Below are positions 1 to 64,000 of a stretch of 64,000 bases of DNA, piece after piece. The notes below the pieces were generated by a model. It did not search any database. It was not told the origin of the DNA and saw only the letters and a program-made list of their open reading frames with translations. Source of the DNA: an uncultured Chloroflexia bacterium (lineage in GTDB: Bacteria; Chloroflexota; Anaerolineae; Anaerolineales; UBA4823). Position 1 is the first letter of the stretch. Each line of letters starts with the position of its first letter. The position numbers and the translations under genes are program-made. The stretch lies in contig CAWIYB010000005.1 of the NCBI GenBank assembly GCA_963840255.1, positions 899,406 through 963,405 of the forward strand, in the 5' to 3' direction.

Positions 1-560
1 CATCTGATCTGTCGTATGATCGGACGAATATCCCAGCTCAGGTATTCGCTCCGGTGCCAGCCATCGAACCAGTTGTGAAACACCGACTCATATTTGGCGC
101 CATGGGCGTAACATAAACCTGTGCGAAAGTGCTCATCAGTCTCAAACGCGTGTTGAATGCCCAGTATACCCGGTTCCATTCTTGCTTCGACATAAATATG
201 TGCTGCCACAGTGATCAGGCAGGTTACCTCGTCGGGATACTGGGCAGCATAATACAGCGCGATGGTACCACCATCGCTGTGACCCACCAGGGCTGCTCTA
301 CGGACTCCGAGTTGTTCCAACAAGCTGTGGAGGTCATCGATGTCGGTCGCAAAAGTTGGCAGGTCCAAATCCGGCCTGCCATCAGAGCCCCCATATCCCC
401 AACGGTCATAAGCGATAACCTGGTACCCTGCGGCTACCAATGCTGGTATCTGCCCTCGCCATGCCTTGACCGAACCCAACCCGTGGTGCAGTAGCACCAC
501 ACATGGCTTATTTTCCTGACCGTTTCGCTCAACATTCAAGTTGTGACCGTTGATTAGCAT
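1..560 (-). CDS. alpha/beta-fold hydrolase (C-terminal end runs off the left edge of the window)
   Basis: Not in the ORF track because there is no stop in the window. Hand translation of the minus strand from ATG at 560-558 gives MLINGHNLNVERNGQENKPCVVLLHHGLGSVKAWRGQIPALVAAGYQVIAYDRWGYGGSDG...AALVGHSDGGTIALYYAAQYPDEV. The HG oxyanion motif and G-H-S-D-G nucleophile elbow (encoded ~267-284) are the alpha/beta-hydrolase signature. The + ORF 129..494 is its antisense shadow. Confidence 0.8.
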   Translation of the reverse strand, partial: MLINGHNLNVERNGQENKPCVVLLHHGLGSVKAWRGQIPALVAAGYQVIAYDRWGYGGSDGRPDLDLPTFATDIDDLHSLLEQLGVRRAALVGHSDGGTIALYYAAQYPDEVTCLITVAAHIYVEARMEPGILGIQHAFETDEHFRTGLCYAHGAKYESVFHNWFDGWHRSEYLSWDIRPIIRQIR

Positions 561-596
561 AAAGAATCTACACCTGGACACCATCGCTCATATGCA

Positions 597-1400
597 TCAC
601 CCTGTGAACAGGTCGCGCTTGTTGAATGGCGCGGTCAGGAACTTCAACATCATGCGTGAACTCGAGGAATATGCTATTGTCGCACCATTCACCTGGTTTT
701 TTAAGATTTTTTCCACCAGAACTGGTGCAACGGTGTCAGCTCTCTCAGCGATAATATTCAGTATATGCTTGGAATTTTCCAGCTCCTGCTCCCGCCCTTC
801 GAATTGGCGGGTGATCATATCGGTGATTACCATCCCTGGGGCAATCGCACCAATGATCAATGGAGTATGTTCAATCTCTTGCGCCAGTGATTTGTTGATA
901 AAATGCACGCTTGCCTTGGTGCTGCCGTATAACGTCATCCCTTTCATCCTGCTCCCACGCGCCCCGAAGCCTTCCAAGTTATAGAGCGCTCCACCACCCT
1001 GCGCCATCATCCCTGCCAGGGCAACCCTGATCCCATACATCGTTCCAATTACGTTGGTCCGCACCACTTCTTCGTACTGCAAGGGTGTTAGCTCCCAAAA
1101 CTTCATCATGGGTACTGCCATGCCGGCATTATTGATCCAGATATCGATGGTATTAAAATGGTCTTTTGCACTCCCCCACAGCCTCTCCACCTGGATGAAG
1201 TCGGTTACATCACACGGAACACCGTAGATTTGTTCGCGGTTGTGCTTTGCACTTAGTTTTGCAACTGCTTCATCCACCGCTCCCTGTTTACGCCCGTTTA
1301 TGGTGACGCGGCAGCCTCTTTCCAGGAACGCATCTGCCATACTGTAGCCAATCCCGCGTGTGCTGCCGGTGATGACAATCGATTTTGGCTTACTGTTCAT
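597..1400 (-). CDS. short-chain dehydrogenase/reductase (SDR)
   Basis: 267 aa. Rossmann motif [12 protein letters not shown] (TGxxxGxG), NNAG (WINNAGMAV), catalytic YGSTK (YxxxK). The start ATG overlaps the stop of the upstream carboxyltransferase gene (ATGA at 1397-1400), implying co-translation. Confidence 0.85.
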
Positions 1401-2947
1401 AACGGGATGCAGCCGTGTTTTTTAGGCGGGTTTGAATCACGCTTGTTTGAAAGCATTTCCAACGCATTAATCAGCCGTTGGCGTGTCTCCCAAGGCTCAA
1501 TTACATCATCAATATAACCCCGCGATGCAGCGATATAGGGGTTGGCAAATTTTTCGCGATACTCCTGAACCAGCTCATCCCGTTTTTTATCCGTATCTTC
1601 GGCTTGTGAGAGCTCTTTGCGGAAGATGATATTCACCGCGCCATCCGGTCCCATCACAGCAATCTCTGCCGACGGCCAGGCCAGGTTCACATCCCCACGC
1701 ACGTGCTTACTGCTCATCACATCATATGCCCCGCCGTATGCCTTGCGGGTGATCACGGTAATTTTAGGCACTGTTGCTTCGCAGTATGCGTATAATAATT
1801 TTGAACCCGCTCGGATAATACCGCCGTGCTCCTGGGCTGTTCCCGGTAGGAAGCCCGGAACGTCTACGAATGTAACGATCGGAATATTGAACGCATCGCA
1901 GAATCTCACAAAGCGCGCAGCTTTTTCAGATGATTTGATGTCCAATACACCTGCCAATACCATCGGCTGGTTCGCTACAATCCCCACACTGTGACCCCCC
2001 AGCCTGGCGAATCCAATGACGATGTTCTGCGCGTACGCTTCCTGGATTTCAAAGAAGATGCTGCCATCCACTACCATGCGGATGGCTTCTTTAATGTCAT
2101 AAGGCTTGCTTGGGTCGTCCGGGACAATCGAGTTTAATCGCTCATCCATCCGAAGTGGGTCATCATCAATGCTCACGAAAGGCGGGTCTTCCATATTATT
2201 CTGCGGGATGTATGAGAGCAGCTTGCGGATCAGATACAGCGCGTCCGGTTCAGAATCCGAAGCTAAGTGGCACACGCCGGAAATTTCGGAATGTACGTCA
2301 GCACCACCCAATTCTTCAAATGTTACTTCTTCATGAGTCACGGCTTTAACTACATCAGGTCCGGTTATGAACATGTATGACGATTTCCGCACCATGATAA
2401 TGAAATCTGTCAGCGCTGGTGAATACACCGCTCCACCTGCACATGGACCCATGATCACACTGATCTGAGGGATGACACCTGACACCAGGGTGTTGCGTAG
2501 GAAAATATCCGCATATCCACCCAAGGACACAACACCCTCCTGGATGCGAGCCCCACCCGAATCATCCAATCCAATCACCGGAGCCCCATTCTTAAGCGCC
2601 ATATCCATGATTTTGCAGATCTTCGCTGAATGCACTTCCCCCAGGCTGCCTCCAAATACGGTGAAATCCTGCGAAAATATGTATACCAGCCTATCCTCGA
2701 TTGTTCCCCAACCGGTGACTACGCTGTCTCCGAGATATTTCTGCCGGTCGAGATTAAAATCACTCGTCCGGTGAGTCACAAATGCGTCCACCTCACGGAA
2801 TGAGCCTTTGTCCAGCAGCAAGTCAATCCGTTCCCGTGCGGTCAAACGGCCTCGATCGTGTTGGGCTTTAATCCGCTCGGCACCACCCCCAAGGCGTCCC
2901 TTGGTTTTTGTCTCTCTCAGCCGTCTTATTTTGGGATCATCTGTCAT
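1397..2947 (-). CDS. pccB: acyl-CoA carboxylase carboxyltransferase beta subunit (propionyl-CoA carboxylase beta / methylmalonyl-CoA carboxyltransferase family)
   Basis: 516 aa, the length typical of the family. Blocks such as [63 protein letters not shown] and [29 protein letters not shown] are as I recall for PccB/AccD5-type enzymes. Substrate specificity cannot be read from sequence. Confidence 0.85.
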
Positions 2948-2987
2948 ACGACGTCTCCCACAGCCATGGATATCTTAAGGATGTATT

Positions 2988-3569
2988 TCAGGCTGCGTTA
3001 TCATTTTCTCGATTGCCTTTATCCTTACCTGCCTGGTCATTAACGATATCGGCATTAGCAACACCAAAATATGCTTTTACTTTCGCGCGACCCAGCGTCC
3101 AGGTCATGAATACCAGGCAGATTACGGTCACTCCAGCTGAAAACTGCCAGTTGGTTGGCAGCATCAGCTGGAAAATATCTGTTGCTCCGCTCACCGGGTG
3201 ATCCATCAAAAAGATATGGTCCATCCAGTAATACAGCGCATAGGTAAGCCCAACTGCTTGCATTAGCTTGGGCGCCCATTTCTTCGCTCTCCACAACCCC
3301 CATATTAAGAACAGTCCTGCCGCACTCCAAATCAATCCAGTCAGGGCAAGGTAAATTGGGGAGATCCCCGAACGAGAGCTTAGAAAACTCCAATACCTTA
3401 TACTCAGCCCTAGTCTGATAAAGTTGATGACTGTGATGATTAACACCCCCAGTGCCAGCAAGGTTACGCTCCACGGACGTTTGTTAATCGGAGACCGAAT
3501 CTCCGCCTGGGGCACGGCCGCTTCGTTGGGTGTTTGCGAGCTATCCATAGCTGATAAATTCCAAGTCAA
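2988..3569 (-). CDS. integral membrane protein, unknown function
   Basis: 193-aa ORF with about 5 hydrophobic helices (e.g. WSVTLLALGVLIITVINFI, LTGLIWSAAGLFLIWGLW). The ORF-track start is TTG at 3569, directly abutting the stop of the upstream ADH gene. An ATG alternative (MDSSQ...) lies at 3548. Confidence 0.6.
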   Translation of the reverse strand: MTWNLSAMDSSQTPNEAAVPQAEIRSPINKRPWSVTLLALGVLIITVINFIRLGLSIRYWSFLSSRSGISPIYLALTGLIWSAAGLFLIWGLWRAKKWAPKLMQAVGLTYALYYWMDHIFLMDHPVSGATDIFQLMLPTNWQFSAGVTVICLVFMTWTLGRAKVKAYFGVANADIVNDQAGKDKGNRENDNAA

Positions 3570-4613
3570 TTACTCGATGGTCAAGGTGATTTTACCGCAC
3601 TGCTTACCCTGCTCGAGGTGTTCTTGTGCAGCGCGCACATCCTTTAACGGGTAGTCACGATCCAAGACAGGGTTAAGTTTACCTGCAAAGACCAAATCCA
3701 TAACGGTGGAAAAATCAGCCCGGGTCCCCATCGATGAGCCGAGCACCGACAGGTGTTTGCCGAATATCTGCCGGTTATCAATCTCGAATTTCGCCCCACC
3801 CGAGTTACCCACCGTCAGGATGCGCCCGCCTTTGGCAGCCGCCCGAAAGCTTAGTGGGAAGGTCGTCCCAACATTATCTACCACCACATCCACCCCACGC
3901 TTCGCTGTCAGGCTGAAGACGGTCTTAGACCAGTTCTCTTCCTTTGAACGGTCGATGAGGTAATCTGCTCCCAATGCTTCGGCCAGGTTGAGTTTTTCAA
4001 TGTCAGAGCCGACCACATACACTGTCGCTCCACCCAGCTTGGCTATCTGTATGCTGGCGGTATTCACACCACCAGAAGCACCCACCACCAACACACTCTC
4101 GCCAGGCTTCAATCCACCGCGAACGATCAGTGAGTGCCAGGCAGTATGAAATACAAGCGCCGCAGCTGCTGCTTTGTGGGTGTCAAAATCAGGCGGTATC
4201 GAATAAAGGTTGGTTGCCGGAATAGATATATACTGCGCGTAAGTACCCCGTACCGTCTCGCCCAACAAATGCCAGTCACGGCAGCGGTTATCTTGTCCGG
4301 CAATACAGGCCGGGCAGTGACCACAGCCAAGGTTCGAATTGATCACCACCCTGTCACCGATATTCCACATAGTTACACCCGCACCCAGCGCTGCCACTAT
4401 CCCAGCTCCATCTGATCCGGGGATGTGCGGGTATTGCAGTTTTATGCCAGGCCATCCAACGCGGGTCCAGATATCCACCCGGTTGAGTGCAGCTGCCTCT
4501 AGTTTTACCAGCACCTGTCCCTCTGCCGGCTCAGGCGTTGGGAAGTCTGTATATTCAAGCACCTCCAGCCCGCCATGCGTCTTAAATAACACAGCTTTCA
4601 TCAGCTTCTCCAC
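3570..4613 (-). CDS. zinc-dependent alcohol dehydrogenase / MDR-family oxidoreductase
   Basis: 347 aa. GroES-like N-terminal domain with PGSDGAG and a structural-zinc Cys cluster GCGHCPACIAGQDNRC. Rossmann motif VVGASGGVNTASIQIAK. Confidence 0.85.
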   Translation of the reverse strand: MEKLMKAVLFKTHGGLEVLEYTDFPTPEPAEGQVLVKLEAAALNRVDIWTRVGWPGIKLQYPHIPGSDGAGIVAALGAGVTMWNIGDRVVINSNLGCGHCPACIAGQDNRCRDWHLLGETVRGTYAQYISIPATNLYSIPPDFDTHKAAAAALVFHTAWHSLIVRGGLKPGESVLVVGASGGVNTASIQIAKLGGATVYVVGSDIEKLNLAEALGADYLIDRSKEENWSKTVFSLTAKRGVDVVVDNVGTTFPLSFRAAAKGGRILTVGNSGGAKFEIDNRQIFGKHLSVLGSSMGTRADFSTVMDLVFAGKLNPVLDRDYPLKDVRAAQEHLEQGKQCGKITLTIE

Positions 4614-4916
4614 AATATAATTTCATTAGAAGAGGATATCAAGCGAATTACTAAATGCTGAGTGTCTGCTCAGCAACAACATCTGCAGCCTGGCTGAAAT
4701 AATCCATAATTTTGTATCATTGCCTTCTGGCCTCTGGTCTTAAGTCGATCTGTAATGCAGGAACCTGATCCGGGAGTCAGTGGGGTGAGTGATACGAAGG
4801 TTGCCGGGTTAGATGCCATGGATGCGTTCAGTGTTCGAATAAGTGTACCTTCACTTTAAGCAGAGGTAAGGATTGGACGCAATCTGTTCTTTTTATACCA
4901 GAATCCCTATCCAAAC

Positions 4917-6101
4917 CTATCGTAGTCCAAGCTCCATCCTTGAAATGACCAGGCGTTGGATCTCGCTCGTTCCCTCGTATATTTCAGTGATCTTGGCATC
5001 TCTAAAGTAACGTTCTACAGGCAGCTCCTTGCTGTAACCCATTCCACCATGGATCTGCACGGCTGAATGAGCCACGAACATGGCCGTCTCGGAGGCGAAC
5101 AGCTTAGCCATGGCGGCTTCCCGAGTAAAACGCTCACCGGTGGTCTTGGCACGCTCCTTTGCCAGGGCTGCGTTATACACCAGCAAACGTGAGGCTTCTA
5201 TTCGTGTCTTCATGTCAGCAATCTTGAATGAGATGCCTTGAAACTCGCCAATCCTGGAGCCGAAGGCTTCCCGCTCCCTGGCGTAGGTTACACTGGCTTC
5301 ATAAGCCGCCTCGGCGATCCCCAATGCCTGGGCTGCAATCCCAATCCGCCCTGCGTCCAGCACTGCCATGGCGATCTTGAAACCGTCACCCTCTTCACCC
5401 AGGCGGTCTTCCATGGAGCAGCGGTAATCCTCAAATAGAATCTCGCTCGTTGCGGATGCGCGGATACCCAGCTTGGGTTCCTTCTTTCCCCGCACGAATC
5501 CAGGTTTGTTCGTATCGATCAGGAACGCACTGATCCCGCGGTGCTGCTTATCAGGGTCGGTCATGGTGAACATCACCACGTAATCTGCCACTGGTCCACT
5601 TGTCACCCACGACTTACGCCCATTGATGACATACCCCTCCCCATCTCGAACTGCCCGGCTGCGCATCGTCCCAGCATCCGATCCGGACATCGGCTCGGTG
5701 AGAGAATAGGCTCCAATTGCCTTGCCTGAAGCGACGGCGGTCACATACTTTTGTTTTTGGGCCTCGGTTCCAAACTTCAGTATGCCGTTGCAAAACAGGC
5801 TGTTATTCACCGACATGATGGTGCCGTGGGCAGCATCGACTTTGCATATTTCCTCGAGTGCCAGGACGTAAGCCAGGGTATCCATCCCTGCCCCGCCGTA
5901 GTCTTCGGGCACCTCGATCCCCATGAAACCCATTTCTCCCATCTTCTTGATCGTCTTGGAAGGAAATTCACCGGTCTCGTCGAACTCCGCCGCAACCGGC
6001 GCGATTTCTTTTTGCGCAAAATTACGCGCCGCCATACGGATGCTCTCGTGCTCTTCGGTAAACGGAAATAATAATCCACTGCCAGCCATCGTATCCTCCA
6101 C
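4917..6101 (-). CDS. acyl-CoA dehydrogenase (short/medium-chain type)
   Basis: 394 aa. Motifs YSLTEPMSGSDAG and QIHGGMGYSKELPVERYFRDAKITEIYEGTSEIQR (C-terminal catalytic Glu region) are typical ACAD signatures. The real start may be the second or third Met (MAGSG...). Confidence 0.9.
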   Translation of the reverse strand: MEDTMAGSGLLFPFTEEHESIRMAARNFAQKEIAPVAAEFDETGEFPSKTIKKMGEMGFMGIEVPEDYGGAGMDTLAYVLALEEICKVDAAHGTIMSVNNSLFCNGILKFGTEAQKQKYVTAVASGKAIGAYSLTEPMSGSDAGTMRSRAVRDGEGYVINGRKSWVTSGPVADYVVMFTMTDPDKQHRGISAFLIDTNKPGFVRGKKEPKLGIRASATSEILFEDYRCSMEDRLGEEGDGFKIAMAVLDAGRIGIAAQALGIAEAAYEASVTYAREREAFGSRIGEFQGISFKIADMKTRIEASRLLVYNAALAKERAKTTGERFTREAAMAKLFASETAMFVAHSAVQIHGGMGYSKELPVERYFRDAKITEIYEGTSEIQRLVISRMELGLR

Positions 6102-6232
6102 ATCAAGTGTAAGTAGGAATGATCGTGATTATAGCATGGGACATATCTTTCCTAATATTGGGCCTGATTGCACCCTGCCTTAAAAGCAGGAGTGGTATAT
6201 ACTATAGATAGAGCAGGTTTTGTTTCATCGGT

Positions 6233-8077
6233 ATGCTGTCCAGGATCAAAAACGCACTCATCGGCTCCCCCCTTCCCACCGCACAGCTGGGCGAGAAACG
6301 CCTGAATAAAATCCGGGCGTTGGCAGCCTTCTCTCCAGATGCCCTCTCCTCAATCGCATATGCTAACCAGGAAATTTACCTCGGATTGGTAGTTGCCGGT
6401 AGTGCCGGCTTGTTGTTGGCATGGCCGATAGGCATAGCCATTACTATCCTTCTAGCGGCTGTCGCTTTGTCTTATTACCAGACCATCCAGGGTTACCCAT
6501 CAGGCGGCGGTTCCTACGTTGTAGCGCGCGAGAATTTAGGCACCCTGCCCGGTTTAGTAGCAGCAGCTGCACTGTTAATCGATTACCTGCTGACCGCCGC
6601 AGTCAGCCTAACGGCTGGGGTGGAAGCCATCGCCTCCGCATTCCCAGCACTCTATGGTATAAGGATCGAAATTGCACTGGTTTTACTCCTCATTATAACC
6701 ATCGCCAACTTGCGCGGCTTACGCGAGACTGGTACTTTGATGTCCATCCCGGTGTATTTATTCCTGTTCACCTATCTACCTATGTTGCTGTACGGGATGA
6801 TTACTTTATTCACCCATGGACGGGTCCCGATTGCTTCTGTAGCACCTCCGGCAACGCAACCGCTAACCCTTTTCTTGGTCATGCATGCCTTCGCGACTGG
6901 TTGTACTGCCCTGACTGGCATCGAAGCCATAAGTAATGGCGTCCCTTCATTCAAGCCTCCCGAATCAAAGAACGCCGGGCAAACACTGATCGTGATGGCG
7001 GTCCTAATGGCTATCCTGTTCGCTGGGAGCATTGGTTTAACCCAATTCCTGGGTATCATTGCCGGTCCACAGGAGACTATTCTCTCCGCTTTAGCACGAA
7101 GCTTGCTCGGAAGCGGACCGGCATATTTCCTCATCCAGGTCTCTACCCTTCTCATCCTGGCGGTGGCTGCCAATACCAGCTTTGCGGGTTTTCCACGCCT
7201 GGCGGCTATCCTGGCCAAGGATGGGTTCCTTCCTCGCCAGTTTACCGGCCTGGGTGACCGCCTCGTCTTTAACAATGGAATCATTTCACTAGCGATAGCC
7301 ACAGGTGTTTTGATCATCCTTTTCGGTGGGAAAAGCCACCTTTTGATACCACTATTTGCTGTAGGCGTTTTCATGGCGTTTACTCTTTCACAAGCCGGGA
7401 TGGTGAGGCATTGGTGGCGTGATCGTAAGGATAACTTACGCTGGCTTCCAAAAGCGGCCATCAATGGTTTCGGTGCGCTTGCTACATTTGCCACACTACT
7501 CATCGTCGGTATCAGCAAATTCCGGGAAGGCGCCTGGATCGTTATATTGCTTATCCCGATCATCGTCGTTGTCTTCCAGCGCATCCACCAACACTACCAG
7601 GATGTGGGTAAACAGCTCTCTTTGCGTGGTCTTCCTCCTGATATTAAACCCTCCCCGCCCATGCGCCTGGTTGTGCCTGTCTCAGGGGTGCACCGCGGTA
7701 TCATCGACGCCATGGACCTGGCTCAATCCATCTCGAAGGATATCACCGCCGTTTATATCGAGCTTGAACCCGGATCAGGCGAGCAGATGCGCAAGGAATG
7801 GGAATGCTGGTGGCCGGATATACCCCTGGTTGTTCTGCCCTCACCCTATCGCTCGATCATACAACCGCTTCTCGATTACCTGGACGAAGATGACCGCCAG
7901 CACAACGATGGCACATTGGCGGCAGTGGTGCTGCCTGAATTCGTTCCTGCCCGCTGGTGGCATCAGCTACTGCACAACCAGACTTCCCTGCTGCTCAAAG
8001 CTGCTTTGCTCTACCGCCGACGTACACAGGGCTTCCAGCGCATCATCATCGACGTCCCCTACCATCTTAAGAAATAA
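6233..8077 (+). CDS. APC-superfamily amino acid/polyamine permease with a ~170-aa cytoplasmic C-terminal extension
   Basis: 614 aa. About 12 predicted TM helices followed by a soluble tail. The N-terminal region (LSSIAYANQEIY, GGGSYVVARENLG) resembles APC permeases. Confidence 0.75.
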   Translation: MLSRIKNALIGSPLPTAQLGEKRLNKIRALAAFSPDALSSIAYANQEIYLGLVVAGSAGLLLAWPIGIAITILLAAVALSYYQTIQGYPSGGGSYVVARENLGTLPGLVAAAALLIDYLLTAAVSLTAGVEAIASAFPALYGIRIEIALVLLLIITIANLRGLRETGTLMSIPVYLFLFTYLPMLLYGMITLFTHGRVPIASVAPPATQPLTLFLVMHAFATGCTALTGIEAISNGVPSFKPPESKNAGQTLIVMAVLMAILFAGSIGLTQFLGIIAGPQETILSALARSLLGSGPAYFLIQVSTLLILAVAANTSFAGFPRLAAILAKDGFLPRQFTGLGDRLVFNNGIISLAIATGVLIILFGGKSHLLIPLFAVGVFMAFTLSQAGMVRHWWRDRKDNLRWLPKAAINGFGALATFATLLIVGISKFREGAWIVILLIPIIVVVFQRIHQHYQDVGKQLSLRGLPPDIKPSPPMRLVVPVSGVHRGIIDAMDLAQSISKDITAVYIELEPGSGEQMRKEWECWWPDIPLVVLPSPYRSIIQPLLDYLDEDDRQHNDGTLAAVVLPEFVPARWWHQLLHNQTSLLLKAALLYRRRTQGFQRIIIDVPYHLKK

Positions 8078-8095
8078 CCAAGGAGCTTGTAAACT

Positions 8096-8920
8096 ATGAA
8101 AATCCTCATTGCCGCCGATATGGAAGGCATCACGGGTGTGACCAACTGGGACCAGGTTGACCCAAACCATGCCGAATACCCACGCTTCCGCCGCTTAATG
8201 ACCAGCGATGTAAACGCGGCCGTGCGGGGTGCGTGCGAAGCCGGGGCCAAAGAGATCCTGGTCACCGACGGGCACGATCGGGGCACGAACATCCTGATCG
8301 AAGACCTCGACCCATGCGCCCACCTGGTCAGCGGAGACTACTCCCCCTTAGCCATGGTGCAGGGTATCGACCAGGGGATCGATGGGCTGATCTTTGTTGG
8401 CTATCATGCCCGGGCTGGCTCGCAGAATGCCATTCTTGACCACACCTGGTCCAGCCGTAGGGTGGCTAACCTGTGGTTGAATGACGTCCTGGTGGGCGAA
8501 TATGGGTTGAATGGTGCCGTAGCAGGTCATTTTAACGTCCCCGTGCTCATGCTCAGTGGAGATCAGACTGCCTGCGCCCAGGCTACCGAGCTTCTCGGTC
8601 CGATCGAGACGGTGATGGTGAAGACTGCCGTCAGCCGCATGGCTGCTGAGTGTTTCCCACCGCAGATCACTGAAGAGCTCATCCAATCGACTGCAAGGCA
8701 GGCAGTGAAACGCTTGCAGGCAGGGGAGGCACCAAAACCATTCACCGTCACTGTACCCGTACACGTCACTATCGACTTCAACTCCTCCGACCAGGCAGAC
8801 CAGGCTTCCATGCTGCCTGGTTCCAAGCGCTGGGACGGCAGGCGGCTGACCTTTACCAGTGAGGATATGCTGTCGGCATATTTTGCCTTCCAGGCAGCAG
8901 TGGCGCTGGTAGGGATATAG
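8096..8920 (+). CDS. dppA: M55-family D-aminopeptidase (DppA-like)
   Basis: 274 aa. The N-terminus MKILIAADMEGITGV and later GYHARAGS are the hallmark blocks of peptidase family M55. Confidence 0.75.
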   Translation: MKILIAADMEGITGVTNWDQVDPNHAEYPRFRRLMTSDVNAAVRGACEAGAKEILVTDGHDRGTNILIEDLDPCAHLVSGDYSPLAMVQGIDQGIDGLIFVGYHARAGSQNAILDHTWSSRRVANLWLNDVLVGEYGLNGAVAGHFNVPVLMLSGDQTACAQATELLGPIETVMVKTAVSRMAAECFPPQITEELIQSTARQAVKRLQAGEAPKPFTVTVPVHVTIDFNSSDQADQASMLPGSKRWDGRRLTFTSEDMLSAYFAFQAAVALVGI

Positions 8921-8928
8921 ATCGCAAC

Positions 8929-9468
8929 ATGCAGCTTTTTACCATCGGTCACAGCAACCATCCAATCGACGTATTCAACCAGCTGCTGTTCGACCACGAG
9001 ATCGCTTGCCTGGTGGACGTAAGAAGTGCACCTTACAGCCGCTTCCATCCCCAGTACAACAAAAATGCCCTCCAGCAGGTTATGCAGGCGCATGGCATCG
9101 AATATACCTGGGCGGGTGAATCGCTGGGAGGCCGTCCGAAAGACCCTGCCTGTTATAAGCATCATACTATCCCAGTCAAAGCTGCCGATTATATCAACGA
9201 ACTCAGCTATCCAGCAGTAATGCAGCGCCCCTGGTTCATCGAGGGCATCCAGCACCTGCTTGTACTGGCAGGTCAGCAAACCACCTGCATCCTGTGCGCT
9301 GAAAAGGACCCCGCCAACTGCCACCGCCACCACCTCATCACCGGCTACCTGCTGATGGAATACCCTCAAGTGACCATACAGCACATCCTGGCGGACAGCA
9401 GTCTGGTCGATGCACGCTCCATCCACAGCCTGGATGATCCACCAAGCGGACAGAAGTTAGCATATTAG
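8929..9468 (+). CDS. DUF488-family protein
   Basis: 179 aa. The N-terminus MQLFTIGHSNHPIDVFNQLL...VDVRSAPYSRF and the late CAEKDPANCHRHH block match my recollection of DUF488. It starts 9 nt after dppA. Confidence 0.65.
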   Translation: MQLFTIGHSNHPIDVFNQLLFDHEIACLVDVRSAPYSRFHPQYNKNALQQVMQAHGIEYTWAGESLGGRPKDPACYKHHTIPVKAADYINELSYPAVMQRPWFIEGIQHLLVLAGQQTTCILCAEKDPANCHRHHLITGYLLMEYPQVTIQHILADSSLVDARSIHSLDDPPSGQKLAY

Positions 9469-9583
9469 GCAGTCTACCCAACCTGACCATGGGGTGCGTA
9501 AAGGTCGATACAAGCCTGCCTCAATCGCTTGCCGCTCTCAATTTCCCTTAAACTAACTATGCTATAATCCCCCCGCAGAAAGG

Positions 9584-12500
9584 GTGTATATGCTTAAGAA
9601 ATTCGTTACCATTTTCGGCGGTGACCCTAACAAGAGAGCGCTCACCAAGTCTAACGATGTCGTCGACCAGATCAACAACCTGGAACCGGAGTTCGAGGCG
9701 TTGAGCTCTGAAGAGCTGCTTGCCAAGACAGTTGAATTCCAGTCACGCCTGGCCGATGGCGAGACCCTGGATGCCCTGCTACCCGAAGCCTTCGCTGCCG
9801 TGCGTGAAGCCAGTAAGCGCACCAACGGTCAACGCCATTATGACGTACAGCTGATCGGCGGCATATCCCTGCACCAGGGCAAGATCGCCGAGATGCGCAC
9901 CGGTGAAGGCAAGACCCTGGTGGCTACCCTGCCCCTGTACTTGAACGCACTCACCGGAAAGGGCACCCACCTGGTGACGGTGAACGACTACCTGGCACGG
10001 CGTGACGCCCGCTGGATGGCACCCATCTATAATGCGCTTGGGCTCAGTGTGGGCGTGCTGCAGATGGCTGCCCGCACAGAGAATGGAAAGAAAGCCTTCA
10101 TCGTTGACCTGGAGAAAACCTCCCCGCACGAAGACCAGCACCAGCTGCGCCTGGTGGACCGCCGCGAAGCCTACGCCGCCGACATCACCTACGGCATTAA
10201 CTCGGAGTTCGGCTTCGATTACCTGCGGGATAACATGACCATGAGCCTGGAAGAACGCGTCCAGCGCGGCCACTATTACGCCATCGTAGACGAGGTCGAC
10301 AACATCCTCATCGATGAAGCCCGCACCCCACTGATTATCTCAGGACCTGCCCAGGACGATGCCGAATGGTATATGCGCATGGTGCAGGTGGTACGCCAGC
10401 TGCGTGCCGAAGACTATGAGCTAAATGAGCGCGACCGAAATATCACCCTCACCGAGATCGGTGAGCTGCACGTCGAGGAGCTGCTGGGTGTCGCACTAAG
10501 CGACCCCGAACGCCCAGAGGACGTCACCCCCGAGCAGGCACGCTTGAGAGGCTTCCTCGAGCAAGCCTTGCGCGCCCAGTTCCTGTTCAAACGCAATAAA
10601 GACTACCTGGTCCAAACGGGTAAGGTTGTCATTGTCGACGAGTTCACCGGACGGTTGATGCCAGGGCGGCGCTGGTCGGATGGGCTTCACCAGGCGGTTG
10701 AAGCCAAGGAAGGTGTGCGCGTCCAGGCGGAGAACGTCACTTACGCCACCATCACCATCCAGAACTACTTCCGCATGTACGAGAAGCTGTGCGGGATGAC
10801 CGGTACTGCCCTCACCGAAGCTGAGGAGTTTGACAAGATCTACAAGCTGGATGTGATCGCCATCCCCACCAACCTGGAATACCAGGCTTTGCGCGAGGGG
10901 TCTGCTCTCTCCCTGCTCGAAGACAAGGATGAGCAGGGCTACAAGTTCCGCTATTATGCCTTGCAAAAAGATCCCCAGAAGCAGCCTGTATTCTTCCAGC
11001 GCAAGGATTTCCCGGATGTCATTTACCGTACCGAGGAGGTGAAGTTCCGCGCCATCACCAGTGAAATCCTGCGCTTCCATGCCATGGGTCGCCCGATGCT
11101 GGTAGGCACCACTTCGGTCGAGCTTTCCGACCACCTCTCCACCCGCATGCGGGCTGAGCCCCTGCGCAAGCTAGCCCAGGTAGCCATTCTGCGGCGGGCA
11201 TGGTTGGAGAAGAACAACCGCGAGGAGGATGGGCGTATTGTTGAAGAGCTGCAACCGCTCAATGCACCCCTCGACCAGCTGCAGGTGCCCGATATGCGCA
11301 AGATGGCGCGTGACCTGGGCATCTCCTTCAACCCCGAAGACCCCGAGAACATCACCCGTCTGCTGGATATCCTTGACCTGCCAGCTGAGGATGCCGAGCG
11401 GCTGAAGACCGACCTGGAATCGGGCATCCCCCACCAGGTGCTGAATGCCCGTAAGCACACCGAAGAATCCCAGATCATTGCCGATGCAGGTGCTTTTGGA
11501 GCAGTTACCATTGCTACCAACATGGCCGGACGCGGCGTCGACATCAAGCTTGGAGGCGAGCTGCCTGAAGGCGTAATCGACTCGGTCAACCGCATCCTGC
11601 GACGCGCCGGGTACGCCGACCCATATGACATGCGCCATGAAGAACGGCGCCAGGCACTCGAGGCACTCACCCCCGAGCAAACCGGCATCTATGAAGCCGA
11701 TATCGCCAGCTTCCTGAGCTACATGCAGCATATGCAGCGTGTTAAAGAGCTGGGCGGTTTGCATGTGATCGGCTCGGAGCGCCATGAAGCCCGCCGTATC
11801 GATAACCAGCTGCGCGGCCGTGCTGCCCGCCAGGGCGATCCCGGCTCGTCACGCTTCTACCTCTCCCTGGAAGACGAGCTGATGCGCCGCTTCGGTGGAG
11901 GGCAGGTCGAGTCGATCATGCAGCGCATGAAGATTGACGATGCCGTGCCCATGGAAGTGGGGCTGGTCAGTCGCCTGGTTGAGCAGTCTCAGACGCGGGT
12001 GGAAGGCGCCAACTTTGACGTCCGCAAGCACCTGCTCGAATACGACGACGTGCTCAACACCCAGCGCCAGCGCATCTATGGTCAGCGCGACTTAATCTTC
12101 ACCAAGGCTGACCTCTCGGAGGACGTGACCGAGCTATTGGGCACTGAAGTCAACCGCCGGGTACCTGAATCGCTGGCAGATGACGAAGGTCCATGGAAGC
12201 TGCTCGCCTGGCTGGACCAGGTGCAGCCACCGCTTGACCTGGGTGGGATACTCTTCCCGTCCTACTCGCTCAAGCTGCTGGTGGACCATCTTGCCAGCCA
12301 ACAGAAGGGCTACAACTCAATGGAGGACCTGCGCGATGCCCTGCTTGGGTTGGCGAACGAAGCGCTTAAAGCCGAGGAAGAACACTTATTACGCACCATC
12401 GACAACCTGCTGGAAACGAGCCGTGAGCGCCTGGAGAGCCAGGCGAAGGAACGCCTGGAAGCACTCGACACATTCTACGAAGGGCTGAGGATGGGCGAGG

Positions 12501-13742
12501 CGGACGATGCTGCCCCGCGCACCTCGCGAGACCTGCTGGATGAGCTGGTGGGCATGGTGCATGTTAACATCCGCCTGACCCCGGAGGAACTGCGCCTGCT
12601 GCGGGATGACCCCGACAAGGTACGCAAGACCATCCGCACCCAGGTGGAGAACGCGGTCGCCGGGCAGTCGGTGATGCGCCTGGTGGGTGCAATTGAGCGG
12701 CGCCTGGAAGACACCCTCGACCTCGAGGTTACCCAGCTGGACAGCTCGGATTGGGAAGCGATGGCAGACCAGGTCTACCATTCCACCCAGCTTGTGCTGA
12801 CCAAGAGGCGTGAGCGCCTGTTGGGCAACGGCGCCGGACCAGGATCCGGCCAGCTGGCACATGACCTGGAAAGTGCGCTCACGAAGATCACCGGACCCGT
12901 CACCACCAACCACATGCTGGGCTTGCTGTTGATGATGCCCCAGGGTACCAAGGCTTCCTTCGACAAGAAGACCCACCGGCGGGTCTTGCAGCGTACTACG
13001 CGCTTGAGCTACATCTACCTGGCAGCCCGCCTGCTGGAGGGGCGCCCCCCGGAGGATATTACTGAAGAGGTGCTGAAGCATCTGCAGAGCGCACAGGAGA
13101 CCATCCGCCGGGCCTGGGGAGCGAGTGAATTCTCGCGCCTGGCGAATGCCACGCTGCCAGAACTCGATCCCACACTGCGCGACACACTTTGCAGCCTGCT
13201 GGGTGAAGAGACCTGTGCCAGCCTGGAGACCCAACCCCTGCAAAGCCTGGACCGTGAGCAGATCATCAAGATCATGGACGAGCTGGGCCGTCGCGCCCTC
13301 ACCCAGGTCTACCGCCAGCTGCTGCTGGGGGTGATCACCGAGCTGTGGGTGGACTATCTGACCCAGATGGAAGCGCTTGCGCGTCTCCATCGGACTGGAA
13401 GCATATGGTCAGCGTGACCCGCTGGTGCAGTATAAGAGCAAGGCGTTCGAGCTGTTCCAGAATCTGCTCAAGGATATGCGTTCGGGAGTGATCGCGCGCA
13501 TGTTCACCTACCGCCCCCGCCTGATGAGCAGCGTACAGAGCGAGATGCACCGACCCACCACGGTGGAAGAATTCGAGGCGGAGACGGATGCCGTCACAGC
13601 GAGCGGTGATGGGGAAGAAGCCGAGGAGCAGCCGGCAGATGGGGCTGACCTTGAAGCTGAGGCCGAAGAAGAACCGGTGGGTGTGCAGGACAACCAACCC
13701 CAGCTCAGCAAGTCGCAGAAGAGGCGCAGGCATAGGAGGTAG
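9584..13742 (+). CDS. secA: preprotein translocase ATPase SecA, unusually long (~1385 aa) and interrupted by a 1-nt frameshift near 13379
   Basis: Motor motifs MRTGEGKTLVATLP, VDEVDNILIDEARTPLIISG, GMTGTALTEAEEF, TNMAGRGVDIKLGG and GGLHVIGSERHEARRIDNQLRGRAARQGDPGSSRFYLSLEDELMRRFG. ORF 9584..13417 ends in out-of-frame residues after ...WVDYLTQMEAL. The conserved continuation [26 protein letters not shown] is in the next frame (ORF 13377..13742). Confidence 0.9.
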
Positions 13743-14190
13743 GAATGTCAGCGACCAACATAAAGATTAACACGAAGGACACAAAGTACACAAAGGAAAC
13801 GCATAATAAATATTAATCCATTACAGGATTAGGCAATAAGGGTGGAATGTTTAGGTACTTTAGATCAGGCGGGATTGAAACCCAGTTATCGCTCACAGAT
13901 AACGTTGGCGACTTTGTCATAAAAAAAACAGAAAACGAAACGGAACGAAGATTGCAGCAAAAGCGGCTGCGATTTGGTATACTCCTAACATACAGGTGTG
14001 TACGTTGGGATGAATTGAATTGATTAAAAAAAATAAATGAATTCAAATAAGCTCCTGGATGAATATCCAAAATAACAGCGGGGGAAATAATGGTTGAAGA
14101 TCTCGTAAGCATGACCTATTGCATATCAGTTATGCGTTGGGTTTCGGCAAAAATACTGCCAAATCCCCATCTACTCCTGGCTGAGGATTA

Positions 14191-14263
14191 ACATTTGCAA
14201 CAGCGCAGGGGAGGGATTTTTAATGTTGCATTCGGGATTCCTCCCCTGCGCTTCTACAAATGT
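14191..14263. other. long imperfect hairpin (two-tier stem)
   Basis: ACATTTG (14191-97) pairs with CAAATGT (14257-63). AGCGCAGGGGAGG (14202-14) pairs with CCTCCCCTGCGCT (14240-52). The loop is 25 nt. It lies ~450 nt downstream of the secA stop in a gene-free gap. Confidence 0.5.
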
Positions 14264-14276
14264 CATTCCTCATTTG

Positions 14277-14371
14277 GTGAGTAATAACACTTATACCGGT
14301 AAAGATCAACCGGTATACGGATGTCATTATCTAAAATGAAATAAAGATGACATCCTAATGTATCTACTCAC
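14277..14371. repeat. 95-bp inverted-terminus element A (candidate small structured RNA or MITE)
   Basis: Termini GTGAGTA (14277-83) and TACTCAC (14365-71) enclose two hairpins: TACCGGT-aaagatca-ACCGGTA (14294-14315) and GGATGTCAT...ATGACATCC (14319-14355). Confidence 0.55.
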
Positions 14372-14410
14372 TATAACTGGCATTATGTAACCTATCGTGA
14401 ATAAGAAAGA

Positions 14411-14472
14411 GCGGATTGCTTCGTCGAGCTTCGGTATCTAGTAAAAAGCATTGGATTCTGTGAACGCCCTCC
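14411..14472. repeat. conserved ~62-nt core, copy 1
   Basis: gcggattgcttcgtcgagcttcggtatctagtaaaaagcattggattctgtgaacgccctcc aligns with 14811-14873 (gattgcttcNtcgNgcttc ... aagcattggattctgNgaacgccctc). Confidence 0.55.
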
Positions 14473-14564
14473 TTCTCCGAAAACCAACGGGGATACCGCA
14501 ACGACAATTAAAAGGTTCGCCGCGGTGGATTTATAATGATTCTTGGCGAATAATGGTCGAGGGG

Positions 14565-14772
14565 GTGAGTAATTACCACTCTTACCGGTAAAGACCGACC
14601 GGTACACGACTGCCTTTTACCGATATAACCCAATCGGTACAGGAAACTACTGTTTGATATGGGAAACCACCATATCAACTTTTGTAGGCAGTCCTACCGG
14701 TAAAGACCAACCGGTATACGAATGCTTTCATCTTAATTAACCATAGGAAAGTATTCTAATGTAATTACTCAC
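14565..14772. repeat. 208-bp inverted-terminus element B (candidate structured RNA or MITE)
   Basis: Perfect 12-bp termini GTGAGTAATTAC (14565-76) and GTAATTACTCAC (14761-72). Internal hairpins are TACCGGT/ACCGGTA (14583-14604), TACCGAT/ATCGGTA (14618-39), TTGATATGG/CCATATCAA (14654-78), TACCGGT/ACCGGTA (14695-14716) and GAATGCTTTC/GAAAGTATTC (14720-56). The helix ACTGCC/GGCAGT (14609-14 / 14687-92) encloses the middle two. Confidence 0.6.
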
Positions 14773-14810
14773 AGAAATCGAGAAAAAAACCGATTGATCT
14801 ATATTGTAAA

Positions 14811-14873
14811 AGGCAGATTGCTTCTTCGGGCTTCAAAGTGTGGTAATAAGCATTGGATTCTGAGAACGCCCTC
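14811..14873. repeat. conserved ~62-nt core, copy 2
   Basis: aggcagattgcttcttcgggcttcaaagtgtggtaataagcattggattctgagaacgccctca is the second copy of the core at 14411-14472. A solo left terminus GTGAGTAATTAC follows at 14942-53. Confidence 0.55.
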
Positions 14874-15072
14874 ATCGCAATGACAGTTAATGGGAAATTA
14901 TTATTCGAATTTGCTTACATTTTTACCTACGAGTGCGAACAGTGAGTAATTACATTCTAATTATAGCACAAATGTTCTAATCCACAAGGGGTTTAAGAAG
15001 ATTTAAGGGAAGCGTAGGGTAGCGGTTGGCGGAACAGCAGGGGCGACTAGATATAAAACCACCACCAACCCT

Positions 15073-15567
15073 TCAACTGTTCCCACTGGCTTTCAACGCA
15101 CGCTCGATGTCGCGAACCCGGTGGAAGGTAGAATGACCGACGAGGTCATATGGCCATTCCTTATTACGCTCCTTGCTGGTGAACCATTCATCGGTGGCTG
15201 CTCTCAGCGCAGCGAGCACGTCCTGCTGGACCTGCCTGTGCCAGGCGAGCACATCCTGGGGAGAACGATTGTGCCAGCGCAAGTAGATGAGATGGTTGGC
15301 GTCATTCGTCTCCAGCCCACGTTCCTCGGGAAGTCGCTTTTGCCGCCGGGCGGAGCGGGCCAGGTCCGCTTTCCAATGGGTGATATGGGCGACAGCATCT
15401 TTCACCGTCCATGGGTCTTTTGTCTCTGGTCGGATCAACAGCTGCTCCCAATCTTCAGCGCTTAAACCCACCAGCAACTGATCCAGGAGCTTGAACTCAC
15501 TGATGGCACGCTCGATTACTTCGTCACGGGTGTGATGCATGGTTTGTAAGACCTCCTGCCAGGTCAA
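15073..15567 (-). CDS. DinB/ClbS-like four-helix-bundle protein (function uncertain)
   Basis: 164 aa. The pattern ...LSAEDWEQLL...PWTVKDAVAHITHWKADL... resembles the DinB-superfamily / ClbS(DUF1706)-type His-containing helix. Coding status is well supported by length and composition; the family call comes from memory only. Confidence 0.5.
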   Translation of the reverse strand: MTWQEVLQTMHHTRDEVIERAISEFKLLDQLLVGLSAEDWEQLLIRPETKDPWTVKDAVAHITHWKADLARSARRQKRLPEERGLETNDANHLIYLRWHNRSPQDVLAWHRQVQQDVLAALRAATDEWFTSKERNKEWPYDLVGHSTFHRVRDIERALKASGNS

Positions 15568-15809
15568 GCATCAAGTTATAGCATGAGCCATAGGCATGAC
15601 ATAGAAAAGAGTGTTACTGACCACCTTATTACAGGTGAGTATACCAGCTGTCAAGCCATTGACCGAAAGGGTCACAGGCATAATGGTAGCGGTGTAATGG
15701 CTGCTAAGTTTATCGATCAGTGGTTGCTTGGCTATGATTAGACTGGATACAGCTTCCCCAATAAATCAGGGGTAAGAATAACGATAACTCGGGTATATAA
15801 TCTAAATTA

Positions 15810-17094
15810 ATGAACTTAACCCTGGAAAATAAATATCAGCTGCTGTTGGATATATCGCATAAGGTGCGAGACACGTTAGACCTGGACGAGATTATGGAGC
15901 ACTTACTCGATATGGTAAAAACCGTGCTCCATTACGATGCTGCCGGCATCTTTGTGCTTAATCAAGACCTGGTGCGCGGGCGGCATGAGTCGCCGCTGGG
16001 GATGATCGCAGGAGTTGCCCGACGAGGTTTTGATCCCAACCCGCCACAAGAAGATGCCATGCTCATGCGCGGTCAGGGGATTACGGGCTATGTCATCCAG
16101 AATTGTGAGAGTGTGATCGTGCCCGATGTACGCCTGGACCCGCGCTATGTGGTTGGACGGCGGGCAACACTCTCTGAAATTACCGTACCGATCATCCGTA
16201 ACGAACGCGCGATTGGTGCCCTCAACCTGGAGAGTGACCGGTTATCCGCCTATACGCCCGACGACGTTGAAGTACTTCAGTTTTTCGCCGATGCGGCGGC
16301 GATTTCAATTGAAAAAGCAATGCTGCACAAGCAGCTGCTCGAGCAGGAGCTGGTTGGTAAGCAGCTCGAAACTGCACGAGAAGTCCAGTCCAGGCTGCTA
16401 CCACACAGTGCACCTGATCTATTGGGTTACGATATTGCCGGGATTTGTATTCCAACAGATGAGATTGGCGGAGATTATTTTGATTACATCCCTTTATCCC
16501 ACAACCGACTTGGACTGGCAGTAGCTGACGTATCCGGGCACGGCATTCCTGCCGCGCTGGTAATGACTGCGTTTCGAGCTTTACTACGTATTAAAGCGCT
16601 TGGGAATTCAAGACCTGCCAATATTGCAAATACGATAGACCGGCTTCTACCGGAATTTACCGGAAACAAGCATTTTGTCACCGTCTTGTATGCCGTATTG
16701 GACGCTGAATCAGGCGACCTGACCTATGTCAGCTGTGGGCATCCACCGCCTCTTATCCTGCACGCAAATGGCGAAATGGAAAAACTAAACCGCCATAACC
16801 CTGCGCTCGGGCTTGCCCTCGGGATTTTTCCAACCCTGCATCACAATGACGAGGAAAATCATCTGGCAGAAGGGGATATATTAGTTTTATATACAGACGG
16901 GGTAACTGAAGTGATGAACCAGGATAATGAATCCTTCGGAATACAGCGCCTGGTGCAAGTAATCAGGGAGAACCAACAATTGGATGCAGAGGATTTTAAT
17001 TCTAAAAATTATCCGGGCGGCCGGGGTTTTCACCGCAAATTATGGCTTTTTGGACGATTTCACCCTGGTTATTGTGCGACGAGAGAACGGCTAG
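15810..17094 (+). CDS. GAF-domain PP2C/SpoIIE-type serine phosphatase (RsbU-like), with a 1-nt frameshift near 16994-17008
   Basis: N-terminal GAF (ITGYVIQNCESVIVPDV...EITVPIIRNERAIGALNLES) followed by SpoIIE/PP2C blocks (GGDYFDYIPL, LAVADVSGHGIPAAL, VLYTDGVTEV). The called ORF runs to 17192 in an aberrant tail. The family-typical C-terminus ...IIRAAGVFTANYGFLDDFTLVIVRRENG* is in the adjacent frame, ending at TAG 17092-17094. Confidence 0.8.
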
Positions 17095-17240
17095 AACAAC
17101 CTTATGCCGCGATATCCGCATGGTCATTATTGGGTAAGATAAGAGATTCCTGGTCAGTGCCAGTGCACGCCCTCCGCAAACTCGTGGGGTGAATATTAAA
17201 CCAGCCGTTTAGAATTTGTATACTACTAAGGAAGAGTGTT

Positions 17241-18164
17241 ATGGCGAAAATTATTACTACACTGGGTCCCAAATCATCGACCGAACTGGGGATGATCCTG
17301 CCCCATGAACACATCTTCGTAGACCTGCGGACCTGGAACACACCCGGTTACGCCCAGTCTGAGGTCGATGATGTGCTCAAGCTGATGGTGCCGGAAATAA
17401 AAAGAGCCCAAAAATCAGGTGTGAGTGCCATCGTCGAATGCAGCACCGTCGGCGTGGGACGGCGGGCGGATATTGAGCGGGCAGTGTCGGAGGCGACCGG
17501 TGTACCCCTGGTGATACCCACGGGAATTTATCGTGAACCCTGGATCCCAGATTGGGCCCACGCTGCCAGCGAGGCCGAACTGACCGGTTGGATGCTGGGC
17601 GAGTTGCAAGGGGAAATAGAACAGAGCGGTGTGCAAGCCGGTTGGATCAAACTGAGCGCTGGGGATGATGGGTTAACTGCCGGTGAAACCAAAATCTTGC
17701 GAGCGGCTGCCGCGGCTGGCCGAGTGACAAATGCTGTGATTGGCAGCCACACAGTTAGAGGCCGGGTGGTGCGGGACCAGCTTGATATCATCGAGCAGCT
17801 GGGTTATACGGCAGAACGATTTATCTGGATACACACCCAGGCGGAGCCAGATTTCGAGCTACACCTGGAGATGGCCCGCCGTGGAGCCTGGCTCGAATAT
17901 GACGCAATCGGGAATAGCGAGTGGCAAGCGGACGAGTACTATCTGGAGCACATACAACGATTGTTGGATGCTGGTCTGGAGAATCAGCTGCTGCTGAGCC
18001 ATGACCGGGGGTGGTATGACCCGGCACTACCAGGTGGCGGTGTTCCCAAGCCGTACACTTACATCACAGACCAGTTCCTGCCAAAGCTCCGCACGGCTGG
18101 AGTGGGCGAGGGAATAATCGATCAACTAACCCGGGTCAACCCCTTTCGGGCATTTGCCCGTTGA
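17241..18164 (+). CDS. phosphotriesterase-family amidohydrolase (PTE/Php-like)
   Basis: 307 aa. The N-terminal metal-binding motif LPHEHIFVDL (HxH), a TIM-barrel amidohydrolase pattern with later His/Asp (GSHT, WIHTQ, LLSHD). Confidence 0.75.
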   Translation: MAKIITTLGPKSSTELGMILPHEHIFVDLRTWNTPGYAQSEVDDVLKLMVPEIKRAQKSGVSAIVECSTVGVGRRADIERAVSEATGVPLVIPTGIYREPWIPDWAHAASEAELTGWMLGELQGEIEQSGVQAGWIKLSAGDDGLTAGETKILRAAAAAGRVTNAVIGSHTVRGRVVRDQLDIIEQLGYTAERFIWIHTQAEPDFELHLEMARRGAWLEYDAIGNSEWQADEYYLEHIQRLLDAGLENQLLLSHDRGWYDPALPGGGVPKPYTYITDQFLPKLRTAGVGEGIIDQLTRVNPFRAFAR

Positions 18165-18363
18165 TTCCTCATAAAGTAGGGGAGATTGCATCACTAAAGC
18201 GTGGTCGATATGAAAACCAGCTCAAATCGCTAATCCCGGCGATATCATCATCGGCTTGAAATCCTGATTGCTATCGGTTTATTCGCATCTCCATTACCGT
18301 GCTCAGATTTGAAAAAGGAAGATTGCTCCCCAAAAATCAGCGGGGATTCTTCCTCCGAGGGCT

Positions 18364-18393
18364 GGGGGCATACTCCCCCCAAGAGCTGGGGGG
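18364..18393. terminator. overlapping G5-6/C5-6 hairpins between convergent genes (possible bidirectional terminator)
   Basis: GGGGG-catact-CCCCC (18364-79) and CCCCCC-aagagct-GGGGGG (18375-93) share the C-run. The site lies between the PTE gene end (18164) and the PD40 gene end (18470). There is no clean U-tract. Confidence 0.3.
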
Positions 18394-18469
18394 ATTCCTC
18401 AATGACAGAACATTGCTGGGATCAACGGTTCAACCAGCGGGACTAACCGGCCTATACGACTCCCTTTCT

Positions 18470-19905
18470 TTAGCGATTGACGATTGGGATAAATACACTG
18501 GATAACAGCCCCCGGTCGTGTACAAAGACATCAGAGAACCCGTTCGTATCCCCGGGCACCAATTTATAATCCGATGAGTCAAATGCTACGTATCGCCCAT
18601 ACTGAGATATGTATGCCCTGCTTGAATCGCCGACCCCCTCCGTCCCATCACTCGCCACAGAAATCCTGCTCGTCCGATGGGTGAACCGGTCGTGCAGGAA
18701 AATATCAAATCTCGCGTTGTAGTCATCATTCACCAGGTTAGCAGCACAAGAATCAAACCCGACAAAGCGGCCATCAGCTGAAATAGAAGGGAAATTAGAA
18801 TAATTATCTGCCTGGGTCCCGTCGGTGGCGACCGAAACCCTGGTGGTCTCTCCCGTCAGAGTAGCATGCACGAAAATATCCGACCAAGCATTGGTGTCAT
18901 TTTCCACCAGGTTTTCAGCCCAGGACTTGAACGCTACATAATGCCCGTTTTCAGAGACGGATGGCCAACCAGACCAATTATTTGCTTGCGACCCATCGCT
19001 GGCGACAGAAACGATGATCGTCTCACCAGTTGTTATGGTATGAAGGAATATATCCTGGCAGTTATCATCGTAGACACCATCCTGGTCGGTATCGCAAACG
19101 TTATTCGTATCGCCCTGCACCAGGTTGGAGGCATAGGAGCGAAAGGTCACGTAAAAACCATCCGGAGAGATGGCAGCCTGATCGGACCACTGGTTCCCCT
19201 GCTCACCACTGCTGGAAACCGAGACTCGGGTGGTTTGCCCGGTTTGCATATCGTGAACGAATATATCCTCAACTCCATTATCGTCACCGTCGACCAGGTT
19301 GGAGGCCAACGATTGAAACGCCACGAATCTCCCATTGGCAGAGACGGAGGGATAGCTAGATCGGCCATTCGCTTCCGTACCGTCGGAAGCCAACGAGAGA
19401 CGTGCGATCTGCTGCGTCGCCCGATCATGCACAAAGATATCCTCAACCCAGTTGGTATCACGGTCCACCAGGTTGGTGGCGAGCGAGTGGAACACAATAT
19501 AGCGTCCATCCGCAGAGATATCCGCGCCCCCGATTCGTGGTCTGCCTGCTCCCCATCACTGGAAACTGAGGCACGGGTGGTCTCTCCGGTCAAGCGGTCA
19601 TGCACAAAGACGTCATTCACGCCATTCATGTCCCCTTCCACCAGGTTGGAGGCAGCGGAACCAAATGCCGCGAAGCGGCCGTCTGCAGAGATGGCTGACC
19701 AAACAGAATCTGCATTTCCCTGGATTGCATCCGAAGAGACCGAGATTCGCTCAGTGGTCCCTACAGAGGTCATACCAATGGCTTGCCCGGATGAAGCTTC
19801 AGCTGACTGACCGAGAGCAATTAGCAGGATCAAGGTGATAGTGAGACGAATGACCATTCTGGCTTGCATGCAAATCTCCCTATGATGCTGGTAAAGCTGG
19901 TTCAT
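18470..19905 (-). CDS. secreted PD40/TolB-like beta-propeller repeat protein, with a 1-nt frameshift near 19520-19531
   Basis: Signal-peptide-like N-terminus (MVIRLTITLILLIALGQSAEA). There are 9 or more tandem ~48-aa repeats of the form SVSSDGxQANxxSxxPSISADGRFVAFxSxAxNLVxxDTNxxxDIFVHD. The N-terminal ORF 19147..19905 loses the repeat pattern after ...SVSSDGEQADHESGA. The pattern resumes (DISADGRYIVFHSLATNLV...) in the frame of ORF 18470..19495. Confidence 0.8.
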
Positions 19906-19976
19906 TTTCAGATGGAAGCAATTATGAATTTTGAAGCGTTATAGATAGAGAATAGCAAAATATAACCAGCGTGTCA

Positions 19977-20277
19977 ATCGAGACCGGGATCACCGATTCC
20001 GGCTACAAAACAAATCGAGACCGGGATCACCGATCCCAGCTACAAAACAAGTGGACCGGGATCAACCCCCTCCAAGTGCAAAGGGGGTAGGCCGATCCCA
20101 GCAATAAAACAAATCGTGACCAGGATCAGCGATCCCGGCTACAAAACGAACAGAGACCGGGATCAACCCCCTTCAAGTGCAAAGGGGGCAGGCCCCCTCC
20201 AAGTGCAGTGGGGGGCAGGCCGATACCGGCAATAAAACATATCGAGACCGGGATCACCGATCCCGGCTACAAAACAA
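19977..20277. repeat. tandem array of six ~37-bp hairpin units, two carrying a nested G/C palindrome insertion
   Basis: The unit is atcgagaCCGGGATCaccGATCCCGGctacaaaacaa. Units 3 and 5 have ccccctccaagtgcaaagggggtaggc (20066-92) or a doubled copy (20167-20220) inserted exactly in the hairpin loop. The array is intergenic between two minus-strand genes. Confidence 0.85.
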
Positions 20278-20298
20278 ATGGGATGTTATGGATCTAGT

Positions 20299-21168
20299 TT
20301 ACTTCGAGGAGGATTTGGTCTGCTTCTCCCATTCCATCACAGATGAGCGGATCAGGTTGCGTACCTCTTCGTCGGGCACATCCTTGACACCCGGGTACTT
20401 CTGCCCATCCAGGGAAACGACCACTCCGTGGTCGGGACCATCACTCACGGTGATGCGGCGGCTTTCAAACGGCGTCCCGGCAATCCGTGCCTGAAGGATG
20501 TCATCGATCTGCATGGCAATGCTCTTGTACACTGGAGTAGGGGTTGGGGTGGGGTTCAGGAGGCCTCCCACCACATCAGTGAGCTTCGTGCTGACGGGCT
20601 TAACTTCAGGGGTGGGGTCCATTGAGAACGGGGGAACGTGTTGGTCCTCGGATTCTAAGGGGGCAGTTTCGGCAGGAATCCAATCACTGATATCAGGCAG
20701 GGCTTCAAGCCATGCAGGATCGGTATGAGCTGTAGGTGTGGGTTCAGCGGCAGCGACGGGCAGTGCGGTCTGCTCGGGCGTGACCTCAGGAACGGATGAT
20801 TCTGCAACTTCCGGACTGGCAACAGGCAAGGATTGGTCAGCTGTCACCGGGGGGCTGGTTGGAGGAGCAGGCTGACCCAGCCATTTTGCGAGGACAGTGG
20901 CAGTGAAACCGAGGCGGCGCAGCTGGGCAGGCGAAAGCTCAGAGACCGACTTAAAGCTCTGACCGTCCATCTCCACTACCAAATCCTGCGACCTGTTGTC
21001 GCGCATCAGGCGCGCCAGCACAGTCAGGTCGGGACCTGGTGAAGAGTTACCTTTGGATTTATTCTTTACACCGCGCACGAGAGACACGATGATCCAGATC
21101 AAGCCAATAATACCGGCTCCGAGGATGAAAAAGAAACCAGCTAGATATAATAAGGTGGATGAATCCAT
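20299..21168 (-). CDS. single-pass membrane protein with Pro-rich linker, unknown function
   Basis: 289 aa. N-terminal TM helix (LLYLAGFFFILGAGIIGLIWIIVSL), a low-complexity P/A/T/E-rich middle, and a conserved-looking C-terminal globular ~90 aa. No family recognised. Confidence 0.55.
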   Translation of the reverse strand: MDSSTLLYLAGFFFILGAGIIGLIWIIVSLVRGVKNKSKGNSSPGPDLTVLARLMRDNRSQDLVVEMDGQSFKSVSELSPAQLRRLGFTATVLAKWLGQPAPPTSPPVTADQSLPVASPEVAESSVPEVTPEQTALPVAAAEPTPTAHTDPAWLEALPDISDWIPAETAPLESEDQHVPPFSMDPTPEVKPVSTKLTDVVGGLLNPTPTPTPVYKSIAMQIDDILQARIAGTPFESRRITVSDGPDHGVVVSLDGQKYPGVKDVPDEEVRNLIRSSVMEWEKQTKSSSK

Positions 21169-21226
21169 TATCGACCTCCATTTTGGAAGGCAACTGTCTT
21201 ACTTGCATGTTTACCAAGAGACATGC

Positions 21227-22048
21227 TCACTCCCTTGGCTGGCAGGTTGGGCAATAATGAGTGCCACGCTGCCCCACAGTAATGCGTGCAATCAGTGTGC
21301 CACATTCGGGGCAAGGCAGCCCCGTCCGCTGGTACACACGGAAGTAATTCTGGAAATCTCCGCCGCGGTAGACCCAATCGATGCTGGCACCATTGCGGGC
21401 AATCCCATCCCGCAGGACGTTGCGGATACTGGCTAGCAGCCGGGCGGCTTGCACGGGAGTGATGCAATTGGCTGAGGTGAGCGGGTTCAGCTTTGCCAGG
21501 TTGAGAGCTTCATCAACATATATATTCCCCAACCCAGCGAGGAAGGTCTGGTCGAGTAGCAATGGCTTGAGCTGACGGCGGGTGGCATGCAGACGATTAA
21601 ACAAAACTTCAGCGGTGAGGCTTTCATCCAGCGGCTCAGGACCCAGGTTCGCCACTACCTGGTCGACTTCGTCCACCAGCCAAGCGCGCCCGAACTTGCG
21701 GGCATCATTGAAGACCAGCTGGAGCTCGCCTTCGAGCTGCAGCATAAGGCGGTCATGGGTCTCTGGTGGAACGCCAGCGGGTTTCACCAGCAAATCGCCG
21801 CTCATGCGGAGGTGGAAGAGCAGCCAGTAGCGGGTGAGGCGAAAATAGATGAATTTACCCCGCCTGCCGATGTCTTCTATCGCCTGGCCGATGAGTCGTA
21901 TCTTGAATTCAGTGGGTGAAGGCTCGGCGAGGGTACGCTCCCAGAGCAGGTCAACTCCGTGGATATGCCTGCCGATCAGGGCAGGTTCGTTGCGCCCACC
22001 CTGGCGCAGCATCCGAGCAATGGTTTCCACTTCAGGCAATTCAGGCAT
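21227..22048 (-). CDS. mutM: formamidopyrimidine-DNA glycosylase (Fpg/MutM)
   Basis: 273 aa. Catalytic N-terminus MPELPEVE, an H2TH region, and the C-terminal zinc finger CPECGTLIARITVGQRGTHYCPTCQ. Confidence 0.9.
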   Translation of the reverse strand: MPELPEVETIARMLRQGGRNEPALIGRHIHGVDLLWERTLAEPSPTEFKIRLIGQAIEDIGRRGKFIYFRLTRYWLLFHLRMSGDLLVKPAGVPPETHDRLMLQLEGELQLVFNDARKFGRAWLVDEVDQVVANLGPEPLDESLTAEVLFNRLHATRRQLKPLLLDQTFLAGLGNIYVDEALNLAKLNPLTSANCITPVQAARLLASIRNVLRDGIARNGASIDWVYRGGDFQNYFRVYQRTGLPCPECGTLIARITVGQRGTHYCPTCQPRE

Positions 22049-22256
22049 GTTTATCTTCCAACATTAATATATAGTGTACTCCCATATTCAACCATAGTCT
22101 TACATTTCCTATCCATTTTCTATAACAATCAATTGCCTATCACAATTATTGGTCAGCGCACGATATCGCGTGACCGCAAACCTGATGAGCCTTGTTCTGC
22201 AGAGGAAAATTTTATTGTGACATATTTTAAAGGCTCAAGAATCATGATGGCATTAT

Positions 22257-22799
22257 TTAGAATTCACTGCTCAACATGCTCATCACCAGGAGGTCGATGT
22301 ACCGGCCGTCCCGATAGTCTGCCTGGCGCTGGTGACCTTCATGCGAGAAATCAGCTTTTTCATACGCCCGGATGGCGCGCGGGTTATTCTCCAACACCCT
22401 GAGATGGATGCGGTGCAGGTTCAGGGTCTTGAACCCGTGCTGACACAGAAGGCGGACCGATTCGGTGCCATAGCCATGGTTCCAATACTGCTTATCACCG
22501 ATCATGATGCCAAATTCGGAGCTGGCATTACGATGGTCAAGGTTGAAAAAGCCGCAGCTGCCGATCAGCTTCCAGCTTGCCTCTCCCTGGGTGGTATTTT
22601 CTTTCACTTCGATAGCCAGGTTGTGCTCATCTGCCGGGCGCTTCTGCATGTTCTCGAACCAATCTTCTTCGTCTACCATGGAGAAAGGCAGGTAAATTCC
22701 GATACCCTGCTTGACTTCGGGATCGTTGATCCATTTCACAAAGCTGGGAAGGTCATCCCGTTCGATCGCCCTGAAGCGAATACGCTCGCCATTTATCAT
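22257..22799 (-). CDS. GNAT-family N-acetyltransferase (RimJ/RimL-like), paralog 1
   Basis: 180 aa. The block YWNHGYGTESVRLLCQHGFKTLNLHRIHLRVLENNPRAIRAYEKADFSHEG is the acetyl-CoA-binding motif A/B region. It is clearly paralogous to 22852..23406. Confidence 0.8.
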   Translation of the reverse strand: MINGERIRFRAIERDDLPSFVKWINDPEVKQGIGIYLPFSMVDEEDWFENMQKRPADEHNLAIEVKENTTQGEASWKLIGSCGFFNLDHRNASSEFGIMIGDKQYWNHGYGTESVRLLCQHGFKTLNLHRIHLRVLENNPRAIRAYEKADFSHEGHQRQADYRDGRYIDLLVMSMLSSEF

Positions 22800-22851
22800 A
22801 TATGCTCCAATAACCTACCATTGATAGTAACCGATAAACCATGCAGGTAAA

Positions 22852-23406
22852 TCATGCGGGCAAGAATTCACCTTTCAAGAGGCTCATACGCAGCACATCG
22901 ATAAATTTTCCATCCTTATACTCAGCTTGGCGCTCGCGTCCTTCATGGGTAAAGCCGGCTTTCTCGTAGGCGCGGATGGCACGCGGGTTATTCTCGAAAA
23001 CATGGAGGAATATGCGGTTCAGGTTGAGGGTATTGAAACCATGTTGCGCCAGCAGGCGTACTGCTTCGGTGCCATAGCCACGGTTCCAATAGCTTTTATC
23101 TCCAATCAGGATGCCCAACTCAGCAGCCCTGACGTGCCAGTCGATATGGTCGAATGCCAGGCTGCCAATCAGCTTCCAGCGCTGTTCACCCGTCTCATCG
23201 GCGGGTAAGCTTGCTTCGATTGCCAGCACATGTTCATCCGCAGGTCGTGCGAGCATGCGCTCGTACCAGCTGTCCTCTTCCGCCTGTGAAACAGGGTTGT
23301 GGAGTAAGATCCCCTGGCGCACTTCCTGGTCATTCAGCCACATTACAAAAAGTGGCAGGTCACTCTTTTCCACCGCCCTGAAGCGGATACGCTCACCATG
23401 GATCAT
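22852..23406 (-). CDS. GNAT-family N-acetyltransferase (RimJ/RimL-like), paralog 2
   Basis: 184 aa. It is collinear with the neighbouring GNAT (MIHGERIRFRAVEKSDLP... vs MINGERIRFRAIERDDLP...), indicating a tandem duplication. Confidence 0.8.
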   Translation of the reverse strand: MIHGERIRFRAVEKSDLPLFVMWLNDQEVRQGILLHNPVSQAEEDSWYERMLARPADEHVLAIEASLPADETGEQRWKLIGSLAFDHIDWHVRAAELGILIGDKSYWNRGYGTEAVRLLAQHGFNTLNLNRIFLHVFENNPRAIRAYEKAGFTHEGRERQAEYKDGKFIDVLRMSLLKGEFLPA

Positions 23407-23423
23407 AATTTCTCCAGACTTGA

Positions 23424-24479
23424 TCAGCTTTTCCCATAGAGAAGCTTTGTGACGGCTTCAAATGGCGAGAGACGTCGCGCCATGACATCTTCCACAGCCC
23501 GCTCGTAGGCACCACCAGGCAGACCAGAGCGGAAATCTTGGACAAGGGTGGCCTGAAGCAGCAGGTCGAGCTCGGTCTGCAACCGCCAGCGTTCGCGCTG
23601 TTCCCAGCCTCCGCTTGTTTCGAGGTGGGCGCGATGGTCGGCAATCGCCTTAACCAGCTCGGGGATGCCCGTACCATCCAATGCCACCGTACGAAGGATG
23701 GGCGGCACCCACATTGACACACTAATTGCCTTGTCATCCACCTGCCCGGCGATCATATCGACCGTACCATGGCCGCTTGCTTCGCTGTGCAGGCTATCGT
23801 GTATGAAGCGGTGCGGCAGGGGATGAGCCAGATTGAGTGATCCACGCAGGGTACGCTCGGTATTATCAGCGCCTGGGAGATCGGCTTTGTTGACCACGAG
23901 CACATCGGCAATCTCAAGGATGCCGGCTTTGATCGCCTGGATATCATCTCCGAGACCCGGTGCTTCCACAACGAGGGTGGTATGGGCGAGGCGGGCAATG
24001 TCCACCTCAGATTGACCTGCCCCGACCGTCTCGATCAGGATCAGGTCATAGCCGGCGGCATCAAGTACCTGAACCACCGCAGCAGTGGTAGAGGCAATTC
24101 CACCCAGCGAGCCGCGCGTCGCCATGGAGCGGATGAAGACACCGGAATCACCTGCCAGGTCGCGCATGCGGATGCGATCCCCAAGAATGGCTCCGCCGGA
24201 AAATGGACTGGTGGGATCCACCGCAACAATTCCCACGCGGCGTGGCTGGACACCTGCGGCCGGGTTGCGGTAATTACGTGCCAGCTGATTGACCAGGGAA
24301 GATTTCCCGGTTCCGGAAGCACCAGTCACCCCCACCAGGTGGGCTTTCCCGGTGTGAGCAAAAAGTGTGCTCAGGGCAGACCGGCCTTCAGGGGATCCAT
24401 TTTCCACCTGCGAGAGGGTGCGAGCCAGAGCCAGCCGGTCACCCGCCAGGACTGCCTGGGCAAGGTCAAGGTTATTCAT
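23424..24479 (-). CDS. meaB: methylmalonyl-CoA mutase-associated G3E GTPase (MeaB/ArgK)
   Basis: 351 aa. Walker A GVTGASGTGKSSLVNQL, ETVGAGQSE, and NKAD (VVNKADL). It lies directly downstream of a B12-binding mutase subunit. Confidence 0.85.
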   Translation of the reverse strand: MNNLDLAQAVLAGDRLALARTLSQVENGSPEGRSALSTLFAHTGKAHLVGVTGASGTGKSSLVNQLARNYRNPAAGVQPRRVGIVAVDPTSPFSGGAILGDRIRMRDLAGDSGVFIRSMATRGSLGGIASTTAAVVQVLDAAGYDLILIETVGAGQSEVDIARLAHTTLVVEAPGLGDDIQAIKAGILEIADVLVVNKADLPGADNTERTLRGSLNLAHPLPHRFIHDSLHSEASGHGTVDMIAGQVDDKAISVSMWVPPILRTVALDGTGIPELVKAIADHRAHLETSGGWEQRERWRLQTELDLLLQATLVQDFRSGLPGGAYERAVEDVMARRLSPFEAVTKLLYGKS

Positions 24480-24488
24480 ACCAGGGCA

Positions 24489-24896
24489 TCAAGAATCAGC
24501 AGTCAACACGGCTTTACGGATATCGTTCACATAGGTGTCACTCAAGGTGCCGGGACCATAGATGCCAATCACACCCATTTCCAGCAGGAGCGGCACGTCT
24601 TCGTCGGGAACGATACCCCCCAGGAAGACCCTGACACGGTCTTGACGATTGGCTTTTAGCAGCTCAAGCACACGCGGCACCAGCGCCATGTGTGCCCCTG
24701 AGAGGATGGAAAGGCCGACTGCGTCCACGTCTTCCTGCAAGGCGGCTTCAGCTATCATCTCGGGGGTTTGCCTGAGACCGGTATAAATGACTTCCATTCC
24801 AGCGTCGCGCAAGGCGCGCGCCACCACCTTGGCTCCCCGATCATGCCCGTCAAGCCCGGGCTTGGCGATCAACACTCGAATCTTTCGCTCGCTCAT
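24489..24896 (-). CDS. cobalamin-binding small subunit/domain of methylmalonyl-CoA mutase-type isomerase
   Basis: 135 aa. [32 protein letters not shown] contains the DxHxxG B12-binding motif, and there is a later GGIVP block. No catalytic large subunit is adjacent. Confidence 0.85.
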
Positions 24897-25093
24897 ATTT
24901 CCTCCATGGAAATCTGATTGAAAATTATACCAAAGAGCGGTGGTTAGCGATGAGCTGTTAGCGGTTAGCTTTTAGCTATGAGCAAAAAAATACCACGGAG
25001 GTCAATGAGAAAAGCTATTCTTTATCATCGATTCACCCAGAGATGCAGATAGTGCTAAAGGGAACGTAGCCCAATACAGGTACAAACAAAGGC

Positions 25094-25565
25094 AACCACA
25101 GATAAACGCAAATAAGGAAAAGATAAATATGCCACAGATAAAATCAGATAAAAACAGATAAATAAATAATTTACTGCAAATCAGAACAGAATACGTAAAA
25201 AAAGGAAAAGATAATTTTGCCACAGATAAAATCAGATAAATAATTAACCGCAAGTCAAAGCAGAATACCGTAAAGAAAGGAATAGATGGTTTGCCACAGA
25301 TAAATACCCCCTCCAGGTACAGTGGGGGGCGGGTAGATCGGCACAGATACCTGGAAACAAATTTAACCGCTGATGAACGCTGAAATGAGCAGATAAGGAA
25401 AAGATAATATTGACACAGGTAAATTCAGATAAAAACAGATAAATAAATAATTTACTGCAAATCAGAACAGAATAACGTAAAGAAAGGAAAAGATAATTTT
25501 GCCACAGATGAACGCAGATAAGAGCAGAGATAATAAAATAAATAATTTGCGGAAAATCGGACATC
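25094..25565. repeat. AT-rich degenerate tandem repeat (5-6 units of ~75-90 bp) upstream of the mutase/meaB operon
   Basis: Units are anchored on gccacagataaa. 25131-25218 and 25412-25500 are near-identical (~88 bp: gccacagataaaatcagataaaaacagataaataaataatttactgcaaatcagaacagaata.cgtaaa...ggaaaagataatttt). Unit 3 carries the G/C palindrome ccccctccaggtacagtggggggcggg at 25307-25336. Confidence 0.85.
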
Positions 25566-25645
25566 TATGATCTTTACTATGGCGGTGTGGATAAGGAAGA
25601 TATCGGTCGTCGAAGCTGGAAGACTAAAAACGGAACCTCAGTAGA

Positions 25646-26326
25646 TTGACTTTTTGGGATTATTTCTGTAAGATCATATCACCACGAGTTCTGCGAAGAG
25701 ATGATAAACCAATGGATAGACTAAGACCCATGCCCGACCGGGAAAAATATACCCATGCTTTAGGAATGGTGCGCTTGTACCAAAAACAGGTGTTGCCATT
25801 CGTGGGGCAACGGTTGGGTTATGGGGCGATGCACGAGCTGGAATCGGTCTGGCAGGGGGGTGTCGTTCACGTCCGCGAGAGCTACCCGGATGAAGAAAAA
25901 TACCAGAGGGCATACAACAATTGGTTATGGATAGCCCGCTGCAGTCACGACTTCCTGGCAGATCAGCTGGACCGAGATGGAGTTGGGGATTATAAACGGC
26001 TGCTGCTACAGTCTTATAAATGCCAGCACGATCAGCCTGACCTGCTGCTGTACCACATGTTAAACCGGCGGGCATCCCTGATCAAGGCATGGGCATATGA
26101 GATGCAATGGATGACGCCCATCGAGATAACCAATCAAGAGGCGGATCAAGCAATTTGCACGGTAGAGCATTGCAAGATCCTACAGACTCCGGCGACGGAA
26201 AGGCTCTGCAAGGTGGACTGCTGGAACGTGGGCACTGAGCTGGCGTACCAGGTGTATCATTTAAAACGACAAACCCACCTGGTTAACCATGGTTGCACGA
26301 TCACATTGACTGCTGTAACGGACTAA
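25646..26326 (+). CDS. hypothetical protein with a Cys-rich C-terminal part
   Basis: 226-aa ORF. The TTG start is called at 25646; the first ATG is at 25712 (MDRLRPMPDREKY...). The C-terminal half has CTVEHC...CKVDC...HGC spacing. No family is confidently recognised. A strong terminator hairpin follows. Confidence 0.55.
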   Translation: MTFWDYFCKIISPRVLRRDDKPMDRLRPMPDREKYTHALGMVRLYQKQVLPFVGQRLGYGAMHELESVWQGGVVHVRESYPDEEKYQRAYNNWLWIARCSHDFLADQLDRDGVGDYKRLLLQSYKCQHDQPDLLLYHMLNRRASLIKAWAYEMQWMTPIEITNQEADQAICTVEHCKILQTPATERLCKVDCWNVGTELAYQVYHLKRQTHLVNHGCTITLTAVTD

Positions 26327-26348
26327 CTCAATAAATAGAATTAAAATG

Positions 26349-26400
26349 GAAAGACGCCCGGATAGGCAGCATTGCCTACCGGGACGTCTTTTAATTTTAA
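26349..26400. terminator. bidirectional rho-independent-type terminator between convergent genes
   Basis: gaaagacgcccggataggca-gcat-tgcctaccgggacgtctttt forms a ~19-bp near-perfect stem flanked by A-run/T-run (aaaatgg... / ...ttttaatttt). It sits between 25646..26326 (+) and rubrerythrin (-). Confidence 0.7.
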
Positions 26401-26409
26401 TAATTTATC

Positions 26410-26934
26410 TCAGGGGATTCGTTCGTATCGCGAGCCGGGAGTCCCACATATTGGGCATTTACCCTCGAGCGGCCCTTCATGCGTATTACCGCAGACCGGG
26501 CAGACGTAGTATTCCACTTCCGGCAAGGGTTGCTGGTTCTCGAGAGCGGTTAGAGCTTTGCGGTATAGCCCCTCATGAATCTTTTCTACTTCCCAGGCAT
26601 ACTTGAAGGAAAAGAGAGCGCGCTTCATAGACTCGGCCTCAGCATCCTGAATGAACTCAGGGTACATAGTGACCCACTCGTAATTCTCACCTTCAATGGC
26701 AACTTTCAAATTGTCGGCGGTAGAACCCACGCCATCCATGGCGCGAAAATGGTTTTGGGCGTGCACCGTCTCGGCAGCTGCAGCTGCCCGGAACAGCTTG
26801 GCGACCTGGGTTAGCCCATCGGCATCTGCTTTCTTGGCGAAAGCGAGATATTTGCGATTAGCCTGAGATTCACCAGCAAACGCAGCATTTAAATCATCTA
26901 TAGTCTTGGTCATAATATTCTCCTCTAAATTCAT
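26410..26934 (-). CDS. rbr: rubrerythrin
   Basis: 174 aa. An N-terminal diiron four-helix bundle (AFAGESQANRKYLAFA, ETVHAQNH, EKIHEGLY) plus a C-terminal rubredoxin-like CPVCG...CPICG. The real start may be the internal MTKT. Confidence 0.9.
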   Translation of the reverse strand: MNLEENIMTKTIDDLNAAFAGESQANRKYLAFAKKADADGLTQVAKLFRAAAAAETVHAQNHFRAMDGVGSTADNLKVAIEGENYEWVTMYPEFIQDAEAESMKRALFSFKYAWEVEKIHEGLYRKALTALENQQPLPEVEYYVCPVCGNTHEGPLEGKCPICGTPGSRYERIP

Positions 26935-27072
26935 CTACATTGATAAGATAAAACCACAATATTCCGCCAACCTCCCAGGGAGGAGCCGCCATCACCGATC
27001 ATCCCACCAGTGACACTCCAAATGGTAGTGAATATAACAATCGACGAATCCCTACCCAAGAATGGACCCGAA

Positions 27073-27540
27073 TCAATCGACCTGTTCGACCAGATAAGAC
27101 TGAAGACCCATCACCTTGACCTGATCAATCTGGGCTTCCAACCAATCGACATGTTCCTCTTCATCGGTGAGGATGGAATCCATCAGCTCACGGCTGCCAT
27201 TATCACCGAGCTCATAGGCAAGACGAATGCCGTCGTTGTAGCCCTTGACTGCGCCATACTCTGCTGCCAGGTCATTAGCGAATTGGGATTCGATACCGGC
27301 ACCGATGTTGATCTTCTTCAGGCTGCTGACGACGGGTGTCCCATCCAGGAACAGGATGCGGGCAATCAGTTTTTCAGCATGCTTCATTTCCGTTATCGCC
27401 CTCTCCTCGACGGCTTTATGCAGCTCCATATAACGCCAGTTATCACACATCTCTGAATGCACCATGTACTGGCTGATAGCCGTCAGCTCATCGGATAACA
27501 GGTTGTTAAGCACTTCAAGAATCTTCTCGTTGCCTTTCAT
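27073..27540 (-). CDS. bfr: bacterioferritin
   Basis: The ORF track extends to 27720, but the family-typical N-terminus MKGNEKILEVLNNLLSDELTAISQYMVHSEMC begins at ATG 27540 (155 aa). Ferroxidase-centre E/H residues are present (EERAITEMKHAEKL, DEEEHVDWL). Confidence 0.85.
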   Translation of the reverse strand: MKGNEKILEVLNNLLSDELTAISQYMVHSEMCDNWRYMELHKAVEERAITEMKHAEKLIARILFLDGTPVVSSLKKINIGAGIESQFANDLAAEYGAVKGYNDGIRLAYELGDNGSRELMDSILTDEEEHVDWLEAQIDQVKVMGLQSYLVEQVD

Positions 27541-27618
27541 TGCACTTACCTCCTCGTGTTTTATGTACTCAGGAATATCATTCGAATTGGGAATATTATA
27601 TAGTTTACCACTCAGGAT

Positions 27619-27635
27619 GAATAGTAATATTATTC
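27619..27635. promoter_or_regulatory. AT-rich partial palindrome, candidate Fur-family operator upstream of bfr
   Basis: GAATAgtaatatTATTC lies ~80 nt upstream of the bfr start, in the divergent intergenic region. It only loosely resembles Fur/PerR 7-1-7 boxes. Confidence 0.2.
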
Positions 27636-27758
27636 CTCTGATTGCATTCAAAAAATAATACAGAATAGTGAGCAGATCAAGATGGAAGGTTTGGAGAATT
27701 AAAAATCTGGTAATATTCACCTCTCAGGCATTCCTACCAGACTTTTAAAGGAGGCAGC

Positions 27759-28952
27759 ATGATCAGTCCTGATAAGATCGATGAATGGATCCGCGAGGTA
27801 GAAGAAAGACCGGCTTCAGCGGAGCTGATCATTCGCTATATTGCCAATCGACTAAGCGAGCTGGCAAGCCGGGAAGAAGAGCTGGCGGCACAAAATATCG
27901 AGCTGCTCAGCGGGAGAAAAGTGGAGGAATACGTGAGGCGGATTGCCAGCCTGGAATACCAGCTGGATCTGTTGAAGCGCCAGCTGGGGGGTGAAGTGGT
28001 GCTTCCGAGCGAAGCACCAGCCATCCCACCCGTTCAGGAGACCATCAGCATCGTGTTATACAACCCGCTGGGCAAGGTATTAAGGTTGGAAATGCCCCCT
28101 GAAGAGGTGGCTTCTTCACCCTCCATGGCAAATTTCATTGGTGAGGTTTGCCCAGACGGAGCTGTGCCAGCTGTGCTGGTCATCAATTCACAGGAAGAGC
28201 TGCTGTTTCTGTTCGATTCTGGGCGGACTGTGGCACACCCAGCCACCCTGCTGCCTTTATCAGATGCGGCTGACTTTGGGTGGAATGGAGCGTTTTTGGA
28301 AGAACCGCGCATCAAGGAGGAGCTGGCTGCCATCCAACCGATCGCTAAAATGCCACTGTATGAAATTTGCATCCAGGCCAGCCGCAAAGGGTACGTGAAG
28401 AAGATAAGGATGTCGTCCTTCACCTCACATTTAGCCGAGGATTACATCGGAACAGGGGTGAAAGTGCCGGCGGATAAAACCTGCGGGCTGACATTTGCCA
28501 ATAAAGATGGCCTATTTGTCCTGGTGAGCCAGGAGGGATACATCTTCAGCATGCAGCCAGAACACCTGCCTACAGCAATTGAAGAAGTTATCCGCCTGGG
28601 GATCACGGACCACATCGTGTCGGCATTCCTGGTTAACCGGGAGCCATCCATCCTGTTCATCACCCAAAATGGCAAAGCAGTGCACCGAGAAGCGAGCTGG
28701 TTAGAACCGGCCAACTCTTTCAAGTCTAGAGGTCAACCGATCCTCTCCAAGGAGAGACGCGAGGCGGGAATAAGGATCGTAGGAGCGGCTGCGGTGGATG
28801 AAACCGACTGGGGCGTGTTCCTGGAGACGGATGGGGCACTTAATGCCTGTATGGTGAAAGACCTTTTGGAGACCGGAAGGGTGCCATCAGGGCAGCCTTC
28901 ACCATCGATCGTGAGCTTTTCAACATTTCACCTGCCCGAGAGGCATGAATAG
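27759..28952 (+). CDS. coiled-coil protein with GyrA-C-terminal-like beta-pinwheel repeats, function unknown
   Basis: 397 aa. The N-terminal ~75 aa are heptad-like (ELASREEELAAQNIELLSGRKVEEYVRRIASLEYQLDLLKRQL). The rest carries blade-like segments resembling DNA gyrase A C-terminal repeats (SRKGYVKKIRMSSF, DGLFVLVSQEGYIFSM, SILFITQNGKAVHREASWL...SRGQPILS, GVFLETDGAL). Confidence 0.6.
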   Translation: MISPDKIDEWIREVEERPASAELIIRYIANRLSELASREEELAAQNIELLSGRKVEEYVRRIASLEYQLDLLKRQLGGEVVLPSEAPAIPPVQETISIVLYNPLGKVLRLEMPPEEVASSPSMANFIGEVCPDGAVPAVLVINSQEELLFLFDSGRTVAHPATLLPLSDAADFGWNGAFLEEPRIKEELAAIQPIAKMPLYEICIQASRKGYVKKIRMSSFTSHLAEDYIGTGVKVPADKTCGLTFANKDGLFVLVSQEGYIFSMQPEHLPTAIEEVIRLGITDHIVSAFLVNREPSILFITQNGKAVHREASWLEPANSFKSRGQPILSKERREAGIRIVGAAAVDETDWGVFLETDGALNACMVKDLLETGRVPSGQPSPSIVSFSTFHLPERHE

Positions 28953-28972
28953 CCTACCCATGAAAACCAGCA

Positions 28973-30316
28973 GTGGTGAGGAATAAAATGGGATTGAAGG
29001 TAGGAATTGACTTTGGGACTTCAAATTCAGGTGTAGCCATCTACCAGGACGGCGAAGTGCACGTCCTGCCCATCGATAATAAGAACATCGTGCCGGAAGT
29101 AGTCAAAACAATCCTGTATATCACTCGGGATTACAAGCATTTCATCGGGCAGGAAGCAGTGGAGAACTATTATAAGCATAACATCAACCGGCAGCGCCGT
29201 TTCGTCAAGAAATGGTCAGGCGAGATCGATTACACCGGCGCGGAGATGCACTACGTGCGCGATATATACGTCTATGTGGACGAGCTACAGCCGGGAAGAC
29301 TGCTGCAGTTTATCAAGACAGCATTGCGCTCGGAAAAATACCAGGGGACGCAGGTCTTTGAGCGGTATTACAACCTGACAGACATTATCACCAGCTATCT
29401 GCAGGCATTGAAGCAGCGGGCGGAGAATCTGCTCCAAGATGAGATAAGCACAGTAACCCTGGGAAGGCCGGTTAAATTCTCGCAGGATGCCGAGCAGGAT
29501 CTGAGAGCTCAAAACACCCTGCTACAGGCGGCAACCGAGGCCGGGTTTAGGCAGGTTGATTTCGAGCTCGAACCGGTAGCAGCAGCCCTGTATTATGAAA
29601 CCTCACTCAGCCGACCGCAAACCGTGCTGATATTCGACTTTGGCGGCGGGACGCTCGACCTGACCATCATGCGGTTGGGCGACCCAAAACACCGGGAGGT
29701 GTATGCCAGCGGAGGTATCAGCATTGCCGGTAGCGACTTCGACCGAATGATCGTCCAAAAACGCATGCTGGCGCACTTCGGCAAAGGGTTGGTGCAGCAC
29801 GACCCAGAAATCCTCAACCTGATCCAAACTATCCCAGATTGGTCAGCCCTGCCCGAGCTATCGACGCCGCGCGCCAAAGCCGCGCTGGAAGAAGCGATCC
29901 AGAAAGGGGTTGCACCGGTCAGGCTGAAAGCGCTCGAATCCTTGATTTTTAATGACCTGGCCTTCTCCTTCTACAACATGGTGGAAGCGACCAAGATCAC
30001 ATTATCAAGCCGGGGAGTAGCGATTGCCAGGATGAAGGAAAAAGACCTGGATATATGGGAATTGTACACGCGCTGCCAGTTTGAAAAAGACATCCTGGAA
30101 TTCCGCAACCAGATTGAACAAGTGTTAATGGAGACGGTCAGTGCATCGGGGATGGAACCGGGAGAGATCGATGCAGTCGTCAAGACCGGTGGATCGTCCA
30201 ACATCCCGCTATTCTCCGACATGCTGGTAAGGATCTTCGGAGTGGAAAAGGTGAAAGCGTCGGATGTGTTCAACAGTGTGGCGGGAGGACTGGCGATCAG
30301 AGCCCATCAAGGGTAA
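28973..30316 (+). CDS. Hsp70-family actin-like ATPase without substrate-binding domain (YegD-like)
   Basis: 447 aa. Phosphate-1 motif GIDFGTSNSGVA, EPVAAALYYE, phosphate-2 IFDFGGGTLDLTI, and adenosine motif VKTGGSSNIPLF. The length and absence of a peptide-binding domain match E. coli YegD as I recall it. An ATG alternative (MGLKVGIDFG) is at 28988. Confidence 0.75.
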   Translation: MVRNKMGLKVGIDFGTSNSGVAIYQDGEVHVLPIDNKNIVPEVVKTILYITRDYKHFIGQEAVENYYKHNINRQRRFVKKWSGEIDYTGAEMHYVRDIYVYVDELQPGRLLQFIKTALRSEKYQGTQVFERYYNLTDIITSYLQALKQRAENLLQDEISTVTLGRPVKFSQDAEQDLRAQNTLLQAATEAGFRQVDFELEPVAAALYYETSLSRPQTVLIFDFGGGTLDLTIMRLGDPKHREVYASGGISIAGSDFDRMIVQKRMLAHFGKGLVQHDPEILNLIQTIPDWSALPELSTPRAKAALEEAIQKGVAPVRLKALESLIFNDLAFSFYNMVEATKITLSSRGVAIARMKEKDLDIWELYTRCQFEKDILEFRNQIEQVLMETVSASGMEPGEIDAVVKTGGSSNIPLFSDMLVRIFGVEKVKASDVFNSVAGGLAIRAHQG

Positions 30317-30465
30317 CCGCCCACCAGCAATCTGCATTAACTCTTATATCTCATAAAACATTTATCCTCTCCGATCATCTCAAACGTTATAATCCAAAAG
30401 ATTTGATCTATCAGGCACCTGGTCTCGATAATTGGTCCAGGGAAACTTTCAGGAATGAGGGATAT

Positions 30466-30933
30466 ATGGTGAAAAAACCAGATTTTGACCTACAAGCTGC
30501 CCACAAATACTTTTCAGCAGAATGTTTCAACCGGGCATGGGATTATATCGATAAAGCTGTGCGTACCAGCGAGGAAGATGACAGGATGCTCCAATTGAGC
30601 CTGGCGTCGCTGTGGCACTGGACGCAAAGAGAGGACTGCACCCCCACCAATCTATCGGTGGGATACTGGCAGGTAGCGAGGGTTTACGCTCTCTTGCAGC
30701 GGGCGGACCCGTCAAGGCATTACGGGCAACTATGCCTGGAGGCTGCTCGAGGCGAGGGCGTATTACCCTTCTATCGCGGCTATGCTTACGAAGCCCTGGC
30801 TCGAGCAGAACGCGTGGCAGGCAACGTGGACGAGATGGAAAAATTCCTCGTCCAGGCGCACCAGGTGGCAGCAACCCTGCCTGACCCAGAAGAAAAGAAA
30901 GCACTTTTAAAAGACCTGGCTACCATCCGCTAG
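30466..30933 (+). CDS. hypothetical protein (helical-repeat-like)
   Basis: The ORF track starts at TTG 30403. I prefer ATG 30466 (MVKKPDFDLQAAHKYFSAECFNRAWDYIDK...) because GAGGG sits 5 nt upstream. No family assignment. Confidence 0.55.
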   Translation: MVKKPDFDLQAAHKYFSAECFNRAWDYIDKAVRTSEEDDRMLQLSLASLWHWTQREDCTPTNLSVGYWQVARVYALLQRADPSRHYGQLCLEAARGEGVLPFYRGYAYEALARAERVAGNVDEMEKFLVQAHQVAATLPDPEEKKALLKDLATIR

Positions 30934-31118
30934 CCTGCAGCCCACAGCCTAACATGGGAGATGTTTTGCCTAACAAAGAAGGGTGCAGGGGTAGAACTTT
31001 ACATTCTAATGTGAAATCCCAGCATGTGCTCCTGGTGATGGCACTGGATAATATACTCAGGTAATTTTATACAGCGCGAAGCCTTTCCGCTGTACTTAAG
31101 CAGGGTTACAATCTCAGC

Positions 31119-34100
31119 ATGGGATTCGTCCACCTGCATACCCACTCATATTATTCCTTTCTGCGCGGTTTGCCATCTCCTGGAGAGCTGGCAACTACTG
31201 CAGCAAATGTGGGAATGACAGCTTTGGCGTTAACCGACCATCACTGCCTGAGCGGGGCAGTCGAGTTCCAGGATGCCTGTCTGCATGCAGGGATCAAGCC
31301 CATCCTGGGTTTGGAAGTGGAGACAGCACCTCCACAAAAAATGGAAACTGCCGGCGCTGGCTCATTGATCCTGCTGGCGAAGGATATGGCTGGATGGCGC
31401 AGCCTGTGCCGGATCAGCAGCTCACTCAGCGAAGATAACGATGTGCTGCCCTTCGACAGGCTGGCGCATGAAAGCGACGGATTGATCTGTCTCAGCGGGG
31501 GAAGGAGAGGATTGCTCGCCAGGTTGGTGGCTTCACAACAGCGCCAAATGGCAGAAAACTGGGCTGCACAGCTCAGCGAGCTTTTCGATGAACGCATATA
31601 CATTGAGCTGCAGAACCATGCCGCCGAAGACCTCGAGTTATGTGTCAGCCTGACCACACTGGCTCACCGGCTGCACCTGCCTACCGTCGCCACCCACGAT
31701 GTGCATTACCTGACCGCAGAGCAGGCACACCTGCAGCAAGTACAGACAGCCATCCGGCTGATCCAACCGCTTAAAGAGCTTAAGCCTGCAATGACTGCCC
31801 CTGCTCAGGCTGAATTTATCAGCCCAAGTGGAATGGCAGAACGAATGCCGAACTTTCCGCAGGCTATCGAGGCCACGCAGGAGATTGCCTCACGCTGCCA
31901 GCTGGAGCTGCCATTGGGTGTGCTGCACTTCCCGGAAATCACCCTATCAGCCGGGATAAGCAGCCAGGAATTGCTGCACCAAAAAGCACAAGCTGGAGCG
32001 GCCAGGCTGTACGGAAAAATCTCACCAGACATACAAGCCCGTCTGGAGCATGAGTTAGCGGTGATTGGGGAATACGGGTATACCTCCCTGTTCCTGATCG
32101 TGGAAGAAATCTTGAACTTCGCCCGCCGGGAGGGGATCCCATTCTCGTCACGCGGCTCTGCGGGGTCATCCCTGGTTGCGCACTGCCTGGGGATCACATC
32201 TCCAGACCCGATCCGGCTAAACCTGTATTTTGAGCGCTTCCTCAACCCGGCGCGGGCGACCCCACCGGATATCGATACCGACCTATGTTCACGGAGAAGA
32301 GATGAGGTGATCCGTTTCGTCTACCAGCGATTCGGGGAAGACCGGGTGGCAACTGTATGCACCATCAACCGCTTCCGCAGCCGGTCAGCACTGCGTGAGG
32401 TGGCAAAGGCGTATGGGCTGCCGACTGATGAAGTCAGCCGCCTGGCAGACAGCCTGCCATACCGCTGGTTCGGCCCGTCCAAGCGGGGAAGCAGCCAGGA
32501 TGATCCATTCAGCGAGTTAAGTGAGCGGTACCGTTCTCCAACCCACCAGGCAATTTTCAAAGATGCGGCAGCGTTAATCGGACTTCCACACCACCTTTCC
32601 GTCCACCCAGGCGGGGTGGTGATAAGCCCGGGACCCCTGACCGACCTGGCACCCACCCAGGTAGCAAACAAAGGGGTGGTCATCACCCAATTCGACCTGG
32701 AATCGATTGAACGCCTGGGACTGGTCAAGATTGATTTATTGGGTATCAGGGGATTGACCGTATTAGGTGACGTGGTTGAGATTATCGCCAAGGAACAACC
32801 ACCAGAGAACCTGCATCCAGAGAACTCCATACTGACCGAGATCCTGGAAACCATCCCCCGAGAAGACCCGGCAGTCAGCCAGATGTTGAGCCAGGGACGG
32901 ACTATCGGCTGTTTCCAGATTGAAAGCCCAGGGATGCGTGCCACGCTCAAGGAGGTCAAAGCCAGCAGCGTGGATGACCTGATGGTGGCGCTGTCACTAT
33001 ACCGGCCGGGGCCACTCACTGGCGGCCTGAAGGATGCATTTGTGAGGCGACACCTGGGTAAGGAAGCGACCGAGCACCTGCACCCAGCAGTAAGCTCGCT
33101 GCTGGAAGACACGTACGGCGTCATCCTGTACCAGGAACAAGTGCTGCGGATCGCCCACGAGCTGGCAGGTTTCAGCCTGGCTGATGCCGACCTGCTGCGC
33201 AGGGCAATGTCACACTTCGACCCGGGTAAACAGATGCAGGCACTGCAGGAGAAATTTGTGTTGGGGGCATGGGAGAGGGGCAAGGTTCCCGAAGATATCG
33301 CCAACCGCATATGGGAATTGATGGCAGCGTTTGCGGGGTACGGGTTCCCGAAAGCCCACGCTGCTTCCTATGCCCAGGTGAGCTGGCGTTCAGCCTGGTG
33401 CAAGACCCATTACCCGGCATTTTTCATGGCAGCAGTATTGGCGAACTGGGGAGGCTATTACAGCCAGAGGGTTTATATGAATGAAGCCCGCCGCCTGGGA
33501 TTAAGACTGCGCCCACCCGAGATCAACCATGCGGAGCGAGAATTCAGTGTGAAGGTGCTGGACCGAGAAGCGGTGCTGTTCATGGGGCTGGACCAGGTGC
33601 GTGAACTGACCCAACGCACACAATCTGCCATTACCCGCAAGCGCCCATTCAGCTCGTTTGGTGATTTCCTAACGAGGGTGGACCCACGCCCAGTGGAAGT
33701 GGAAAACCTGGTGAGGGTGGGTGCGTTGGAAAGCTTCGGCAGCATCCCGAGCTTGCTCCACCAGATTGAACATGAAGGTTGGCAAGGTGGGCAGCTTTCC
33801 TTGTTTGCCCTGGGTGAGAGTGATGAGGAAGACTGGGATCTGGCTCAAAAAGTGGCGGCACAGGAGGAAATCCTGGGAACGGGCGTCGTTGCTCACCCGT
33901 TAGAGCTGGCAGAGACGAAAATTAGCGCAGCAGGTGCGCTCAGTACGGTGGAAGCGGCGGCACGGTTGGAGCAGCACGTGCGCGTGGCGGGCATGCGCCA
34001 AATTTGGAGGCGCAGCATCACCACGCGCGGGGATTACATCTATTTTATGTCACTGGAAGACCTGGAAGGAATGCTCGACGTAGTGATCACAGCGGAAGTT

Positions 34101-34220
34101 TACCGGCACTCAAGAGCAGCCTTAGCCACTGCCGGACCTTACGTGGTGGAGGGATTGGTGAACCTGGACAGCCAACGCGGGGAGCCATTCATCCGGGCGG
34201 AGAAGATCTGGGAGCTTTAG
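31119..34220 (+). CDS. dnaE: DNA polymerase III alpha subunit, DnaE family (short form, ends at the OB fold)
   Basis: 1033 aa. N-terminal PHP domain (GFVHLHTHSYYSFLRG, ALTDHHCLSGAVEF), palm/fingers blocks (PDIDTDLCSRRRDEV, HPGGVVIS, GLVKIDLLGIRGLT, LYRPGP, GYGFPKAHAASYA), and a C-terminal OB-like segment. Confidence 0.85.
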   Translation: MGFVHLHTHSYYSFLRGLPSPGELATTAANVGMTALALTDHHCLSGAVEFQDACLHAGIKPILGLEVETAPPQKMETAGAGSLILLAKDMAGWRSLCRISSSLSEDNDVLPFDRLAHESDGLICLSGGRRGLLARLVASQQRQMAENWAAQLSELFDERIYIELQNHAAEDLELCVSLTTLAHRLHLPTVATHDVHYLTAEQAHLQQVQTAIRLIQPLKELKPAMTAPAQAEFISPSGMAERMPNFPQAIEATQEIASRCQLELPLGVLHFPEITLSAGISSQELLHQKAQAGAARLYGKISPDIQARLEHELAVIGEYGYTSLFLIVEEILNFARREGIPFSSRGSAGSSLVAHCLGITSPDPIRLNLYFERFLNPARATPPDIDTDLCSRRRDEVIRFVYQRFGEDRVATVCTINRFRSRSALREVAKAYGLPTDEVSRLADSLPYRWFGPSKRGSSQDDPFSELSERYRSPTHQAIFKDAAALIGLPHHLSVHPGGVVISPGPLTDLAPTQVANKGVVITQFDLESIERLGLVKIDLLGIRGLTVLGDVVEIIAKEQPPENLHPENSILTEILETIPREDPAVSQMLSQGRTIGCFQIESPGMRATLKEVKASSVDDLMVALSLYRPGPLTGGLKDAFVRRHLGKEATEHLHPAVSSLLEDTYGVILYQEQVLRIAHELAGFSLADADLLRRAMSHFDPGKQMQALQEKFVLGAWERGKVPEDIANRIWELMAAFAGYGFPKAHAASYAQVSWRSAWCKTHYPAFFMAAVLANWGGYYSQRVYMNEARRLGLRLRPPEINHAEREFSVKVLDREAVLFMGLDQVRELTQRTQSAITRKRPFSSFGDFLTRVDPRPVEVENLVRVGALESFGSIPSLLHQIEHEGWQGGQLSLFALGESDEEDWDLAQKVAAQEEILGTGVVAHPLELAETKISAAGALSTVEAAARLEQHVRVAGMRQIWRRSITTRGDYIYFMSLEDLEGMLDVVITAEVYRHSRAALATAGPYVVEGLVNLDSQRGEPFIRAEKIWEL

Positions 34221-34444
34221 TAATCCCATTTTCCCCAGCTTAAATTGGTTGTAATACCTCACCGATTGATAATTAACCTCAACGCGTTCAAAAGGGGATC
34301 CCCCTACCTCCTCCCCCAAAAACATGTTATTAGGGGAGGAGAAATGCGGTAATGATTGTGATTTGGTCGAAACAAGTATCGCTAGCTACTCTATAAGTCC
34401 TCGACCATTTTCACATAGGTGAAAGAAAAAAAACAATCGATCCA

Positions 34445-36283
34445 TCAGACCCAGCTCCACTGGCGAGAAGGATAGATAGCCAGCATGAGGAATAAAAATG
34501 CCAGGCAGATTCCTGCTGCCAACATCAGCATGATGGTGATTGGCTGCCACGTTATCGTCCTGCTTACCGGTTGGCTGAGGGGAACACTAAAGTCAGTATA
34601 GACATCGAATTGTCCGGTACGTTGTACCACCACTTTAATATCCCACTGATCTGGCATGCTCAGATAGCCCCCTCTTAGAGAATAAACCCCATTACCCGCA
34701 TTGGTTAAAGCAGCCTTGCTGTCTGGCATCATGCCAGACTTGGAGGAGATTTCCAGGGATACATCCTTGGCATCCGTGACCGGCTGACCGCTGGAAGTGA
34801 TCTTGGTGGTAAACGTGTTCATTCCAGGATAACCTGGGGCGATGTTCAAGTAAATTTTGAGATCATTCGCCGTGGTGGTCTTGGAGTAGCCTGAGGCGGT
34901 TGCTCCTGACCTTGCAGGCGGGAGGGTGGTAAGAACGCTCGCCAGGATCAAGACGACCAACCCCAGGACCACCTCTGCGGTGAGCAGCCGACGAAACAAT
35001 TGGACTAATTTGAGGTTTCCATCGGATTGTTGCGCGGATCTTTTCATCCACCGGGTAGTCACCAGGAAGTGGAATGCACCCAGCGCGAGCATGGGGGCAA
35101 TGACCAGAAGCTTCAAGAGCAGCACCCGACCGTAAGTTGTATCGATCAGCGATGCAACAGGTCCGATACGCAAATAAGCCGAGTAAATCCCGGTGAGTGC
35201 CAGGACGCCCACGCTGCTCATGGCGATGATTGTAAAATGAGGGATTAGAATGGAGGTCAGGTTGGTGCGAAGGTTGGGAGCCAGCCGGTTAATCGACCCC
35301 ATTGCACCCAGGAAAGAGATCAACCCTCCCACCCAGATCGATATAGCCGCAAAGTGGAGCAAATCAAACAGGATGGGAAGGGTTGGAAGCGGCTCGGATG
35401 CAGCGTGACTTTCCAGGCTAAAGGTGAGCAATAGTAAGGGGCAGATTGCGAGAGCAAGATAACGATTCCAGCTGGTTGCCTTGGGGAGAAGTAACCCGGC
35501 GAGGATAAATGTCAAGCCCAGCCTGGCGATGGTAAGGGCACCGAAACGAGTATTCAACAACACAGTCATAAAATTAGGCTGCCAGGGCCAGCCAACCAGG
35601 TGTCCACTCACCTGGCCGGCTTGAGCAAATAGACTGAGCACATCCGTGATCATCAGCAGGACCAGGGCACTCAAGATCAACTGGTGTGAAAACCTTTCAT
35701 AGTCAGGCAGATCGCTAAGGTTAATATCTGCTTTTCTCAAAGAAGGTTTCCACACCAGGAGAAGGAACAGCAAGGCACCGACGATCGTGGCGGAGGATAG
35801 ATAGAGCAGCGCCTTGGTGAAGACGAGACCGCCCATAAAAGGACTGGCAGGTGTTGCTTGGGCACCTGTCATCGAAACCATCGCCATATTGCCGACTGCA
35901 AATGGGTAAGACCCGGTGGTCTGATGACCATCGGTGGCGGATACGGCTGTCCATGCCACAGAATAAATCCCATCACCCAGCGTGGTGAGAGATACGAGCA
36001 TGTGGGTCGCATCAGAAGGATCAAGATGCGCATTTCCGGCATCCATGCGATTCCCATTTGTGTCCATGACGCTTATTTTGCTTAGATTAGGATCGACAGC
36101 TTCACTGAAGAACAGCTCAACCTGTGAAGGAGGAGTGGTGAGGGTGGCATTATCAGCAGGAATAGAGCTGACCAAAAGAGCATGCGCTCGCGCCGGAGTA
36201 ACTCCAATCCCCAAAAGCAGGATGATCAGAAGAAAAAATTTCACCGCGTGGATGCGTTTCATTACCCTGTGCTCCTGTGTCAT
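34445..36283 (-). CDS. copper resistance/uptake protein, CopC-CopD fusion (YcnJ-like) with an extra C-terminal extracytoplasmic domain
   Basis: 612 aa. After the signal peptide ...VTPARA the mature end is HALLVSSIPADNATLTTPPSQVELFFSEAVDP (CopC fold). About 8 TM helices of CopD type follow, then a ~110-aa domain and a final TM. Confidence 0.8.
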   Translation of the reverse strand: MTQEHRVMKRIHAVKFFLLIILLLGIGVTPARAHALLVSSIPADNATLTTPPSQVELFFSEAVDPNLSKISVMDTNGNRMDAGNAHLDPSDATHMLVSLTTLGDGIYSVAWTAVSATDGHQTTGSYPFAVGNMAMVSMTGAQATPASPFMGGLVFTKALLYLSSATIVGALLFLLLVWKPSLRKADINLSDLPDYERFSHQLILSALVLLMITDVLSLFAQAGQVSGHLVGWPWQPNFMTVLLNTRFGALTIARLGLTFILAGLLLPKATSWNRYLALAICPLLLLTFSLESHAASEPLPTLPILFDLLHFAAISIWVGGLISFLGAMGSINRLAPNLRTNLTSILIPHFTIIAMSSVGVLALTGIYSAYLRIGPVASLIDTTYGRVLLLKLLVIAPMLALGAFHFLVTTRWMKRSAQQSDGNLKLVQLFRRLLTAEVVLGLVVLILASVLTTLPPARSGATASGYSKTTTANDLKIYLNIAPGYPGMNTFTTKITSSGQPVTDAKDVSLEISSKSGMMPDSKAALTNAGNGVYSLRGGYLSMPDQWDIKVVVQRTGQFDVYTDFSVPLSQPVSRTITWQPITIMLMLAAGICLAFLFLMLAIYPSRQWSWV

Positions 36284-36288
36284 TATTT

Positions 36289-36879
36289 CTAAGCAGGTTT
36301 GCGATTGAGTGCAACCAACCCGACCACGATCCCACTTAAACCGAACACAATACCAACAATCCCTAACCAGCCTGCCAGGCCTAAACTTCCAGACGAGCTG
36401 GTTGTCTGGGTAGAAGTTGGGACTGGGAATTGAACGACATCGGCAGTCTTTACTTCTTCAGGCTGTACATCGGTATTGAAGGTAGTCGTGCCAATATTCC
36501 CGCCCAGATGAATGTTATAGACTCCGGGGAGCATGGGCGTCATTGGAGCAACAAATTGACCTGGAGTATCCTCACCCAGAGGTTGTAAGGTGAGAACCTT
36601 GGTCTCGGAACCGAAGGATGCCGAGATTTGTAACCCCGATGTATCGATCTCAGATGATGCAGAATTTGTCGAGCTGATATTCGAAGTGATGTTTATGACC
36701 ACAGCATTCGACTGAGCCTCGATGGCTGGCTCATTTACCCAGCCGTATTCGACGGCATAGTCGCCGACAATGATGGTTTGATGAGCTAAAGCAACCTGGG
36801 CAATTAGCAGGATTCCCAGCAAGACACCAAGGATTACTGCCAACTTTATGATGGACGTTTTCTTAACGTTCACTTTCAT
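36289..36879 (-). CDS. exported beta-rich protein with C-terminal membrane anchor (YcnI-like architecture)
   Basis: 196 aa. The signal peptide ends ...AQVALA, followed by HQTIIVGDYAVEYGW, and there is a C-terminal TM (GWLGIVGIVFGLSGIVVGLVAL). It ends 5 nt before copCD starts. Homology to YcnI/DUF1775 is not established, only the architecture and context. Confidence 0.45.
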   Translation of the reverse strand: MKVNVKKTSIIKLAVILGVLLGILLIAQVALAHQTIIVGDYAVEYGWVNEPAIEAQSNAVVINITSNISSTNSASSEIDTSGLQISASFGSETKVLTLQPLGEDTPGQFVAPMTPMLPGVYNIHLGGNIGTTTFNTDVQPEEVKTADVVQFPVPTSTQTTSSSGSLGLAGWLGIVGIVFGLSGIVVGLVALNRKPA

Positions 36880-36935
36880 ATCCGCCTCCTTATATTGGTT
36901 TGGTTCAAATTATATTACACTGTTTAGAGTCTGGT

Positions 36936-36963
36936 GGGAGGCTGGTTTCTCAACCAGCCTCCC
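36936..36963. terminator. perfect 10-bp GC-rich hairpin downstream of the giant oxidase gene
   Basis: GGGAGGCTGG-tttctcaa-CCAGCCTCCC lies ~170 nt after the MCO stop (37133) and ~60 nt upstream of the 36879 start. No U-tract follows on the minus strand. Confidence 0.35.
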
Positions 36964-37132
36964 CTTTGGATGTCCCCAACTTATTTTATTTCAGGATTAT
37001 CTCCCAGGGTATCCAGGAGCTGCCCTTGGTATCCCACCTTCGGTTTCCATCAGCCAGAAACCCTGGGAGTTATTTTGAACCTAATACATCTTGTCTAAGA
37101 TCAATTCGTTATCCTCCATACCATAACCAGGC

Positions 37133-40100
37133 TTATGGGACCACAGCAGGCACCGTGACAATCGTTGACCAGGTGGTGCCAGATTGGTTCACCGAACCGA
37201 CACGGACGTACCAGACCTGTTTGGCAAGGTTACCGGTGGTGAAGGTCGTAACGTTAATTCCGACATTGGCAGTTCCAGCAATGATACTAAAGCTGCTGAT
37301 AGCACTCCATTGGATCGTGTATCCAGTTTCGCCAACGATATTCGTCCAGGTCACCGTTATGCGTTCGGCATTAGCCCCCTGCCGGGCAGCAGTAGCAGTA
37401 AGGATGGTTGGTGCTGGCGGGAGTGGAGGTACGGCTACCGAGGCGGTATTGGAGTATGCCGACTTTACAATGGCGTTTATCGAAGCCACACGGTAGGTGT
37501 AGGTAACTCCAGGCTGAACCGAAGGGAATTTATCTCCGTACGAGACGTTGCCCACGCCATTGCGGCGTCCCAATGTGACGAGCAGGGTGAAGTTTATGCC
37601 ATCCGTAGACCGCTCCACGATAAAGCCGAGTTCGTTGTTGGCATTATCACGGAAGGTCAGGTTGACAGTAGGCCCAACCGCCAGAACCGCAGTCAGGTTG
37701 GATGGAGCAGCAGGTGCATCCGGTGTTGCAACCAGAACCGTGTTCGAGTACAAGGATGGCCCGATGGCATTCAAGGCATACACACGGTAACGATAATCCC
37801 TGTTGGCTATGCCGGTTAAGTCCACGTATGTTGTGACACCAGGGCCGACTGTCGCCAGCGTGGTGAAAGCTCCGTTGTTGATAGACCGCTCGATTACAAT
37901 GCTGGTCGCGTTTGTGGCATTGTTCTGCCAGCTAAGCGTAATGGTAGGTCCAAAGGTAAGGGCTGCAGTGAGGTTAGACGGAGCCTTGGGGGGGTTCAAG
38001 ACGATCACCACCGGGGTTGTTGACTTTACAGTCATACTTGGGAATTCTGCCCCATAGCCGATGGTGTTATTAGCGACTACCTGATACTGGTAATCGGTGT
38101 ACGGATCGTATGTTGTGTCAACGAAGCTGCGTGGACCGTGGGTGTTCGGCTGGTCGAGCGGTGATGGGGAGGTGCCAACATCGACCCAGTTCACGCCACC
38201 ATCGATTGACCTCTGTACAAGGAAGTCTGTCTCGTTGATCGAGTTGTCGTTCCATGTCAACGTCTGTGTGAGCTTGTCGAAGACAAGTCCATCGGGTGCA
38301 ATGGGAGGTAAGGCTACCGAGACTGGGCGCATCATGTCCATTTCTTCATGGCTCAGGATGTGGCAGTGGTAGACGTATTGCCAGCCGAAGTTGACCAGCT
38401 GATTTATGATTGGATTAGTTGGGTTGCCCTGGGGGTCAACGTTGTTGAACCCGACAGTCGAACCTGCTTGCATCATCGGGCTCAGCAAGCGGATGCTGTT
38501 AGGCAGCTCCCACGGCACGTACGGGATGACCGGCCGCAAAGCCACGATGGTATCTTGCAGCGGGCTGATGCGCACGGTATCCTTCCAACCCAGCTCTGTG
38601 GGGTCGTTGGGGATGACGATGTTGTCCCAGGTGACCCGGTTGAGCACCTGGACGTCATACAGGTGGAAGTGGATGGGGTGCGTGTCCACGCCGTTGTGAG
38701 TGATCTTCCAGATCTGGGTGCCGTCATCTGCCACAGAGATGGGCGTCATGCCGATACCGAGCGCGTCGAGTTTTGGCAGGTTGGTGGCATCGATCAGCTC
38801 CGTCGCCGGGTTGACGAATGGATACAGCGTGACGTTTTGTGCTGCCGGATTAGCCGGGACGGCTTCGATGCCTAGATTGGCGGTCATCCGTCCGAACTCA
38901 TCGAAGGCGACCGAATTCATCTCGTCGTGAAGCGCCTTCGGTTGGAATGGGATCGAAAGCTTCTCCCATGTGTTGGACGTTGCTCCTTTCAGTGTGTCAA
39001 AGGTGAACAGCTGGCCGCCTTGTTGATTGATTCGAGCGAGCCCGTCGCATTTAGCGGGGAAGGGAGGATTGGTGCAATCACCGCTGCCAGCGAAGCTGGT
39101 ACCGTAGGCGGTGTTGTAAGCCGCCTGCCCGACGATGATGGGGTGCTGCCCAGACTCGAACACGCCTGAGCCATTGGCTTTATGAGAGAAGGCAAGCCTA
39201 AGTGCATTCAAGTTGAAAGGAGCAGCCGGAGTGATTGCAGCGATCTTGACCTGCATGATGGTGCGGGTGTTGGGTCCATAGCCGGGCAGGATGGCTGAAG
39301 GTCCATTCGGGCTTTGATCGGGGTAGCCGGTGTAGTAATCGTAACTAGGCACACGGGCTGGGAAGGCAGCGGGGGCATCATTGTACAGGATCAAGGTCTT
39401 ACCGGCAAACCGGGAGAAGTCGACGATTACATCGGCACGCTCGGCGGGCGCCAGCAACAAGGAATGCAAGTCTACGTTACCGACGTCAAAGCGGGTCGGG
39501 TCGGTGATCCAGGTGGTTACTTGCTGACCATCGATGACCACCGGAGCAGGTAAGAAACCGCCTTCGCTGCCGATGGCGATCCAGTCGGGACCCGTAAGAT
39601 CATATGTCACGCCGTTGAACACGATGCTCTTTAGTGCCTCCGGGAAAACAACCGGATCCAGTTGTGCAGCTGCCACCTGAGCGGGGTTCAAGGCGACTTC
39701 GCTGTCGGTGCCTGTACTCGGGTCGGCAATGTACCACTGCAGGTTCCAGAAGCGGTCATTGGCGGCGTTGAGGATGCGGAAGCGGTAAGACTTGGGATCC
39801 AATGTCACCGTTGGGTAAACAGTCCCATTCACCAATGGCGTGTCATTGAACTGTTCCATGCCGACCGAGATGTTGGGCGTGCCGGGGACATACTGAGGCT
39901 CGCAGAACGGGTCAGTATCATACTGCCAGGTGGCGGAGTCGTCGAGGTTGCATGGCACCGCCAGATCTGTTGTGAAGTCATCTGCCGTATGCCGTATACC
40001 ATCTGGGCCGAGCGGATCTTTACCGTAGTAGGGGTTGGCAATGGGACCATGCATAGGCGTAGCAGGTGGCCAGAACCAGGGACCGTACATCCAACGACCA

Positions 40101-42976
40101 TATGCGCTCATGCCGCCCGGGTCACCGGGGTTCTGAGCCGACATGTAGACGTGGTGGTACCAGAAATTACCATAACCGCCCCAGCGGGAAGCATCCCAGG
40201 TCGGGTCGGCGGCAGCCAGTTGGGCCGCGTCGGGCACGAAGGTGCGATCCTGGATGACCAGTGGGATACCGATACCCACGCTGGCCAGGGCACCACCCGG
40301 AGCAACCAGCTTCTGCTCGGTAGCGTCCGTAATCAGGTAACCAGCGGCTTCACCGGCATATACGTTCAGGCGGGTGATGCCCCAGGCATGGTCATGGTAG
40401 AACAACAGACGGGCGCTCTGCTGGTTGGTGTAGTAGAAAGTCATACAGCCGTCAGTTGCTGCCGTGCAGTCGGGCACACCGGCTACAGGAGCCATATCGG
40501 GAACAGAAGCTACATCCACGCCTTGTGGCCATGATGTATCCTCACCTGCTGGGGTGATCCACTGGTGAGCGGTGCCATCACTGATCCAGGGGGTAGTACC
40601 ACCGTGCAGGTGCAGGGTAGCCCGGTTGTCCTGGAAGCAATCCATACCCTTCGGGTACTCTGAACACATGGGGTTACGCACTTCATCCATTACGGTGCCT
40701 GCGTCCACCGGGTCAGCCATACCGGTCGGGCCCATGCCTGAGCCCATGATAGTGGAGTCGGTGGGCAGGAACAGGTCGCCATCCGAGCCAGTCGGCAGCA
40801 AGTTGTAGAACACGATACGGACGGGTGTGTTCTTCGTCGCAACGATAACTGGTCCGAGGAAGTGGGGATCATCGACAGCATAGGCTTGCTGCCCATTGAT
40901 CATGATCGGAGTAGGTGGCAAGGCTGGGTCAAGGTTGGCATTCGCTAGTGCGACATGCTTGCTCCAGATTGCATTGTCAGTGGTCTCGAGCTGCACGTAC
41001 TCACGCACCAAGGTACCCGTGGCAGGCAGGGAGGAACTCATGCGTTCACGGTGCTGTACGACCGCAATCACGTAGTAGTCCGCACCAGGGAAGGTGGTGG
41101 TATCAGGTACGGCAACCGGGATGTGCTGGCCCAGGTTGTTGTTTGTGCAGTCAGCGAAAGTTTGGCCTGCTGCTGGAATGCACAGCACGGGCAGACCATC
41201 CTGGAATTTCTTGATCCCGGTCTGGGTCAGGTAGCCCGATCCAGCGGCGGTTAAATTGATGGCAGTGACAGCGCCGATATCAACAGTAGCGGTGGCGCCA
41301 GCGCCAGATCCGGTCGGGTCATTAATGACCACCGACGGGAGAGAAGTATATCCTGAACCGAAGGTATCCAGACCGATGGATGTGATGGCAAGTGTTGAAT
41401 GCACCTCGGCGCCAGTACCGCCACCGGGAACCGGGTCGTTGATGGTGCCGTCACGGATGGTCATACCGGGAGCCAATGTATAGCCGGTCCCCACCTGATC
41501 CACCTGAACACCGGTGATCGTCACGGTAGTGGCTGGAGGGATGGCCAGACAGCCTGGTTCAACACATAAGACGTGACCTTTTGCCTGAACCCCATTGGGA
41601 TCAGTCGGCATATCAAAATCTACTGTCGGCATTTGGTAACCGGAGCCAAAATTGGTCACGACCACCTGGTCAACTGAGCCATAAGCTGTGGCAGTAGCAC
41701 CCAGGGAGGGCGGCTGGGCCAAACCAGACCCGTCTATCGAGACAGTTGTTGGTATAACTGCGAAGAGAACGTTCCAAGTTGGACTGGCACCGCTAACAAA
41801 AGCTGTTACTCCAAAAGCCGAAAATGCGGTTTCGATATCGAGAGGCGAGGCGTTCCAGGCAAGAGGAGTGGTCGTCTGGCCATCGACGGAGAGGGTGAAG
41901 GTACCACCATAGGCAGTGCCTAAATCTACAACATAGGTATCAGCTGCATAATGGACCGTGGTATAGTCTGTTACACCCATGGTTAACAACAAAAAGTCAG
42001 GCGTGACTGCCAATGGTGGAGCGGCGAAGGTGATCACCCATGGATCAGCGATCGAACCAGTGCCGGTAACCGTGGCGGTAACCCCGGCTGCCAAGAGCGC
42101 AGTTTCGACATCAAGGGCTGATGCATTCCAAAGAATTGGACCAGCAAGCAGGCCGTCGACATCGAGCGTAAAGCTGCCACCCGTAGCGCTGCCGGCGGTC
42201 ACGTTCCACACATCAGATGTGCCACCGACCGCGGCGCTGGCATCCACGACACCCTGGGTGAGACCAGCCGGGTCAAGTACTACAGAGGCTGGTGTTAACG
42301 TGAAGGCGATGACCCACGGGTCGAGAAGTGTGCCGGTACCAGTTACTGAGTTGGTAGCAACACCGGCATTGGTGAGGGCTGTTGCAACATCCGCTGCTAT
42401 TGCATTATAGGCGATGGCGCCTGTCAGAGCACCATCCACTGTTAGGGTGAAGGTCCCAAACGTGGCGCTGCCAGCACTCACACTGTACATATTTGAGGTG
42501 ACGGCAACAACGGTAGCCGGGACACCGATAGGACCGCCACCGGAAATGACCACGCTCGGTGCGGTATAACCAGCGCCGCCGGGACTAACCGTGATGGCAG
42601 TGACTGAACCTGTGGTCGAGACGACTGCGTCAGCCGCAGCTCCCAAGCCCGCGCCGCCAAAGACGACCGTCGCAGCGGTATAGCCAGATCCGGGGTTGGT
42701 GATGGTGATGCCGGTGATGGCACCATTCCCACCGACGGTGGCAGTAGCGGTTGCTCCGGTGCCATCACCCACAATATCTACGGTGGCATCAGGCAGGGTG
42801 AACGGGCTGTTAGCCCAGTTGGAATATGGACCAAAGGCGTGGGGAACCTTTGTCTCGTCTACTGGCGACATTGGCATCGCTGCGCCAGTCTGGATTTTAC
42901 TTGCCGCTCCAAAGATAAGAGAAGCAAGCAGAATGGTAAAAATGAAATAACTAAAGAATTTTCGAAGAGCCATCAT
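37133..42976 (-). CDS. giant secreted multicopper oxidase with N-terminal repeat modules and four C-terminal FN3 domains
   Basis: 1947 aa with a Sec signal peptide. All four MCO copper motifs are present in order: LHLHGG (HxHG), YHDHAWG (HxH), HPIHFHLYD (HxxHxH) and HCHILSHEEMDMM (HCHxxxHxxxxM). There are six GSGY-containing short repeats, three ~60-aa FTLxVDG...NA.A.D(V/I)ETA...PW modules, and four FN3-like repeats (PxAPSNLTA...). A strong SD (AGGAGG) sits just upstream of ATGATG. Confidence 0.9.
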   Translation of the reverse strand: MMALRKFFSYFIFTILLASLIFGAASKIQTGAAMPMSPVDETKVPHAFGPYSNWANSPFTLPDATVDIVGDGTGATATATVGGNGAITGITITNPGSGYTAATVVFGGAGLGAAADAVVSTTGSVTAITVSPGGAGYTAPSVVISGGGPIGVPATVVAVTSNMYSVSAGSATFGTFTLTVDGALTGAIAYNAIAADVATALTNAGVATNSVTGTGTLLDPWVIAFTLTPASVVLDPAGLTQGVVDASAAVGGTSDVWNVTAGSATGGSFTLDVDGLLAGPILWNASALDVETALLAAGVTATVTGTGSIADPWVITFAAPPLAVTPDFLLLTMGVTDYTTVHYAADTYVVDLGTAYGGTFTLSVDGQTTTPLAWNASPLDIETAFSAFGVTAFVSGASPTWNVLFAVIPTTVSIDGSGLAQPPSLGATATAYGSVDQVVVTNFGSGYQMPTVDFDMPTDPNGVQAKGHVLCVEPGCLAIPPATTVTITGVQVDQVGTGYTLAPGMTIRDGTINDPVPGGGTGAEVHSTLAITSIGLDTFGSGYTSLPSVVINDPTGSGAGATATVDIGAVTAINLTAAGSGYLTQTGIKKFQDGLPVLCIPAAGQTFADCTNNNLGQHIPVAVPDTTTFPGADYYVIAVVQHRERMSSSLPATGTLVREYVQLETTDNAIWSKHVALANANLDPALPPTPIMINGQQAYAVDDPHFLGPVIVATKNTPVRIVFYNLLPTGSDGDLFLPTDSTIMGSGMGPTGMADPVDAGTVMDEVRNPMCSEYPKGMDCFQDNRATLHLHGGTTPWISDGTAHQWITPAGEDTSWPQGVDVASVPDMAPVAGVPDCTAATDGCMTFYYTNQQSARLLFYHDHAWGITRLNVYAGEAAGYLITDATEQKLVAPGGALASVGIGIPLVIQDRTFVPDAAQLAAADPTWDASRWGGYGNFWYHHVYMSAQNPGDPGGMSAYGRWMYGPWFWPPATPMHGPIANPYYGKDPLGPDGIRHTADDFTTDLAVPCNLDDSATWQYDTDPFCEPQYVPGTPNISVGMEQFNDTPLVNGTVYPTVTLDPKSYRFRILNAANDRFWNLQWYIADPSTGTDSEVALNPAQVAAAQLDPVVFPEALKSIVFNGVTYDLTGPDWIAIGSEGGFLPAPVVIDGQQVTTWITDPTRFDVGNVDLHSLLLAPAERADVIVDFSRFAGKTLILYNDAPAAFPARVPSYDYYTGYPDQSPNGPSAILPGYGPNTRTIMQVKIAAITPAAPFNLNALRLAFSHKANGSGVFESGQHPIIVGQAAYNTAYGTSFAGSGDCTNPPFPAKCDGLARINQQGGQLFTFDTLKGATSNTWEKLSIPFQPKALHDEMNSVAFDEFGRMTANLGIEAVPANPAAQNVTLYPFVNPATELIDATNLPKLDALGIGMTPISVADDGTQIWKITHNGVDTHPIHFHLYDVQVLNRVTWDNIVIPNDPTELGWKDTVRISPLQDTIVALRPVIPYVPWELPNSIRLLSPMMQAGSTVGFNNVDPQGNPTNPIINQLVNFGWQYVYHCHILSHEEMDMMRPVSVALPPIAPDGLVFDKLTQTLTWNDNSINETDFLVQRSIDGGVNWVDVGTSPSPLDQPNTHGPRSFVDTTYDPYTDYQYQVVANNTIGYGAEFPSMTVKSTTPVVIVLNPPKAPSNLTAALTFGPTITLSWQNNATNATSIVIERSINNGAFTTLATVGPGVTTYVDLTGIANRDYRYRVYALNAIGPSLYSNTVLVATPDAPAAPSNLTAVLAVGPTVNLTFRDNANNELGFIVERSTDGINFTLLVTLGRRNGVGNVSYGDKFPSVQPGVTYTYRVASINAIVKSAYSNTASVAVPPLPPAPTILTATAARQGANAERITVTWTNIVGETGYTIQWSAISSFSIIAGTANVGINVTTFTTGNLAKQVWYVRVGSVNQSGTTWSTIVTVPAVVP

Positions 42977-43422
42977 GACCTCCTAAGGGTATGATAAAAG
43001 TTGGGTGTGTTTAGCGATGAATAATTTTGGATTTGTGCTTTTTTTTGAACCAATTTTTCTATCTCCTCAAATTTTTGATCCCCTGTGCAGCTTACCGTTA
43101 GACTCGCGGTTCTAATCTGGTCGGGGTCGTTGCTATCACCAATAACATACTTCGAGCCAATGATTTGGAATTGTTGGGCTGAATTACCTGTTTCTATAGA
43201 TCTGAGCACCTCCTCTTGCGAAAATGTTAAAAATAATGAATTCAACTCGGGTTGGGTGACTCTCCCGAGGTCGTTCATGCCTATAAAAACCATAGGCGGT
43301 GATTTTTTATTCGTAATTATCGTTTGGGTATCACTCAATATGGCCTCCTTAATAAACCTGGTATGGTTGATCGGATTAGTCTTAAGAAGATCTGCAGCAA
43401 TAAGGTTGATTGAAATATTCAT
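42973..43422 (-). CDS. hypothetical 149-aa protein, translationally coupled to the oxidase
   Basis: Its stop TGA overlaps the oxidase ATG (ATGA at 42973-42976), and the oxidase SD lies inside its 3' end. It is visibly more AT-rich than the oxidase. No family recognised. Confidence 0.6.
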   Translation of the reverse strand: MNISINLIAADLLKTNPINHTRFIKEAILSDTQTIITNKKSPPMVFIGMNDLGRVTQPELNSLFLTFSQEEVLRSIETGNSAQQFQIIGSKYVIGDSNDPDQIRTASLTVSCTGDQKFEEIEKLVQKKAQIQNYSSLNTPNFYHTLRRS

Positions 43423-43453
43423 AGGTCAGGAGACGTGTAGCCAAGACACACGA

Positions 43454-43834
43454 TTACTCGTGGTTACCATTATTACTCTTACCTATGATCGTCCCGACAC
43501 AATCCAACAAACGTTCTGGGGCAATCGGTTTAATCAGATAATGAGCACTTAATAGCTTGTTCTCCTTTTCAATCTCTGAAGATGACTGGTCGGTGAGTAT
43601 CACAATCGACAGATCGGGATACTTACCCAGTACTGTGGGAAGGAATACCTTTCGGGTTTCTGGAATATTGACGTCTGTAATTGCCATGCAGTAATTACCA
43701 GATTGAAGGATGTCCATAGCCTTGTAAACACAATCGGTAGAAGTGACGAAGTATCCGGCACGTTGAAGGATAAGTGCAATCGATTGGCGCAAATTAGGAT
43801 CATCTTCAACAAGCACAATTAATTTAGGATTCAT
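43454..43834 (-). CDS. single-domain response regulator (REC only, CheY-like)
   Basis: 126 aa. LIVLVEDDPNLRQSIALILQRAGYFVT..., phospho-acceptor context AITDVNIPE, and late K (YLIKP). It is paralogous to the REC of the next gene. Confidence 0.85.
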   Translation of the reverse strand: MNPKLIVLVEDDPNLRQSIALILQRAGYFVTSTDCVYKAMDILQSGNYCMAITDVNIPETRKVFLPTVLGKYPDLSIVILTDQSSSEIEKENKLLSAHYLIKPIAPERLLDCVGTIIGKSNNGNHE

Positions 43835-43992
43835 AAATCTCCGTCGCGTTTAATCTCATCCTTATTTTATAGATAATAAGGGGATGAATAATTTGAAATA
43901 GTTGGTATATATTGGTGAGAAACCAATGGATGCCTTTAAAGCAAAAAGCGGGCAGTGATGGTCGCTACCCGCTTTTCAGGGGAAATTAATGA

Positions 43993-44796
43993 TTAAACTA
44001 TCAGCCGATAGCCAACGTCGCGGACTGTGATGACCAACTTTGGTTGGCGAGGATCCGGTTCCAATAATTTACGGATCTCGTGCATCTGCCAGCGGGCGAT
44101 TTCGCGGGCTTCTGCACGGCTGATATGCTCGTACCCTTGCGATTCTGAGACCAATTTCTCGTAAGTTACTGGGTGGGGTGAGTGTCGCGCCAGGGTGACC
44201 AGATAATCAAATGCAGAGGGCGGCAGGGAGGTACAGGAGTTATCATATGTGACCGAGTGAGTATGCCTGTCCAATACCAAAGCTCCGCATTTTACGTATC
44301 GTGATGGGTCTACCTTAGGAACCGGTTTATCCTGCGCTTCAGTACGCGCTTCCTTGTGATCAATGGATTGTAATTCGGACAATAAATCCTGCAATTGGTT
44401 GGTAATTTCACGACGCCTCTTCGGTTTTTCTTCATTCAGGAGGTTTTTCACCCGGTTGAGAATGGTTTCAGGGTCGATTGGTTTCAGCAAGTAATCCCTG
44501 GCCCCCAACCTGACCGCCCCTATGGCGGTATCCAGGGTGGCATGTGCGGTGAGGATAAACACAGGCATGTCAGGATATAATTCCCTTAATTGGGGGAGTA
44601 GCTGGATCCCGTTTTGATCGGGCAGCTTGATATCCAGGAAGGTCAAATCATATGCTCCAGCCTGCAAGACATGGAGCGCTTCAGCTGCGTCGGGGGCAGT
44701 CGTGACCGTGTAGCCCGCGCGCTGCAGGATAAGCCCAAGGCTGCGTCTTAAATTAGGCTCATCATCGATAATCAATATGGAGTGACTGGTACTCAT
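43993..44796 (-). CDS. response regulator, REC + long linker + OmpR/PhoB-type winged-helix domain
   Basis: 267 aa. ILIIDDEPNLRRSLGLILQRAGYTVT, TFLDIKLPDQNG, DYLLKP. The C-terminal ...LVITVRDVGYRLIV is typical of Trans_reg_C. Confidence 0.85.
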   Translation of the reverse strand: MSTSHSILIIDDEPNLRRSLGLILQRAGYTVTTAPDAAEALHVLQAGAYDLTFLDIKLPDQNGIQLLPQLRELYPDMPVFILTAHATLDTAIGAVRLGARDYLLKPIDPETILNRVKNLLNEEKPKRRREITNQLQDLLSELQSIDHKEARTEAQDKPVPKVDPSRYVKCGALVLDRHTHSVTYDNSCTSLPPSAFDYLVTLARHSPHPVTYEKLVSESQGYEHISRAEAREIARWQMHEIRKLLEPDPRQPKLVITVRDVGYRLIV

Positions 44797-44819
44797 GGAT
44801 CAATCTCCTTACTACTAAA

Positions 44820-47800
44820 TTATTCTACCAAACTGGGCAGCCAAATGGTAAAGCTCGCACCCTGACCGGGCATACTTTCCACGGTAATCTGCCCACCATG
44901 TTTTTGGATAATGCCGAAGCAGATCGATAGACCCAATCCCAAGCCGAATTCCTTGGTAGTGATAAACGGCTCGAAGATATGGGGCAGTATTTCCGGATTT
45001 ATCCCCGGACCGGTATCACTGATGACTATTCCCACTTGAGTTTTGTCATCCGAGTGGACCATATTTAAGGATAGAATTCCGCCTGAGGACTGCATCGCTT
45101 CCACAGCATTCAAAGTGATATTAAGGAAGACCTCGATGATATGGTCGCGGATACAACGTATTTCGCAGTGCTCCAATCCCGGCAATTGCTTCCAGACTAC
45201 GTGGGAGTTTTTTAGATGGGGAGTGATTAATTGATGGACCTCATCGATAATGCCCAACAAATCCTGAGCACGCATCGTTTGAACATCTTGCGATCGATAT
45301 AGCTGGCGTAATTGACCGACGATATTGGATAAACGCTGAGTCTCTGATAGGGCCATATCCAGCGGTTCTTTACTAATAGATTCAGGATCGACATCCTGCT
45401 GGATGAGATAAAGGCAATTTTTAATCGTCTGCAATGGATTATTAATTTCATGGGTAACTGACCCGACCATGCGACCGATGGCGGCATGCTTTTCAGCTTG
45501 AATCAACTGGTTCTCATAATTCTTTTTCTCAGTGATATCAGTGCAAGTACCGATCCAAGTTGAGATATTGCCGTCATTATCCTTAACAGGCACTCCTCGA
45601 ACGGCGAAATGGTTATATTCACCATGGCGATTTCTTATCCGGTACTCAACATCATAGAGTGCTTTATTCTCCACGGCACATGACCATATATCAGCAACTC
45701 TTTCCCGGTCATCAGGGTGTAATGCGTTGATCCAACCCGAACCCAAAAACTCCTCCAGGCTTTGCCCCGTGAAGCCTCTCCAGCTATGGCTATCCTCAAC
45801 CACCTCGCCTGCCGCGTTGGTCTGCCAGACAATCTGCGCACTGGCAATGACCAGGGACCGATACTGCTGCTCGCTCTTTCGAAGTGCATCCTCTGCCTGC
45901 TTATGCTCGGTGATATCCTGCCGGATCGAAATAAAATTAGCGATGGTCCCATCTTGATCGATGACCGGGGTAATGATTTGTTCTTCATAATAAAGGCTGC
46001 CATTTTTACGCCGGTTTACAAGTTCGCCGTGCCATACTTTCCCTGCCAGGATGATTTCCCATAATTCACGATAAAATTCATGTTCGTGCATTCCAGATTT
46101 AAGGATACGCGGATTTCGACCAACGATTTCTGATTTGGAGTATCCAGTCATGCGGCTGAATGCCGGGTTTGACCATAATATCGATCCATCCTTATTCACG
46201 AGGATAATCCCATTGGCTGCCGCTTCGAGGGCAGTAGTCAAAACAATGAGTTGTCGCTCAGTTTCCTTCCGCTCGCTGATATCGCGGGCGGCAGCGAAGA
46301 CCCCCGCCACTTTGCCGGTCTCATCATGATAGACCGAGGCATTGTAAACCACCGGGGTTATATGACCGTCGCGATGCTGGATTTCCAGCTCATAATTGCG
46401 AACCGTCCCCGTCTCAAAAACTTGTTCGTACCCCAACCGAGCTTTTTCTGGATTGGTGAAATAACTATGGAAAGCGGTGCCAATCAGCGATTGGCGAGGA
46501 TAGCCCGTTATTGCTTCGGTAACAGTATTGACATCACCAATTATTCCGTCTGGGGTGATCGTCACCAGGGCATCCAGGTAAGCTTCGAGCAGGCTGCGGT
46601 TATAAGCATTCAATGAACGCAGCTTCTCCTCCACGTTCTTGCGGTCGGTGATGTCGATGCCTAGCTCAAGGATCAGGGGAGAACCGTCAACATCACTAAA
46701 GGGGAAGTCGAAGACATCGTAATTGCGATGATCTGGCCCCGTCCATTCCCATCGACGGCTCGTCCCAGTTTCAAATACTTTATAGGTTTCACAATTTGCA
46801 CATGGATACTCATAACCGAAGAGATACTCATAACAGTGCCGACCGTCATCCTCGCCGAAATGCTCTCTGAAATAACGATTAGCAAAAGCTACGTGATAAT
46901 CTGGGGTAAGCAGGATGGTATAGACAGGTAATACTTCCAAGACATCATTAAATCTCTGGCGCTCAGCTTCCACAGCTTGCGTTTGTTCAAGGAGCTCAGA
47001 TGCTATCCTTTTTCGCGCACTGATCTCCTTCCTTAATTCATCATTCGCTTGCTGGAGCTCTTTAGTTCGCTGTTGGATGGTAATTTCCAACTTTTCCTGG
47101 GCATGGCGAAGGGCTTCTTCAGCTTGAACACGTTTCGAGATGTCGTTATATGCGATGACGACCCCATAATCTGTTAGTGGAATGGGCGAGGCAGATACAC
47201 TGATCCAACTGATTTGATCATCACTTTTTATAATGCCCATTTCCACGTTTTCGACACGGAGATTTTCTTTCAAGGCACGCACACTGGCATATTCTTCAGG
47301 TGGCATTGGAGATTGATCCAGACGGACGATCTTCCATTCCTCTCCTTGGATCAGCTTGCCTTTTTGTTGTTCGCCGGATAACCCCAGTAAGCGCGTCGCC
47401 TCCTGGTTAGATTCGAGGATTTGACCGTTTTGATCCGTAACCGTAACCCCAAGCGGCAGTGTATCAAAAAGCAAGGAATACTTGGTCAGGTTGATCCTCA
47501 ATTCATCTTCCATCTTCTTTCGTTCGGTGATATCCAGGAAGATGGTAGCAAATTGATTCGAGGCGCACCGGTAGGCAAAAATTTCATAGTACCGATTTAA
47601 AGTAGCGGAATAATTTTCAAACTGGACTGGCTCGCCGGTGAGGATGACATCCGCGTAAATATTGACCCGGCGATCAGTCTCACCTGGAAACACTTCCTGC
47701 GATGTTTTACCTACGACATTTTCTCGTGTTAACCCAGTATGCCGTTCAAAGGCAGGGTTGATATCAAGGAAGCGATAATCGGTCGGCTTGCCATTTTCAT

Positions 47801-49043
47801 CATAAAGAATTTCGTGGATGGCAAATCCTTCCGACATCACCTGGAACAAGGAACGATACCGTTCTTCGCTCTCCTTTAATGCTTGCTCACCCAGTTTGAT
47901 ATCGGTGAGATCAACTGTTGCGACACCGACCCCGGTTATTTGATTGTCTTTATCACGAATTGGCTCCAGGAAGAGGTCCAGAAACAACCGCTGACCGCCG
48001 CTAGTTACCCAACCTTGCTCGTGCAATTCCATTCCTGTTTCAAGGACCTGGCGTTTGAGCCTGGTTGTCCACGCTGCGACCTCCAGCGGGAATAAATCGG
48101 TGTCTGTTTTCCCGATCACTTCCGCTGGATTGACGGTTCTCTGATTGTAAGCCCAGATAAAACGCAGGTTTTTATCCTGGGCAGCAACGGTTACAGGAGC
48201 ATTTTTAAGCACAAGGCGGAAGCGTGCTTCACTTTCACGTAGTGCATCCTGGGCACGTATCTGTTCGGAAATATTGTAAGCCACTTCCCCTGCACCTACC
48301 ACATTGCCGTCACGATCCCAAATTGGGGTATGGAGAACATTGTAGATTCTCTGGTAGAGACCTGGGTCTCCGAATTCTAATATCTTATTCGTAGTCTCAC
48401 CGCGTAAGACCTGACCCCATTCCTGCAGAACAACTTTTTGCTGTTCTGGATGATGGGCGAAGGTGTCCAGCATGCTCATCCCGAGGTAAATATCCTGACC
48501 ACTGAGATGCTTCACTTCTTCCTTATATGCCTGGTTGAAGTAGGTATAGCAGAAATTTGTGTCTACGGTCGCAATAATGACATCATTTCCTTTGGTCACT
48601 GCTTCAAGGAATTCCATCGTTTGAGCCAACTCGAGTGTTTTTGCGTTAAGCGCCTTCTCCGCCTGATGTCGTTGGGTAATATTGCTGGAATAAATGCGAA
48701 TAGTATCGTATTCTTTGGAATAGACGATGGTTTCTTCAAATATCTGGTCCTGAATGCTTAACTCGGTATTCGCTTGCAGAATACGATCTGCTTCACCATA
48801 AACCTCTTCATCGAGGCGCTCAGGGAGAAAAATGCGTGGATCAGCGAGATCCAACTGGGAAAGAATCTGCTGAGCAGCGTGATTAAGATAGACCACCTGA
48901 CCCTTATGGTTAAATTCGAAGATAGGGCTGGGATTCAATTGGAGGAATGAAGCCTGGTGGCGTAATTCTTCATTCTGTTGGCGGAGGTCAGCCACTTCTT
49001 GTTGTAATTGCTCAATCGTGGAGGCAACATGGTCCGTATTCAT
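44820..49043 (-). CDS. multi-PAS sensor histidine kinase (cytoplasmic, at least 8 PAS/PAC modules)
   Basis: 1407 aa with no obvious TM segment. It has repeated PAS/PAC patterns and coiled-coil linkers, an H-box GSVTHEINNPLQ, and ATPase N/G boxes (NITLNAVEAM, DTGPGI, GLGLGLSIC). Confidence 0.9.
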   Translation of the reverse strand: MNTDHVASTIEQLQQEVADLRQQNEELRHQASFLQLNPSPIFEFNHKGQVVYLNHAAQQILSQLDLADPRIFLPERLDEEVYGEADRILQANTELSIQDQIFEETIVYSKEYDTIRIYSSNITQRHQAEKALNAKTLELAQTMEFLEAVTKGNDVIIATVDTNFCYTYFNQAYKEEVKHLSGQDIYLGMSMLDTFAHHPEQQKVVLQEWGQVLRGETTNKILEFGDPGLYQRIYNVLHTPIWDRDGNVVGAGEVAYNISEQIRAQDALRESEARFRLVLKNAPVTVAAQDKNLRFIWAYNQRTVNPAEVIGKTDTDLFPLEVAAWTTRLKRQVLETGMELHEQGWVTSGGQRLFLDLFLEPIRDKDNQITGVGVATVDLTDIKLGEQALKESEERYRSLFQVMSEGFAIHEILYDENGKPTDYRFLDINPAFERHTGLTRENVVGKTSQEVFPGETDRRVNIYADVILTGEPVQFENYSATLNRYYEIFAYRCASNQFATIFLDITERKKMEDELRINLTKYSLLFDTLPLGVTVTDQNGQILESNQEATRLLGLSGEQQKGKLIQGEEWKIVRLDQSPMPPEEYASVRALKENLRVENVEMGIIKSDDQISWISVSASPIPLTDYGVVIAYNDISKRVQAEEALRHAQEKLEITIQQRTKELQQANDELRKEISARKRIASELLEQTQAVEAERQRFNDVLEVLPVYTILLTPDYHVAFANRYFREHFGEDDGRHCYEYLFGYEYPCANCETYKVFETGTSRRWEWTGPDHRNYDVFDFPFSDVDGSPLILELGIDITDRKNVEEKLRSLNAYNRSLLEAYLDALVTITPDGIIGDVNTVTEAITGYPRQSLIGTAFHSYFTNPEKARLGYEQVFETGTVRNYELEIQHRDGHITPVVYNASVYHDETGKVAGVFAAARDISERKETERQLIVLTTALEAAANGIILVNKDGSILWSNPAFSRMTGYSKSEIVGRNPRILKSGMHEHEFYRELWEIILAGKVWHGELVNRRKNGSLYYEEQIITPVIDQDGTIANFISIRQDITEHKQAEDALRKSEQQYRSLVIASAQIVWQTNAAGEVVEDSHSWRGFTGQSLEEFLGSGWINALHPDDRERVADIWSCAVENKALYDVEYRIRNRHGEYNHFAVRGVPVKDNDGNISTWIGTCTDITEKKNYENQLIQAEKHAAIGRMVGSVTHEINNPLQTIKNCLYLIQQDVDPESISKEPLDMALSETQRLSNIVGQLRQLYRSQDVQTMRAQDLLGIIDEVHQLITPHLKNSHVVWKQLPGLEHCEIRCIRDHIIEVFLNITLNAVEAMQSSGGILSLNMVHSDDKTQVGIVISDTGPGINPEILPHIFEPFITTKEFGLGLGLSICFGIIQKHGGQITVESMPGQGASFTIWLPSLVE

Positions 49044-49400
49044 TGATCGCTATTCTCCTATGATTGTGACTAGCCAAAGCTCCAATATGCCTAGAACACC
49101 CAATTTATATCCTGTCTTTCAGAAAATTGACATGATATATTATGGACATCTTCGGAAAAATCCATCTGTATAGTATCTTCAAATTGGGAATCTCGCTCGA
49201 CCACAGACCGCGTTTTACCATACCGATAAATTAATGAGATTATAAATATTTGATTTTCTCAATTCTAATACATATTTAATGAGTTTTTTGTCCTGGATTC
49301 ATGTGGGAATTGCAGTTTTGTAAGGATTATAGGTCAACTTATGGACGGGTCTTCGCCGGCTGGGTGCTTGATGAGGAAATAATAGTGAGGAAGCAGCCCC

Positions 49401-50654
49401 TCATTCGTACACTTTCTCACAGTCTGCATCAGCATTTACAGCATCGATCTCCACATCCCTGGAAGTTGGAACGTTGGCAAGCAATTCACGGTAATATTCA
49501 TGCTGGATAACAAGGTTCATGATCTCATTCGTACCGGTCCAGATGGTCATCAGGCGTGAATCCCGCAGCATGCGCTCAAGAGGGTAAACATTGGTGTAGC
49601 CAATCCCTCCCATTACCTGCATTGCATCATTCACAACTGCCCAGGCAGTCTCTGTGGCATACTTTTTCGCTTCCGAAACCATTCGACGAATGTAACCCGA
49701 TCCACCAAGTGTATCAATTTCGCTGGCAGCCTGGTGGACCAAGGCACGTGCTGCATCCAAGCGGGTCAAGCTGTCGGCGATTTTAAAACTGACCCCCTCG
49801 AACTCTCGGATTTTCTGCCCGAACGCTTTGCGCCGATCTGCATAACGGGCAGAAATTTCCAGGGCAGCCCGCGCCAGACCAAGAGCACCAGCGGCACTGG
49901 TCATTCTTTCAGGAATCATCATCTGATTAAATATCTCATAACCGCCATTTTCCTGGCCGATCAGGTTTTCCACCGGAACATGAACATTCCGAAAATATAC
50001 GCGTCCGGTTCCACCTCCGCGCGTTCCTAAGAGCCCATAGACATGCTGGACTTCTACTCCTTGCCCACGTTCGACCAGCAGCGTACTGATGGCTTTATGG
50101 CTCGTGCTATCAGGGTTCGAACGGGCATAGACCAGGAATAGATCAGCTCCCTCTGCACCGACAATAAAGCGCTTCTGCCCGTTTAAGATGTAAAAATCGC
50201 CTTCGCGGGTGACCGTCGCCGTGGCACCAAAGAAATCCGATCCACCACGCGGTTCAGTTAAAGCTTCTGCAACGGTCAGCTTGCCTGCCAGGACCGGTTT
50301 AAGATATTTCTCTTTTTGCTCAGACGTTCCGAAGACGTTAATTGCTTCACCAACGATGGATGGCAGGGAAAATAAACATGCCAGGCTGGCACCGAGCACA
50401 CCGATTTCCTCCAGAGCTAAAACCTCAGATGTCCAGCCGAGACCGCGCCCACCCCACTCGGGCGGGAAGCGCAACCCGAGCAATTGCTGCGCAGCAAGCA
50501 GCTGAATATATTCACGCGGATAATGGACCTTCTCAGCATCCATATCAAGCAACAACTGAGGCGATATTTTCTCACGAGCAAACCTGCGTGCTTCATCACG
50601 TAAAGTGCGTTGTTCAGGGGATAGCATGCAGTCAGACATAATATCCTCCTTCAT
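49401..50654 (-). CDS. acyl-CoA dehydrogenase family protein
   Basis: 417 aa. [41 protein letters not shown]. It is a second ACAD paralog in the window, with a ~25-aa C-terminal tail. Confidence 0.85.
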
Positions 50655-50776
50655 AGCGGGCCTAATATCTAGATTTTATGAGATACATTTTGAGCCATGA
50701 ACACGGGCGCAGCCAGTTAGTAAAACGGCTTTTAAGATGGATGGAAAATGTTAGAAAGAGGGGGGAACGCTTATTT

Positions 50777-51487
50777 TTACCCTCTGTGTGAGGTAACCAA
50801 ACCATACCGGTGAGCATAAACTAGTAACTCCAACCGGTCCGATACCCCCAACTTGTCATAAATTGAGGTTAAGTGATGGCGCACTGTGGTTTCACTGATG
50901 CATAACTCGCTAGATATTCTCTTGTTTTTATACCCCTGGCCGATTAATTTAACGACCTCTTTTTCACGTTCGCTCAGACTATTAATACTAGCTGTTTCCG
51001 GATCGACCTTAGTTACCGGTTGGCTGCGTGAAAAGCGCACCAGCACATTAGCAATCAGCGATCGTTCGAGCCAGACCTCACCAGCGTGGACTTTCTCGAT
51101 CGCTTTTATGAGTGTCTCTGGTGTTTGAGTTTTTGATATGACCCCCACGACACCATCTTCAACAGCCTTCTGTTGAACCGTTGGATCATTTACTCCTGTA
51201 ACGAGAATAAGGCGGGCACTGGTGGATGCCTTTACCAGCATTGGAACTAAATCGCAATTAGGATTACCCGGTAAATTCAACTCAAACAAGATAATATCCG
51301 GATTTTGGCTGGCGATTAATTCGACGCTTGCATCAAGATCACCAGCTTCACCAACGATTTCCATCCCCGGTTGGCGCTCAATAATGTAACGCAAACCAAC
51401 CCTAAACAGGGTATGAGCGTCAAGCAGGAGGATACGAATCGGATTGTTGGATGTACCTGGCATCTTATTATGGTCCAAATCCCCCAA
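50777..51487 (-). CDS. NarL/LuxR-type response regulator
   Basis: 236 aa. REC (IRILLLDAHTLFRVGL, ILFELNLPG) plus a C-terminal LuxR HTH (LSEREKEVVKLIGQGYKNKRISSELCISETTVRHHLTSIYDKLGV). No cognate kinase is adjacent. Confidence 0.85.
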   Translation of the reverse strand: MGDLDHNKMPGTSNNPIRILLLDAHTLFRVGLRYIIERQPGMEIVGEAGDLDASVELIASQNPDIILFELNLPGNPNCDLVPMLVKASTSARLILVTGVNDPTVQQKAVEDGVVGVISKTQTPETLIKAIEKVHAGEVWLERSLIANVLVRFSRSQPVTKVDPETASINSLSEREKEVVKLIGQGYKNKRISSELCISETTVRHHLTSIYDKLGVSDRLELLVYAHRYGLVTSHRG

Positions 51488-51796
51488 TAACTTCCTTCTT
51501 ATTTAATAGAATGGGCTAGGGTTAATTCGTGTAAGTACTTTTATTCATGTACTCAATTAATAATTTGTCTGTACATAATATATCAAAGTATGCTACGCCT
51601 GTCAATAAAACAATTTACGGCAATCAGGACAAAAGCAATTACCACTTGTGAAATATCATCCAATAACAACTATGACAGACCCTATCGTTGGGAAGGTTCT
51701 GTCATAGTAGAAAGCTTCAAAAAGTTCAGACATTTCTCGTTTACGATCAAGGATCAATAAACGATCTGTTCTTCTTTGAATTTGCAAATGTGTTTT

Positions 51797-51836
51797 TCAA
51801 GATGTACAATTTGCATGTAAATTGTACATCTTGAAA
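51797..51836. promoter_or_regulatory. perfect 17-bp inverted repeat (operator or terminator candidate)
   Basis: TTCAAGATGTACAATTT-gcatgt-AAATTGTACATCTTGAA lies 29 nt after the phasin stop (51865) and ~310 nt upstream of the LuxR-type RR start. The stem is AT-rich and no U-tract follows on the minus strand. Confidence 0.4.
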
Positions 51837-51864
51837 GAATTACTTAGGATTACTTGCCAAGGGC

Positions 51865-52233
51865 TCAGGCTTTTTTCAATTCGTCGATCTTCTTCGATAA
51901 TCCATTGATCTTTTGGCTGAGGGCATCAATATCAGTCCTGGTGGGAATATTCATCCGTTCCAAAACATCTGAGATGTTTTTATTGATTTCGTCCTCAACC
52001 TTCATCGTCTTGTTTTTTCGCTTATCCATCATCTCGTGCATGAGCTTTTTCCCATCTTTTTCGGCAATCTCACCACGTTCGATCAATCGATTGATAAGCG
52101 CCTCGATTTCTTCCTGGGCAAGCACGGCAGCACCAATGGTCGCCAGCATTACCTTTCGCACCATTTCCGCCATTTGAGATTGATTCTTTTCTGTAGATTC
52201 TGCAGCTTCTTCAACTTTCGGTTTGGTTGGCAT
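51865..52233 (-). CDS. phasin-like protein (COG3937-type PHA/lipid-granule-associated regulator family)
   Basis: 122 aa, highly charged and helical. MLATIGAAVLAQEEIEALINRLIERGEIAEKDGKKLMHEMM...PTRTDIDALSQKINGLSKKIDELKK matches my recollection of this family. Confidence 0.65.
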   Translation of the reverse strand: MPTKPKVEEAAESTEKNQSQMAEMVRKVMLATIGAAVLAQEEIEALINRLIERGEIAEKDGKKLMHEMMDKRKNKTMKVEDEINKNISDVLERMNIPTRTDIDALSQKINGLSKKIDELKKA

Positions 52234-52314
52234 TAAATTCCTCCTATTATAAATTAATTTACACGATAATTATGACGCACTACGTCATAAAGTATAACAC
52301 AGGGTTGTGAGAAG

Positions 52315-53721
52315 TCAAGGGCTAACGACTGGTATCGCTGATTTGAGCGATTGATATTCCTCTAAAAATAGCTGGAGGAATACTTCGGGGTCGGGTAACA
52401 GCCCGATATCGGCATTCAAACCGACAACTAGCTTATTGTTGTAGCTGATGAAACTTAATCCCACACCGATCCGACCAGACTGGGGTACCCAGGCAACAAT
52501 AAATTCAATGGGCGCGTCGGCTAAATATAGCTGCTTGCGAGACCCAGGGACGTTGGTCGCCACTACCGTTCCTTTTGTATCCAAAATCCTGACGGCCAGA
52601 TCCTCCACCCATTGAGGCACCTGTCCCAGGATATTGAGGATTAAATAGGTGGCGGCATATTCAGCAGATGCTTTCAAGCTGTCCATACCGCTCTTGATCG
52701 CCTCAAGGCGCTCCAAGGGCTGGTTTTTATCCAAAGGCAATCCAAGAAAGACGAGTCCAAATTTATTGCCAAGCTCGTCATCATAGGAACGTGCGCGCAT
52801 GTTTACCAGGATAAAGGCGCGGATATTTCGCGTTCTTTTATCCTTATGCAGGTCCATATAGCGCCGGATTGCTCCCGATGCAACCGCCATCAAAACATCA
52901 TTGATCGTAGCTTGCCTGGTATTAGCAATTTTCTTGAGCTCAGGTACGCTTAAGTCTTCCGACCAGACCGCTTTTTTGACGTTTCCCAGAGGTCCTTTGA
53001 GGATCGTGGGTGGATCGGCAGGTCGAGTGACAATGCGTATAATTGCAGCAAGCAGATCGGTGATTCCGGGATTGCGATAACCTGTTCTTTGACCGGCCAT
53101 CGGTGGCGGAGTACTTGATTTTGTCTCAGCAACTGTCGCGGTGACAGCATCGCTGTCTTTGGCTTGCAGCATAGTTGGAGTAACGACCGGTTCGCCATCA
53201 ACTGGCAGCTCAGCTTGACCTGTATTGCTAATCGACGCCTGATTTACAGGTGCGATAAGTGGAGCGTGGGTCAAATGCAACAGTACCTGCATCAGGGATA
53301 TGCCATCTGCGATGCAGTGATGGACACGAACGATGATAATGCTGCCAGCAGGATAATTATCCACCAATGTAACGATCCATAAAGGGTGGGCAAAATCCAA
53401 AGGCGTATTCATCTTCTTGTTTACCAGCTCTTCCACGGCAGCATCATCAGCAGGAAGAGGAAGATCTACGCGTTCAATATGATTTTCAATACTTAAGGCA
53501 GGATCGTCTTCCCAATAGGGACGCTGAAACAAACCGGTAGGTCGAACAATGCGCTGGCGGAACCGGCGGTATCTTTTAAATAGATCCTCCAGCAACATAA
53601 TAAAGTGTTCGTGGTTAATCTGACCGGTAAATCGAAGTGCAACCGTGATCATCATCGGGTTGATTGGCTTATCCATGCGAAGCCAGGCAAGATCTACATT
53701 ATTTAATTTGATGGTTGAAAT
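52315..53721 (-). CDS. wax ester synthase / diacylglycerol acyltransferase (WS/DGAT); N-terminus probably starts upstream of the called ATG at a non-canonical codon
   Basis: Active-site motif HHCIADGISL (HHxxxDG) and late NVPGS. The called ORF starts at 53676 (MDKPINPMMI...). The family-conserved N-terminal block L-x-x-x-D-x-x-W-L-x-M-D-x-P-x-x-P-M is encoded in-frame upstream (ISTIKLNNVDLAWLRMDKPINPM). No ATG/GTG/TTG occurs before the in-frame TAA, but ATT at 53721 sits 6 nt after AAAGAGG. Confidence 0.8.
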   Translation of the reverse strand: MSTIKLNNVDLAWLRMDKPINPMMITVALRFTGQINHEHFIMLLEDLFKRYRRFRQRIVRPTGLFQRPYWEDDPALSIENHIERVDLPLPADDAAVEELVNKKMNTPLDFAHPLWIVTLVDNYPAGSIIIVRVHHCIADGISLMQVLLHLTHAPLIAPVNQASISNTGQAELPVDGEPVVTPTMLQAKDSDAVTATVAETKSSTPPPMAGQRTGYRNPGITDLLAAIIRIVTRPADPPTILKGPLGNVKKAVWSEDLSVPELKKIANTRQATINDVLMAVASGAIRRYMDLHKDKRTRNIRAFILVNMRARSYDDELGNKFGLVFLGLPLDKNQPLERLEAIKSGMDSLKASAEYAATYLILNILGQVPQWVEDLAVRILDTKGTVVATNVPGSRKQLYLADAPIEFIVAWVPQSGRIGVGLSFISYNNKLVVGLNADIGLLPDPEVFLQLFLEEYQSLKSAIPVVSP

Positions 53722-53810
53722 TTTGCACCTCTTTTACCGATAAGGATTTTTATTTACCCTACATTTTTAGACTTCGACTAACTCATGTGGAGTTCAGATC
53801 AGAAGATAGT

Positions 53811-55463
53811 TCAGGATCGCAAGGCTAGAAATAGTGCCAATATAAACAGAATTGCCCATGCATACCAGGGTCCATTCGATGCCAGGACAAAAGCTCCTGC
53901 AAGAATGCAGAAACCAGACAGCAATGTACCGCGCACACCATTCAACGGACCCGAAGGAGGTTTCTTTAGATTCGACTCTAACACTCTCATTCCCTCCGTC
54001 AGGATCAACGGGCTTTTCCGAAGCACATCAGCCATCTCGGGTAATACCAAGGCGCTATCGCGAATCAGATTTAGAGGATTAAATTCGTTTATCAATATAG
54101 ACTGGACGTGCCGGCGGGCGGCAGAGGGAATATTAATCTCCGGATCAAAAATATGCCCCACCCCTTCGATGGTCACCAGGGCTTTGACCATGAGGATAAT
54201 TTCTCCAGGGTATTGGATTTTATAATGGCCGGCCATCAGAATGGATTGCAAAATTACCTGGGCTAGTGAAAATTCGGTGTAATTGGGTGTTGTCAGCCAA
54301 CGGGCATACATGTCTGAGGCCGCCCGGCGGAACCCCTCGATATCTGCACCCTTTCCAGGTAGCGTGAGAGATGTCAGGTAACGGGCGGCACTTTCGGGAT
54401 CGCCGGTAACCAGAGAGTAAAAGTAGTAGAACATGCTCTTACGCATGTCACGACTGAATCTACCGACCATTCCCAGATCGATGAAACCAACACTTATCTC
54501 CGTGGTGCCGGGTTTCTTAAATATCATCAAATTCGCCGGGTGCAGATCAGCGTGGAAGAACCCATCGCGGTATATCATTTTCACAATAGCTCCAACACCC
54601 AGGTCGATTGCTTGACGGCGTTGTTCAAGGGTCAATTTTTTTAAAGCGGTTTCATCAGGCTTGAGACCGTGGAAATATTCCATGCAGAGCACATCGTGAG
54701 AGCTGTATTTACGATAGATACGGGGAAATCGCACTTCGGGTTCTTTTATAAAATAGGCAGTAAAAGTTTCAGCATTATCAGCTTCCATGCGTAAATCTAC
54801 TTCGCGCAAGGTATAAGCGCTAAATTCGTCGAGAACCCTGGCTGGTTGGTAACGAGCCAGGAATATCTGTAGGAACCTGCCAAAAAAATGGAGCAGGCGA
54901 GTATCGCGTTCAATAATCGTGCGGACTCCTGGCTTGAGCACCTTTATCACAACTTTCTCATTGGTGATCAATCTTGCCCGGTGGGTTTGTGCCAGAGAGG
55001 CAGATCCCAATGGGATGGGATCAATCCAGCGGTACATGGTATTGAGGGGTTGTTTGAGACTTTCAACGATCAGCTCTTTAAAGCGCTCATACGAGACAGC
55101 CGGTAGCTTGTCCAGGAGATTTTTTAGCTCATCGGTAATGGTCTTGGGGAGGAGATCTTCCCGCAGGCTGAGAATTTGGCCAAGTTTTATGTAGGTCGGT
55201 CCCAGCTCTTGCAACCGCAGCCTGAACTGGATGGGGAAAGGCAGGTTTACGATGCGTTTATCGAGGAAAGGCCAGGCAAGGGCAAGGATAATGCGCAGGA
55301 GAAAAATACCCAGGGTGCGGTGCTGTCCCAGCGCTTTTTTCTGCCTGACGTAATCCATACCGCCCCCCAATGCCATGCCTAAGAACTCACCCGAAATCTC
55401 AACGAAGCGGATGATTAAGCCTGGTTGGCGTCTTTCCTGATATGGCTCGAAACCGTTTTCCAT
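53811..55463 (-). CDS. ABC1/UbiB-family atypical protein kinase
   Basis: 550 aa. LGPTYIKLGQILSLREDLLP, PLGSASLAQTHRA, GFFHADLHPANL, and two C-terminal TM helices. Confidence 0.85.
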   Translation of the reverse strand: MENGFEPYQERRQPGLIIRFVEISGEFLGMALGGGMDYVRQKKALGQHRTLGIFLLRIILALAWPFLDKRIVNLPFPIQFRLRLQELGPTYIKLGQILSLREDLLPKTITDELKNLLDKLPAVSYERFKELIVESLKQPLNTMYRWIDPIPLGSASLAQTHRARLITNEKVVIKVLKPGVRTIIERDTRLLHFFGRFLQIFLARYQPARVLDEFSAYTLREVDLRMEADNAETFTAYFIKEPEVRFPRIYRKYSSHDVLCMEYFHGLKPDETALKKLTLEQRRQAIDLGVGAIVKMIYRDGFFHADLHPANLMIFKKPGTTEISVGFIDLGMVGRFSRDMRKSMFYYFYSLVTGDPESAARYLTSLTLPGKGADIEGFRRAASDMYARWLTTPNYTEFSLAQVILQSILMAGHYKIQYPGEIILMVKALVTIEGVGHIFDPEINIPSAARRHVQSILINEFNPLNLIRDSALVLPEMADVLRKSPLILTEGMRVLESNLKKPPSGPLNGVRGTLLSGFCILAGAFVLASNGPWYAWAILFILALFLALRS

Positions 55464-55471
55464 GGAGGAGT

Positions 55472-55996
55472 CTACTTGTGCGCCTTTTTGGGAATGAATA
55501 AAACCTGGGTGCCGGCAATTTTATCGTGCCAGCCCTGGCGTTTAGGGTCCCATAATATCCAAAAAAAGCCCAGACAGAGAGGAATCAATGAGATCCAATA
55601 TGAGAAAAAGCGTAGGAGGGATCTAGAAAAGGATAACTTTTCACCGTTGCTCCGTATAACCTTGAGACCCAACAGTGCCTTGCCGGGGGTATATCCCACC
55701 AAAGTCCAGAAAAATGAATAGTAACCGATTACGAAGAGGACCATTAAAATTGAACCGGAAACAAGTTCAAAGGTGGAATTATCCAATAGAGTTTGTAAGC
55801 TAGTTACCAGACCAGTGAGTCTGAAGAATCTTACGATGGTCTGAATAAAGGTCGAAGCAACCAGCTGTACGATGCTTAGTATGACCAGATCGATAACAAA
55901 TGCCTCAAAGCGACTGAAAAAGCCTGCCGGGTGTACTGAATGCGCCACCGAGGGTAGATTTTCAGTCTGTGTCAATTTTGGTGTGCTTAATGCCAT
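55472..55996 (-). CDS. RDD-family membrane protein
   Basis: 174 aa with 3 TM helices. Family-typical features: GFFSRFEAFVIDLV, TPGKALLGLKV, and the C-terminal GWHDKIAGTQVL. Confidence 0.75.
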   Translation of the reverse strand: MALSTPKLTQTENLPSVAHSVHPAGFFSRFEAFVIDLVILSIVQLVASTFIQTIVRFFRLTGLVTSLQTLLDNSTFELVSGSILMVLFVIGYYSFFWTLVGYTPGKALLGLKVIRSNGEKLSFSRSLLRFFSYWISLIPLCLGFFWILWDPKRQGWHDKIAGTQVLFIPKKAHK

Positions 55997-56002
55997 CTCG
56001 TT

Positions 56003-56758
56003 TTACCCCCCTTCTGCTGGAGTGCTGGGTGGTTCGGTGGGTTCACTTGGAGTACTCTTGCGGAATATCGATTTAAGTTTCTGCTCCAGGATTGAATCAA
56101 CATTCGAGCTTTGGTCTCGAAATTCGTCAACAGCGTCCACCGCGATCGTAGTGCCTTCTTGTTGGATGATTTCCTGAACCTTTATTTTTAGAACCAGATA
56201 TTCCACGAATTCATTGATCAGATCATCGATTGTCTCTTGTTGGAGAATATGGCGGCTGTTCTGTTCCTCCACCCGCCCCTTCATGATCAACCGATCGATT
56301 ACTTTTTCTCCCCGAGCTGCAGCATGATCATATTGATCCTTTACAGGACTGAAGACCCAGCTATCGGTAAGCGGAGAGATCATCTTTGAAATAAAACCAA
56401 ACACTTTCGATGAGGCGTGATCTACTGACGACAATCTACGCTGGATGACATCGGGAGTCTCGAATAAAATCCCCAGGAGCAGATATCTTAATTGGTCCTG
56501 AGAGGTCTCATTCTCATTAGTTTTTATTGCCTCAGGTTTGACGGTACCCTGGGATGTTTGCATCCGTCTTAATCGATCAATATAGACGTCTCGTCCATTC
56601 AGGTAGGAGCCGAGAACCAACCGAAGAGTTGCCTTGATATCACCAGCTGGCTGAGGGGTAATACTCAGCCCGGGATTAATTTCCTCGGGTGGTGCCAGGC
56701 TGGGGTCTTCGCTGGCATAAGGGAATTCATCATCTTGTGGTTGCATATGACCTTCCAA
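56003..56758 (-). CDS. hypothetical protein with a phasin-like segment
   Basis: 251 aa. The segment GEKVIDRLIMKGRVEEQNSRHIL parallels EIEALINRLIERGEIAEKDGKKLM of the 122-aa phasin-like protein. The termini are acidic and Pro-rich. It ends 6 nt before the RDD gene start. Confidence 0.5.
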   Translation of the reverse strand: MEGHMQPQDDEFPYASEDPSLAPPEEINPGLSITPQPAGDIKATLRLVLGSYLNGRDVYIDRLRRMQTSQGTVKPEAIKTNENETSQDQLRYLLLGILFETPDVIQRRLSSVDHASSKVFGFISKMISPLTDSWVFSPVKDQYDHAAARGEKVIDRLIMKGRVEEQNSRHILQQETIDDLINEFVEYLVLKIKVQEIIQQEGTTIAVDAVDEFRDQSSNVDSILEQKLKSIFRKSTPSEPTEPPSTPAEGG

Positions 56759-57209
56759 TGTAGTACAGGAAAACGAACCGCCTCACGGTAATCTCATTTT
56801 ATAACAACCGGGGTAACCTGAGCATGTATCTATGTATAAAATACCCGTGATAATCATAAAAGTCAAATTTTTATCAGAGTAGGTCTTGCTGTGTGCACAA
56901 ATAGAAGCTGATAACTCTCCATTTTTCCCCAGACACACCTGTCTTTGGGGAGAAGTATTTTTGGCAGACAGATCTCGATATAATACCTGCCTATTAAATT
57001 AATAGTTATACGGATGTACCAACCATCTTCTCCCAATCAATGATGTAGAGAGATACGCTGATTATAATTGAAACTTGAATAACCCTACAACCTGCTCGAA
57101 TAAAGAATCCTTTCCAGCTCGCTTCGATCATGACTCAAGCATGGATTAGTACTGATAACGAATTGGATTATATGATCAGCTGCTGATGGAGAGTGATGAC
57201 GGGTATGCT

Positions 57210-58358
57210 TCACTTGTCTTTTTCCTCAGTGTTGCGACCAGAGGTAAATGAGCCCTTCACTTTTCCCCATAAGCCTTGCACATGCTTGACTGCTTCTTTT
57301 CTTTCTTCTTTTTTCTCTTCACCTGTATAGCGCATCAGAATCGCAACCGTACGCGTGCCTTCGAAATTCTCCAAGATGATCAGTACCAATAGAGTCATTG
57401 GGACTGCCAGGATGGCACCGATGCCACCCAACAGGTATCCCCAGACAAGCAAGCTGATGAATACAACCACTGGCGATATCCTTAACCGCTGACCCATAAG
57501 CTTAGGTTGATAAAAGTTTTGCACGCCACCATTTATAACCACGTAGGCGATAAAGACGATAAGTGCGGTTTGTAGACCATAGAGAGCATATGAAAGGAGA
57601 ACCGGTGGGATCAACGCAATCCAAAAACCAATCGATGGAATGTAACCCATGAACCATGCCAGCAACCCCCACAATAGCGCATAAGGCACTTCCAGGATCA
57701 CGAGAAGTATTACATCTCCGATGCCCACCAACATGTTGATCAATGTCAGGACCGATACATATTTGCGTACATCTTCGGTGAGATCAGCAACCCGTTTGAT
57801 AATCGACGAACCAGGATCCAAGCCCAAGCGGGAGGGAACAGGCAAAGCGATAGCGGCACTAATCATAAAGAGGAAAATTATCAGTGCTAATCCAAATTGA
57901 ACCAATAATTCTATCGTAATCGCCAGCACTCCCTGCGCCACAGTACCCAGACCGCGAGTCACCTGCTCTACCTGAATGTTCAACTGAGGAATCGCTGTGG
58001 AAGAAAGATCTTCAGTGGCTTGCGCTGAACCACTTGCCAGGTAGGCAGGAAGTTCAGTGGACAGCTTGGTGACTGAGAAGAAAACGGTTGCAATTACCAA
58101 TCCCAGGACCAAAGCTACCATCAGGATGGTTAGAACCAGCGACAGCCAGCCTGGAACACCTCGCTTTGTTAGCAAGCTGGGAACCGGCAGCACCGTAATC
58201 GTAATCACGACAGCCAGGAGGATCGGGTTGATGATTGAGGCTGAGGCGCGGATTCCAAACAAGATCACAAAGATACTGGCGAATCCGACCAGGTAAATCA
58301 CCAATCGGTTGGGTAAATTATTCATTTCGGATCTTTCTCGAGCACGATCGGTTTTCAT
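57210..58358 (-). CDS. AI-2E family transporter (PerM/UPF0118)
   Basis: 382 aa, ~8 TM helices. The central block FMGYIPSIGFWIALIPPVLL and overall topology are as I recall for this family. Confidence 0.7.
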   Translation of the reverse strand: MKTDRARERSEMNNLPNRLVIYLVGFASIFVILFGIRASASIINPILLAVVITITVLPVPSLLTKRGVPGWLSLVLTILMVALVLGLVIATVFFSVTKLSTELPAYLASGSAQATEDLSSTAIPQLNIQVEQVTRGLGTVAQGVLAITIELLVQFGLALIIFLFMISAAIALPVPSRLGLDPGSSIIKRVADLTEDVRKYVSVLTLINMLVGIGDVILLVILEVPYALLWGLLAWFMGYIPSIGFWIALIPPVLLSYALYGLQTALIVFIAYVVINGGVQNFYQPKLMGQRLRISPVVVFISLLVWGYLLGGIGAILAVPMTLLVLIILENFEGTRTVAILMRYTGEEKKEERKEAVKHVQGLWGKVKGSFTSGRNTEEKDK

Positions 58359-58442
58359 TCATGAGAGCCACCTGAAATTTATATTTCAGATCGATTCCTA
58401 AGCTCCAGTAATGCAGTCAGCTTTTTTAAGGTATGGAGAGCA

Positions 58443-59255
58443 TTATTTTACGGCATTATCGGGATTGTTTTTGTTTAATTGCTGACGGATTTCTGCCAGC
58501 TCATTTTTAATCATCATGAGTTCTTGTTCGACAGTGGATTCGGGCAAAATTTTGGTTGCTCCATCATCTTCAGCATCATGGGAAGAACCTACCAGGACGC
58601 TGGCAAGGATACTGGCCAACGCGCCGATGATCCCGACACCCATGAGCATGACGAATATCGCGGTAATCCTCCCACCCATTGTTATCGGATAAAAATCACC
58701 ATATCCGACTGTGGTGATGGTAACTATCGAGTACCACAGCGCATCCCAACCGGTTTTGATGTTAGCGTGCGGAGATTGACTCTCAAATTGGAGCACAAGT
58801 ATACTGGCGGTTGTCATGACAATCATCGCCAGCGAGGCGGTAATCATAGCCGCGTACTGGCTGCGGTTCATGAGTACATCGCGAACCAATTTCCTTCTTT
58901 CCTCACGACTGAATTGGTGAACAATTCGGAAAAGCCGGCTGAGGCGCGCCAATCTTAATAGCCCAGAGAACTTAAAAACATGACCGAATGAGGGTATCGA
59001 GCCTAAAAGGTCCAGCCAGCCACGCTCTTTAATAAAGTAATCGGATTTCTTGGAAGCAGATCTCAAGGCGAGAAAAAAGTCGACCAGAAAAATGACGCAG
59101 ATCAGGTTGTCATAAAACTGGAGCAACCCGAGGGTCGCATCATCGAGCGGTAACAGCATGATAACCATGATAACCAGGGAAATTATAGTAAGGATGAGAA
59201 TGAAAATGTTATAAGCGTTGCTGTGGCGGCGTGGGGTGATAACTTCCTGTGCCAT
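58443..59255 (-). CDS. voltage-gated-type potassium channel (6TM, Kv-like)
   Basis: 270 aa. S4 with regularly spaced Arg (GLLRLARLSRLFRIV), and the pore/selectivity filter TITTVGYGDFYP. Confidence 0.85.
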   Translation of the reverse strand: MAQEVITPRRHSNAYNIFILILTIISLVIMVIMLLPLDDATLGLLQFYDNLICVIFLVDFFLALRSASKKSDYFIKERGWLDLLGSIPSFGHVFKFSGLLRLARLSRLFRIVHQFSREERRKLVRDVLMNRSQYAAMITASLAMIVMTTASILVLQFESQSPHANIKTGWDALWYSIVTITTVGYGDFYPITMGGRITAIFVMLMGVGIIGALASILASVLVGSSHDAEDDGATKILPESTVEQELMMIKNELAEIRQQLNKNNPDNAVK

Positions 59256-59259
59256 AAGA

Positions 59260-59574
59260 TTACACCTCTACCTTTTGCTGTGGCAGGTTCTCGCGCAGGA
59301 TGTGCACACTGATCAACAGAAAAAATGTCATAAAGATTAATGCTGCCCCTAAAAAGATACCCTCGGGGAGCAGTAGATACGAGGCTAGCGCCAGACCTGG
59401 GAATGCCGTCCAACTACGCGTGAGCAAATCTCCTGTATCCAATGGGTTGGTATGGACAGAAGGCTGGGTAAGCACCAAGCTGGAAATAAGCAACAAGGAG
59501 AATATTATTCCAGCAATTGTTGTAGCAATGGATGCCGTCATTGTTGAACTGGTTAAATGGTTATCTGCACTCAT
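59260..59574 (-). CDS. small membrane protein, unknown function
   Basis: 104 aa with 3 hydrophobic segments. It ends 4 nt before the channel gene start, suggesting co-transcription. Confidence 0.45.
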   Translation of the reverse strand: MSADNHLTSSTMTASIATTIAGIIFSLLLISSLVLTQPSVHTNPLDTGDLLTRSWTAFPGLALASYLLLPEGIFLGAALIFMTFFLLISVHILRENLPQQKVEV

Positions 59575-59690
59575 ACCTGAATATCTGCCCCATCATTCTG
59601 GGTCATATCTAATGGATTTCAAAGCGCGCTCTGCTTACTCTAAATAAATCAACTCAATCGGTATATTGCCGGAGAATAGATGAAAACAGC

Positions 59691-60143
59691 TCACTTTGAT
59701 GCGCCACCGTTATTAAATAACATTCGCTGCTCACCACCCGCAGTCTCCAATGCCAAACCGCCTACACCATCAGGGCCACCTGCAGCCACACTACCAAGCA
59801 GAGTCAGATACTGTTGATCTAATGAGGTGTCGCCACAGTACGCCTGCGTGGTTGCACCAATTTTGATGGAAAAACCGCTTTCCTGCGAGTAGGTGCCACT
59901 AAAGTTGTTGCAATCGGCTTTACCCTCAAGGGTTCCATCGGAATTGAAGGTAATGGTGTAAATTCTTGGAGTGGGCACCGTGGTCGTCTCGCTGGTGGTT
60001 TGATTGGTTACACTCAACCACTGCCAAACAATGTCGGTGATTGAATTTGAGGGAGTATTTGTTTTTGCCGCTGAGCAGGCAGCTAAAAGCAGCATGACCA
60101 CCAGCCACACCAGCAAGGCGATAACTCGTTTGTAGATTTTCAT
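59691..60143 (-). CDS. META-domain lipoprotein (HslJ-like)
   Basis: I prefer the start at ATG 60143 (MKIYKRVIALLVWLVVMLLLAAC: signal peptide plus lipobox LAAC). The META pattern is WQWLSV...YTITFNSDGTLEGKADCNNFSGTY. Confidence 0.75.
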   Translation of the reverse strand: MKIYKRVIALLVWLVVMLLLAACSAAKTNTPSNSITDIVWQWLSVTNQTTSETTTVPTPRIYTITFNSDGTLEGKADCNNFSGTYSQESGFSIKIGATTQAYCGDTSLDQQYLTLLGSVAAGGPDGVGGLALETAGGEQRMLFNNGGASK

Positions 60144-60292
60144 GAATGCTATCCTCCGGTTATTAACAAATTGATGACGAAGCCAAAGGGAACATCGGTT
60201 AATTTTTACAGAAAATGCATACACCGGCCAGCGATTGGTTGGGATTAATAACCATTTCAAATCACAACCAATGTATAACAGGAATTTACCCG

Positions 60293-60640
60293 TCAGCTTG
60301 CCAGCAATTTTTGCTTGGCTGCGGTGAACTCTTCATCAGTCAGCACGCCTGAATAATGCAGATCCGCCAGCTGCTTAAGCTTGGCGGTCAGGTCATCCTG
60401 TGGTACCGGCGCGGGTGGGGGAGCATACTGCGGTGGGGGTGGGGCATACTGCTGCTGCTGAACCTGGGTATCAGCGGCACCCTGCTGATATGCCTGGTCA
60501 TACTGCTGCTGTGCAGCCGCTTCTTGATTGGCATATTTTTGCTGCTGGTGGTGACTGACTGCCCCGGCTGTCCCAGCTACAACCGCTGTACCCACTGCCA
60601 CCCGGGCGATACTTCTTCCAACCATCCTTCTTCGCATCAT
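60293..60640 (-). CDS. SHOCT-domain protein with Q/P-rich linker
   Basis: 115 aa. An N-terminal glycine-zipper-like hydrophobic segment, a Gln/Pro low-complexity linker, and a C-terminal SHOCT motif LKQLADLHYSGVLTDEEFTAAKQKLL. Confidence 0.75.
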   Translation of the reverse strand: MMRRRMVGRSIARVAVGTAVVAGTAGAVSHHQQQKYANQEAAAQQQYDQAYQQGAADTQVQQQQYAPPPPQYAPPPAPVPQDDLTAKLKQLADLHYSGVLTDEEFTAAKQKLLAS

Positions 60641-60687
60641 TTCGGCCTCCTATTCAACTGTAATGATCGATATATATTCTTCCAATA

Positions 60688-61116
60688 TTAATCAACACTG
60701 GCGAACTTCGCCGTCGTCTCCTGCACCACTGCATCGGGGATACGCTCGAGCATCACCAGGCGCCCATTGGCATTCAACACGGCTTCTCTGAACTTGATCG
60801 GCCACAAATTCTCAAACAGCATGATCGCCGCAGTGGTGTTGTTCTCCACCTTCTCTCCGATCATCTCGATGTCCTCCAGCTGAATGATCCCGGTGATCTG
60901 TGCTTTGAGCGGATCAAAGATCGCCACCACCGAGGGCTCCACCTGCTGCATCTCGCGCATCGTCACCTTGCCGTCGGCATCCTTCTGGACGATAACCAGA
61001 TCGATCACGCGCACGATTTCCTTATTTACCAGCTCCAACAGCGCCGGCATGATCTCACCCTTGAACTGGTTGCCTTTGAACTCAAGGGCAAGAAAGTCAA
61101 TTGGTCCGTAAGTCAT
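60688..61116 (-). CDS. conserved hypothetical protein (DUF6325-like)
   Basis: 142 aa. The N-terminus MTYGPIDFLALEFKGNQFKGEIMPALLELVNKEIVRVIDLVIVQKDADG resembles a family I recall as commonly paired with SHOCT proteins. The name assignment is from memory only. Confidence 0.5.
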   Translation of the reverse strand: MTYGPIDFLALEFKGNQFKGEIMPALLELVNKEIVRVIDLVIVQKDADGKVTMREMQQVEPSVVAIFDPLKAQITGIIQLEDIEMIGEKVENNTTAAIMLFENLWPIKFREAVLNANGRLVMLERIPDAVVQETTAKFASVD

Positions 61117-61299
61117 TTGGTTTCTCCTTCCCTAAATCTCAATATGTCGTTCCAATTCAGCCAGAGAGTGACGATGTGTGAGCAGGTTTCACCCACCCAC
61201 ACACCACCAAACTCAGGTCTGGATCTGTATTGCTAACTAGCAACTATTGCTACACTGCCAGAGGCGCTATTGTGAGTCTAAGTACTGACTTTACCAATT

Positions 61300-61626
61300 T
61301 TACGCCGCGGGTGCAGTTGGCTCGGTGTAGCCAGGAATGCGATTGCGGTTTTGATAGGCTGTGCTGCTCCAATGCCCCAGATCGATAAACACCGCCATGA
61401 CAATCCAGAACCAATCCCAGCCGTACAGTCCAATTCCAGGGCTCCACAGGATCACATACATTAAAGTGGTGAACGGCAGGAAGATGATCCCCAAGACTGG
61501 CCAAATAAAGCTGCTGAAAGCCGCTGAGAATAATTGCGGACGAGCGATCCAGATGAAAATCGTCCCAAGACGTGGGAATATACCGGCGAACAAGGCAAAT
61601 AAACAAGGCATTTTTGAATCCTCCAA
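61300..61626 (-). CDS. small 3-TM membrane protein, unknown function
   Basis: 108 aa, Trp-rich hydrophobic protein (IFIWIARPQLF, GLYGWDWFWIVMAVFIDLGHW). The overlapping ORF 61250..61606 in another frame looks non-coding. Confidence 0.5.
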   Translation of the reverse strand: MEDSKMPCLFALFAGIFPRLGTIFIWIARPQLFSAAFSSFIWPVLGIIFLPFTTLMYVILWSPGIGLYGWDWFWIVMAVFIDLGHWSSTAYQNRNRIPGYTEPTAPAA

Positions 61627-61703
61627 ATATTTCCAGATAAATTTCTATTTGGGGACAGCAGGAATGTGAAAGCTGCCGTCCCCACCAATTTGGTCAATGT
61701 GCT

Positions 61704-62228
61704 TTACTTGCCCGCGTGGGCCATTTCGTCAATGCACACTGCCACCGCCAGGATAAGGACATCATCCTGGCCAGGATCAATTGCTACGCCATAGCTATCG
61801 CGCAGTCGAAACCACTTTTTGGAGACTTCAGCGACCTTATCTCTACCTTCACCGATGGAGTACTCATGATCCAAAATATTACCTTGCACTTCCAAGTCTG
61901 GTCCACCCTTGATTTTCACCACCCAACGCTCCCGAATGGGAGTGATCAGGGCTTTTTTCACCGTGGCGATATTCTCACCACGGGGGCCTTCGATCTCCAT
62001 GCTATCTTTGATCCGCAGCATTTTTTCCTGGATCTTGCACAACTCGGTACCGTGGGCGTCCTCAAAGATCAGGGTCTGGCGCACACGCAGCGCTTTACCG
62101 TCCACTTTGAAAACTTTCTGGCCTTTATCATTCTCGATCCAGAAATCATCGCCAATGGCCACCATTTTCTGGCGCATCTGGTAATGGTTCGCGCCCTCCG
62201 CCTGGTCGCCCAAGCTGGCGGTCTTCAC
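61704..62228 (-). CDS. LURP-one-related / tubby-C-like (DUF567) protein
   Basis: 174 aa. MRQKMVAIGDDFWIENDKGQKVFKVDGKALRVRQTLIFEDAHGTELCKIQEKMLRIKDSMEI... shows the repeated beta-hairpin pattern typical of the family. Confidence 0.65.
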   Translation of the reverse strand: MKTASLGDQAEGANHYQMRQKMVAIGDDFWIENDKGQKVFKVDGKALRVRQTLIFEDAHGTELCKIQEKMLRIKDSMEIEGPRGENIATVKKALITPIRERWVVKIKGGPDLEVQGNILDHEYSIGEGRDKVAEVSKKWFRLRDSYGVAIDPGQDDVLILAVAVCIDEMAHAGK

Positions 62229-62324
62229 GTCGTTCTTCTCGTCTGCCTGGCATAATATAACCTCCTTAATTCATTGGTGGGGCAGATAGGTTCAAAAAAC
62301 TCATCGGCCCCTTTGGATTACTTG

Positions 62325-62813
62325 TTACTCCTCTGCGAAAGCAGCTTTCAAAGCTTCTTCCTGTTCTTTGGTCAGGTTGGATGCGATCAGCTCGAACTCA
62401 CTGCCTTTCAGCTCAGCAAATACCTTATCCTGGACTGCATCCGCGGTCATCAGGAACAGAGCTGATGTACCCTCTGTGACTTTATCGCGTGTCTTCTTGA
62501 TAAAATCATCATTGATACCGTAATCGGCTGATTTGCCCCCCAAAGCACCGAAAGCTGCACCTACCGCCAAACCAAAGATAGGCACGAAGAAAATCAGGCC
62601 AAACAACATACCCCAAAAAGCTCCTTGCATCGCCCCCATGCCTGCCATATCGACCAATTGCTTGGTCTTCGGAGCCTTTTGACCTTGCGGCCAGGTAACA
62701 ATGGCTGCATCCTGGAGCTTGATCAGCTCCATATTTTGCAGTCCTTTGATCTTTTCCAGCATATTCGCTGCCCCTTCGGGGGTGGAAAACTTGAGTACAG
62801 TTAGTGTTGCCAT
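62325..62813 (-). CDS. DUF1269-family membrane protein
   Basis: 162 aa. N-terminal soluble domain (MATLTVLKFSTPEGAANMLEKI...), a central glycine-zipper TM region (GMGAMQGAFWGMLFGLIFFVPIFGLAVGAAFGALGG), and a soluble C-terminus. Confidence 0.65.
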   Translation of the reverse strand: MATLTVLKFSTPEGAANMLEKIKGLQNMELIKLQDAAIVTWPQGQKAPKTKQLVDMAGMGAMQGAFWGMLFGLIFFVPIFGLAVGAAFGALGGKSADYGINDDFIKKTRDKVTEGTSALFLMTADAVQDKVFAELKGSEFELIASNLTKEQEEALKAAFAEE

Positions 62814-62938
62814 ATTAAACTCCTTATCGTAAAGTTTTGTAACAATAAATTGTGGATATGATATTCATTAACTACCCAGCATATTACAACATTCAGCTGC
62901 CATCTTACCGGAAATTCATCGATATCCGCGCAGGATCG

Positions 62939-63325
62939 TTAGGCTACATCGAATGCGCGTTTAACTCCCGGAAGCATGGCATATATCAGGATGATGGCGT
63001 TGAGCAGGAAGCTCACGCTGACATCTGTCCAATTGCCTGCGCCTAGCATGACGGTGAAATCCAGGATCAAGTTGAAGGCGGTAATTACTGCCAGGAACAG
63101 CCAGGCTTGCTTCTCGACAGCCCACAGCATTTGAGCCACCCACGCCCACACCCAAACCATCAGTCCCCACATTAGAGCCGACCAAAAGCTGAAGGCATGG
63201 ACCTTGAATTCGCCGATGAAGAACGGCAGGATATGCAGGGCTTGCAGCGTGTGGATTGCAGCCAACACAGCAGCGATCCCTGCCAGGATAGCCAAAACGG
63301 TAACTCCAAACGGACGTTGTTTCAT
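62939..63325 (-). CDS. 4-TM membrane protein, unknown function
   Basis: 128 aa, hydrophobic throughout, Trp-rich (LMWGLMVWVWAWVAQMLWAV). Confidence 0.5.
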   Translation of the reverse strand: MKQRPFGVTVLAILAGIAAVLAAIHTLQALHILPFFIGEFKVHAFSFWSALMWGLMVWVWAWVAQMLWAVEKQAWLFLAVITAFNLILDFTVMLGAGNWTDVSVSFLLNAIILIYAMLPGVKRAFDVA

Positions 63326-63455
63326 CTAGCTCTATTTCTCCTCTCTTTCAAAATTGATTGATGATTAATTTTTCTTCTACCTGATGCATAAAGAACCAGC
63401 GCTAATTATTTGGCCGATTTATATCTATTTAAGGCAACCTTTTCTGCCTTATTGA

Positions 63456-64000
63456 CTAACGCCTGGATGTACGGAGCAGCAGCAGAAACAGGTTGATGAA
63501 GTCGAGGTAAAGCGCCAGTGCTCCAACAACTACCATACCTCCCATACCCTGTTTGCCTTCCATTTGGGAAGAGAGCTGCTTTAATCGATTGGTGTCCCAG
63601 ACTGTCAACCCGGCAAAGAGCAGGATGCCGGTGAAGTTCATCGCCTGGTTCAGCCCAGCTGAGTGCGGGAAGAACAGGACGAAAATCCATCCAAACAACC
63701 AGCCCAGCAAGGCGAGCATTAAGAACCTGCCTACGCCGCTCATGTCGCCCTTTATGAATAGGCCAACAATGCTGCCGAATAAAAACATCCCGGCGGTTAC
63801 CCAGAAAGTATAGGCGATGGTGGTCTGGCTGTAATAGATAAAGATCGACGAGAGAGCCAGGCCGGTGAGGGCAGAATAGAGCAGGAATAGAAGCAGCGCT
63901 GCACCGGTGGACATACGCTGTACGGCCGCGCTCAGAAAAACCACGACAACGATCTGCAATAAAAACAGCCCAAAAGTAAACCATGGGTAAAACAGAATGC
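63456..64000 (-). CDS. Bax inhibitor-1/YccA-family membrane protein (N-terminus beyond the right edge)
   Basis: The C-terminal blocks GILLFAGLTVWDTNRLKQL and GALALYLDFINLFLLLLR are BI-1 signatures. The called TTG start at 63959 is artificial. The frame stays open and hydrophobic (ILFYPWFTFGLFLLQIVVV...) to the window edge. Confidence 0.8.
   Translation of the reverse strand, partial: ILFYPWFTFGLFLLQIVVVVFLSAAVQRMSTGAALLLFLLYSALTGLALSSIFIYYSQTTIAYTFWVTAGMFLFGSIVGLFIKGDMSGVGRFLMLALLGWLFGWIFVLFFPHSAGLNQAMNFTGILLFAGLTVWDTNRLKQLSSQMEGKQGMGGMVVVGALALYLDFINLFLLLLRTSRR

Follow-up and report, generated by a model that had tools for sequence, protein, structure and literature searches.

What fills the conspicuously empty kilobase between secA and a DinB-like gene in this Anaerolineales genome? 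In the window (the whole 64-kb stretch that was analysed), the gap at 13743-15072 is bounded by two convergent stop codons, that of secA on the plus strand (13742) and that of a DinB_2-family ORF on the minus strand (15073). GC content is 0.36-0.46 inside the gap and about 0.60 outside. The gene stops and the GC drop agree with an earlier inspection of the letters (hereafter the sequence-only reading), which had described an AT-rich, non-coding gap here. An apparent frameshift, which may or may not be real, lies in secA (13370-13385) and another in a phosphatase gene (about 16990-17000). The exact sequence of an RsbU-like protein from a neighbouring gene has no entry in the public collections. 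We reason that the gap is probably selfish and relic DNA, consisting of a gene-less host cassette and three IS66-type miniature insertions at fixed spots.

Repeats and Hairpins in the Gap

The 12-nt terminus GTGAGTAATTAC occurs on the plus strand at 14277, 14565 and 14942, with spacings of 288 and 377, and inverted copies lie at 14360-14371 and 14761-14772. Across the gap, these 12-13-nt sites alternate + - + - +. The hairpin TACCGGTAAAGAnCnACCGGTA (hp1) is present three times (14294, 14583 and 14695), and two 66-nt cores (Table 1) are 80% identical. Gap motifs matched 4, 3 and 2 times in 64 kb, against 0.17, 0.00 and 0.00 expected, and all matches were within the gap. The repeats, hairpins and periods are thus as the sequence-only reading described them, and are absent elsewhere in the window. 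In the spacer after secA, the AACACGAAGGACACAAAGTACACAAAGG motif matches 9 other loci, and the remainder is without matches.

Elements A and B, the hairpin units of that reading, fold much better than shuffled sequences (z of -6.5 and -9.1), as does the 91-nt hairpin at 14182-14272 (z of -8.9). The cores fold no better than shuffles (z +0.5 to -0.2 and +0.9/+0.4). The hairpin modules fold equally well on either strand, which is expected of DNA palindromes.

Table 1. Parts of the gap between secA and the DinB-like gene
Feature	Position	Strand	Content
Spacer after secA stop	13743..13867		Short motif AACACGAAGGACACAAAGTACACAAAGG (13761-13799)
Host cassette, 3' module	13868..14166	-	GGGATTGAAACCC; CTTCGTTCCGTTTCGTT (13933-13950); terminator-like hairpin (13954-13970); A-rich-loop hairpin GAATTGAAT...ATTCAA (about 14010-14057); motif order and orientation relative to promoter as in many loci
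X0, probable degenerate miniature element	14167..14288		About 122 bp; weak left end CCATCTACTCCTG (14167-14179); 91-nt hairpin cargo (14182-14272); right end GGTGAGTAATAAC (14276-14288); no target duplication
S_A, host cassette hairpin module	14289..14359	-	hp1 (14294-14315); variable-stem hp2 (14316-14359); CTAAT at end
X1, miniature element	14360..14576		217 bp; left end GTATCTACTCAC (14360-14371); cargo ATAACTGGCA... plus core 1 (14406-14471); right end GGTGAGTAATTAC (14564-14576)
S_B, longer host cassette hairpin module	14577..14760	-	hp1 twice; nested hairpins; hp2; ATTCTAAT at end
X2, intact miniature element	14761..14953		193 bp; ends GTAATTACTCAC and GTGAGTAATTAC; core 2 (14808-14873) in cargo
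Tail, host cassette promoter module (putative)	14960..15021	-	-35 TTGTGG (14982-14987); 16-nt spacer with GAAC-N4-GTGC; extended -10 TGCTATAAT (14960-14968); upstream conserved block to about 15021; 37 copies

Target Duplications Point to Probable Miniature Elements

The sequence-only reading took elements A and B for the mobile units. Our first parse also treated them as miniature elements, with GGTGAGTAAT ends, and was dropped because 8-bp duplications flank the opposite parse. The mobile segments are those that hold the cores, and they have ends of the pattern 5'-GTAATTACTCAC(C)...GGTGAGTAATTAC-3'. A and B are pieces of the host cassette that lie between insertions, and what had been called a solo left terminus (14942-14953) is the right end of X2. 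S_A plus the adjacent transposon ends corresponds to element A, and S_B to the interior of element B.

X2 is flanked by a perfect 8-bp duplication, ATTCTAAT (14753-14760 and 14954-14961, 0 mismatches). Subtraction of X2 and one copy of the duplication gives the canonical ...ATTCTAAT/TATAGCAC junction, as in uninterrupted copies. The flanks of X1 differ (ATCCTAAT versus CACTCTTA), so it has no target duplication; homologous cargo is found within the same ends in L023, L006, L024, L039, L041 and L002. For X0, the left end was read by eye and has 8 of 13 matches to that of X1. In L003, a 224-bp element that has both ends and a perfect 8-bp duplication, CCTTCTAT, carries the X0 hairpin as its cargo.

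Flanking 8-bp repeats with at most one mismatch were found for 12 of 33 candidate elements and were perfect in 10. Elements with such duplications include X2 and ones in L002, L003, L006, L011, L029, L018, L024 and L039, and metagenome loci contributed 7 more. The duplicated sequence varies among elements. Non-coding derivatives of this kind, 76-540 bp long, are abundant and have only their 13-bp ends in common.

An Autonomous Element with the Same Ends

Locus L034 contains a 1,440-bp element (4984-6423) with the same 13-bp ends, GTAATTACTCACC, and an 8-bp duplication, ATCAGTGT; the ends of X2 are identical to those of this autonomous insertion sequence. A single 461-aa ORF fills the element from 4988 to 6373. 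Only one more ORF in the element reaches 100 aa (120 aa, 5558-5920); it runs antisense to the first and is wholly contained in it. The predicted transposase matches Pfam PF03050 DDE_Tnp_IS66 (1.1e-35) and NCBIfam NF033517 transpos_IS66 (1.6e-71; 241.5 bits versus a cut-off of 180). Members of the IS66 family generate direct repeats of 8 bp, and their inverted repeats begin with GTAAGCG (PMC11946415). With its transposase domain, 8-bp repeats, GTAA ends and a single ORF without tnpA/tnpB, the L034 element belongs to the IS66 family and has the ISBst12-group layout (one transposase gene, GTAA-starting 13-bp ends and an 8-bp duplication). Further transposase-bearing copies are present in L104 (79% amino-acid identity), L066 and L117. 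All adjoin the tail, an association that is biased by retrieval since the loci were gathered by hp1 or tail patterns. The 64-kb window itself holds no IS66-family transposase copy; autonomous copies are known from related Anaerolineales genomes.

The elements in the gap are short and non-coding, and their inverted-repeat ends are common to the autonomous element. A target duplication of the parental length is present in X2 and absent from X1 and X0. We consider it likely that X2, X1 and probably X0 are miniature derivatives (MITEs) of an IS66-family insertion sequence, which would have been mobilised by its transposase. The suggestion of a nest of miniature inverted-repeat elements was therefore right as to kind, since the elements are dispersed and have an autonomous IS66-family partner, but its unit boundaries were inside-out.

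A Dispersed Host Cassette with a Conserved Putative Promoter Module

The remaining pieces of the gap belong to a dispersed unit, the host cassette, which is specific to an Anaerolineales lineage and has at least 10 copies per genome. Neither ends nor a duplication belonging to the cassette itself can be recognised. Gene-bearing forms are about 1 kb long and gene-less forms about 0.3-0.45 kb. The tail motif TTGTGG-N16-TGCTATAAT is almost invariant, gene-less copies included, and its conservation profile fits a sigma-70-type promoter that is presumably active. A simple consensus scan did not call this promoter because the -35 element matches at only 3 of 6 positions. The hairpin module is co-oriented with the tail in every locus examined, and the motifs of the 3' module keep a constant order and orientation across cassette copies. 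The palindromes are bounded by conserved TAC...GTA. In the hairpin alignment, 94.3% of cells were paired, where shuffles gave 82.4% and slid controls 32-45%, and 7 of 10 hp2 pairs had changed on both sides. Covariation, which the sequence-only reading had proposed as a check, is thus seen in the hp2 stems of the hairpin module.

In copies that have a small gene, the 3' module directly follows it; in the window copy, no gene separates the 3' module from the leader. Conservation of the 3' module relative to L002 is patchy. All 29 small genes seen outside the window have a co-oriented tail no more than 1.5 kb upstream, and the pairing of promoter and small gene holds in two loci retrieved via the protein alone. 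Conversely, the cassette precedes its own small gene in 17 of 93 copies (about 1 in 5). The window copy lacks the small gene, which was presumably lost. The small protein has no Pfam match. Its scores against the terminase small subunit profile NF040601 (27.5-33.7 bits, cut-off 120) do not amount to a family-level match, and together with a hit to phrog_1889 (E 5e-5) they weakly suggest a resemblance that, we stress, is only a lead. The structural model is of modest confidence (pLDDT 66) and contains three long helices. Defence-system profiles gave no matches to the small genes.

When 418 ORFs taken from 38 loci were compared all against all, only housekeeping families and an unrelated IS5-type fragment emerged. 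The small gene is the only recurrent neighbour of the cassette, and no recurrent transposase was found next to it in this set. A role as a portable promoter for neighbouring genes was considered and rejected, as crude gene calls put the cassette in either orientation to its neighbours without bias (46:35 and 41:34). An H-type promoter and leader are located directly upstream of uvrA in two genomes, with AAAC-N4-GTGC in place of GAAC-N4-GTGC. That GAAC-N4-GTGC might be a LexA box is speculation; the window contains no SOS gene for comparison.

Insertion Occurs at Two Preferred Positions

The sequence-only reading had called for copies in relatives to be sought. An exact-match scan for hp1 identified 38 dispersed loci, 37 of them in metagenome-assembled Anaerolineales/Chloroflexota genomes, with up to 11 in one genome on different contigs; a tail scan in metagenomes gave at least 120. 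Many of the related contigs measure only about 1 kb, so the cassette and transposon repeats appear to break assemblies.

An element tip lies exactly 8 nt from TATAGCAC in 34 of 164 tails, and no other offset below 70 nt was found. The other 130 tails are uninterrupted at this hot spot. These are paralogous, not orthologous, empty sites, and they suggest that the miniature elements are mobile; no orthologous empty site was found in relatives. A tip is 5-6 nt from hp1 in 19 of 72 hp1 copies (within 3-7 nt in 21), and in the window the R+ tip is 5 nt from hp1 in S_A and 6 nt in S_B. The element thus favours two positions, one exactly 8 bp past the -10 box and the other 5-6 nt ahead of hp1. In the relatives L001-L003, pieces of the same kinds follow secA in rearranged or inverted form, and the differences between relatives at this locus amount to complex rearrangement.

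These observations suggest a layered origin. The first layer would be a minus-strand, gene-less cassette composed of the promoter module, a hairpin leader (hp1 and hp2) and the 3' module; fuller copies elsewhere have the same promoter and leader followed by a small uncharacterised gene. In the second layer, three miniature IS66-family derivatives would have landed in the cassette at the element's two preferred positions. Because the two hot spots flank the hairpin module, each module comes to be bracketed by inverted transposon ends, which produces the appearance of hairpin elements with terminal repeats and of a super-repeat of roughly 290/380 bp. What was taken for a degenerate tandem arrangement would instead be the regular outcome of such insertions. 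X2 would be an intact simple insertion, whereas X1 and X0, which have no target duplications, would most simply be recombinants or remnants of earlier copies.

Alternative Explanations

A functional structured RNA would account for several of the same features. The tail promoter would drive a hairpin-rich minus-strand transcript of roughly 1 kb, or processed small RNAs, with the hairpin modules conserved for the sake of the RNA folds and the transposon ends as passengers. The promoter module is almost invariant even in gene-less copies, the hp2 stems covary strongly, and the folds of the modules are far stronger than those of shuffles; a terminator-like hairpin is followed by a T-rich run at the far end of the gap on the same, minus, strand. 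Stems also contain slightly more G:T than A:C on one strand (26/325 versus 12/295). However, this excess falls on the strand that runs against the promoter, and a larger set shows no significant difference (19 versus 10, p 0.14). Folding is equal on both strands, the cores are unstructured and, within the limits of the crude gene calls, the cassette has no orientation bias relative to neighbouring genes. Rfam 15 gave nothing relevant in 13000-16000 at a permissive threshold (the 91-nt hairpin matched generic microRNA-hairpin models only, at half the gathering score) and only tRNAs in eight related loci; the 64-kb window has no tRNA or tmRNA genes. In a relative with 92-95% identical flanks, the array differs in content and is inverted, which argues against a conserved RNA at the secA locus. 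Overall, we regard a functional RNA as unlikely. As for the cluster of paralogous structured small RNAs that had been offered as the other possibility for this gap, the cores, being unstructured, do not support it; it may apply to the hairpin module only, which covaries and lies behind a conserved promoter.

The alternating, inverted 12-13-nt sites, each of which contains the palindrome GTAATTAC, raise the question of site-specific inversion, with a shufflon or invertible promoter shuffling segments before a fixed promoter. The whole array in L001 is inverted relative to the window, and one type of cargo faces opposite ways with respect to the tail in the window and in L002. Yet these sites form the termini of an IS66-family element that carries a transposase gene, the 8-bp duplications vary in sequence and would not be created by inversion, and the two hallmarks of such systems, both orientations and a dedicated recombinase, are missing: the hairpin module is always co-oriented with the tail and no recurrent recombinase gene lies beside the arrays in 38 loci. 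Inversion is accordingly very improbable. Little more can be said for REP/BIME-type host palindromes spread by a REP-associated tyrosine transposase, with the IS66-type ends secondary. Short palindromes bounded by TAC...GTA, in mosaic arrays in extragenic space and often past gene 3' ends, fit this description, and an insertion sequence that targets palindromes follows the pattern of IS1397 and BIMEs. REP elements go together with a Y1 transposase and with a conserved GTAG-type tetranucleotide beside the palindrome. Against it, the modules are tied to the promoter module in a fixed order and orientation, no small transposase-like ORF recurs beside the arrays, and the only recurrent neighbour, the small gene, has no Pfam domain and hence no Y1 transposase match; we consider it highly unlikely. 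The sequence-only reading had itself allowed for a decayed protein-coding gene, in which case the repeats would be incidental. The cassette type carries a small gene in other copies, and ORFs of 99 aa (13813-14112) and 71 aa (14392-14607) can be drawn in the gap. Neither has a Pfam match, in keeping with the earlier judgement that they are not protein-like. The region under the longer ORF has frame-breaking indels, not multiples of three, when aligned to the relative L002, and the shorter ORF sits within a miniature element. A profile of the small gene scored at most -1.8 bits on the six frames of 13700-15100 (160 bits for the positive control), and tblastn for the small gene found nothing in the gap. 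A decayed gene is thus hardly credible.

Discussion

The reading that we favour, a gene-less host cassette invaded by miniature IS66-family derivatives, makes the gap a new example of something already known. Nests of miniature transposons are ordinary selfish DNA, and this one is notable mainly for the precision of its insertion sites. Insertion sequences that target repeated palindromes include IS1397 and ISKpn1 in enterobacterial BIMEs and IS110-family elements in REPs. As in those cases, a dispersed, hairpin-rich intergenic repeat serves here as a landing site, giving rise to extragenic nests. In contrast to them, the transposase is of the IS66 family rather than IS3 or IS110, an 8-bp duplication is made, and the site is set by distance from a -10 box and a hairpin and not by the interior of a palindrome loop. 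The arrays also resemble BIME/REP mosaics in being modular sets of short palindromes with conserved flanking bases and variable copy number and order, in extragenic sites that include the space between convergent genes. They differ in being polar, with a fixed orientation relative to the promoter module, in having stem sequences that diverge through compensatory changes and do not fall into a few fixed REP types, and in showing no associated Y1 transposase among recurrent neighbours.

The closest known counterparts are members of the ISBst12 group of the IS66 family, together with the miniature derivatives expected of them. One member, ISDge4 from Deinococcus geothermalis, encodes a single transposase of 449 aa, has ends reading GTAACTGCTCAGCA and produces a direct repeat of 8 bp (PMC12898284). 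The Anaerolineales element likewise has one DDE_Tnp_IS66 transposase (about 450-460 aa in both), very similar short inverted ends (GTAATTACTCACC) and an 8-bp duplication, but its host phylum is Chloroflexota. Unlike ISBst12 members, it is accompanied by abundant 76-540-bp non-coding derivatives that retain only the 13-bp ends, and within one host repeat it shows a strong preference for two fixed positions. IS66 goes unmentioned in a 2024 review of prokaryotic MITEs, and in the full-text literature we found no paper mentioning ISBst12 together with MITEs and none on miniature elements in Anaerolineae.

The neisserial Correia element is a small dispersed intergenic repeat with sigma-70-like promoters that can supply transcription to neighbours (PMC10969869). 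The cassette is similar in carrying a promoter, which with the leader lies directly upstream of uvrA in two genomes. Here, however, the promoter is on the host cassette and not on an element with inverted-repeat ends, the cassette itself lacks recognisable ends and a duplication, and its own small gene follows in 17 of 93 copies. We tentatively raise the possibility, which we would not put high, that the cassette is an undescribed multi-copy unit with a promoter whose GAAC-N4-GTGC spacer is operator-like, an expandable hairpin leader, an optional small gene and a 3' module. Its gene-bearing and gene-less forms would resemble an autonomous element and its miniature, and the unit would spread and act as a dedicated IS66 landing pad. 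If so, the window copy would still fire its promoter and produce a hairpin-array RNA.

On the favoured reading, a conspicuous empty kilobase would be explained as layered selfish DNA and not as a hidden gene or RNA operon. The GTAATTACTCACC ends, the 8-bp duplication and the two hot spots provide a grammar for annotating gaps in Anaerolineales genomes. The cassette of promoter, hairpin leader and small gene is so far uncharacterised and deserves attention in its own right. The autonomous element would add a Chloroflexota representative, with abundant miniature derivatives, to the ISBst12 group of IS66, which has been little studied, and its distance-defined targeting just downstream of a -10 box is unusually precise, which makes target choice experimentally approachable.

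Repeats in the gap and at related loci

GC content falls from ~0.60 outside to 0.36–0.46 inside the gap between secA and the DinB_2-family ORF (13743–15072). The repeats described there by the sequence-only reading were reproduced with a repeat finder (table); within the 64 kb, all motifs occur in the gap alone, in counts well above shuffle expectation. On both strands, the two hairpin units of that reading (elements A and B) and the 91-nt hairpin fold far more strongly than their shuffles do (z −6.5 to −9.1), and the cores fold no better than shuffles. None of the Rfam families or tRNAs accounts for the gap repeats. Coverage plotted against loci containing hairpin hp1 places the repeat-derived part at 14276–15022; 13743–14275 is largely locus-specific. 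Motif AACACGAAGGACACAAAGTACACAAAGG, directly past the secA stop and outside both transposon and cassette, has copies at nine further Anaerolineales loci (82–93% identity).

The GAF-SpoIIE phosphatase near the gap has relatives 84–98% identical in Anaerolineales/Chloroflexota assemblies. At all three related secA loci (L001–L003), an intact 1,383-aa SecA is followed by a long non-coding stretch of like pieces. Piece order differs among these arrays and that of L001 is inverted, yet flanking-gene DNA is 92–95% identical. In L001, miniature-element cargo contains ~6 tandem copies of a 22-nt unit, and in L003 a 980-aa ORF without a Pfam domain and an IS30-like transposase gene (HTH_38, rve), past the secA-side nest, occupy the place of the DinB_2 gene. 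One surplus T in the window (GCGCTTGCGC vs GCGC-TGCGC in L001 and L002) breaks secA into two frames (9584–13417 and 13377–13742); as SecA is intact in the relatives, an indel introduced in assembly is more probable than a pseudogene. The match of the phosphatase to its 98%-identical relative stops at residue 396 of 460 (typical relatives have 423 aa), which suggests a further indel near its 3′ end in the window's assembly, the relative's, or both.

Coordinates of features in the window and at related loci
Feature	Locus	Position	Details
secA (+)	window	end 13742	surplus T within 13370–13420
Motif AACACGAAGGACACAAAGTACACAAAGG	window	13761–13799	
34-nt insertion vs L002	window	13885–13918	begins GTTATCGCTCACAGATAACG
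Motif CTTCGTTCCGTTTCGTT	window	13933–13950	3′ module
A-rich-loop hairpin (GAATTGAAT...ATTCAATTC)	window	14010–14057	3′ module
X0	window	14167–14288	weak left end; cargo, 91-nt hairpin
Near-perfect hairpin, 91 nt	window	14182–14272	
GTGAGTAATTAC	window	14277, 14565, 14942	spacing 288, 377; inverted copies 14360, 14761
X1	window	14360–14576	
X2	window	14761–14953	
Hairpin TACCGGTAAAGAnCnACCGGTA (hp1)	window		3 copies in gap
Core	window		66 nt, 2 copies, 80% identity
GAAC-N4-GTGC (−)	window	14966–14977	tail spacer
DinB_2-family ORF (−)	window	stop 15073	
GAF-SpoIIE phosphatase	window	15810–17192	
22-nt unit GAATCCCCCAGAACCTAGGGGA	L001	8660–8800	
980-aa ORF, IS30-like gene	L003	5511–9897	
Small gene	L007	1266–1736	
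Small gene	L038	3005–3457	
Small gene	L165	8001–8432	
Small gene	~26 others		
uvrA with promoter and leader	L032	4330–4560	
uvrA with promoter and leader	L013	6200–6450	

A dispersed, covarying hairpin family

An exact-match scan for hp1, with one genome per species, found 38 loci, 37 of them in Anaerolineales/Chloroflexota metagenome-assembled genomes, with up to 11 loci per genome on separate contigs. Aligned copies define a canonical unit of GGTGAGTAATTAC, 5–6 nt, hp1, another hairpin (hp2) with a stem that varies by copy, and CTAAT; past this come GTAATTACTCACC in some copies and a conserved tail, TATAGCACAAATGTTCTAATCCACAAGGGGTTTAAG..., in others. Once the loops of 28 distinct hairpin copies had been trimmed by position, 94.3% of alignment cells paired (82.4% in shuffles, 32–45% in slid controls), and both sides have changed in 7 of 10 hp2 pairs. 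Wobble-pair asymmetry in the stems decided no strand, and selection on them may act on DNA or on RNA.

The cores are cargo of miniature IS66-type elements

Comparison of two related loci (L006 and L023), and then of all loci, revealed that segments of the form 5′-GTAATTACTCACC...GGTGAGTAATTAC-3′ carry direct flanking repeats, consisting of the 8 bp found before TATAGCAC in uninterrupted copies. The sequence of these 8 bp follows that of the local hp2 arm (ATTCTAAT, GTCCTAAT, GTTCTAAT, CCTTCTAT and others), which marks them as true duplications and not a common motif. They flank 12 of 33 candidate elements (perfectly in 10) and seven more in metagenome loci. X2 has a perfect duplication, and its excision restores the canonical hp2-ATTCTAAT/TATAGCAC junction. 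The first bases of the 34-nt insertion near secA, GTTATCGCTCACAGATAACG, are 75% identical to the X2 left end; the insertion could be what is left of a transposon end.

A 1,440-bp element at another locus (L034) has the ends of the miniature elements, the duplication ATCAGTGT and the same insertion spot; its single ORF, of 461 aa, encodes a transposase of the IS66 family (Pfam 1.1e-35; NCBIfam 241 bits, cut-off 180). Three additional transposase-bearing copies each abut a tail, one being full-length (79% identity). Miniature and autonomous elements have only their 13-bp ends in common. Hallmarks of IS66 are 8-bp direct repeats and inverted repeats beginning with GTAA (PMC11946415); ISDge4, of the single-gene ISBst12 group, has a 449-aa transposase, ends GTAACTGCTCAGCA and an 8-bp repeat (PMC12898284). 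The ends, duplications and transposase copies therefore identify the window cores as cargo of miniature IS66-type elements. A nest of miniature elements had been proposed, correctly as to kind; the unit boundaries were misplaced, since the cores sit inside mobile segments and duplications flank X2. No report of miniature elements from the ISBst12 group, or of comparable repeats in Anaerolineae, turned up in full-text literature searches.

Two hot spots and the apparent super-repeat

In 34 of 164 tails the element tip is separated from TATAGCAC by exactly 8 nt, and no other offset shorter than 70 nt occurs; in 19 of 72 hp1 copies a tip is 5–6 nt from hp1 (within 3–7 nt in 21). As these hot spots bracket the hairpin module, repeated hits give a grammar of the form (right end, hairpins, left end, cargo)n, which, closed by right end, duplication and tail, is found in the window and across loci. 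The window order is X0, hairpin module S_A, X1, hairpin module S_B, X2, then duplication and tail. The 91-nt hairpin is, in L003, the cargo of a complete element with a duplication. X0 and X1 lack duplications at their flanks, and we infer that they are recombinants between copies at different hot spots. Repeated IS66-type insertion at the two sites would generate the apparent super-repeat; the ~288/~377 spacing was correctly read, and the tandem arrangement gives way to the insertion grammar.

The host cassette

On the opposite strand the tail reads CTTGTGG-ATTAGAAC-nnnn-GTGCTATAAT, a predicted promoter with a −35-like TTGTGG, a 16-nt spacer varying at only 3–4 positions and a perfect extended −10. 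Within the spacer, GAAC-N4-GTGC varies among 33 copies in N4 alone. The Gram-positive type of LexA box is GAAC-N4-GTTC; the spacer motif differs from it by one mismatch.

Downstream of the tail, fuller cassettes carry a gene for a small protein (125–175 aa; N-terminal motif GAPxGNxNAxKHGFY). All 29 copies among the examined loci, including two loci retrieved via the protein alone, have a co-oriented tail within 1.5 kb upstream; conversely, the gene follows 17 of the 93 tails with sufficient sequence. Its 178 database relatives are all unnamed and without Pfam domains, terminase small subunit profiles gave sub-threshold resemblance only, and the predicted structure is helical, with modest confidence. 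Three genomes have one copy next to dnaE, and tandem pairs occur at some loci. The tail promoter and the gene are also present on three IMG/VR contigs classed as viral (L162–L164), and two of these contigs have the gene twice. At L078, L069, L164 and L165, another leader of ~170 nt (CCCCTGGCACGGGCAATGCGGAG...GGCACTGCAAC...CCCGTGCCGGGGG; no match in an Rfam search) replaces the hp1/hp2 array between tail and gene. Two Anaerolineae genomes (L032 and L013) have a cassette-type promoter (AAAACATTTGTGCTATAAT) and an hp2, hp1 leader immediately before uvrA, and at L125 a tail lies 770 nt upstream of a uvrA paralogue; the promoter–leader module thus appears to serve an ordinary repair gene.

The window cassette has no trace of the small gene. 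Its A-rich-loop hairpin and CTTCGTTCCGTTTCGTT match, in order and orientation, the 3′ module that follows the gene elsewhere. With tail, leader and 3′ module present and the gene missing, nearly the whole gap (~13868–15021) is therefore a single minus-strand cassette that lacks the gene and holds three insertions.

Discussion

In kind, the gap is a repeat that houses a nest of transposons, an arrangement of an already known class. We consider it likely that a cassette overlaid by IS66-type insertions explains the locus, with greater confidence in the miniature elements and less in the history of the cassette. Two alternatives are contradicted: origin from a decayed gene, which would have overturned the sequence-only reading, by the profile and frame results, and an inversion switch by the duplications flanking the elements and the unchanging orientation of the hairpin modules. 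A REP/BIME-type origin is a further, unlikely alternative.

Structured small RNAs, also proposed from the sequence, are not supported for the cores, which show no excess folding; a functional hairpin-RNA locus is a less likely reading, limited to the leader modules. The layered reading, cassette plus insertions, draws attention to two features: IS66-type targeting that is set by distance, beside a promoter −10 box, and a multi-copy, uncharacterised cassette that joins a promoter, a hairpin leader and a small gene.

Follow-up and report, generated by a model that had tools for sequence, protein, structure and literature searches.

Outward-facing ends of IS66-type MITEs frame a hairpin array resembling REP clusters in the secA-dinB spacer of an uncultured Anaerolineae bacterium

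BOX elements of Streptococcus pneumoniae and Correia elements of Neisseria are modular repeats in which variable hairpin modules lie between conserved ends, and both fold stably and show promoter activity. REP clusters are known landing sites of insertion sequences, e.g., IS1397. REP, BIME and REPIN systems are mobilised by RAYT transposases, i.e., Y1 enzymes of the IS200-like type (PMC3116915, PMC3733652), and in the REPs so mobilised one end of the palindrome bears a tag, GTAG (or CGTC), that stays unpaired (PMC3733652). Within the IS66 family, ISDge4 of Deinococcus geothermalis (ISBst12 group) has the TIRs GTAACTGCTCAGCA and GTGACTACTCAGCA, a single transposase of 449 aa and an 8-bp direct repeat (PMC12898284). 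Our literature search turned up no account of the IS66-type MITEs or of the REP-like repeats of Anaerolineae that we report here, and in the papers searched we saw no IS66 site preference like the one seen in these genomes.

The window, i.e., the whole 64-kb stretch of DNA that was analysed (G+C ~52%), contains a non-coding gap of 1.33 kb between two convergent genes, secA (9584-13742, plus strand, with Pfam SecA domains) and a DinB_2-family gene (15073-15567, minus strand), and this gap houses two hairpin segments, A and B. An apparent frame change is seen in secA near 13400, where the overlapping ORFs 9584-13417 and 13377-13742 both have SecA_SW matches, and the split in two frames (13377-13417), close to the 3' end of the gene, is due to a frameshift or to an error of sequencing. 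As coding sequence the array was rejected, since it offers just short ORFs with stops, and a 99-aa ORF at 13813-14112 is without a Pfam match. A BLAST comparison of the intergenic region with related Anaerolineae loci (given L numbers below) revealed that essentially the whole of 14272-15030 is made of modules that recur in them. One of these loci, L028 from MAG MFD02979.bin.1.145, shares synteny with the window, being 90.8% identical over 6.2 kb that cover secA and sequence upstream of it and 87% identical over dinB, and its spacer (L028 1-1700, compared with window 13742-15050) contains a copy of the same dispersed repeat, which we call H, along with other MITEs, in the opposite orientation and with different arrays. 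The reversal and the differing arrays indicate that the spacer was rebuilt after the two species split, and this counts against a conserved local function. The spacer is a repeat hot spot.

The first-pass annotation of this DNA had singled out B (14565-14772) as a 208-bp element with perfect 12-bp inverted termini and internal hairpins, and A as its 95-bp relative. As description this holds well. Between the termini, GTGAGTAATTAC at 14565-14576 and GTAATTACTCAC at 14761-14772, complementarity is perfect, and the repeated hairpin motif TACCGRT-N6-12-AYCGGTA is found four times in the 64 kb, every time in the A/B cluster (14294, 14583, 14618 and 14695), with a chance expectation of zero (none in 100 shuffles); the second of the three copies in B is the variant stem TACCGAT/ATCGGTA at 14618-14639. 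The segments follow one plan, in which a 22-nt hairpin (hp1, TACCGGT-AAAGAYCR-ACCGGTA) is followed by TAC/CAC and then by a second hairpin (hp2) of variable sequence, with a single such unit in A and two in B. The interior of A (14289-14359, plus strand, 88-89% identical to units in L004 and L035) comprises hp1 at 14294-14315 (TACCGGT-AAAGATCA-ACCGGTA) and hp2 at 14319-14355, the arms of which are GGATGTCAT (14319-14327) and ATGACATCC (14347-14355). The interior of B (14577-14760, plus strand) comprises two units in tandem. The first has its hp1 at 14583-14604 and an hp2 whose enclosing stem GACTGCCT/AGGCAGTC (14608-14615 / 14686-14693) holds three small hairpins nested inside it, i.e., the variant stem just mentioned, the mini-hairpin CAG-GAAACTA-CTG (14640-14652) and a hairpin at 14654-14678. 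The second has hp1 at 14695-14716 and hp2 at 14720-14756, with the arms GAATGCTTTC (14720-14729) and GAAAGTATTC (14747-14756) and one G:T pair, so that the hairpin beside the right terminus does sit at the same position in A and B with differing sequences. Folding of both strands, a check that had been proposed, gave -78.5 kcal/mol (z = -9.1) for the plus and -75.4 kcal/mol (z = -6.2) for the minus strand of B, and z-scores of -6.5 and -7.4 against shuffles for the two strands of A. Neither hp1 nor hp2 is followed by the T run of an intrinsic terminator, and a loose terminator scan returned three sites against 1.8 expected, the only ones within the array being 14654-14678 (plus) and 14317-14292 (minus).

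Three further features had been overlooked: the 12-mer recurs a third time (14942-14953), both A and B are followed by a 66-nt direct repeat (14406-14471 / 14808-14873), and an 8-bp direct repeat, ATTCTAAT, stands at 14753-14760 and 14954-14961. They belong to what we identify as three MITEs, X0, X1 and X2, derived from an IS66-family (ISBst12-type) insertion sequence and inserted in the H copy of the window (all on the plus strand). X0 (14148-14288) is palindromic, with an inverted repeat at 14182-14217 / 14237-14272; its right terminus GTGAGTAATAAC (14277-14288) is clear, its left one is degenerate (about 14148 or 14169), and its interior (..tccctcccctgcg..ctac..) matches a MITE at L011 411-563 that has the duplication GTTCTAAT. 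X1 (14360-14576, 217 bp) has the termini GTATCTACTCAC and GTGAGTAATTAC and holds the first copy of the 66-nt repeat; the sequences flanking it do not match (1/8) as a target duplication would. X2 (14761-14953, 193 bp) lies between GTAATTACTCAC and GTGAGTAATTAC and is flanked by the perfect 8-bp duplication ATTCTAAT just given, and its empty site (hp2-CTAAT joined to TATAGCAC) is uninterrupted in many loci. By alignment, X1 and X2 are homologous from end to end with seven MITE copies from five other MAG loci, and every copy of the 12-mer has the hairpin array on one side and recurrent interiors, including the 66-nt repeat, on the other. Elsewhere in the window, a degenerate MITE end of another subfamily (GTAATACCTCACcgattgataattaacctc..) was seen at 34251-34400, after the stop of the upstream gene, and this subfamily is intact in L010, L026 and L052. 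At 20100-20280, two direct repeats of ~55 nt (gcaataaaaca.atcg.gacc.ggatca.cgatcccggctacaaaac) surround short G/C-rich repeats, and a 37-nt piece of them has 97% identity to L055 1715-1751.

Which side of the 12-mers is the mobile one can be read from target duplications and polarity. In 38 Chloroflexi loci and the window, examined in both polarities, a perfect 8/8 repeat flanks nine of the 30 pairs arranged as GTAATTACTCAC...GTGAGTAATTAC, and three more come close, one with 7/8 and two with 6/8; a single 8/8 match has a chance probability of 1.5e-5. None of the 14 pairs in the polarity of A and B is flanked by a duplication (maximum 5/8), and the flanks of B itself, TCGAGGGG and AGAAATCG, agree at 2/8. 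Individual insertions can be followed as well: in L057 a filled site (..CCACAAGA, a 193-bp MITE, then CCACAAGAgg..) splits ttctaatCCACAAGAgg, which is intact in many other loci, and L004 carries an extra MITE with the duplication GTCCTAAT when set beside its 97%-identical paralogue L035. No IS66 transposase gene is present within the 64-kb window; an autonomous copy of the element was found in a related MAG (L052 4984-6423), 1,440 bp long, with identical termini of 12-13 bp, the duplication ATCAGTGT and a single ORF of 461 aa that matches PF03050 (DDE_Tnp_IS66) with E = 1.1e-35. The X-type MITEs thus resemble ISDge4 in their GTAA-starting termini (GTAACTGCTCAGCA there, GTAATTACTCACC here), in the 8-bp duplication and in having a full-length partner with one DDE_Tnp_IS66 ORF. 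As MITEs of the IS66/ISBst12 type those of Anaerolineae are non-coding, 150-350 bp long and have several different interiors, and the elements differ from their ISBst12 kin in a strong site preference and in that a matching duplication is missing in two thirds of the copies.

Given that the outer tip of the autonomous element and of ISDge4 is 5'-GTAA, both 12-mers beside B point away from it, and an IS66-type transposase would therefore be unable to mobilise B. We consider it very likely that B is an array segment (14577-14760) together with the adjoining tips of X1 (its right one) and X2 (its left one), with A lying between X0 and X1 and with tips that face outward. That B (and likewise the 95-bp A) is a discrete TIR-bounded element, either a MITE or a self-contained RNA closed by a terminal helix, has in its favour the perfect complementarity of the 12-bp ends, which predicted folds use as a closing stem, and the fact that A and B have these termini in common. 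It is nevertheless highly improbable: the duplications (0/14 in this polarity, 9/30 in the opposite one) and the orientation of the GTAA tips are both wrong for it, the conserved mobile family consists of the outside segments X1 and X2, an array in another genome (L141) extends past the position of B's left "terminus", and most arrays finish in a promoter module and not in a second terminus. The single TIR-bounded unit of the first-pass annotation consequently dissolves into the outward tips of two neighbours. The MITE alternative, for which a search for target duplications had been suggested, was right about the kind of element, but it holds for the neighbours of B and not for B itself.

A and B could also stem from a recent tandem duplication in place, in which a unit of ~400 bp (the hairpins with the 66-nt repeat after them) was copied and palindromes arose by chance, and the direct repeats D3 (78 nt, 73%) and D4 (66 nt, 80%), spaced 401 and 402 bp apart, are what such an event would leave. 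However, A resembles the copies in L004 and L035 (88-89%) more than it does B (73%), X1 in its right part matches L035 at 84% over 120 nt as against 80% for X2 over 66 nt, X2 has a perfect target duplication of its own, and the hairpin pattern has a chance expectation of zero. We give this explanation next to no credence.

The array itself is part of a dispersed Anaerolineae repeat. H, as defined here, consists of a promoter module, a palindrome array and a T-rich end. A scan of species-representative genomes yielded ~40 matches to the hp1 pattern in Anaerolineae/Chloroflexia MAGs, several per genome, and 44 hp1 hairpins were counted in 342 kb (Anaerolineae loci and the window), several per array; pattern matches in Streptomyces, Bacteroidota and others were set aside as they lie in unrelated contexts, e.g., in a conserved operator-like upstream sequence. 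Arrays in the MAGs contain tandem and nested hairpins with diverse stems (TACCGGT, TACCGAT, TACAGAT, TACCGAG, CATCGGT and mini-stems of 3-4 bp), and their loops keep an AAGAnCA motif despite the differing stems. The sigma-70 promoter module (~65 bp) was found in 36 copies in the loci and the window, always on the hp2 side of the array and outside long ORFs save for three crude ORF calls; conservation extends to bases outside the search pattern, namely TTG in the -35 and the last AT of the -10, and the spacer varies. In the window it lies on the minus strand at 14957-15021, with a -35 TTGTGG (14987-14982), a 16-nt spacer, an extended -10 TGCTATAAT (14968-14960) and the outer end GCGTAGGGTA (15012-15021). 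Past the array, H copies usually continue with 100-250 nt of unique sequence and then a T-rich end, and the window has such a terminator-like distal end on the minus strand at 13905-13975 (a hairpin at 13970-13954 followed by a T-rich tail). The secA-dinB spacer holds one H copy on the minus strand, running from the module through the array to the T-rich end near 13950. The array of L141, which lies upstream of a RAYT-like gene, is collinear with the left two thirds of B, down to the TACCGAT hairpin nested there and the mini-hairpin CAG..CTG, and has a native spacer, GGAGAGCACTTC, where the right end of X1 sits in the window, after which the array runs on leftward. B is thus no private oddity.

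Arrays built in this way invite comparison with other repeat classes. A CRISPR-like array was considered and rejected, as the "spacers" (hp2) are themselves palindromes and no CRISPR repeat match rose above noise. The likeness to BOX and Correia elements lies in the modular build with variable internal hairpin modules, in stable folding and in the presence of a promoter; unlike there, neither TIRs nor a TA duplication belong to the Anaerolineae arrays themselves, the conserved ends come from another transposon, and there is no sequence similarity.

The same arrays are the preferred landing site of the IS66-type element. In 12 of the 36 promoter modules, the end of an IS or MITE sits at one and the same phosphodiester beside the -10 box, exactly 8 nt past GCTATA; the 12 interiors all differ and include the full IS and the X2 of the window. 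At 20 of the 44 hp1 hairpins a MITE right end lies 5-7 nt before the hairpin (18 different interiors), and a matching duplication was found at none of these. The hp1-adjacent ends go beyond simple insertion, and candidate explanations are adjacent deletion to a pseudo-end, MITE-MITE recombination, or insertion of hairpin units beside the terminal TTAC in the style of IS608; the 20 duplication-less junctions hint at an unusual, possibly pseudo-end-directed, transposition pathway. In five cases (L041 4333-4364, 4482-4513, 4713-4744 and 5027-5058; L061 897-928) a TIR, 8 bp and another TIR follow one another. Two MITE ends that face each other across exactly 8 bp, i.e., back-to-back insertions sharing one spacer, suggest that the ends attract insertions.

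The observation that pairing is kept through sequence change, made on A and B, extends to the wider family. Across 27 distinct pairs of hp2 arms, an arm forms 7.44 of 9 Watson-Crick pairs with its own partner and 4.88 of 9 with a foreign one, and most positions of the stems show two to four pair types; pairing is so much better with the own partner that the compensatory changes noted earlier hold and generalise. Downstream of the promoter, 132 non-identical stems (some of them internal to MITEs) contain isolated mismatches that are G:T in 20 cases and A:C in 22 on the transcribed-sense strand, and with the two nearly equal there is no sign of one RNA strand as the selected molecule. The stem pattern is what DNA palindromes give; for an RNA reading the wobble strand test is uninformative. 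A search against Rfam 15 returned no match in the window at gathering score, and at permissive thresholds (13400-15200) only chance-level miRNA-like matches to the palindrome of X0. The earlier proposal of a functional RNA or a DNA cruciform therefore fares unevenly: its RNA half gains nothing from Rfam or from the mismatch counts (20 against 22), and its DNA half, a hairpin in DNA, fits.

A structured RNA would, in this context, be a minus-strand transcript started by the module, B included, that exposes UGnUCUU loops (AAGAnCA on the opposite strand) and acts as a protein sponge, a stabilising RNA or a leader RNA. In its favour, 36 copies of the promoter module retain TTG in the -35 and TGnTATAAT while the spacer varies, the stems covary around a constant loop motif, the unit is closed by T-rich, terminator-like ends, and crude ORF calls place the downstream ORF in the orientation of the promoter 17 times against 8. 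Phages provide a further point. The module, including its upstream part (ATGAGAAATCTTAAA..), recurs in five IMG/VR contigs (L063, L067, L068, L069 and L073; e.g., L067 264-455), where it stands ahead of a conserved structured leader of ~165 nt with the closing helix GAACCCCUGGCACGGG/CCCGUGCCAGGGGUUC and then of late genes; the leader is followed by a small ORF (..PRGAPKGNLNALKNGFY..), a 498-aa ORF and genes for a GH25 lysin and a capsid. The presence of the module in five phage contigs supports its being a genuine promoter and leaves room for the RNA reading. The phage leader belongs to no Rfam family at gathering or permissive thresholds, and the hp1 pattern is absent from the viral contigs. 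L056 (2697-3554) has, ~400 nt downstream of an H promoter and its array, an ORF (MLPSPKRPRGAPKGNLNALKHGFY..) that is of one type with the small phage ORF, which hints that some H copies may stand before phage-like genes.

Against an RNA function, in turn, the strand asymmetry of mismatches is absent and no Rfam family is matched; the first hairpin begins 2-3 nt past the -10, so that a normal start site would cut its stem; in one third of the copies an insertion of 150-1,440 bp separates promoter and array; and array content and length vary freely among copies, also between the window and the orthologous L028. We regard the structured RNA as unlikely on balance, while the conservation of promoter and AAGAnCA loop fits an RNA role and a REP-like role equally well.

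It is the REP-like role that the neighbourhood of H brings to the fore. In L057, a gene for a RAYT-like protein (5054-5662, 202 aa) lies ~150 nt behind the promoter module in divergent orientation. The protein matches NCBIfam NF047646 (REP_Tyr_transpos) at 5.4e-16 and 58.8 bits, below the curated cut-off of 80, and Pfam Y1_Tnp weakly, and JGI often gives the name RayT to its relatives in the databases. Among relatives whose DNA could be retrieved, the three closest (81%, 61% and 60% identity; L141 942-1556, L142 2501-3118 and L143 2041-2736) share the arrangement with L057, with an H array and module 150-330 nt upstream of the gene and on one side only. H is absent beside the further relatives in L144-146 (50-59% identity) and beside all 66 metagenome relatives (25-67% identity). 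In L028, H abuts a 48-aa fragment of a RAYT-like pseudogene (309-455, minus strand) with an HUH motif (MMPNHVHGIIII..) that ends in ..GGGTCGCCCCTATAAAAA, and at the corresponding position in the window there is a putative, weakly identified remnant (GGGGCGACTAG..., 15036-15050, plus strand) of the palindrome that RAYT-like genes contain. The association between H and the RAYT-like gene appears statistically striking; it is one-sided, and is not proof of mobilisation.

All RAYT-like genes of this clade, including those of L144-L146, also contain an in-frame, palindrome-ended insert of ~100 bp (GTAGGGGCGACCC..~70 nt..GGGTCGCCCCTAC). Its palindrome GTAGGGGCGACCC is GTAG-tagged and has extra copies flanking the gene in L142 and L143, and the repeat is rare elsewhere in the examined loci and absent from the window. 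The insert has the appearance of a GTAG-tagged REPIN that resides within the gene of its own transposase, and its palindrome could be the true cognate repeat of the RAYT-like genes.

How far the arrays themselves follow REPs and BIMEs can be set out point by point. In common they have extragenic palindromes of ~22-45 nt, multi-copy and clustered, with covarying stems, which agrees with the 20-40 bp, the imperfect pairing, the many copies and the extragenic position usual for REPs; the array of the window lies between convergent genes, and in four loci the array directly adjoins a RAYT-like gene, on one side of it only. In contrast to REPs and BIMEs, hp1 and hp2 have no GTAG or CGTC tag, their conserved linker being TACG (CGTA on the other strand), and the units are tandem in one orientation and nested, not alternating, with a conserved AAGAnCA loop. 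A fixed sigma-70 module, shared with phages, stands at one end of the array, and the RAYT-like gene has the array on a single side and carries a separate GTAG-tagged palindrome.

With these likenesses and differences in view, we tentatively suggest, at somewhat less than even confidence, that the array units are REP/BIME-like DNA palindromes maintained for hairpin form and not for sequence, as a substrate or binding site of a RAYT-like Y1 (HUH) transposase. Single-strand hairpins would be what this enzyme acts on or binds, and transcription driven by the module may expose the array as single-stranded DNA. We further postulate, with a good deal more reserve, that H could be an undescribed REP-like mobile cassette of Anaerolineae with an outward promoter shared with phages, free stems and a fixed AAGAnCA loop, spread by a RAYT-like Y1 transposase whose gene would keep a master copy at its 5' side, with transcription supplying the single-stranded DNA, and used also as a landing pad by the IS66-type element. 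For the spacer as a whole, an H copy with a REP-like array interrupted by MITEs is the account we favour, with moderate confidence.

The termini of B are, then, ordinary ends of IS66/ISBst12-type MITEs, and the hairpins between them are members of a family of dispersed arrays that bear a promoter, are linked to RAYT and resemble REP/BIME clusters without having their GTAG tag. For annotation the lesson is that two adjacent MITEs can mimic one TIR-bounded element, and that polarity and target duplications resolve the matter. For the uncultured Anaerolineae, the analysis brings to light an active-looking IS66 element of the ISBst12 type with a MITE family and an unusually strict insertion site, together with arrays in which strong stem covariation without strand bias is tied to a RAYT-like gene outside Proteobacteria. 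If biochemistry confirms that link, the REP/RAYT paradigm would be widened to untagged, promoter-bearing arrays.
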